A stretch of DNA of 32,000 nt from Candidatus Heimdallarchaeota archaeon (lineage in GTDB: Archaea > Asgardarchaeota > Heimdallarchaeia > Heimdallarchaeales > Heimdallarchaeaceae). The notes beneath the pieces are model-generated. The model worked only from the letters and a program-made list of their open reading frames with translations, did no database searches and had not been told where the DNA came from. The stretch lies in the NCBI GenBank assembly GCA_030668875.1, contig DAOVER010000006.1, positions 1-32,000 on the forward strand. Reading direction: 5' to 3'. The number at the start of each line of letters is the position of its first letter. Positions within the stretch are counted from its first letter, which is position 1. Positions 1-32,000 of this stretch are shown here, piece by piece. The position numbers and the translations under genes are program-made.

Positions 1-145
1 AAAAGAGAAGTTTGTTTGCTTTTTTCAATTCACTTTTTATCAAAAAATTTGCTCGATTATAGAGATTTTTTGCTTGATGACAGATTCTGCTCAGTGCTGG
101 ATGATACGTCACTTCTATACGTTCTGCACGCAGTACCTTTGCCAT
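1..145 (-). CDS. tnpB: IS200/IS605-family RNA-guided endonuclease TnpB, N-terminus only (runs off the window edge)
   Basis: Not in the ORF track. Manual translation from ATG at 145: MAKVLRAERIEVTYHPALSRICHQAKNLYNRANFLIKSELKKANKLLF, matching the TnpB N-terminal pattern (L..LC..AKNLYN.ANY.I). Purine-rich AAGAAGG directly upstream. Confidence 0.8.
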   Translation of the reverse strand, partial: MAKVLRAERIEVTYHPALSRICHQAKNLYNRANFLIKSELKKANKLLF

Positions 146-882
146 CCTTCTTTAACCCAGAGTTTACTATAAAAACACCCGTACTATCTCTCTCTTACTC
201 GGTTTCCAACCTAAGAAGACAAAAAGACAAAAGGATATTCATAATTTAAAGAAACACTTGTTGGATAGTCTCTGAATATAGCACCTTCTGTGAATTTCTG
301 TTAAAACACTCATATCAACAAATATGATTTTTATCATACCTTCTTGTATTGTCTACTATCTTGTAAACTGGAGATGCTCCCAGGTAATCCACTTTGAAAA
401 AGATGATCTACAAGTTTAATTTTAACAAAATTCTGGGGTTGATTCAAATCCTGGAAGAAATTTATTTCACTGAACGGAAAAACTAACAAAAAATAAAACG
501 GAGAAATTTTTAAGACAGTCTCTAGATTAATTCTGTTGTCACTACACAAACGGGGGCAGTACTCAAGATAATGTATACAGTTTTTTACATCAGAATTATA
601 ATTTTTAGTTTTCGCTTTTTGTTCCAACACAAGCACATTTCACTAGAGGAACTTTGTCAATTATAAAGATTATGGATTACCACGATTTGAAATTTAAGAG
701 ACACTTTTACAAGGACTTGCAAAAAGAGATAAAAAAAGAACAAAAAGTTGGAAATCATAAGACAGGATAAAAACAGGTGCTTATGCTGGTTTTCCTGCCC
801 GATGTTTCCTCACCCAATAATTTCAACACATGAAAAATAACAAAATTTTTACTTCAGTATTTTTGGCGTTAATGCTTTGTAG

Positions 883-916
883 TAGGGAAATGTTGGTCTT
901 GATAACATTTTTCCTA
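883..916 (+). other. Stem-loop with a 9-nt loop containing CTTG|AT; candidate rolling-circle nick site (oriIS/dso)
   Basis: TAGGGAAATGTT-GGTCTTGAT-AACATTTTTCCTA: perfect 7-bp inner stem (888-894/904-910), extended through one G-T pair and one bulge. Function is inferred. Confidence 0.4.
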
Positions 917-1706
917 ACCTCTTTTATTGGGATGAGTATAAATTAATTTCAAAGTATATAATAATTCTTATAGAAAAGAGTAAAAATGACATGTATTTAG
1001 TTAAAAAAGTACTATTTTTCACATAAATCGTACAGTTTTTCACGTAAATTAGACAATTTTAAGACTACTATCAGAATAATCAAAATTTGGCAATTACTTG
1101 AACAAGAAAGGCAGAAAGGAAAGATTAACAATCTTTAAACAATGCGAATCCACAATATTCCTAGCCTATATAGGTATCCTATCGGATTAGACGGATTCTC
1201 GGATTCTTCTGGGTAGAGTACAATATTTTTATATCTCTATGCTGGAAATCGGAAAAATTTCCGGTAGTCTCTTTTTAGATCCTTATTTCTGTCTCACCCT
1301 ATTGTATTACCCCCTCTCATCTCAAGTCCTTCGTCTGATGTCCTCTCATCTTGTGTTCTATTCACTCGACACACAACCTAAACCGATGGAATACCGACTT
1401 GTTACCCAAAAATGAGTTAAACTACAAAAAAACGTTATACTACTGTATATCTATTCAATACCGATATGTCGGGATTGACGAGCTGTAAAGGTATCAAAAA
1501 CAACGTTTAAACTGCCTTAACCCTCTTGTCTGTCCAAAAGTAAGCAAACATACAAAGTAATTCTTAACTGTGATGAGAGGACATTATGATAAGTTAATGA
1601 TAACTAACATACAAAAAGATGTAACCAAGAAGAAAGAATAACAAAAGATTAAATTGGCTCTAATTGAGAAATAGATAACACCCTGTAAAGAAAATTAAGG
1701 TTTTAA

Positions 1707-1726
1707 TTGTTGGAAATTTCCAACAA
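1707..1726. repeat. Perfect 20-bp palindrome TTGTTGGAAATTTCCAACAA
   Basis: Read directly; overlaps a small hairpin AATTAA-GGTT-TTAATT (1693-1708). Confidence 0.95.
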
Positions 1727-1736
1727 CCTGGGAAGG

Positions 1737-1768
1737 ATCATATGTCAGATATCATATGTCAGATATCA
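1737..1768 (+). repeat. 14-nt tandem repeat (ATCATATGTCAGAT x2 plus partial ATCA)
   Basis: Read directly. Confidence 0.95.
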
Positions 1769-1795
1769 AAATAAAAGCTGTTAAAAGAGTATTTT

Positions 1796-2058
1796 CAAAG
1801 TAACAAAGGTAACAAAGAATCCAAAGTAACTTTATAACCCCTCTTTTGTGGATATTCTTTAGAATACTCGAGGGAAACAAGACAGAGAGGAAATATAAGA
1901 AAAAATATTTTAGAGCTCATAAAGTGATAAAACTGCTTTGGATTCGTGAGATTCGTTGTTAATTTTTACTTTGGTATTTGGTACATTTGGTACGTTTTTA
2001 CTTGGGAGTCTTGGGAGTCTTGGGTGTTTTGGAAAGTGTATGTTCTTAGTGTTCTTAG
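1796..2058 (+). repeat. Cluster of different short tandem repeats with 7-9 nt period
   Basis: CAAAG at 1796/1804/1813/1822; GATTCGT at 1941/1950; TTTGGTA at 1970/1977/1986; CTTGGG at 2001/2010/2019; TGTTCTTAG at 2041/2050. A further set, CGGATT, lies at 1183/1192/1200. Confidence 0.9.
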
Positions 2059-2302
2059 TAATCTTTGAAATGTAGGATATCAAGACATTTTAAAACAATT
2101 AACAAAGTATCAAAAACTATCTCTAAAGGCATTTTGTCGGAATGGTTTAGTATTCAACACACAAAACAAAATCGTTAGAATTAGAGTATAAAATCATTTT
2201 AGTAAAAAAACTACACAAAATTACCTTTTTGAGAGAAAACCGAAATTAGTTATAAAATCAAAGTTTTATTTACATGTTAATTTAGAGTCTACTATTTACA
2301 GT

Positions 2303-2329
2303 AAAAAAGAAAGAAAAAAGAAAAAAAGA
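2303..2329 (-). terminator. Oligo-T tract ending the element operon (archaeal-type terminator)
   Basis: Long T-rich run on the minus strand immediately after the stop codon at 2330-2332. Confidence 0.55.
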
Positions 2330-2503
2330 TTAATATTCGTGTTTATCTGGTTTTAGTCTCTTTCTACAATCTTCACAATATTGTTTTTTGTCAGATAAGA
2401 AAATATTAACATGTTCATTTTGTGGGATCGTTTTACCACAACCATCACAGACGTTTGTCGTTGTCTTCTTGTAATCATCATAAGACATTATATCGGGTTT
2501 CAT
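2330..2503 (-). CDS. 57-aa zinc-finger microprotein (CxxC...CxxC)
   Basis: Below the ORF-track cutoff. MKPDIMSYDDYKKTTTNVCDGCGKTIPQNEHVNIFLSDKKQYCEDCRKRLKPDKHEY; GAGGTGA SD upstream. Confidence 0.75.
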   Translation of the reverse strand: MKPDIMSYDDYKKTTTNVCDGCGKTIPQNEHVNIFLSDKKQYCEDCRKRLKPDKHEY

Positions 2504-2525
2504 TTTTTCACCTCGGTTTTATTTT

Positions 2526-3056
2526 TCATTTTTCCCACAATCCTTTTTTTATCAATTTGAAAATTAATTTTGCTTCTATTTTGGCATCTTCAAGAGCTCT
2601 ATGTGGTTCAATGATACCCATGTTAAAAAAATTTAAAGATTCTTGAACACTAGGCCATTTGAAGTTTTCAAATCCACTATCTATTTTTAAAACATTTGTC
2701 AAAATCAGCATTGGATCCCCGGTCTTGTTTTCAAAATAAAAATGTCTATCAGATAAAAATCCAAAGTCAAAAGCTTGGTTGTAAGAAGTACAGTTAAACT
2801 TGTTAAATAGTTTCTGCAGATCCTTTCTAATTTCTTCTATTGAACTACCAAAATTTATAACATCTTCATGTTTTAGGTCGCTATTTTTAAAAATCCATGA
2901 ATCAGCAGGAATAATTGGGTGTTCTTTTATCAACGAGTGAAATTTTTCTTTTATTTTTCCGTTCCTGGTATTTAATAAAACGGCTGCAATTTCTACAATA
3001 AAATCATTGAAAGGGCATAATCCTGTTGTTTCGATATCAATTACTAGTATTTTCAT
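2526..3056 (-). CDS. DEDDh 3'-5' exonuclease (DnaQ/Pol III epsilon-like)
   Basis: ExoI DIETTG, ExoII YNQAFD, ExoIII HRALEDA; GAGGTGA SD upstream. Confidence 0.92.
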   Translation of the reverse strand: MKILVIDIETTGLCPFNDFIVEIAAVLLNTRNGKIKEKFHSLIKEHPIIPADSWIFKNSDLKHEDVINFGSSIEEIRKDLQKLFNKFNCTSYNQAFDFGFLSDRHFYFENKTGDPMLILTNVLKIDSGFENFKWPSVQESLNFFNMGIIEPHRALEDAKIEAKLIFKLIKKGLWEK

Positions 3057-3095
3057 TTTTTCACCTCTGTTTGATTTTTTTTATTATGTGTTAAA

Positions 3096-3299
3096 TCACG
3101 AAGATTCACAATCTCCATGAGTAATAGTATTCACAGGAACAATTTTCAATTTAAAATCTAATTTCATAATATTTTTCAACAATGCTTCAATTCGTTCTTT
3201 TGAGAAGTTCATTGTTTCACCCTTTTCTCTCAATTCAGCGATAATTTTCATTTCTGGTGCATTTGCATTTTTCATTGAATCTTTTATTGACATTAACAT
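3096..3299 (-). CDS. Hypothetical 67-aa protein
   Basis: The ORF-track GTG at 3311 lies inside the SD (GAGGTGA); the ATG at 3299 is correctly spaced from it. Confidence 0.65.
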   Translation of the reverse strand: MLMSIKDSMKNANAPEMKIIAELREKGETMNFSKERIEALLKNIMKLDFKLKIVPVNTITHGDCESS

Positions 3300-3345
3300 T
3301 TTATTTTTCACCTCTGTTTAATTTTTTCCTTATTCGCAATATTTT

Positions 3346-3507
3346 CTATTCTCCCATGAAAATTTTATATTTCAAGCAAAAACCGGGAGTATTTATTTCA
3401 ATCAGATCAGTAATTGTATTTTGAAGTATGTCTGAATCTTCATCATTTTTTATTTTATCTCGAAGAATTGTAAGTAAAGTTATTATTTCAAAACCATCCA
3501 TTTCCAT
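3346..3507 (-). CDS. Hypothetical 53-aa protein
   Basis: Not in the track. MEMDGFEIITLLTILRDKIKNDEDSDILQNTITDLIEINTPGFCLKYKIFMGE; GGGGGTGA SD; fills the operon gap. Confidence 0.65.
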   Translation of the reverse strand: MEMDGFEIITLLTILRDKIKNDEDSDILQNTITDLIEINTPGFCLKYKIFMGE

Positions 3508-3508
3508 T

Positions 3509-3679
3509 TTATTTTTCACCCCCGAGAAACCATTTTTCTATTTTCCATTTTTCCGCACAATACAGTTTATTTTTACAGTTCTGACATTGCTCGGAATAAA
3601 AAGTAATTTTTGAACAAGTATGAATTTTAATTTTTTGTGATGCAGGGAGATCACTAAAAGATAATTTTAATTTACTCAT
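3509..3679 (-). CDS. 56-aa Cys-rich microprotein
   Basis: Not in the track. MSKLKLSFSDLPASQKIKIHTCSKITFYSEQCQNCKNKLYCAEKWKIEKWFLGGEK; start overlaps the upstream stop (ATGAGTAA), stop lies 1 nt before the next ATG. Confidence 0.65.
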   Translation of the reverse strand: MSKLKLSFSDLPASQKIKIHTCSKITFYSEQCQNCKNKLYCAEKWKIEKWFLGGEK

Positions 3680-3971
3680 TTTGATCACAAGGAAACCATT
3701 TTTCTTTAACCAAACCGCTTTTTACTTTTAAATCTCTCTTGATTAACCATAGTGGCTTATAATTATGTTCTTCAAAACAAGGAAGACAAAGTATTTCTGA
3801 TTTTTTCAGACACCATTCACCAGGTGGTTTGAGTTTCAAACACATCATACACAATCTTTCACAATGACATTTTTCTGCCAAAGAACAACTATCACAAATA
3901 TAGGTTTCTTCTTCATTCATTTTTTCTTCATTTTCAATCATTTTTTTAACCTTTAAATTATCCAACCCCAA
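3672..3971 (-). CDS. Cys-rich (probable multi-zinc) small protein; true start may be ATG 3941
   Basis: CDSC, CHC, CMMC, CLPC motifs; couples with the rep stop and the next start. Confidence 0.7.
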   Translation of the reverse strand: MGLDNLKVKKMIENEEKMNEEETYICDSCSLAEKCHCERLCMMCLKLKPPGEWCLKKSEILCLPCFEEHNYKPLWLIKRDLKVKSGLVKEKWFPCDQNE

Positions 3972-5226
3972 CCGTTTTTAATCCATTCTTATACATTTCC
4001 CAAGTTTCGGATTCACATTGGATTGCTAAAAGAACTTTATCAGTAAATTCCATTTTTGTGGCATCTACACAAGTCATATTTAGAGGAGTTACGCATTTTG
4101 GACAAACCCAGATATATTTTTTATCCATTTTGAGTAAACTATCAAAATCTTTTGGAAAAAGATATTTTAGAATTTTTCCTCTTTGAGTATTACAAAGGAA
4201 ACCGAACCATCTGATACGTTGAAAACGTTTTTTATAATCAGTATGATACCAAAACCATGACTCTTCTTTCTGTGTGAGTTTATAGGCTGCTCCCTTATCT
4301 TTCAACCATTCATTAATATCTAAAATACTACCTCGAGAAATGTATTTACTCCAATGAGAAATTTTTGATTTTTTATTACTCCATTCATAATAAAAATTTA
4401 CGGGTTTATCATAACCGATAATTTCCGCCCAAATCCTGCGCATTTCATTTAACTGTTCTTTGGATTTAAAAACCCTAAATTGTTGAATTGTATAATCTAC
4501 TGTAATTTTTCGAGAATTATCAAGACTAGTCACAGTAACGGGATTAAAGACAAAAGAGGGAGTCAAAACATGAACGTGCCAATGTGGTTTAGATAAAGGT
4601 GATTTATCTAAAGGATTAGTGATTCGCTTATTATCACCCCAAGAATGCCAAGAATGAACTCTTTTAACACCACCAACCTTTTCACCAAAACAACGTTTTA
4701 CAAATTCTCGAGAATGTACATGTATCTGGGATTCAATGTCTTCTTTTGAGAGATCCGTTAAAGAAAAATAATCTTCAGGATAAGTTAAAATTGTTTGACT
4801 AACATAAGATTCAGGAACAAGAGTTAAAGTATCAAAAATTGAACGCCCCCTGAAATGAGAACGCCTTCTATTGCAAACGGGACAATGATTCCTCTCACGG
4901 CAAAAATGAGGTATGGCGACTTGTTTTCCACATCCATCGCAAATTTTACCAAATCCCCATTTAATACATTGGTCATTCTCAGTTAAGATTCTAATTTGTG
5001 GAGATATGTGATATATTTTGAGATTATCGCTTTTAAATTGATATTTTTTTTCACCAGAGATAATTTTTTCAAATTCGAGAGCTCTATCATATACTTCTTG
5101 TCGATGATGGTCAAGGAGAGATTTCAAATTCTCATGTTGGAAAAAGAGTTTTGCGTACTCTGTTCTATCATGTTTTCTTAAAATGGCTTCTAATTCATCT
5201 GGATGTGCTTTTTCAGATAGATTCAA
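3958..5226 (-). CDS. IS91/ISCR-like HUH endonuclease (rolling-circle transposase or Rep), single catalytic Tyr
   Basis: Zn-binding C...GFG..CDGC...C...HCPVC..RR; motif I-like ILTYP; HSWG...PHWHVHVL (HUH); WSKYISRG (Y1); C-terminal FQRIRWFGFLCN..R and CPKC, collinear with IS91/ISCR transposases. TTG start with GGGGGTG SD. Confidence 0.8.
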   Translation of the reverse strand: MNLSEKAHPDELEAILRKHDRTEYAKLFFQHENLKSLLDHHRQEVYDRALEFEKIISGEKKYQFKSDNLKIYHISPQIRILTENDQCIKWGFGKICDGCGKQVAIPHFCRERNHCPVCNRRRSHFRGRSIFDTLTLVPESYVSQTILTYPEDYFSLTDLSKEDIESQIHVHSREFVKRCFGEKVGGVKRVHSWHSWGDNKRITNPLDKSPLSKPHWHVHVLTPSFVFNPVTVTSLDNSRKITVDYTIQQFRVFKSKEQLNEMRRIWAEIIGYDKPVNFYYEWSNKKSKISHWSKYISRGSILDINEWLKDKGAAYKLTQKEESWFWYHTDYKKRFQRIRWFGFLCNTQRGKILKYLFPKDFDSLLKMDKKYIWVCPKCVTPLNMTCVDATKMEFTDKVLLAIQCESETWEMYKNGLKTVGVG

Positions 5227-5681
5227 AACAGTACACCCCCGAGAAAAATTATAGAAACAAAGTATCCTTCTAATAAGAAAGGGATAGATTCTAAAAAGAT
5301 AGGTATGTTTTGAACAGATACAAAAACACCCATATTTACTAACTTTTCACTAAAACTGAAAAAGGGCAAACAATAGAAGAATCGTGAAGGAGAACGTCTT
5401 AAAATGAATTGATAAGAAGGTAGGACAAAATAAGAAGTTCTCCCTTATCGAAAAGTGGGTTTTCAGAATATAGACTAGACCTTACAAGAAGATAGCCATA
5501 TTCCTCAATCCGAATGAGGTTTTTTGCTAATATGTGTTTCACCTGAAGGGTTCAATTTGAAGATTATTTGCTTGTATTGACAATGTAATAAAAGAACTGG
5601 AAAAACTTTGATAATAGTACAAAACTTCTTATCTCCTATTTAAGTATTGAAACCAGATTTATTTGTTGGAAAGGTTCTTCT

Positions 5682-6737
5682 ATGCCGACTATTGTAAAAT
5701 ATGAAAAAGGGGTTAAATTAGTTAAAAAACCAGAAAATCTTTCCTTTATAGCTGACCCTACCACAAACGCAGCATCACAAGGCAGTCATGCAACTTTCAT
5801 AACACATGCTCATACTGATCATTCTGTAGCTTTTCCTGATGTAGCAACTAAGGTTTACTCCACAAAAGTAGCAAGTGAGTTGTATGAAAAACTAACCACA
5901 AAAAAACCAAAAAACACTCACTACGTTAATTTTGGAAAGACACAGAAAATAGAAGATATAGATGTAAAATTCATTCCCGCAGGTCATCTATTAGGAGCAG
6001 CGCAGATATTATTCTATTTTCCTGATATGACGGTTTGTTATACTGGTGATATCAGTACAGAGGAAATGATAACCGTACCAAAAGCTACAATTCCGGACGA
6101 CGATATTGATATTTTGATTACCGAAGCAACCTATGGAACAAAAGATCTTTATTTTGATACAAGAGAAAGAACAAAAATATCTCTTCTAAAATGGATTGCA
6201 GAAAGCTTACAAGAAAAACGCACCCCAGTTATTAACTTAGGTCATCTTGGACCAGCACAGGAGACTATAGCTTTCCTAAATAGCATGCTTTCAGTTGATA
6301 TCCTTTGCGATACTAGAACTAGTAGAATTAATCAAACTTACAAGAATAATAACATATCATTAAATTGGGAAAATTTTGAAGAGACTGATGTAAGTATATT
6401 TGAACCAGAAAATACTATTGTGCTCTTACCCCGAGCATGTAACAATCTTCCTTCCTTTTTAGATGGTTATAAAGTTTCAAGGGGAATGGTAACAGGGCAA
6501 GCAGCAAGATTCGCTTATAGAAAATTCGATCATACATTTCCTTTTTCCATGCACGCCAATAGTCAAGAACTTGTTAATCATGCGGAGAAAATCCAACCAA
6601 AAAAGGTGTATACTCTATATGGGTTCGACTCTGAACTGGCAGCGTTGATTAGACACCAATTAAAAATTCCGTCTAGACCATTAAAATTTGCAGAGAAAAA
6701 ACCAACGCTAGATGAATATCTAAACGAAAACAAATAA
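5682..6737 (+). CDS. Metallo-beta-lactamase fold, beta-CASP family nuclease
   Basis: THAHTDH, AGHLLGA, YTGD, TEATYG, C-terminal FSMHAN. Confidence 0.8.
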   Translation: MPTIVKYEKGVKLVKKPENLSFIADPTTNAASQGSHATFITHAHTDHSVAFPDVATKVYSTKVASELYEKLTTKKPKNTHYVNFGKTQKIEDIDVKFIPAGHLLGAAQILFYFPDMTVCYTGDISTEEMITVPKATIPDDDIDILITEATYGTKDLYFDTRERTKISLLKWIAESLQEKRTPVINLGHLGPAQETIAFLNSMLSVDILCDTRTSRINQTYKNNNISLNWENFEETDVSIFEPENTIVLLPRACNNLPSFLDGYKVSRGMVTGQAARFAYRKFDHTFPFSMHANSQELVNHAEKIQPKKVYTLYGFDSELAALIRHQLKIPSRPLKFAEKKPTLDEYLNENK

Positions 6738-6760
6738 AATGGAATTTGGAAAAAGGGAAA

Positions 6761-7252
6761 TTATAATAAATACTCGCCTTCTTCTTCGGCTTTTTCTGTC
6801 GATTTTTCAATCACTCGAACTGCATCACCAGATATTTTTACTGGAATTTGTAAATCCATGGCTAGAAGTTCAACGGTTACTTCTTCTTTTCCTACGTTTA
6901 TATCTATGACTCTTGCTCTTGATCCTTTGAATGGTCCGCTAATGACCTCAACAATGTCATAAATATCTACACCTTCTATAACAGGTCTTGGTATTAGAAA
7001 GTGGTCTAATTGTTCGATTGGAATTTCTTCAGCTCGAGAAGCTCTAGGTCTTTTACGAACATGTCTCATTCCTTCTACTAGAATTTCTACTTCATCTATT
7101 GATTCAGCTTCAACGAAAATATACCCTTTTAACCCTCCGGGCACTAATACGGAATAGATTTTAAGATGAGGACGGAGTTCAGCTTTACGAGCTAAGTGTT
7201 CACTTAAAGATTGTTCTTGACCCATTGTTGTTCTAAGAGCATATATTGGCAT
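6761..7252 (-). CDS. spt5: Transcription elongation factor Spt5 (archaeal NusG)
   Basis: NGN domain (YALRTTMGQE, LKGYIFVEA) plus KOW (VEVISGPFKGSRARV). Confidence 0.95.
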   Translation of the reverse strand: MPIYALRTTMGQEQSLSEHLARKAELRPHLKIYSVLVPGGLKGYIFVEAESIDEVEILVEGMRHVRKRPRASRAEEIPIEQLDHFLIPRPVIEGVDIYDIVEVISGPFKGSRARVIDINVGKEEVTVELLAMDLQIPVKISGDAVRVIEKSTEKAEEEGEYLL

Positions 7253-7266
7253 ATCATCACTTCTTT

Positions 7267-7467
7267 TTATGCAATTCCACTAATTGCGCTTATAAGCGCA
7301 TTAAATAGTAAGCTAAGTACGTATCCAATTGCTCCAATTACCAATACACCTAATGCACTCATTTTAGTTGTAATAGATAATTCTCGCCTAGTTGGAAGTT
7401 TAGCATGACGTAATAAGCGTTTGCTACTAGAAATGAAATCTCTTGTTTTGTGTATGGCCTTACTCAT
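7267..7467 (-). CDS. secE: Protein translocase subunit SecE/Sec61gamma
   Basis: RLLRHAKLPTRRE...GVLVIGAIGY; single TM segment; adjacent to spt5. Confidence 0.9.
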   Translation of the reverse strand: MSKAIHKTRDFISSSKRLLRHAKLPTRRELSITTKMSALGVLVIGAIGYVLSLLFNALISAISGIA

Positions 7468-7531
7468 TGATTCTTCCTCACAAACTTAATGTACTCATTG
7501 ATTTTTTAATTGTTCTGTTAATGAACTCCGT

Positions 7532-8029
7532 TTACGTTTCAGATGTTTTAAGCAAATCATCATACTTTCCTGCGTCAATTTCCTTTTGAACTTCACGAGA
7601 ATCTTTGCCTTCACAAGTTACACCCATACAAACCATCGTACCTAGAATTTCTTTGCATGCTGCACTCAGAGTAGTAGCTGATAAATCATTCCATTTAGCT
7701 TTTGCAGCATCGATTAATTGTGGAAATGTGATATTACCTACTATTTCTTGATTTGGTATTCCTGAAGCTTTTGCTACACCTGCTGCTTTAAGAACAAGGG
7801 CGGAAGCGGGAGGAATACCGATCTCTATTTCAAAAGATTTTGACTTTTTATTTACGATTACTTTTACTGGAACTTTCATTCCTTGGTAAGCTTTAGTTTT
7901 GTTGTTGATATCATCAACTATTGCTTTAATATTAACTCCTAATGGACCTAAGGCTGGACCCATTGCTCCTCTAGGAGAAGCTTTTCCGCCATCCACAAGT
8001 AAATCCACTGTGATTATGTCAGCGCTCAT
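7532..8029 (-). CDS. rpl11: 50S ribosomal protein uL11
   Basis: GGKASPRGAMGPALGPLGVN, IEIGIPPAS, ILGTMVCMGV. Confidence 0.97.
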   Translation of the reverse strand: MSADIITVDLLVDGGKASPRGAMGPALGPLGVNIKAIVDDINNKTKAYQGMKVPVKVIVNKKSKSFEIEIGIPPASALVLKAAGVAKASGIPNQEIVGNITFPQLIDAAKAKWNDLSATTLSAACKEILGTMVCMGVTCEGKDSREVQKEIDAGKYDDLLKTSET

Positions 8030-8244
8030 TTTCTATTCCTCTTAATATATTAAGTGCAAATCAGAAGCATATTATACTGTACTTAAAGGTAACGATTTTT
8101 AACCAAAGATACAAAACATAATCTAAGAGATTGTATTTCACCCTAAAATAAAAGGTAAGGGTGTGAGAGCCTTTTTTTCTTTAATCAAAATGTTTATAAT
8201 CAAAGCTTAAAGATTTGAGAACGTAAGGATTTGGAGCAGTAACA

Positions 8245-8472
8245 ATGAGTTCAAACAAACCCATGGACATATTAAATCAAGCTCGAGAAAATAGAGTTCT
8301 AATCCGACTAAGGGGAAACCGTCGTATGAGAGGAATTCTCAAAAACTATGATATTCATTTGAATCTCACTCTTGAAGATGCTGAGGAAATTGGTGAATCT
8401 GGTAGTAAGAAATTAGGAGACATTATAGTTCGTGGTGATAATGTCATTATGATCAGCCCCCCACCCAAATAA
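8245..8472 (+). CDS. Sm-like (Lsm/SmAP) RNA-binding protein
   Basis: Sm1 ([20 protein letters not shown]) and Sm2 (IIVRGDNV) motifs; upstream of rpl37e as is usual in archaea. Confidence 0.95.
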
Positions 8473-8492
8473 GTAGCTGGAAGTAGAAAAAC

Positions 8493-8657
8493 ATGACAAA
8501 AGGAACACCATCATTCGGCAGACACAATAAAAGATCTACACACATAGTTTGTAGAAGATGCGGTAGGCATTCTTTCCATAAACGTCACAAGGAATGTGCA
8601 GCCTGTGGATTTGGAAGGTCAAAGAAAATCCGTAATTATGCTTGGCATAAGCATTAA
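8493..8657 (+). CDS. rpl37e: 50S ribosomal protein eL37
   Basis: Not in the track (54 aa). [54 protein letters not shown]. Confidence 0.97.
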
Positions 8658-8711
8658 CTAATTTTTACTGTAATCTGATCTCCATTTATTTATATTGGAG
8701 ATAAAAACATT

Positions 8712-8788
8712 GGGCCGGTAGATCAGTCTGGAAGATCGCTTCCTTGGCATGGAAGAGGCCGCGAGTTCGAGTCTCGCCCGGTCCACCA
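8712..8788 (+). tRNA. tRNA-Ala(GGC), CCA encoded
   Basis: Full cloverleaf: GGGCCGG/CCGGTCC acceptor with G3:U70, anticodon arm CTTCC-TTGGCAT-GGAAG, TTCGAGT T-loop. Confidence 0.95.
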
Positions 8789-8912
8789 TTCTCTCTTTTA
8801 AAACATTAGAAACACTTTCTTGTATGAAGTTGGTAACATATTTAGAATACGAAAAATAGTTAGATTGGCTTCTTAAATAATACTTATATATTTAGGTTGT
8901 AAATTTAGAGTT

Positions 8913-10598
8913 ATGGAAAAGTCTTATGATGAGAACCTAGCGAAGCTCATGTCTGAGGCACGTGATTTATTCAAAAGTTCTAACTTTGCCGAATCCGCAA
9001 GAAAATATTGGGAAGCAGCAAAAAAACTAGAAACAGCTAGGGGACTTGCGCAAGCAGAAGATTTGTATCACGAAGCTATAAAGAATTTCATTCGAGCTTC
9101 AGAAGATAACAAAGAAAAGAAACAGTATCGTTTGAGTGCTCAAAATCTATTTCATGTTGTCATGATTTTCAAGAGACTTGGATCTATTGATGATTGGAAA
9201 GCTGCGACTATGGCAGTAGTTGATGATCTAGTTAATGCAGCACAAGAATATCTTCTATGGAATGAATATGATAAGGGGATAATTTTAGTGTCAACAGCTT
9301 GTTTCTTCTTGTTTGCAATTGAAGAATTTCAAACAGCTGAAAAATACTACAATCAATATATAGAACAGATTAAAGACGATCCTGGATTTACTCGAGCTCA
9401 ACAGATTCTTTATGCAGCAGGTCATGCTATTCGAGCAGTTAAGAATCTAGACACTAACTCTCTTTTAAATGCTCAGCAACTTGTTGGAAGTCACCTTAAA
9501 CCAGGGTTGAGTCAAATAACAGGAGATTTATTCTTTCCTGCAATTGATGATGCTGTAGACACCGTTGTGAAAATCTTCCGATCTAAGATTAAACTTCCAA
9601 AGATTGTTTCTGAGTTTAAAATCTCTCGTGATTTAGTGTTGGGAGAACCAACGGACCTCTCTGTTTTCATTGAGAATGTAGGGGAAGGAGATGCAAATAA
9701 CTTAAGCTTTAGCTTTAACATTCCAGAAGGTATTGAAGTCATAGATGGAAATATAGAATTTTCTGTTGAAAAATTACTACCTCAGCAGAAAACTGAACAT
9801 AAGCTTATAATTAGATGTATGTCTTCAACAGGTGAAATTGCTCACGAATTAAGCGTTAATATTACGTTCTATGATCAATTGCAAACCAAACAAGCTATGA
9901 TGATGGGGCCTTATGATTTGATTTTCAGAGAGAAAAGCCTATCAAAAGAACATAAAGATGCTCTTGATGCATTATCTGAACAAAACAAAGCAAATCACAC
10001 AAAGATGTGTGATAGCAAGATTATTCCAGAAGAAGCATGTAATGTGATGTTTGAATTGATTTCCTCAATTATAAAAGAATCAAAAGAAAAGCTTGCTACA
10101 GAGGAGTTCGAAACGGTTCTTGCAAATATTCAGAATATCGATAGAATATATGATATTACTAACAAACTCACAAATGAGGAATTTATAGCACCAATCCGTG
10201 TAGCTCAAGAAAAGGAACTAGCAGAAAAAATCGAGAGTGCTATAGAATTAAAGAAAGAAGAATGGAATAGTGAACTTGAAGCCATCAAAACTCAATTATC
10301 TGAAGAACACCTCAAAGAAAAAGAAGAATTAAATCAATCTTTTGAAGAGGAAAAGGTCGATTTAGAGAAACAAAAAGAAGAGGAATGGAAGGAGTTAATG
10401 GAAAAACTAGTACTCAAACATACAGATGATATTAAGGAGTTTGAAACCGAACTTATAGAGCAGAAAGAGCAAGAAATGGAAGAATTTAGCAAAAAACTTG
10501 AACAAGAAAAGAAAAAGGCTCTTGAAGATCAAGAAGCGGTTTTACGTGACGAATTTCAACAACTTTTATCAGAATCACAAGGCAAGAAAAGAAGATAA
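8913..10598 (+). CDS. Hypothetical: TPR/SNAP-like helical repeats, Ig-like (CARDB-like) domain, acidic coiled-coil tail
   Basis: Ala/Tyr-rich helical N-terminal ~225 aa; beta-sandwich pattern (LVLGEPTDLSVFIENVGEGDANNLSFSFNIPEG); E/K/Q-rich heptads at the C-terminus; no signal peptide or TM segment. Confidence 0.6.
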   Translation: MEKSYDENLAKLMSEARDLFKSSNFAESARKYWEAAKKLETARGLAQAEDLYHEAIKNFIRASEDNKEKKQYRLSAQNLFHVVMIFKRLGSIDDWKAATMAVVDDLVNAAQEYLLWNEYDKGIILVSTACFFLFAIEEFQTAEKYYNQYIEQIKDDPGFTRAQQILYAAGHAIRAVKNLDTNSLLNAQQLVGSHLKPGLSQITGDLFFPAIDDAVDTVVKIFRSKIKLPKIVSEFKISRDLVLGEPTDLSVFIENVGEGDANNLSFSFNIPEGIEVIDGNIEFSVEKLLPQQKTEHKLIIRCMSSTGEIAHELSVNITFYDQLQTKQAMMMGPYDLIFREKSLSKEHKDALDALSEQNKANHTKMCDSKIIPEEACNVMFELISSIIKESKEKLATEEFETVLANIQNIDRIYDITNKLTNEEFIAPIRVAQEKELAEKIESAIELKKEEWNSELEAIKTQLSEEHLKEKEELNQSFEEEKVDLEKQKEEEWKELMEKLVLKHTDDIKEFETELIEQKEQEMEEFSKKLEQEKKKALEDQEAVLRDEFQQLLSESQGKKRR

Positions 10599-10606
10599 TT
10601 GTAATC

Positions 10607-11017
10607 TTACTTTTCCCTTTTTTGTATTTTAAGTGTTTTTTCAGAAGTATCTATTGTAACAGTATCGCCAGTTTTTACCATGTTGAACAGGTCTTTATCT
10701 GGAAGGTCTACCAGAGGGATATCTGCTAATATAGCTCCCGCAATTACTATAGTTTCAGCTTCCCCTACTACTAGTGCCAAAGGAGAAACATTGTTTACTT
10801 TCAAGCCAAAAATTATGTAAGAACCAACAGTAGAACCTTGTCCTCTTGGAAATACAAAAATAGTATCTTTGAGACTTTTCCCATATATTGGACTTTCTGA
10901 ATCAATTATTTTCCCAGTTTCGGAGTCAACATCTCCTAAAAATGAGATAGGATGAGGTGAAAGCAATACAGAACCAGTAACCTTTCCTTCAACAATTGGG
11001 CGAATTCCAATTTTCAT
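10607..11017 (-). CDS. Aconitase X swivel subunit (DUF126); probable phosphomevalonate dehydratase small subunit
   Basis: ISFLGDVD, FPRGQGSTVGSY, AETIVIAGAILADIP; overlaps the large-subunit stop. Confidence 0.9.
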   Translation of the reverse strand: MKIGIRPIVEGKVTGSVLLSPHPISFLGDVDSETGKIIDSESPIYGKSLKDTIFVFPRGQGSTVGSYIIFGLKVNNVSPLALVVGEAETIVIAGAILADIPLVDLPDKDLFNMVKTGDTVTIDTSEKTLKIQKREK

Positions 11018-12216
11018 TGTTCTGTAACCTCCTTCACAATTGAATTGAGCGGAAGCAAGTTCACCATAGTAGTTTTAGCCTTACTAAGATAATGTGCTGC
11101 TTTTGTAGAGTTAGTGATTATATTCTGGAAATTTTCACCTACGGAAGGAGATACAACCATACAAGTATCTGCGTAAACTTTAATCCCTCTAGATTCTAGA
11201 TTAGTCAGAAGTGAATCAGCCTCTATCACAGTTTTAGTTTCACTAGAAGTAAATATCCAAAATTCAATGCCCTCTTTCATTTGTCTTGATTGGAGAGTGT
11301 TCGAAATTAGCTTTATATCCTCATAGCTTGCATGTGGGCACCCGATAGCAACAAGATCAGGCCCTTCACTTATTTGGTTAAAATGGTTATAGATTTCTTT
11401 TTTATTCAATTCAGTAAACTCTATCTTTTCCTCAACGTTTTCAGTATCAATTGATTTACTTTCTGGTGTTAAGTTTTTTACATGGTAAAGAGCGACACTA
11501 CCTGATGCAGCTAATGCTGCTGCTAGCATCTTAGCTTCATTGATGTTTAATCTTTGAATATTCATGAAATAAGGAATTGAACCATGAAACTTCTTGCCAT
11601 ACCAATAACCAAGGGCAGAATAATCGGAGAAGTTTTCTAATTTGGCTCTCACATCCACTAATATTCTGGGGTTACGATTTTCAGTTATGTGTAAACCATA
11701 ATTAGCAGTTAAACCAGTAATAGCAGAAGCCAAGGAAGAAGGAGCGCCTTCCCTATTTGTTCTAGCACCGTAAAAACTGTTAGCTATTGAGACAGCTGAT
11801 GATTCGCTCCATGCCAGATGAGCTCCATGAGAAGGGGTGTGACCAATTAAATATGGTGCACAAGTGAGAGTGGGATTAATCCCCAAGCCTTCATAGAATT
11901 TCACAATCCTCAATTGTTTTTCCGCAAAATCTTCACTGATTTCCATCTCTCTCCACTTTTTCATATCCATCCCTGCAGGGTTCAACCAAGTAGGAACTTT
12001 GACCTTTACAGCATCTTTTGATAACAACTCAAAATATGAAAATATAGATTCCCCTACGGTTAAATATGAAACTCCAGCAACTTGAGCGTTTGCTATGGGG
12101 ATCAGTTGCTCAGCATCATATACATCCCCAATCTTTACGATTAATTCCATGCTCTTTGCTATTGCCTCACCTTTCATACCAGATAGCATTTCTTCTTGAT
12201 CTTTAGTAAGAAACAT
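11014..12216 (-). CDS. Aconitase X catalytic subunit (DUF521); probable phosphomevalonate dehydratase large subunit
   Basis: MFLTKDQEEML start (the ORF track extends to 12261); TCAPY, WSESSA, NSFYGARTNRE, IGCPH, DTCMVVSP, TNSTKAAHY. Confidence 0.9.
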   Translation of the reverse strand: MFLTKDQEEMLSGMKGEAIAKSMELIVKIGDVYDAEQLIPIANAQVAGVSYLTVGESIFSYFELLSKDAVKVKVPTWLNPAGMDMKKWREMEISEDFAEKQLRIVKFYEGLGINPTLTCAPYLIGHTPSHGAHLAWSESSAVSIANSFYGARTNREGAPSSLASAITGLTANYGLHITENRNPRILVDVRAKLENFSDYSALGYWYGKKFHGSIPYFMNIQRLNINEAKMLAAALAASGSVALYHVKNLTPESKSIDTENVEEKIEFTELNKKEIYNHFNQISEGPDLVAIGCPHASYEDIKLISNTLQSRQMKEGIEFWIFTSSETKTVIEADSLLTNLESRGIKVYADTCMVVSPSVGENFQNIITNSTKAAHYLSKAKTTMVNLLPLNSIVKEVTEQ

Positions 12217-12244
12217 AATCATCTTCTCTCTTATTGCCATGCAT

Positions 12245-12868
12245 CTAAATATTTGGTTCATGAATGTATGAACAATGCTTAGCTAAAGGACAATCACTAC
12301 ATCTTGGATTGGTTTTGAAGCAATGTTCTTTTGCATGTTTAACAATTAAAGCATGGTATTCCTTGTATAATTTGGTATCACTTGGTAAAATTTCCATAAA
12401 TACTCTTTGGAGTTCCAAATAATCTTTACCTTCATAATATCCTAATCTCTTAAAAATTCTGAATGCGTACGCATCTATAACAAAGTAAGGTTGTTCAAGC
12501 CAATATAACAGAATAGAATCAGCTGTTTCATATCCTATTCCTTTGATTGATAACAGAGCATTGCGATTTGGTTGGTGGTCTTTTATCAGTAAATCAACAA
12601 GATTTTTCAATGTTCTAGCTTTTGCTTTATAATAACCGCTCGATTTGATAAGTTTCTCCAGTTTTTCCAATGAAATCTCCTTTAAACATTCAACATTCAA
12701 ACAATTTGCTTCTTTTAAGCATTCAATTGTTTTTTCAACATTATGCCAATTTGTTTGCTGAGTTAATATTGCACCAATAGCTATTTCTATTCCTTCACCT
12801 GGCCACCAACTTTGAGAATCATAATATTCGAATAATAAGTTATATATTTCTTCAAGATTGATTTTCAT
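12245..12868 (-). CDS. Endonuclease III-related HhH-GPD DNA glycosylase with a 4Fe-4S loop
   Basis: GAILTQQTNW; HhH IKGIGYETAD (Glu where EndoIII has the catalytic Lys); VIDAY; C-x6-C-x2-C-x5-C. Confidence 0.88.
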   Translation of the reverse strand: MKINLEEIYNLLFEYYDSQSWWPGEGIEIAIGAILTQQTNWHNVEKTIECLKEANCLNVECLKEISLEKLEKLIKSSGYYKAKARTLKNLVDLLIKDHQPNRNALLSIKGIGYETADSILLYWLEQPYFVIDAYAFRIFKRLGYYEGKDYLELQRVFMEILPSDTKLYKEYHALIVKHAKEHCFKTNPRCSDCPLAKHCSYIHEPNI

Positions 12869-12983
12869 TATTACTATGGACTTGAATACATAAAAAAACT
12901 TATTCCAATCAATTTAACGAATCTGTTTTAAATAAGTCATCTCAAACTTTAAATTTGGGCTAAGAAAGGTTGTTCTGAATAAC

Positions 12984-13592
12984 TTGAACACTGAAAATCT
13001 TGGTTCTGAGATGGAGGTAAACTGTCCTGTTTGTGAAAGTAAGAACACAAAAGTTGTGCAAAAGATACTGGATTTTCCTCACTTTCCTCAAATGTGGTTT
13101 TATAATCTTAGTTGCGCTGATTGCCATTTCAAGTACAATGATTTTATAAATCTGGCAATTAATGAGCCTATTAGATATACATATCTAGCAGAAAACAAAG
13201 ATGACTATACTTCCAAAATTGTCAGAAGTTCAAATGGAACAATCAGATTTCCAACCATTGGTGCAATCTTGGAACCAGGTCCTAAAGCAGATGGTTTCAT
13301 AACTAATATTGAAGGAATGTTTAGAGATTTTCAAGGAAAAGCAGAGTTTTTACTGCGGGATGCCACAACTGAAGAAGAAATTAATCGAATAAATGAATTC
13401 ATTGAAATGATTGATGAATATATTAATGATAATTTACCAATAGAAATAGTGATTGAAGATCCGTTTGGTAATTCGTCTATCATACCTTTTGATCATTCTA
13501 AATTAAAGAAGCAACGACTAAGCAAAGAGGAAGCAGAAAAACTGAAAACGGGTCTCATGGTCTTTGAAGACGCGCAAGATACGTCTAACTAG
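12984..13592 (+). CDS. ZPR1-type zinc finger protein
   Basis: CPVC...CADC, KIVRSSNGTI, GFITNIEG, IEDPFGNS. Confidence 0.9.
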   Translation: MNTENLGSEMEVNCPVCESKNTKVVQKILDFPHFPQMWFYNLSCADCHFKYNDFINLAINEPIRYTYLAENKDDYTSKIVRSSNGTIRFPTIGAILEPGPKADGFITNIEGMFRDFQGKAEFLLRDATTEEEINRINEFIEMIDEYINDNLPIEIVIEDPFGNSSIIPFDHSKLKKQRLSKEEAEKLKTGLMVFEDAQDTSN

Positions 13593-13606
13593 TGTAAGGA
13601 ATTTTT

Positions 13607-14911
13607 ATGTCAATAACACTTACTGAAACAGACACAGAAAGTCGGGGTGATTCATCTATATTTGCTGATTTTCACATACATAGCTGTTTTAGTTATGCAA
13701 CCTCAAAAAACATGACAATCCCCATAATTTCAAAGCTAAGTGATATAATTGGTTTGAATCTTATAGGTACTGGAGATATTCTACATTCAAAATGGAGAGA
13801 GCATTTGAAGACATACTTAAAGGTACACGAAGAAGGGATTTACGAATGTAAGGAGAAGCAGAAAGTAGTATTCATTCCCACGGGTGAAATTGAGGACAAA
13901 GAGAGCATCCACCATCTCTTTTTCTTGCCAGATATTGAAACTGGCGATGAGTTATCTTTGATATTTGAAAGGCGATTCAATATTGACATGAACAAATATG
14001 GAGGAAGACCTATTTTACCAGTCAATGCAGAAGAGTTGGTTGAGATTATTCATGATTTTGGAGGTATCATTGGTCCAGCTCACGCTTTTACTCCTTTCAA
14101 AGCTATCTTCCGTTCAAATAGATATTCTAGCCTTAAGGAATGTTATGGAGATCAAGCGAGTAAAATTGACTTTGTCGAATTAGGATTGTCAGCAAATAGT
14201 CAAATGGCCGATCAGATATCAGAGCTCTGGAATTATACATACATAACTAATTCTGATAGTCATTCACCAAACCCGGGAAAAATGGGAAGAGAATGTAATA
14301 TCATTGAAATTGATTCATTAAATTATACTAATGTCACAAATATTCTAAAAAGAAAGGATTCGAAACAAATTATCACAAATGTAGGTTTGGAACCTAGATT
14401 AGGCAAATATCATAGCTCTTTTTGTTTTAAGTGTAGAAGAAGAATTAGGTACGAAGAAGAACCCAAAAGGATTTTTAATGAAAACTTTATTTTCTTTGAT
14501 TTGCAAGATCAAGAAGAGTTGATTGAAGATATAACAAATAAGAAAAAAAGATGTCCTGCTTGTAATGGCTTGTTAAAATTGGGTGTGAAGGACAGGATTA
14601 ATTCAATTGCTACAACTAAAAAAGAGAATAGAAATCGTCCAAGCTACCGAAACATCGTTCCTATTCCAGAGATATTAGCAGTGATATTTAAAATAAAAAG
14701 TACAAACGCAAAAAAGGTAAAAACTGCATACAAAGAGATAACATCTAAACTTGGTAGTGAGTACGATATTCTGCTTGAAAGACCCATTTCAAAAATTAAG
14801 AGTTGTAATTTATCTTTAGGAACAGTCATTGAAAAAATGAGGGGAAACAAATTAGAGATTATTGAAGGGGGGGGAGGAGTCTACGGAAAATTAAAACTTC
14901 CCACAGACTAG
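13607..14911 (+). CDS. PHP-family phosphoesterase (TIGR00375-like)
   Basis: ADFHIHS, IGTGD, GPAHAFTP, ELGLSA, NSDSHS, GKYH, C-terminal GGGGVYGK. Confidence 0.85.
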   Translation: MSITLTETDTESRGDSSIFADFHIHSCFSYATSKNMTIPIISKLSDIIGLNLIGTGDILHSKWREHLKTYLKVHEEGIYECKEKQKVVFIPTGEIEDKESIHHLFFLPDIETGDELSLIFERRFNIDMNKYGGRPILPVNAEELVEIIHDFGGIIGPAHAFTPFKAIFRSNRYSSLKECYGDQASKIDFVELGLSANSQMADQISELWNYTYITNSDSHSPNPGKMGRECNIIEIDSLNYTNVTNILKRKDSKQIITNVGLEPRLGKYHSSFCFKCRRRIRYEEEPKRIFNENFIFFDLQDQEELIEDITNKKKRCPACNGLLKLGVKDRINSIATTKKENRNRPSYRNIVPIPEILAVIFKIKSTNAKKVKTAYKEITSKLGSEYDILLERPISKIKSCNLSLGTVIEKMRGNKLEIIEGGGGVYGKLKLPTD

Positions 14912-14927
14912 CAGGAATGTTCTATAT

Positions 14928-17084
14928 CTACTTTCCGTTTGAATTTTCGTCTTTGAGATTGTCCAAAGTAATCTTGACATCAAGTGCAGAAACACCCAAT
15001 CCTTTCTCATATACGAAGAAAGGGTTAATATCTAATTCTTTGATTTCGCTGAAGTCATTTACCAACAAAGCTATTCTCAGAAGTGTATCAATTACTGCTT
15101 CTATATCTGAAGGATTTTCACCACGTACACCTTTCAGAAGAGTGTAAACTTTAGTTCTCTCAAGCATCTTTTTTGCCTCCACTTTTGATAATGGGACTAA
15201 ACCAAATGCAACATCTTTGAAATAGTTTGTATAAACTCCACCCATTCCTACCATTACCAATGGACCAAATTGGGGATCTTTTGTAGAACCTACAATTAGC
15301 TCACGACCAACGTTCTCCATTTTCTGAACATCTATAGCCAGCAATTTTGATTCAGGATGATGATTCTTAGCACTTTGCATTATCTCCTCAAAAGTAGTAT
15401 GGGCTTCTTTTCTATTCTTTATGTTTAGTTTAACTCCGCCGATATCTGTTTTATGAATAATGTCTGGGCTAGTAATCTTCATGACAACGGGAAAACCTAT
15501 TTTCTCTGCTAAATCAGCAGCTTCTTCAGCTGTTTCTGCTAATCTAGTATCGGGTGTATAAATTCCATATGCCTTTGCAACCTCAATGGCTTCTGTTCCA
15601 AGTAGGATAATCCTGTTATCTGATCTCACCTTCTGGAAAATAGCAGCTACCTTATCTTTGTCAATGTCAAACTCAGGGATATCGTCTTTAACCGGCCTTT
15701 TCCTTATCTTTGAATATTCTACCAAAGAAGCCATGGCTCTTACACCACGTTCAGGATGAGGGAAACAAGGAATTCTATTTTTCTTTAGATAATAAATACT
15801 TGGTCCTAATATCTCTCCTCCTATGAATACTGTAATAATTGGTTTTTCTGGATATTTGCTTTTTATTTCTACTATTTTATCAGCTGTTTCTTGACCTTCA
15901 GTCATAGCTTGTGGGGTTAGTATGACTATTACCCCATCTACTGCATCGTTTTGTAAAGATAATTCAAGAATCTTACCATAATCTTCAGCTTGTGCTGTTC
16001 CAAGAGCATCTATTGGATTATTGAAGTTTGCGGCTGAAGGTAAGAACTCTTTCAGTTTTGATTTAATTTCTGGTGGAATTGTTACCAACTCTAAACCAAA
16101 TTTCTCTGCCGCATCAGTAGCAAGGATACCTGGTCCTCCAGCATTTGTAATGATGACTATTTTATTGTCCTTTGGAATTGGCATATAGCTGAAAGCAAAT
16201 GCCATATCAAAGAGCTCTTGTGTTGTATCGGCTCTAATCACCCCACATTTCTCAAAAGCAACATCATACGTTGTATCTGCTCCCGTCATACTGCCTGTAT
16301 GTGATGAAGCTGCTCTTGATCCTGCTTCGGATCTTCCTGCTTTAAGTACTATAACGGGTTTCTTTTTAGTAACTTCTCTGCAAACCTTAACAAATTCAGG
16401 ACCACGACTTATACTTTCAAGATATGCTAAAATGCCTAAAGTATTCTCATCATCGGCTAAAGCATCTACAAAATCTGTTTCATCTAAATCGGCTTTATTT
16501 CCAAGTGAAACGAAGCTTGAGTAGCCTATACCTTCTGTGCAACTCCAATCTAAAATCCCAGTTAACAAAGCACCACTCTGACTTAAGAATGCTACTTCAC
16601 CCTTAATTGGTGATCTTTCAGCAAAACTTGCATTCATAGGGGCAGATGTGTCGATAATACCGAGAATATTGGGACCTACAACCCGTATTCCATACTTTTG
16701 AGCTATTTCAACAATTTTCTTTTCTAGTTGAGCGCCCTCTGAACCAGTTTCTTTGAACCCTGCTGTAATGATTGCTGCATAATATACACCTTTCTGTCCC
16801 AACTCTTCCATTAATGGAGGAATAAATCTAGGAGGTATACAAATTACAGCGAGGTCAATATGATCAGTAATTTCAGTTATACTTGAATAAACTTTAACAC
16901 CCTTAATCTCCCCATATTGGTCTGCTTTAGGATTAATCGCATAAAGTTTTCCTTTAAAACCACTTAAAACCATGTTTTCTAAGGCAGCGTAACCAACCTT
17001 TTTCTTATCTGGACTAGCACCGATGATAGCAACACTATTTGGATGTAGTAACTTATCTAACTTCTTTAATGACAGTAAAGACAC
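14928..17084 (-). CDS. ADP-forming acetate/acyl-CoA ligase, fused alpha-beta
   Basis: SVAIIGAS, RVVGPN, SQSGA, SLGNKADL, AASSHTGS (phospho-His), TNAGGPG, ATP-grasp HKTDIGGV, ELDINP. Confidence 0.93.
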   Translation of the reverse strand: MSLLSLKKLDKLLHPNSVAIIGASPDKKKVGYAALENMVLSGFKGKLYAINPKADQYGEIKGVKVYSSITEITDHIDLAVICIPPRFIPPLMEELGQKGVYYAAIITAGFKETGSEGAQLEKKIVEIAQKYGIRVVGPNILGIIDTSAPMNASFAERSPIKGEVAFLSQSGALLTGILDWSCTEGIGYSSFVSLGNKADLDETDFVDALADDENTLGILAYLESISRGPEFVKVCREVTKKKPVIVLKAGRSEAGSRAASSHTGSMTGADTTYDVAFEKCGVIRADTTQELFDMAFAFSYMPIPKDNKIVIITNAGGPGILATDAAEKFGLELVTIPPEIKSKLKEFLPSAANFNNPIDALGTAQAEDYGKILELSLQNDAVDGVIVILTPQAMTEGQETADKIVEIKSKYPEKPIITVFIGGEILGPSIYYLKKNRIPCFPHPERGVRAMASLVEYSKIRKRPVKDDIPEFDIDKDKVAAIFQKVRSDNRIILLGTEAIEVAKAYGIYTPDTRLAETAEEAADLAEKIGFPVVMKITSPDIIHKTDIGGVKLNIKNRKEAHTTFEEIMQSAKNHHPESKLLAIDVQKMENVGRELIVGSTKDPQFGPLVMVGMGGVYTNYFKDVAFGLVPLSKVEAKKMLERTKVYTLLKGVRGENPSDIEAVIDTLLRIALLVNDFSEIKELDINPFFVYEKGLGVSALDVKITLDNLKDENSNGK

Positions 17085-17192
17085 CTACATGTGCCAAATT
17101 TAGAAAGATTTTAAGTTTGTCGCTACGAAGTTATTTTATCCTATTCAAAAAAAAGAGCAAAGTAGTCTCAAACCCGATTGTTTTTTTTCATT

Positions 17193-17912
17193 TTAAGAAT
17201 TTTCTGAGAGCATATCTTCATCGATCATATGTTGAACGGCTAGAATTTGTGAGATTACTGCAAAAAGATCTAATCCCTCTTGGTAAATAGCTATTTTCTT
17301 ATCAACGAGCTCATTTGGAATATTTTCTATTTCTCCATGGGGATAAGCACCAAAAATAAGCAAGGGATTAGTTGCATCATATATTTGTTTAGAGTATTCT
17401 GTAGAAGACAATTGTTCTCCTTTGACACTGAATTCTATAATGAGATCATGATTGCTTCGTAATTCACTAACTAAATCTGTGAGACTTAAATCTCTGAGAG
17501 ACATCAATGGATCATCTGATTCAGGTGGTACTGATTTTTCTTTGAACAATTGCAGGATTAAACCTTTAAAACGATCGCTGTTTTTAGGAAGTCTTATTTC
17601 CGGATTTAGCTCGATTACCTTATTTTGATTGGTATGAATAACAACGCGAAGACGTTGTTCACGGGCCATAATTGACCCACAGCAAGATAGAAGGGTAAAA
17701 TGAACAATATCTGGTCTTCCTCTTTTTTGAGCATCTGGCAAATCTTTTATAAAATTACTGTGATAGCTGGCATCAAGTATTACTTCTTGTGGTGTTTTTT
17801 TTAATTTAGAGAAATACTGCCTAACTTGTACATTCTTCAACAGTTCCTCAGGAAAGGTTTCAAGAGAAGACTCAGCAAGTAAGATGGTTAGAAATTTCGC
17901 CATGACAATCAA
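17193..17912 (-). CDS. nep1: 16S/18S rRNA pseudouridine N1-methyltransferase Nep1/Emg1
   Basis: KRGRPDIVH, RLPKNSDRFKGL, FGAYPHG. Confidence 0.92.
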   Translation of the reverse strand: MIVMAKFLTILLAESSLETFPEELLKNVQVRQYFSKLKKTPQEVILDASYHSNFIKDLPDAQKRGRPDIVHFTLLSCCGSIMAREQRLRVVIHTNQNKVIELNPEIRLPKNSDRFKGLILQLFKEKSVPPESDDPLMSLRDLSLTDLVSELRSNHDLIIEFSVKGEQLSSTEYSKQIYDATNPLLIFGAYPHGEIENIPNELVDKKIAIYQEGLDLFAVISQILAVQHMIDEDMLSENS

Positions 17913-18006
17913 AATAGATTATCATTGGCTCTTTTTCAACTTTACTACTAATGCTTGTTAATAGTCAAACCAAAATTCCTAAAAGGGTACTACAAAAATT
18001 TAATCA

Positions 18007-18702
18007 ATGAGAAATTGCTTTTTAGTTGAGTACGAAAGGTTGGAATATACTAAGTCTCTAGAGTTACAAAGACAACTCAGAGTAAGGAAAGAAAGCAATA
18101 GAGATTACGATGATTTTCTACTCATTTTGCAGCACAATCCTGTTTTCACAATTGGAAGGAAGGGGAGCAAGGAGGATATTCTAGCACCAGAAAATCTTCT
18201 AAAGGAAGAAGGGATAGATGTTGTTAATGTAAAAAGGGGTGGAGAGGTTACCTATCATGGACCAGGACAGTTGGTTGGTTACTTGCATCTAAATTTATCC
18301 AGAGCTAATTTGAGTGTGGACCAATTTGTGTGGAACATGGAAGAAGTGCTAATACAGCTTTTAGATAACTACGGAATCAAAGGATGGAGATTGGAAGGGT
18401 ATCCAGGTGTTTGGATTAATCATCAAGCACGTAAATGGAAAATTGCATCTATTGGTGCAAGGGCTTCAAAAATGATCTCATCTCACGGATTAGCACTAAA
18501 CGTTAATACAGACATGGATCACTTCCAAATGATAGTTCCTTGTGGAATAACTGAATTCAGCCCAATTTCCATGAAACAAGTTCTTGAAAAAACATTAAAC
18601 ATAACTGAAATATACAATAAATTCGAACAATCATTTGAGAAAATCTTCAAAATGAAACTAGAAAAAATAACATCAGATAAACTTGAAGAGATGATAAAAT
18701 AA
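18007..18702 (+). CDS. lipB: Octanoyltransferase LipB
   Basis: QHNPVFTIG, RGGEVTYHGPGQLVGY, KIASIG, HGLALN, IVPCG. Confidence 0.93.
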   Translation: MRNCFLVEYERLEYTKSLELQRQLRVRKESNRDYDDFLLILQHNPVFTIGRKGSKEDILAPENLLKEEGIDVVNVKRGGEVTYHGPGQLVGYLHLNLSRANLSVDQFVWNMEEVLIQLLDNYGIKGWRLEGYPGVWINHQARKWKIASIGARASKMISSHGLALNVNTDMDHFQMIVPCGITEFSPISMKQVLEKTLNITEIYNKFEQSFEKIFKMKLEKITSDKLEEMIK

Positions 18703-19589
18703 TGCCCAGACTTCGTAAACCAGAATGGATGAGAATAGGAAATATGGACAGAGAAAAGATTCGTGAAGTACAAGCAATACTCCGAAAACTGAAACTTCAC
18801 ACTGTGTGCGAAGAATCTATGTGCCCTAACATTGGAAAATGTTTTGAGAAAAAAACCGCCACCTTCTTAGTGATGGGGGATATTTGCACTCGAAATTGTA
18901 AATTCTGTGATATTAAATTTGGAAGACCTGGTCCTTTAGATGAAGATGAACCCGAGCACATTTTAGAAGCGGCAAAAAAATTGAGTTTAAGACACATAGT
19001 CGTCACCTCAGTTACAAGAGATGACTTACCAGATGGTGGTGCAGCTCATTATGCTAGAATAACAAAGAAACTGAGAAAATATGACGAAAATCTAATAATT
19101 GAACTTCTTATTCCTGATATGAAAGGAAAAGAGGAAGATATACAAACAATAGTTGACACAAAACCAGATATTATCAACCATAATGTTGAGGTTGTACCAA
19201 GATTATTCAGAAAGATAACCCCACAATCAAATTATGAAACATCACTTAAATTACTGAAACTTGTTAAAGAACTTGATCCCAATATATTCACAAAATCTGG
19301 CATGATGGTTGGGTTGGGTGAAACAAAGCAAGAAGTTTTTGATGTTATGAAGGATTTAAGAGAAGTCAATTGTGATATACTTACAATAGGACAGTATCTT
19401 AAACCACCAAGCTCAAATTTAGAGATCGAAGAATATATTCATCCTGAGATATTCAAGGAATATGAAGAATTAGCATATAATATGGGTTTCAAATTCGTTG
19501 CTTCAGCACCGTTTGTAAGAAGTTCATTTAATGCAGAAGAAGCAGATTTTTTGTTTGAAAATAACAAGGTTGCAGAAGAAAAGATTTAA
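18702..19589 (+). CDS. lipA: Lipoyl synthase LipA
   Basis: CEESMCPNIGKC (auxiliary cluster), CTRNCKFC (radical SAM), RSSF. Confidence 0.95.
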   Translation: MPRLRKPEWMRIGNMDREKIREVQAILRKLKLHTVCEESMCPNIGKCFEKKTATFLVMGDICTRNCKFCDIKFGRPGPLDEDEPEHILEAAKKLSLRHIVVTSVTRDDLPDGGAAHYARITKKLRKYDENLIIELLIPDMKGKEEDIQTIVDTKPDIINHNVEVVPRLFRKITPQSNYETSLKLLKLVKELDPNIFTKSGMMVGLGETKQEVFDVMKDLREVNCDILTIGQYLKPPSSNLEIEEYIHPEIFKEYEELAYNMGFKFVASAPFVRSSFNAEEADFLFENNKVAEEKI

Positions 19590-19625
19590 AAGAAAAAAAT
19601 AGAGAATCGAACAAAGAAAAGATAA

Positions 19626-19756
19626 GGGGCATTAGCTCAGCCCGGTTAGAAGTTCAATGGTTGTGCGCCATTAAACTGACATGCGACTGGCTCATAGCTA
19701 AAACCTTTTTGGTGAGATACCAGTTGGTCGGTGGTTCGAATCCGCCATGCCCCACC
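19626..19756 (+). tRNA. tRNA with CAT anticodon (Ile2 or elongator Met) containing two BHB introns
   Basis: Intron 1 at 19651-19682 (32 nt, position 23/24); intron 2 at 19697-19718 (22 nt, canonical 37/38). Splicing restores D-stem GCTC/GAGC and anticodon arm ACTGG-CTCATAA-CCAGT. The GGGC start favours Ile2 but is not decisive. Confidence 0.85.
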
Positions 19757-19890
19757 AATTTACCCGAATATTTTTTGAGCATAATATGAGCAAAACATTT
19801 TTGTTCAAAGTTAAATTATATAAAATGTTCTAACCACAATTCTTTATTATATACTAAGAAATTGTATATAATTGTAGAAGGTCATTAAAT

Positions 19891-20823
19891 ATGGATGTAA
19901 TTTTCAAAAAAGTTGTTGAAGATATTCGTGATTTACACATTCAAGGCGCAACAAATATCGCGGTTGAAGGGATTAAAGCCTTTTCAGCATTAACTGAACG
20001 CCTTGAAGTTTCGACACTAGATAGCCTTTTTTCAGAGTTAGAAAAAGCTCGCCAAGCTTTAGCCACAGCTAGAGCTACCGAACCAGCACTTCGAAATGGG
20101 TTAAGATATATTATATACAACTTACGTGATAAAGCAGCCTCCATACAAGAAGCTAAAGAAATTGTAAACACTTTCTCTTTAGACTATGTTAATTTACTTA
20201 AGGAATCTAAAAGAAAAGTTATTTCTTATGGTGCTCACAGAATTAAAGATGGAAGCATAATTATGACACATTGTCATTCTTCGCTTTCAACAGGTATTGT
20301 TCTTGAAGCACATCACCAAGGAAAAGACATACAAGTATTCTGCACTGAAACCCGTCCTCGCTATCAAGGACGTATAACGGCAAAAGAATTAGTTGATGCG
20401 GGTATAACTACAACGCAAGTTGTAGATAGTGCAATGAGATGGGTAATCAACAGATATAACGTAGATATCGTTATTACTGGTGCAGATGCTATCACAAGTC
20501 AAGGGACTGTGATAAACAAAATTGGGACTAGGTTGCTAGCCTTAGCAGCACGAGAAATGGACGTTCCATTCTATACTGCAATTAATCTTCTCAAATATGA
20601 TCCGAAGACAAGTATAGGTAAACTTTCAGAGATTGAAATGCGCTCTACTTCAGAAATATGGGAGAATCCTCCAAAAGGATTAAACTTTCTAAATCCAGCG
20701 TTTGAAACCGTGTCTCACGATTTAATTGATGGAATTATATCTGAAGCAGGTGTATTTTCACCTGCTGTTGTATATCTGATAGTTAAAGAGAAGTATCCAT
20801 TTATGATGATAAATGAAGAATGA
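19891..20823 (+). CDS. Ribose-1,5-bisphosphate isomerase (eIF2B-like)
   Basis: IQGATNIA, ARATEPALRN, MTHCHSS, ETRPRYQG, VINKIGT, NPAFE. Confidence 0.9.
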   Translation: MDVIFKKVVEDIRDLHIQGATNIAVEGIKAFSALTERLEVSTLDSLFSELEKARQALATARATEPALRNGLRYIIYNLRDKAASIQEAKEIVNTFSLDYVNLLKESKRKVISYGAHRIKDGSIIMTHCHSSLSTGIVLEAHHQGKDIQVFCTETRPRYQGRITAKELVDAGITTTQVVDSAMRWVINRYNVDIVITGADAITSQGTVINKIGTRLLALAAREMDVPFYTAINLLKYDPKTSIGKLSEIEMRSTSEIWENPPKGLNFLNPAFETVSHDLIDGIISEAGVFSPAVVYLIVKEKYPFMMINEE

Positions 20824-21036
20824 AAAAAGTATGATTTTCAAGAACTGTAAACTCATCTTCCTTTAATAAAAAGTGGAGAATTTTATTCTATTCTTGTAAT
20901 TTTTATATTGTTTTTCTGGTTCTAGTTCATCATTTGAAAAGATTATTGTATTTCTGCTTTCAAGTCTTAAAATTGTTTTGTTTATTGGAGTAAATAAAAA
21001 GTAAATTAGTTTAAATACTCATTTGTTTATTCTTTT

Positions 21037-21450
21037 TTGATGGAGATTCAGGAGTATATCACCGAAGATAATTATGAAGAACAAACAAAAATAAACCATA
21101 AAGTCTTCAAAGAATACTACAATAATTGGGCTACAACACTAGGAAAATGGTATTCTATTGTCAATTATATTGATGGTTTTGCTGGATGCAGAGTATATAA
21201 AGATGACATGGAAAAGTTGCATTTTGGTTCTCCACTAATTGCTGCAGATACTCTTAATAGAACTCCCAACATTAAAAAGGCAAATGTTTACTTAGTAGAA
21301 AGTAAAAAGAAAGTATATAATAATCTTGTTCATAATATTGAAATTTGGAAAAAGAAGAATACAACACACAAAATCAATTTTCATACTTTTCATGGTAAAT
21401 TTGGGGCTACTTTCATTAATCTAAAAAAGCAAATAATGAATAATATTTAG
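21037..21450 (+). pseudogene. Truncated TcmP-like (three-Cys-motif partner) SAM-dependent methyltransferase fragment
   Basis: N-terminal pattern K..VFKEY...W.....YIDGFAG....GSPLIA; ends at 137 aa with no D-P-F-G motif in any downstream frame I read. Confidence 0.5.
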
Positions 21451-21507
21451 TAAATCACACAATAGTTAAATGTTCCTTTAACTGTTACCAATAAATTAGG
21501 TGAAAGG

Positions 21508-22767
21508 ATGAGAAAGAGGAGCTACAGAAGGATCAGTCTGTTTTTTTTAGTGCTTTATTCTGGCTGTTGTGTAATGCCTTTTAATGGGTTTTCCACAAAC
21601 AAAACACCTGTATGGGAGATTCATCAAGAAGGAATTATAAATCCAATTGGTATTGATATGGATAATAATATATTATTATACTGTTCTGAAGATGATGTTG
21701 ATCAAAGTAATACACGGTTTGTTAAGTATTCGAATTATAGCACTATTATCCTTGATAAAACTGTAAATATTAATTATGATTATCTCAGATGGGCGCGTAG
21801 GAGAATTGATTCACAAGGAAATCTTTACATAATAGGGATAGCGGGAGGTGATATTTACATAGAGGTTTTTGATAATGAACTTGATTTTGTGAAAAATATA
21901 ACTATTGATACTAAAGAAGAATTTCCTAGCATCACACCTAGTGATATTTTTATTACAGAAATTGGGAATGTTTTTCTACGATATACAGATAAATATAATA
22001 TTCTAAATGCAACACATGCAGAAAGAATTAACGGACTTTATAGGATAGATGAAGAAGGTGAAATCAAATGGCATTTATCTTTAAAGGAAATAATTAAAAT
22101 GGAAGCAGAATTTCTTTTTAATTTATCTGAAATTCAAGAAGACTTGCTTTTTGTCAGTTTGTCAAATGTTCTCTATAAAATAAACTCAAATCGAGGAAAA
22201 GTAAAATGGGAAAGAGAATTCTTGCAAGATATTACTTGTATTGCTTCAATATTAAATGATGTTTGTGTTGTTACAGTAGATTCAGTACAATTTTCATTTA
22301 TAGAATTAAACTATCTGTCTTATGAGAATGAACTGAAATGGGAGAGAACATTCGAATCTTTTGTAGGGCGGTTATCAGTAGAAAAAATTGAATCAAAATT
22401 AAACCAAATAGGGATATATATTGTAAATTTTGGTGAAGAAGGAATCTTAGGGGAAACAAATGAAACCTTTGTTGTCTTAGATCATCAAGGAGAAACACTA
22501 ATTGAAGAAAACTTTTATTGTTCGTCCTATTTCATTTACAAAAAGAATTTCTTTATGACTTCCATCAACTCTTATTATACCCACCATCAAAACATAACTG
22601 ATAACTCAATGCATCTTTTACTGTATAAATACGATGCACCTCCGTTTATTCCAACTAATGGTGTCGATTCAGATTTTTTCCATATCCTTCCTACTACACT
22701 AATTGTTGCAGTAATTTACATATTGAAACTAAGAAAACGGAATAAGAAGTTATTAAATTTCTGTTAA
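21508..22767 (+). CDS. Hypothetical cell-surface protein: signal peptide, beta-propeller-like repeats, C-terminal TM anchor with basic tail
   Basis: Basic plus hydrophobic N-terminus; repeated G..KW units (PQQ-like); ILPTTLIVAVIYILKLRKRNKK. Confidence 0.6.
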   Translation: MRKRSYRRISLFFLVLYSGCCVMPFNGFSTNKTPVWEIHQEGIINPIGIDMDNNILLYCSEDDVDQSNTRFVKYSNYSTIILDKTVNINYDYLRWARRRIDSQGNLYIIGIAGGDIYIEVFDNELDFVKNITIDTKEEFPSITPSDIFITEIGNVFLRYTDKYNILNATHAERINGLYRIDEEGEIKWHLSLKEIIKMEAEFLFNLSEIQEDLLFVSLSNVLYKINSNRGKVKWEREFLQDITCIASILNDVCVVTVDSVQFSFIELNYLSYENELKWERTFESFVGRLSVEKIESKLNQIGIYIVNFGEEGILGETNETFVVLDHQGETLIEENFYCSSYFIYKKNFFMTSINSYYTHHQNITDNSMHLLLYKYDAPPFIPTNGVDSDFFHILPTTLIVAVIYILKLRKRNKKLLNFC

Positions 22768-23028
22768 TTCATTTTAAAAAACGTTCTTTAAGCCATCTAA
22801 AGTAATAAAAATAGAATTGTTTTTTTACATTCGATGATGATATTTCTTAAATAGGTTTATGTATATCTGAAAATATGGAGAATTTCAGCTACAACATGCC
22901 ATTTTTTGTATTCAATAGAGCACCACTTTCTGTTAAAATCTAAAGCAGGTTATAATCATTGATATTTCACAAATTCAAAAATGAATGAAACATATAATTT
23001 AAAATAAGAAAATATCCTTTCTAGTACT

Positions 23029-24279
23029 ATGGATGAACAATATAAAGAATTGTTAGTTGCTCGTTACTATGTAGAGCATATTGAAAGCGTTGCAAAAGCA
23101 GCGGTGGAAATCGTAGAAGAGGAATCAGTTGGAACATGGACTGATTTACGCACTACTGAAGGGAGACCTCATGTTGCAAAACTTCGAGCTGAAGTATTGG
23201 ACACCAAAGTCTTCAAAGATTATGAAGACTACCAAAGCGGTGAAGTTACCATAGGTTTTCAAACTGAAACCTTTGATATGGAAGCAGGAATCACAAGCAT
23301 CCTTTCCATGCTTGCTGGAAATCTGTTTGGCCTAGGAGCACTCAGAAATATCCGATGGTTTGATGTAGACTTTCCAAGATCAATAGCTGAATACTTCCCT
23401 GGTCCCAAATTTGGAGTTGAAGGAGTCAGAAAAATAATTGGTACAGATACGGGAGAATTTCCAAATCGCCCTCACATAGGTACTATTGTCAAACCAAAGA
23501 TGGGATTAACTGCACAAGAATGGGCTGATGTAGCCTATGATGCGGCTGTTGGTGGAGTTGATTTTATTAAAGATGATGAAAACCTTGGTTCTCAACCTTT
23601 CTGTCCTATTGGTGATCGTACTGTAAAGGTTTTAGAAAGACTCGATCAAGCTAAGGAAGAAACAGGAAGAACAGTTATTCATGCGGTTAATATTACAGCA
23701 AAGCACAATGTGATGTGGGAAAGGATAGAAGAAGCTTTAGACAATGGAGCTAAATGTCTGATGATTGATGTTATCCTTACTGGGTTCCAAGAACTTGCTG
23801 ATATAGCTAGAGACCCAGGAATTAAAGTTCCAATTCATGTTCATCGAACAATGCATGCAGCTTTTACTCGTAGTCCTGTCCATGGGATTTCTATGCTACC
23901 CATAGCTAAAATAGTTCGTATGGCAGGTGGAGATCAACTCCATATTGGTTCGTATGGACAAGGCAAAATGGATACAGATATCAACCTTGAACTTAAACTA
24001 AAGGATGCTCTCCTTAATCCAATGTATGAATTCAAACAAGCTTTCCCAACTGCATCTGGAGGATTATACCCTGCTAAAATCCCTAATTTAGTAAAACATG
24101 GTGGAAACAATGTTATTATACAAGCTGGTGGAGGCATTCACGGTCATCCTGATGGGACTCAAAAGGGTGCTATGGCAATGCGTCAAGCCCTTGATGCAAC
24201 GTTAAAGGAGATAACTCTCGAGGAATATGCAAAAGACCATATTGAGTTAGCTAAATCTCTTGAAAAATGGGGTAAATAA
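23029..24279 (+). CDS. rbcL: RuBisCO large subunit, form III-type
   Basis: EESVGTW, AGNLFG, GTIVKPKMG, DFIKDDE, HVHRTMHAAFTR, loop-6 GKM, ASGG, QAGGGIHGHP. Confidence 0.9.
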   Translation: MDEQYKELLVARYYVEHIESVAKAAVEIVEEESVGTWTDLRTTEGRPHVAKLRAEVLDTKVFKDYEDYQSGEVTIGFQTETFDMEAGITSILSMLAGNLFGLGALRNIRWFDVDFPRSIAEYFPGPKFGVEGVRKIIGTDTGEFPNRPHIGTIVKPKMGLTAQEWADVAYDAAVGGVDFIKDDENLGSQPFCPIGDRTVKVLERLDQAKEETGRTVIHAVNITAKHNVMWERIEEALDNGAKCLMIDVILTGFQELADIARDPGIKVPIHVHRTMHAAFTRSPVHGISMLPIAKIVRMAGGDQLHIGSYGQGKMDTDINLELKLKDALLNPMYEFKQAFPTASGGLYPAKIPNLVKHGGNNVIIQAGGGIHGHPDGTQKGAMAMRQALDATLKEITLEEYAKDHIELAKSLEKWGK

Positions 24280-24407
24280 TCCCTTTTTTTTATTTTCTAG
24301 AATATTAATTTGTAAACACAGTTTCTATGATGGGTTTTTTTACCATTATTGGGTATTGAACAGAAAAATTAAAAATAGGAATGAAATCATTGAGAGTAGT
24401 TGGTTAT

Positions 24408-24482
24408 GCGCTAATAGTCTAATGGCCATGACTTCGGCCTTCCAAGTCGACAATCCGGGTTCGATTCCCGGTTGGCGCACCA
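24408..24482 (+). tRNA. tRNA-Gly(TCC), CCA encoded
   Basis: GCGCTAA/TTGGCGC acceptor; TCGGC-CTTCCAA-GTCGA anticodon arm; CCGGG-TTCGATT-CCCGG T-arm. Confidence 0.95.
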
Positions 24483-24524
24483 ACAATCACATATAAAAAC
24501 AGCATGTATAAAATAGTTTAATCT

Positions 24525-24599
24525 GCACGTGTAGTCTAGTTGGTAGGACTCAGCCCTGCCACGGCTGGAACCCGGGTTCGAATCCCGGCGCGTGCACCA
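24525..24599 (+). tRNA. tRNA-Gly(GCC), CCA encoded
   Basis: GCACGTG/CGCGTGC acceptor; CAGCC-CTGCCAC-GGCTG anticodon arm; CCGGG-TTCGAAT-CCCGG T-arm. Confidence 0.95.
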
Positions 24600-24706
24600 A
24601 TTTTATTTTTAAATTATTCATATATTGTAAAAAATGTAATACCGACGAGTCTTCTCGGTCATATTTGTTTTGTTATTTATTCTCTCAAAAGATTCAATGA
24701 GAACAT

Positions 24707-25870
24707 ATGAGTGAACACTTTATATTTAATTTTCCTGAGGAAGAGGAAGAGAAATCACCAATTGTTGATACCGATTCATTTGAAAGTGATGCTACAGATA
24801 AAGAATTAGAGGAATTATTACAAAAACAAGAAACACCACGAGATCGTTTCTCGAGCAATTCTGTTGATTCATATATCCAACAAGTTCTACGTACTAATAG
24901 AATCCTTGGTATAGGTGTCGGTGGTGCTGGATCTAATGCAATAAATAATATTATGACAAGAGAAGGTATTGTTGGTGCTACAACAGTGGCAGTCAATACT
25001 GACGCTCGACATCTCTTAAGTACAAAAGCAGAGCGGAAACTGCTTATTGGTAGAGAACTTACTAACGGAACTGGGGCAGGTAATGATCCAAATATTGGAA
25101 GAGCTGCTGCAGAAGAGAATGAAGAAGATATTCGAGAACTTGTAAGAGGTAATGATTTAGTGTTTGTTGCATGTGGTTTGGGTAAAGGTACAGGTACAGG
25201 AGCAGCTCCCTTTATTGCAAAAATTGCTCAAGATGAGGGGTGTTTAGTGGTAAGTGTGTGCACATTGCCTTTCGCATCTGAAGGACATGCAAAGATGGAT
25301 TCTGCTTTAGAAGGGCTAAATGCACTAGATGCACATTCGAATACAATAATTATTGTTCCAAATGAAAAGCTGCTTATGTATGCCCCAGATTTTACGCTTT
25401 GGGATGCTTTTAAGCTAGCTGACGATGTTTTGATCAATGCAATTGTTGGATTAACAGAACTTATAGTTCTTCCAGCAAGAGTAAATGTTGATTTTGCAGA
25501 TACAAAGAAAATTCTTAGAAGAAGTGGCCCCGCCGTTATTGGTGTGGGAAGAGGAAAAGGTGAAAACAGAGCAATTCAAGCAATTACTAATGCACTATCA
25601 AACCCCCTACTGGATATTGACATATCAACGTCTACAGGAGCACTTGTAAATATCAAAGCAAACAGAAACATTTCAATGACTGAGGTTGACACAATCACAA
25701 CAATGATTACTGATCAAATTCATCAAAAGGCAGAGTTTGTCTGGGGATGTAACATTGATGAGACCATGCCAGATGATGAAATAGCTGTAACTGTGGTTAT
25801 TGCTGAAGTTAGAACTTCACATTTAAATCAACCAGAAGACATTACAATAGAAGCTCTTTGGAGAGACTAA
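24707..25870 (+). CDS. ftsZ: Cell division protein FtsZ with variant signature loop
   Basis: GVGGAGSNAI, AVNTD, GAGNDPNIGR, GKGTGTG, TLPFASEG, IVPNEKL, NVDFAD. Confidence 0.93.
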   Translation: MSEHFIFNFPEEEEEKSPIVDTDSFESDATDKELEELLQKQETPRDRFSSNSVDSYIQQVLRTNRILGIGVGGAGSNAINNIMTREGIVGATTVAVNTDARHLLSTKAERKLLIGRELTNGTGAGNDPNIGRAAAEENEEDIRELVRGNDLVFVACGLGKGTGTGAAPFIAKIAQDEGCLVVSVCTLPFASEGHAKMDSALEGLNALDAHSNTIIIVPNEKLLMYAPDFTLWDAFKLADDVLINAIVGLTELIVLPARVNVDFADTKKILRRSGPAVIGVGRGKGENRAIQAITNALSNPLLDIDISTSTGALVNIKANRNISMTEVDTITTMITDQIHQKAEFVWGCNIDETMPDDEIAVTVVIAEVRTSHLNQPEDITIEALWRD

Positions 25871-25928
25871 CTCTCTCACTTCTCTATTTATTTTTGGGTT
25901 TTTATGCTTTCATTGATGTATATTAATA

Positions 25929-26972
25929 GTGAATATGTCAAAGTTTCAAGTTTACAGTACAGAAGATTTAATCATTCTGGAATCCAAGAAGCAAACTATC
26001 GCTGCAATTGGGTTTTCTTTGTCAAAACAAGAAAACAAACCCCTTGCTAATTTATCAGATAGCGTTGTAAATTACTTGAATTCATTTGGGTATTCATACG
26101 TTATTAGAATCACAAAGTCCTATACAAGATTCTTTCTTTTAATTGCAGCTAAAAATCCAGGTGATGTGATTAATAAAGTATCAAAAATATTAGCTAAAAT
26201 GGAGAAATTAAAACTATCTTCACAACAAGTAGTAATTTCTCCACTAAATCATAGCATTATTATGAAGAATTTGCACCTAAATATGCAATCCTCAATTAAA
26301 AGAACAAAAAACCCAAGGATTCTCTGCGTCGATGACAAATATTGGTTAATTTACTCTTTAGTCATTGGTCAACAAGAGAGAAATTATTTTACTAAGTTCC
26401 TGAAAAGCCTTCTAAGTTTGAAGACAAGTACACTTAACCTTAGTGTAAAAAATATGAGAAAGAATCGGAAAGGAGACTTGAAAAGGACAAATAGCATCTT
26501 GATTACTCACTATTTTAATACTATTGAGGAGTGTGAAAATTTCCTTAATAGAATGAAGCAAGTTTCTACACAATATCATGAAAGGTTCTCCTGTACGTTA
26601 CGTTTCCATACTGCATACGAAGTGAAACAGAATATTTATTCCTATATTTTAGGTCTTTCACCTGTCAACCAACCCGCTCACCACTGGCAAGATGTGCTGA
26701 AATTAGATCGCTTTATACCAGTTTTAGCAAACTACAATAGAGAATTAGTAGATATTACTGAAAACAAGATTCACCAAAAACTAATCAAGATTGAGACGGG
26801 GTCAAACAAAACAATCTCGGAAAAAGGATCTATTAAAAATGGGAAGAACTACAAGATTCATGCTAAAGAAACAAGTATGAAAAAGCAAGATTCACTTATT
26901 CCTTTTGGCAAGATAGTTTCAGAAGAAGAAATAGAAGAGCTTATAGAAACAATACCTGCTGCCCCTTCATAA
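25929..26972 (+). CDS. Hypothetical protein downstream of ftsZ
   Basis: 347-aa ORF, basic alpha/beta core, low-complexity linker, acidic terminal helix; no family recognised. Confidence 0.7.
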   Translation: MNMSKFQVYSTEDLIILESKKQTIAAIGFSLSKQENKPLANLSDSVVNYLNSFGYSYVIRITKSYTRFFLLIAAKNPGDVINKVSKILAKMEKLKLSSQQVVISPLNHSIIMKNLHLNMQSSIKRTKNPRILCVDDKYWLIYSLVIGQQERNYFTKFLKSLLSLKTSTLNLSVKNMRKNRKGDLKRTNSILITHYFNTIEECENFLNRMKQVSTQYHERFSCTLRFHTAYEVKQNIYSYILGLSPVNQPAHHWQDVLKLDRFIPVLANYNRELVDITENKIHQKLIKIETGSNKTISEKGSIKNGKNYKIHAKETSMKKQDSLIPFGKIVSEEEIEELIETIPAAPS

Positions 26973-27065
26973 CAGAGTTTTACCTATTAACTGACTTAAC
27001 TTAATTTTTTAGGATAAAGAAATGTTGATAAGCACAACATTTTCATCCTAGATAAGGAAAAATAC

Positions 27066-27458
27066 ATGCGATCCCAAAAACAGAAGAATTCTTCACGAGG
27101 AAAGAGAAAATCTAGAAAGAGAAAATCATTAGTTCTTTCACCTGAAGAGGTCAAAGATAAAGTAATCTGGTTACTAGAAAAAGCCAATCAACTTATTCTG
27201 GAAGATTATGAATTAGCTCAAGAATATGCTGAGCGTTCCCGAAGAATTCAAATGAGAACCAGAATCAAATTCCCTTCTCAATGGAAGAAACGATTCTGTA
27301 AGCACTGCAAAATTTTTCTCTATCCAGGCATAAATTGTCAAGTAAGACTTTCTTCCACGAATAAGGTTATTGCAATAAAATGCTCTGAGTGTAACGGATA
27401 CACACGAATACCATACTACCAAAGAACGGAGAAATACAATGAAGGATTCAATCGATAA
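27066..27458 (+). CDS. rnp4: Ribonuclease P protein component 4 (Rpp21)
   Basis: ELAQEYAE, KRFCKHC..LYPG.N..VR, IKCSECNGYTRIPY. Confidence 0.9.
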   Translation: MRSQKQKNSSRGKRKSRKRKSLVLSPEEVKDKVIWLLEKANQLILEDYELAQEYAERSRRIQMRTRIKFPSQWKKRFCKHCKIFLYPGINCQVRLSSTNKVIAIKCSECNGYTRIPYYQRTEKYNEGFNR

Positions 27459-27681
27459 GATACGCCATGAGCCTCCGAAAATAAGAATTGGAAAAAATGG
27501 TATAACGGAGGGGATTGTACAAGAAGTGAATATGCTTCTTAAGAGATATCAAATAGTGAAGATTAAGTGTCTAAAAGCGGTCCCAAATGAGGCCACAAAA
27601 GCTATAGCAGATAATATTGCCAAGTTAACTAAAAGTACGATTGCTGATGTAAGAGGGAAAACATTTATTCTAATACGATAA
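27439..27681 (+). CDS. YhbY/CRM-domain RNA-binding protein
   Basis: P.IRIGKNGIT, IVKIKCLK, VRGKTFIL; follows rnp4. Confidence 0.9.
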   Translation: MKDSIDKIRHEPPKIRIGKNGITEGIVQEVNMLLKRYQIVKIKCLKAVPNEATKAIADNIAKLTKSTIADVRGKTFILIR

Positions 27682-27717
27682 ACTGATTATCATAATTAAT
27701 AATTTGGAGAAAGAACA

Positions 27718-28620
27718 TTGGTCTACATTTTTCTATGCATAGATTTTGATAGAGACGCTGCGTTTCCAGCACTTGGACATAAACATGCAGTTAGTAAAAA
27801 GAGGCAAACTGAATTGCAAGACATTCTTACAGACCCAGAAAAATCAGCAGAGATTCAAGGCTCAATCGAAGGATTTGATCAAATTTTATCATTTCTCATA
27901 CAAAGGAAACTTCCTACAGTCTTCTATTTCGAAGCACGAACTATAGATCTTATCTCTAAAAGGTATCCAGAGTTTCTCAAAAGATTAAATCAATCTTTTT
28001 TCGAAATGGGTGCACATGGATATGACCATGAAGATTTGATTGGTAAAGAAACAGGAATTCCTTTGGAAAAAAAAGAGGAATTCAATCTTATCAAAAAGGC
28101 AAAGGAAAGGATTGAGGAATTGTTTTCAACAAAAATTATTGGGTTTAGAGCCCCTTATATGCGACTATCTGAGAACACACAAAAAATCTTGATGGATTTG
28201 GATTTTGTATATGATAGCTCTATCTATCAAGAATCAGATGAGGCAATTATTCCTTATTTAGACGAATATGGGGCGATAGAATTTCCAGTAATTAAGACTC
28301 CAAAAGAGAGTTTAATGAAAGGCATGTATACATACCTTTGGCCTCTTTTTGAAGGAAAACGGGGAATAAAAGAAATTGTAAGCAATTATATTCAACTGAT
28401 TCATAACTCTACTGAAGACAATTCATATATCTCCATCAATCTTCATTCATGGCATTTTGCATATAATGTTGAACAAAACTGTTACCTGTCCCAAAAAGAA
28501 ATTCGCAAGAATACGGAATTTCTAATTAAACTTATCACAAAACTAGAAGAGATAGAAGGAGTTCGCTTCTCTACCCCAAAACTTTGGTTAGAGGAAAATG
28601 AATTACTTAGAAAGACGTAA
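27718..28620 (+). CDS. Polysaccharide deacetylase (CE4/NodB) family protein
   Basis: IDFD, EMGAHGYDH, GFRAPY, YDSS, NLHSW. Confidence 0.85.
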   Translation: MVYIFLCIDFDRDAAFPALGHKHAVSKKRQTELQDILTDPEKSAEIQGSIEGFDQILSFLIQRKLPTVFYFEARTIDLISKRYPEFLKRLNQSFFEMGAHGYDHEDLIGKETGIPLEKKEEFNLIKKAKERIEELFSTKIIGFRAPYMRLSENTQKILMDLDFVYDSSIYQESDEAIIPYLDEYGAIEFPVIKTPKESLMKGMYTYLWPLFEGKRGIKEIVSNYIQLIHNSTEDNSYISINLHSWHFAYNVEQNCYLSQKEIRKNTEFLIKLITKLEEIEGVRFSTPKLWLEENELLRKT

Positions 28621-30915
28621 AATGTTTTCCTTTACTTCTTTTACACAAGAATCAGCAAGAATCTTCTGTTTGCTTCTAACTACTGTCGGTTCTACCATAA
28701 TATTATACCATTCATCTTTATTTTCATTAGTAATTGCAGATATCTGTCCATCACTAAAGATAGCAAAAAGTTGATCTTTCAATTCAGAAGAGAGGTTTTT
28801 TTGAAAGTACTGTTCATAAATCAGAAGATTGAGCATGTTGTAGATATCATCTACAAATTTCTTTTCCCCAGACATATGTACAGCACCCTTACCTGGTACT
28901 ATGTTTACAAGAGATTTTGTCAATACCTGAAAGGGTAATGGTTTGTTAGTTTTCGCTAAGGGGATGTGTGCAATCTGATTTGTTCTAAAATCATACAGAT
29001 TGTATATTTTTTTGTTCATTATTTTCGTATAATATTGTATTAATTCAGAATTTAGAACGCCTAAGAGGTAAAACCAACTGAATTTGTTCAAATATTCATC
29101 CTTTATTACTAATGTTATTACATCTGTTTCATAAATCGTAGAAGGTGTTTCTTCAGTTATGATAGCAAATCTGTTTTTATTAGCTTGGTAGGGACAGATA
29201 ATATTAGGTCTGTTCTCAATCAATGATAGGGAGCGATAAGCTACATAATCATAATAGTTTGGTAATCCATACTTCTTTTGTTTTTTTTCTAATAAGTGTT
29301 TGAATGAGTTCAAATAGGATTGTAAATTTGGATACTGACCTATGTCTTGATTTTTTAAGTAGATCCAAAATTGTTCTCGTTGGTTCCAATTAAAACGTTC
29401 AATATCACTACTTTTAACTAGCCTTCGGAGGCAAGTTTTCTCTTCTTGGTTAAGCTTTATTGTTCTGTTATTAGCTCCTTTGAACGTTGAATCATTGATT
29501 TTCGTTAAACGAAAAATCTTATTGCTTCCCGTAGAACAACCTTTACCTATGAAGCATATTCCCTCAAAAATCTGATTTTTTTTATCATCACCTAGTCTAA
29601 ACTTGACATTCTCTTCCATATCAGAAATTAAAGATGATTTCTCGAATATCCACTTGTCATTAGCAAGATTGGAATGTGCAAACTTGATATGGTGAAACTT
29701 CTTTTTGTCTATAGTAGTAATTTGATTGGTATGGTTTAAAATGAAAACTTGAACGGTTCCTTCTACAACAGGTTTTTTTCCTATAGTAATAATAGCTGTA
29801 TCCACTCCCAATTTAATCTCAGTTTGATTAAATAGAGTCCGGTTGCTACGAAAATCAATCACTTCTATTATTGTTGATTTATCTACAAGAAACTCTCTTA
29901 ATCTTGAGCTATCGCTCCCTTCTATCCAGTATCTAGGGCTAATAAAAGAGATAATTCCCCCATCTTTACAAAGGTTGACACTTCTCTCCCAGAAAATATT
30001 AGAAAGATCTCCATTTGAATTGTAAGTAGCATATAATTTCGAATATATTTTCCTCTCTGTGAGTTCAATGCGTTTTACGTTAATATATGGAGGATTACCT
30101 ACAATAATATCAAATCCCCCATTCTGTCGCACATCTGGAAAAGCATGTGACCAGTGGATTTCTTCCGCACATCCCCGCATCCATCTTTGTACTGGTTCCT
30201 TCTCATTATCTTTAAACTTTGATACCACAAAACGACCAAAATCAAGTCTTATTAACTTTTTAATCCTTTCATTAAGTTCTGTAAATTCAAATCCAAGTAA
30301 GGAATTTCCAAGCTTTAAATTAGGAGAAGGTAAAAGCACTTTTTCTCTCTGTAAATAGTGGAAAGCTTTTTCAATCAGTTTCAATCCTGCTAGTTCTACA
30401 GATTCTGGTGAAAGATCTACACCGAATATATTGTTCTGAATAATTGAGTTGACTATGAAAGATACCTGTTCATATCCCTTCAAACTTTTGTCTTTCTGAG
30501 AACTATGGATTCCAATATTAATTATTTTGAAACAACTTTGATACAAATCAAATAAAATGTCAAATGCTTTAAGTAAGAAGACTCCCCAACCCATGGATAA
30601 ATCACAGATAGAAAAGTCAGGCAATATCGTCTCTAATAGATAAATTGCCTTATCTGCATCACTTTCAGTAATAAATTCATGAATGGAAAATGAGGGAGAA
30701 GTTGTATCAAGATGTTTGTTCAGAAGATATCCAATCCTAGTAAAAATCGCATTTGTTACCATGTATTCTGCTATAAAATCAGGGGTGTAAAAACAACCTA
30801 GATCCCGTTTAACTGTCCCTTCAAGAGATGTCCGTAAATTTCGTTCCATTCTTGTGATGGATTCTTTTACTTGAGTAAACTCATAAGATTTGATTGAGTT
30901 TTTCACAGACATCAT
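28603..30915 (-). CDS. N6-adenine DNA methyltransferase, gamma/Eco57I-M.TaqI type, with C-terminal target-recognition domain
   Basis: GCFYTP, motif I-like CDLSMGWGVFL, IFGVDLS, motif IV IVGNPPY; TaqI_C-like tail; no nuclease domain seen. Confidence 0.85.
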   Translation of the reverse strand: MMSVKNSIKSYEFTQVKESITRMERNLRTSLEGTVKRDLGCFYTPDFIAEYMVTNAIFTRIGYLLNKHLDTTSPSFSIHEFITESDADKAIYLLETILPDFSICDLSMGWGVFLLKAFDILFDLYQSCFKIINIGIHSSQKDKSLKGYEQVSFIVNSIIQNNIFGVDLSPESVELAGLKLIEKAFHYLQREKVLLPSPNLKLGNSLLGFEFTELNERIKKLIRLDFGRFVVSKFKDNEKEPVQRWMRGCAEEIHWSHAFPDVRQNGGFDIIVGNPPYINVKRIELTERKIYSKLYATYNSNGDLSNIFWERSVNLCKDGGIISFISPRYWIEGSDSSRLREFLVDKSTIIEVIDFRSNRTLFNQTEIKLGVDTAIITIGKKPVVEGTVQVFILNHTNQITTIDKKKFHHIKFAHSNLANDKWIFEKSSLISDMEENVKFRLGDDKKNQIFEGICFIGKGCSTGSNKIFRLTKINDSTFKGANNRTIKLNQEEKTCLRRLVKSSDIERFNWNQREQFWIYLKNQDIGQYPNLQSYLNSFKHLLEKKQKKYGLPNYYDYVAYRSLSLIENRPNIICPYQANKNRFAIITEETPSTIYETDVITLVIKDEYLNKFSWFYLLGVLNSELIQYYTKIMNKKIYNLYDFRTNQIAHIPLAKTNKPLPFQVLTKSLVNIVPGKGAVHMSGEKKFVDDIYNMLNLLIYEQYFQKNLSSELKDQLFAIFSDGQISAITNENKDEWYNIMVEPTVVRSKQKILADSCVKEVKENILRLSK

Positions 30916-31111
30916 TAATGTTAACTATAATTCCTTTTTCTCTCTTTCGCATAAGAACTTAATTTTGACATTAAAGTATCCTTTTTTAGTAAAATGAGAA
31001 TTTAGAACATAATAATGCTGGACTATTTTATTAACAATAGATTGAACAAACAACAAAAGATATTGTATATGAATTTCATAGGGCGGAAACAATCGCATTA
31101 TCAAACATGAA

Positions 31112-31516
31112 TTAATGTTTTGAGAGTATTCTACCGATTTTTTCTGTAGCGCGTTGCATATCCAAAAAGAGCAGTCCAAGTTTTGTATCAGTTGTTGCAC
31201 TAACTGTTAGAACCGCATCTTCACCTGCTTGCATTGTAACAATTACACCATAGTCACCTTCAATGAAAATTTTCTTAAGCAAGCCCTTATTGAGTTCTGT
31301 TGCGACTCTTTCTCCTAGAGAAAGCATTGCTGCAGTCATTGCAGAGAATCTTGTTTCTTCGACATTTTCTAGAACCAAAGAAACTATTGGAAGACCTTCC
31401 AACGATACAATAGCAACATCAACAATTCCTGCTGATCTGAATCTTAATTCATTTATACACTCCATTAATTCTTTACTAACAGAATCAAGTCCATATTGAG
31501 CACTAAATATTGACAA
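31112..31516 (-). CDS. Roadblock/LC7 (MglB/LAMTOR-like) domain protein
   Basis: AIVSLEGLPI, FSAMTAAMLSLGER, IFIEGDYG, AVLTV, LGLLFLDM; TTG start with GGTGA SD. Confidence 0.92.
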   Translation of the reverse strand: MSIFSAQYGLDSVSKELMECINELRFRSAGIVDVAIVSLEGLPIVSLVLENVEETRFSAMTAAMLSLGERVATELNKGLLKKIFIEGDYGVIVTMQAGEDAVLTVSATTDTKLGLLFLDMQRATEKIGRILSKH

Positions 31517-31604
31517 CTTATTTCACCAATCTATTCATTATATAGTATGAAAGAATAAAAACTCAACAATAATATAAAGACAATATGCTCGTATTATATA
31601 CGTA

Positions 31605-32000
31605 TTATTTAATTTTGTCTTTGATTTGATTCGCTATTTTTGAAATGGTTTCTTTGCGCTCTGTGGTATCGAGAGACAGATACAAAGATTCTTTTGGAGA
31701 GGCCATTTTCAATATTTCATTTGTCGTTGAAGGTTGGTTCCTATTGATTGCTCTGTAGTTATCAATAGCACGGAAGTAAACATCGGGATCATAAATGATA
31801 ATCGACCCAGGTCCTAAAAGCAGAATTATATTAGACTCTCTTACACACCATGCAGGGTGAGCTGAATCATTAAAACCTTCAATTACAACTAAATCTGAAT
31901 TGTTTTTCAGATAATCAAAAGAGGTTTGAATAGAATCAGCATAATATTTACTATTCAAAGAATAATACTCGGGATCATTTTTGAAAGATTTTATTTCATT
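31605..32000 (-). CDS. C-terminal part of a probable P-loop NTPase (dethiobiotin synthetase/COG4028-like); starts beyond the window
   Basis: Frame is open to the window edge; DLVVIEG Walker-B-like strand. Family call is tentative. Confidence 0.4.
   Translation of the reverse strand, partial: NEIKSFKNDPEYYSLNSKYYADSIQTSFDYLKNNSDLVVIEGFNDSAHPAWCVRESNIILLLGPGSIIIYDPDVYFRAIDNYRAINRNQPSTTNEILKMASPKESLYLSLDTTERKETISKIANQIKDKIK

Follow-up and report, generated by a model that had tools for sequence, protein, structure and literature searches.

A precisely bounded integrated element encoding an IS91-related HUH endonuclease in a Heimdall-group archaeon, probably a rolling-circle replicon

The window analyzed here, a stretch of 32,000 nucleotides from a Candidatus Heimdallarchaeota MAG, and hence of the Asgard affinity surmised in the initial annotation, carries an integrated unit at 355-5441 (5,087 bp, minus strand). 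This unit is larger than the interval originally delimited (2330-5226), which is only part of it, and combines seven co-directional minus-strand ORFs (5226..2330; in order Rep, proteins of 99, 59, 57 and 71 aa, a 176-aa exonuclease and a further 57-aa protein) with a gene-free stretch of ~1.9 kb (355-2330) and the 215 bp that precede rep. The features, by position in the window, are:

244..354, plus strand: host left flank, the end of an S9-peptidase-type gene and intergenic DNA (syntenic match with 89% identity in G030 and 77% in G035)
355..5441, minus strand: the whole integrated element (contiguous flanks in G035 and G030, contig join in run X4, circle L002)
355..636, minus strand: upstream ORF, N-terminal 94 codons, half of a ~166-aa ORF split by the integration
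700..2250, no strand: gene-free conserved backbone with candidate replication origins and regulatory DNA (conservation without 3-base periodicity)
2330..2503, minus strand: 57-aa zinc-ribbon protein (ORF; weak zinc-ribbon matches only; 89% identical in L002)
2526..3056, minus strand: 176-aa DEDDh (DnaQ-like) 3'-5' exonuclease, variable cargo (Pfam RNase_T, PHROG 192)
3096..3311, minus strand: 71-aa protein, conserved in close relatives (tblastn to L003, L018, L017 and L122)
3346..3519, minus strand: 57-aa protein (ORF; among relatives, in L003 only)
3509..3688, minus strand: 59-aa Cys-rich protein, encoded by the most broadly retained accessory gene (L003, L017, L018, L122)
3672..3971, minus strand: 99-aa Cys-rich protein (ORF; window copy only, no tblastn match in relatives)
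3958..5226, minus strand: Rep, a zinc-finger HUH endonuclease of 422 aa with one catalytic Tyr (motifs, profiles, structure model)
5223..5441, minus strand: upstream ORF, C-terminal 72 codons (alignment to the C-terminal half of the ORF in both L002 and L018)
5393..5441, plus strand: subterminal, terIS-like hairpin, its 3' arm GTTCT reaching precisely to the break (DNA fold)
5442..5494, plus strand: host right flank, collinear with the sequence directly after the left flank in relatives

The empty site is seen in two sister species (G035 and G030), in which both flanks are directly joined; the right flank aligns locally to L052 1242-1297 and L053 1580-1633. It is also present in run X4 of the source study, where a contig runs from 351 directly to 5439 and so omits exactly 5,087 bp, with TCT common at the join, such that the break point is movable by at most 3 bases inside this common TCT. 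The depths in X4 (9.9 for the empty-site contig, 21-28 for the element and 36-40 for the flank) indicate two alleles that sum to the flank depth. Both element junctions were recovered in separate per-run assemblies in all four runs, in three of which the element depth equals that of the chromosome. An assembly chimera via the neighboring IS was considered and rejected, as this IS ends near 248 and is followed by ~100 bp of unique host DNA before the element; the uniqueness of the right flank within the genome also speaks against it. A small circular extrachromosomal form is seen for relatives: L002 is a 6-kb circular metagenome contig (141-bp terminal overlap) in which window 352 is joined to 5441. 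Terminal overlaps of 55 bp likewise mark L019 and L020 as circles; more distant family members occur on circular 2.0- and 5.5-kb contigs. The junction is also crossed by L003 and L018. Of the checks initially proposed, that for a circular junction thus has its positive result in the circle of a relative; the window copy is known as the integrated form, with no circular-junction contig of the exact element among the Logan contigs of four runs, although such contigs cannot prove absence.

The rep gene starts with a TTG codon overlapping the stop of the upstream ORF. The predicted layout of its product, as initially read, comprises an N-terminal zinc finger, the HUH motif (H217-V-H219), a single tyrosine (Y295) and a C-terminal CxxC. 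These motifs hold in a 32-sequence alignment, in which C87, C115, C118, T148, H217, Y295 and R298 are invariant and C96, H191, W193, H219, C375 and C378 nearly so, the four zinc-finger cysteines being all invariant or almost invariant. The structure model (mean pLDDT 81) places H217-x-H219 on a strand and Y295 on a helix, and its best fold matches are HUH nucleases (SIRV1 ORF119, Z 7.7; parvovirus NS1, 6.5-6.7; AAV Rep, 6.1; Helitron, 6.1; TrwC, 6.0). Its structural neighbors in the Atlas belong to Rep, Rep_1 and IS91 clusters (TM 0.56-0.59 over ~300 residues). It took the wider structural search to reveal the HUH fold, Foldseek against PDB having given no match at E <= 0.001; the family profile retrieved only zinc-ribbon noise from the sequences of solved structures. 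The bearing on Helitrons and Replitrons that had been suggested for this locus was not borne out, the Helitron structure being one HUH match among many (Z ~6).

The Rep family profile recovers rolling-circle Reps of archaeal pleomorphic viruses (E 1.4e-35 and 4.3e-30) and three annotated IS91/ISCR-type proteins (E 5.5e-16, 2.6e-13 and 4.3e-11), with tblastn alignments to the latter type spanning 66-72% of the Rep query. Among curated models, Zn_Tnp_IS91 (PF14319) scores 21 bits (cut-off 26.3; E 3e-4; residues 95-124) and is matched at E < 0.01 by 15 of the 32 family members. NCBIfam IS91 (NF033538) scores 19 bits, below its cut-off of 125, and just one of the 32 reaches E 0.008; Rep_1 (PF01446) scores 13.2 bits, below its cut-off of 33.2, with weak matches in six of the 32. 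Y2_Tnp (PF04986) has no match in the window Rep, and the Rep of a 2.8-kb Citrobacter plasmid was scored by the family profile at E 0.24. On the strength of these sequence comparisons, Rep is an HUH enzyme truly homologous to the IS91/ISCR transposases; no curated IS91 model is reached at its cut-off, and by these models Rep would belong to an unnamed family and not to IS91/ISCR. The IS91/ISCR-like label of the initial annotation is accordingly retained as a statement of homology and dropped as one of membership under the curated models. The family has ~37 clusters among 1.8 billion representatives. The Rep-Arvir family (PMC13107129) was rejected as the identity of the window Rep because it is Rep_trans-like and not HUH.

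The best named homologs are the Reps of the 'Thalassapleoviridae' viruses of Archaeoglobi (GacPV1, ThalV2), the match covering the HUH core and the C-terminal CxxC (tblastn 7e-8). These initiate the rolling-circle replication of small archaeal replicons, the role that we propose for the window Rep, and are related to the Reps of the pGT5/pTP1 plasmids of Thermococcales (PMC10919331). However, they are ~620 aa long, with ~300 N-terminal residues beyond the 422-aa window protein, and the viruses are 13-16 kb in size with VP3/VP4 virion proteins and tyrosine recombinase integration, all absent from the window element. It thus has none of the marks of a pleolipovirus-like provirus (VP4-like fusogen, VP3-like structural genes, integrase). 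The initial claim of a new element is weakened insofar as the closest relatives with a name are ordinary rolling-circle Reps from archaeal pleomorphic viruses (E 1e-35), and stands insofar as no integrase or att pair was found and the locus is not in all relatives. The Rep_1 (pC194/pUB110) plasmids show the same motif order, fold neighborhood and CTTG-type candidate nick motifs. By description, the RepA of the haloarchaeal virus/plasmid SNJ1/pHH205 provides a precedent for an IS91-like HUH protein initiating replication of an archaeal circular replicon, being homologous to IS91 transposases according to Wang et al., 2018, as relayed in PMC6668415; within these sources and the other literature searched, Rep-mediated chromosomal insertion is not reported for it.

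The six genes after rep were correctly read as co-directional and coupled: the ORFs of the cluster abut or overlap one another, a 29-nt start-region cassette is present three times, and a T-rich tract follows the last gene. The recognition of the DEDDh exonuclease was also confirmed (7e-16 to Pfam RNase_T over the full domain, 2.7e-25 to PHROG 192); this gene is inverted in L002 and absent from L003. Of the accessory genes, only those for the 59-aa and 71-aa proteins recur in most close relatives, the former also in sister elements L108 and L114 at 43% identity; the downstream operon initially envisaged is not a fixed unit. Searches against Pfam, PHROGs and NCBIfam gave no recombinase match in any of the seven ORFs and no virion or integrase match among the small ORFs, the largest non-Rep ORF being that of 176 aa; across the whole assembly (92% complete) there was no Phage_integrase or Y1_Tnp match. 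With no tyrosine/serine recombinase gene and no att direct repeats, it does not have the character of an integrase-type element.

The gene-free backbone (700..2250) contains conserved blocks, is common to the sister elements, and is 89% identical to that of L003, versus 79.5% for rep. A search for hidden genes in this region found no long frames, no codon periodicity and no Rfam match, and it probably comprises replication origins and regulatory DNA. There are several candidate nick sites in the element, namely the hairpin foot at the junction and CTTG-type motifs near 1103 and 713. An earlier candidate, the nick hairpin at 883-916, was rejected as a conserved essential site, for it is present in L003 and falls in a 60-bp gap in L002. 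The upstream ORF, with its promoter side near 640-740, stays open in frame over the rebuilt junction and is unbroken at 164 aa in L002 and at no fewer than 141 aa in L018.

At the junction itself there is no target duplication, no host bases are lost and TCT alone is common to both sites, the target reading ...GTCT| and the element end ...GTTCT| in this one integration event; being the single known event, it yields no target consensus. The hairpin arms are AGAAC/GTTCT in the window and AGAGT/ACTCT in L018, amounting to two compensatory changes, a covariation drawn from three sequences and lying inside a coding frame; L002 has a nearer alternative arm. Beyond TCT, the similarity between element and host sites was not above that of shuffled sequences (1559 of 2000 reach the score for direct and 334 of 2000 for inverted matches), and the inverted matches I10 and I13 are therefore not counted as evidence. 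The element ends have no long att core, the common bases being only three, and a ~1.2-kb deletion lies 55 bp from the junction. A ~230-bp segment with the break site is absent from four close relatives (L003, L120/L121, L122 and L017), suggesting that it is probably not the sole or essential replication origin; other CTTG-type origin candidates exist besides the break site.

The element is single-copy in its genome, which answers the initial proposal to look for further copies there, and 23 congeneric genomes lack it. Across 399 genomes of the phylum, a profile search gave nothing better than weak partial matches outside the window's genome, pattern scans of GTDB species genomes and IMG/VR gave no relatives, and a metagenome pattern scan added just three 2-kb contigs. 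Contigs of 1.4-8 kb carry all the other family members recovered; several of these contigs are circular, none shows host flanks, and the complete 2-kb circles hold little besides rep. The single copy and the small, partly circular contigs of the relatives point to an integrating rolling-circle plasmid and not to a proliferating or cargo-capturing transposon. Sister elements that share the backbone and the 59-aa gene, and have an unrelated 441-453-aa protein without the HUH Rep, are also integrated in chromosomes of the same genus; the left flank was not found when their ends were sought in G031:C193 and G000:C40, and an Atlas look-up of their 441-aa protein returned low scores only.

The element and IS91/ISCR have several features in common. 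In each, the enzyme carries its zinc finger ahead of the HUH domain, with profile homology and matching Atlas folds, and its start is overlapped by the stop of an ORF lying upstream. In neither is the target duplicated; a short motif occurs both at the target and at the far end, a hairpin lies subterminally beside the cut, and the circle has abutted ends. The IS91 active site is of the two-tyrosine kind (Y2 motif), whereas the window Rep has one Tyr, with a His four residues earlier; likewise, IS91 is typically ~1.5-2 kb in size, whereas this element is 5.1 kb, has a large non-coding backbone, is single-copy and lies in an archaeal host. The insertion-sequence behavior of IS91/ISCR, with repeated copies at different sites, is not seen here. 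In the IS91 family, insertion is without target duplication at a tetranucleotide akin to the site of ter cleavage (GTTC), the recorded sites being CTTG, GTTC or GTCC, a subterminal palindrome lies beside the ter cut, and circles with abutted ends occur (PMC13181058).

Given a rolling-circle nicking enzyme, no integrase and a precise insertion, we consider it fairly likely that 355-5441 is an integrated small (~4-6 kb) circular rolling-circle replicon of Heimdall-group archaea with IS91-like ends, inserted by its own Rep as bacterial IS91 elements are by their enzyme. As a replication initiator, Rep would nick one strand at a specific site, hold the 5' end and reseal it after one round. The window copy would have entered the chromosome without an integrase, most likely through Rep cutting the circle at the 3' foot of the hairpin (...GTTCT|ACTAT...) and joining the cut ends to the chromosomal ...GTCT|CCC... 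site exposed as single-stranded DNA, the same route by which IS91 places its single-stranded circle beside a tetranucleotide. The insertion splits the ORF overlapping the rep start and parts rep from its upstream region, which may silence rep until the circle re-forms. We infer the joining by Rep, the identity of the moved strand and the silencing of rep. The initial proposal of a plasmid-like rolling-circle transposon thereby survives in its plasmid-like, mobile aspect (empty sites, absence from 23 genomes), and the single copy and small contigs of the relatives tell against the transposon; that of an HUH enzyme in place of an integrase agrees with the IS91-like ends and the lack of an integrase in element and assembly, the joining step itself being the conjectural part.

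A true IS91-like rolling-circle transposon, moving by copy-out from ori/ter ends between chromosomal sites with circles as intermediates, would share these ends, the homologous enzyme and the upstream ORF overlapping the enzyme start (as orf121 does in IS91), and in formal terms a rolling-circle plasmid that has been cut at its nick site and integrated qualifies as an ori-ter element. We nonetheless judge it unlikely, in light of the single genomic copy with none in the 23 congeneric genomes, the occurrence of other members on 1.4-8 kb contigs including complete 2-kb circles, the resemblance of the 1.5-kb conserved gene-free backbone to plasmid origin DNA, and the scores below the curated IS91 cut-offs. 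Accidental capture, in which a plasmid broken at the Rep nick site was joined by host repair via the 3-base microhomology with no programmed insertion, appears rather unlikely. It would account for a single known event, a site similarity not above chance beyond TCT, the nearby ~1.2-kb deletion, and relatives all on small contigs, several circular, without host flanks. However, the host sequence is exact to the base on both sides, which end-joining rarely achieves at two junctions together, and the element is complete and unpermuted save for the break at the hairpin foot.

Integration by something other than Rep, be it a recombinase acting in trans or an unrecognized function in the shared module (the 59-aa Cys-rich protein or the backbone), is brought to mind by the sister elements, which are integrated in several genomes of the genus with that module and no HUH Rep. 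This we regard as very improbable, as the assembly has no detectable tyrosine recombinase or IS200/IS605 TnpA, there is no long att core, the break coincides with a hairpin foot as is typical of HUH enzymes, and the search for the ends of the sister elements gave no junction shared with this one.

Beyond the preferred reading of a replicon inserted by its own Rep, we tentatively raise the possibility of a living intermediate between plasmid and IS91-type transposon, in which one Rep would both replicate the circle and paste it at a minimal NTCT-type ssDNA site. The rep operon broken by insertion would stay silent until Rep-driven copy-out rebuilds the circle, and the swappable ~230-bp upstream-ORF segment might serve as a dedicated ori-ter cassette for insertion, distinct from the replication origin.

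Hardly any small plasmids have been described from Asgard archaea, and HUH enzymes, IS91 and rolling-circle replication go unmentioned in the Asgard mobile-element literature searched. The locus supplies a complete example with exact limits, for which both an empty site and circular relatives are known, and defines an unnamed Rep family. Were the insertion accidental, it would be an ordinary integrated cryptic plasmid. If Rep inserted the element, an archaeal rolling-circle plasmid would here behave in nature as an IS91 element does, with a bearing on the proposed origin of IS91-type transposons from plasmids (PMC6668415), and Asgard genetics might gain from it a small vector backbone as well as a means of insertion that needs no integrase. 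The intermediate reading, if true, would place a plasmid-transposon link in the archaeal lineage closest to eukaryotes.

The DNA between the two junctions is missing precisely from related and co-occurring chromosomes. Genomes G035 and G030, from the two nearest sister species for which the site is assembled (DNA ~90% identical), have window 244-354 joined directly to window 5439-5494 with no element between. Both junctions are covered by Logan contigs, the per-run assemblies of the four runs of the source study. In run X4, one contig passes directly from 351 to 5439 and skips the 5,087 bp between; 3 letters at its joint fit both sides. In X4 the depths of this empty-site contig (9.9) and of the element (21-28) sum to that of the flank (36-40). 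A contig with a relative, L002, is 6,140 bp long and circular, given its 141-bp terminal overlap, and its DNA corresponds to window 352-5441 in circularly permuted form (L002 2002-2385 to window 739..352; L002 2383-3824 to window 5441..3958). Together, the empty sites, the skipping contig, and the permutation therefore define an element at window 355-5441, for which the population is polymorphic. The insertion is exact to the base, with neither duplication nor loss of target. Its own genome, a marine-sediment MAG of Candidatus Heimdallarchaeota, contains a single copy of the element, whose depth equals that of the chromosome in three runs out of four. None of the other 23 genomes in the genus has a full-length match to its DNA or a match to the Rep profile; they have only short backbone fragments (24-480 bp) from sister elements. 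Its circular joint was not seen in the contigs of the four runs, which cannot exclude one.

Seven ORFs, all in the same direction, were called on the minus strand of the window:

5226..3958, minus strand, Rep (422 aa), ORF call
Between Rep and the exonuclease, minus strand, ORFs of 99, 59, 57, and 71 aa in this order, ORF call
3056..2526, minus strand, exonuclease (176 aa), Pfam RNase_T 7e-16, PHROG 192 2.7e-25
2503..2330, minus strand, zinc-ribbon protein (57 aa), ORF call

The genes abut or overlap one another, three of them have in common a 29-nt cassette at the start region, and a T-rich tract lies downstream of the final, zinc-ribbon gene. The exonuclease comprises a complete DEDDh domain of the DnaQ-like kind. 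The genes and motifs described in the initial annotation are thus real, but the limits it drew (2330-5226) enclose only part of the unit.

Rep belongs to a small family: only 37 clusters were found when all 1.84 billion representatives were searched. A 32-sequence alignment shows invariant (C87, C115, C118, T148, H217, Y295, R298) and near-invariant residues (C96, H191, W193, P210, H219, D303, G342, C375, C378), which indicate a zinc finger, the motif-I Thr, the HUH motif (H217-V-H219), one Tyr in K-Y-x-x-R, and a C-terminal CxxC. Rep stays below the cut-offs of Zn_Tnp_IS91 (21 bits vs 26.3), the NCBIfam IS91 model (19 vs 125), and Rep_1 (13 vs 33), and weak matches among the 32 members are spread over Zn_Tnp_IS91 (15/32), Rep_1 (6/32), Relaxase (3/32), and Y2_Tnp (1/32). 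The best fold matches of its AlphaFold model (pLDDT 81) are middling, namely SIRV1 ORF119 (Z 7.7), parvovirus NS1 (6.5-6.7), AAV5 Rep (6.1), Helitron (6.1), and TrwC (6.0); the top matches listed are HUH nucleases, except for Thg1-type proteins at Z 6.2-6.4. Its ESM Atlas neighbours are 'Replication protein', Rep_1, and IS91 clusters (TM 0.56-0.59 over ~300 residues). When scored against annotated reference proteins with a search space of one million, the family profile matches the Reps of the pleomorphic viruses ThalV2 (1.4e-35) and GacPV1 (4.3e-30), followed by an IS91 transposase (5.5e-16), an ISCR-type protein adjoining sul1 (2.6e-13), another IS91 transposase (4.3e-11), and the Rep of a 2.8-kb enterobacterial plasmid (0.24). 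These viral Reps are related to the pGT5/pTP1 plasmids of Thermococcales (PMC10919331). Rep therefore represents a family of HUH enzymes that is new and unnamed, falls inside the Rep_1/IS91 assemblage, and is nearest to archaeal rolling-circle initiators; its homology to IS91/ISCR is real but distant. The element is not a member of IS91/ISCR, and nothing was found for a special link to Helitrons or Replitrons.

The relatives have the appearance of small plasmids. Six close relatives of Rep (65-75% identity) all lie on 1.8-6.1 kb contigs, all family members looked up are on 1.4-8 kb contigs, and two contigs with relatives, L019 (5.5 kb) and L020 (2.0 kb, with little besides rep), have 55-bp terminal overlaps. 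The accessory genes are variable, only the 59-aa and 71-aa genes recurring; L002 has the exonuclease gene in inverted orientation, and L003 lacks it. About 1.5 kb of the element (roughly window 700-2250) is free of genes and lacks codon periodicity, and is more conserved than rep (89% vs 79.5% identity to L003), as expected of origin or regulatory DNA. This stretch is the best-conserved part of the element and contains repeated short motifs; it may hold origins, regulatory DNA, or an RNA. Given the small contigs, the circles, the conserved gene-free DNA, and the variable accessory genes, the element fits one integrated copy from a small rolling-circle plasmid family rather than a proliferating insertion sequence.

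The sequences at the junctions, from the one known insertion, are:

Left junction, plus strand: host ...TATTGTCT then element ACTATC...
Right junction, plus strand: element ...AAGAAGTTCT then host CCCTTATC...
Circle junction: ...TGTTCT then ACTAT...
Empty site: ...TTGTCT then CCCTTAT...

The element and host sites have only TCT in common, and their wider similarity is no better than that of shuffled sequence. On the element side, the break coincides exactly with the 3' foot of a hairpin (AGAAC-G-TCTTA ... TAAGA-A-GTTCT). In the relative L018 the outer arm reads AGAGT ... ACTCT; the two changes per side leave the pairing intact but change two codons. In L002 a nearer AGAAC arm is used. A ~230-bp segment with the hairpin and the break is missing from L003, L120/L121, L122, and L017, and is therefore probably not an indispensable origin. 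Other CTTG-type candidate nick motifs lie in a conserved block near window 1103, in a palindrome near 713, and, in the 2-kb circles, in a conserved ATATCTTGTAA that precedes rep. A different hairpin, proposed at window 883-916, falls in a gap in L002.

The host target lies in an imperfect inverted repeat of 19 bp (window 337-355 and 5476-5494), at the point where its 5' arm meets the loop; the repeat is probably a terminator-like hairpin, since in relatives it stands between two convergent genes. The host also has a ~1.2-kb deletion that starts 55 bp from the right junction and is perhaps, but not necessarily, linked with the insertion. Lost with it, at window 5495-5570, is the gene of a PLP-dependent enzyme (~1.1 kb), which in G030, G031, and G035 stands between the insertion site and a metallo-beta-lactamase-fold gene. 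At the other side, window 1-248 holds the left end of an IS200/IS605-type element with the N-terminus of its TnpB; the ~25 copies of this element in the genome account for the contig ending at window 1. The assembly as a whole has no detectable Y1 TnpA gene.

As to the agent of insertion, no ORF of the element resembles a recombinase, and the 92%-complete assembly has no match to Pfam Phage_integrase or Y1_Tnp, both of which are matched in control genomes. At E <= 0.001 the assembly lacks any Phage_integrase (tyrosine recombinase) match, which all 14 controls have; the host's Xer-type recombinase is either very divergent or unassembled. IS91 elements make no target duplication, use the target tetranucleotide CTTG, GTTC, or GTCC, and have a ter cleavage site GTTC or CTCG adjoining a subterminal palindrome; they form single- and double-stranded circles with abutted ends, of which the single-stranded one inserts, and the stop of an upstream ORF overlaps the transposase start (PMC13181058). 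The junction agrees with this description point by point, and the element, like IS91, has an upstream ORF, which overlaps rep by four bases. This agreement leads us to think that Rep itself did the cutting and strand transfer: it would cut at the hairpin foot and join the strand to an NTCT-type site in the chromosome. By analogy only, the moving strand would be the plus strand, antisense to rep, with its 5' end at the far end and its 3' end at the rep-proximal end, a polarity taken from IS91. Of the initial interpretation, a plasmid-like, HUH-driven, integrase-free entity in an Asgard host is retained, as what appears to be an integrating rolling-circle plasmid and not an IS91/ISCR transposon.

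The break is also a codon boundary inside the upstream ORF of ~166 aa. L002 (164 aa) and L018 (at least 141 aa) have this ORF unbroken, and when the window junction is rebuilt its reading frame continues without a stop. After integration, the first 94 codons of the ORF lie 4.8 kb from rep, and any promoter upstream of them would likewise be parted from rep. This parting could keep rep silent until the circle forms; a comparable arrangement is present in the unrelated SNJ2 replicon (PMC13107129). Three versions of the upstream ORF occur. The long form, of 164-166 aa, contains the break-site segment, which the short form of 84-86 aa (L003, L120/L121, L122) lacks; in the third (L017) the ORF is fused to Rep, its N-terminus forming an N-terminal extension:

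L017:364-1662, fused form
L003:1476-1730, short form
L121:155-415, short form

The genus also has sister elements built on the same backbone and likewise equipped with the 59-aa Cys-rich gene. Instead of the HUH Rep, they carry an unrelated 441-453-aa protein, lacking any Pfam match; an overlapping ORF of ~161 aa precedes its gene. The gene-free backbone stretch common to them is window 1146-2245, and at least two are chromosomal (G000, the window's own assembly, and G031):

G000:C40:~2069-5213 (L114)
G031:C193 (L108 ~2700-8925)
Also in genomes G018, G019, G038, and G026

This organization suggests that replication genes are exchanged as modules while the backbone is kept, and the element and its sisters may have in common an insertion function so far unrecognised. 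In the searched literature, Asgard mobile-element papers included, elements of the HUH, IS91, or rolling-circle kind are not mentioned for Asgard archaea.
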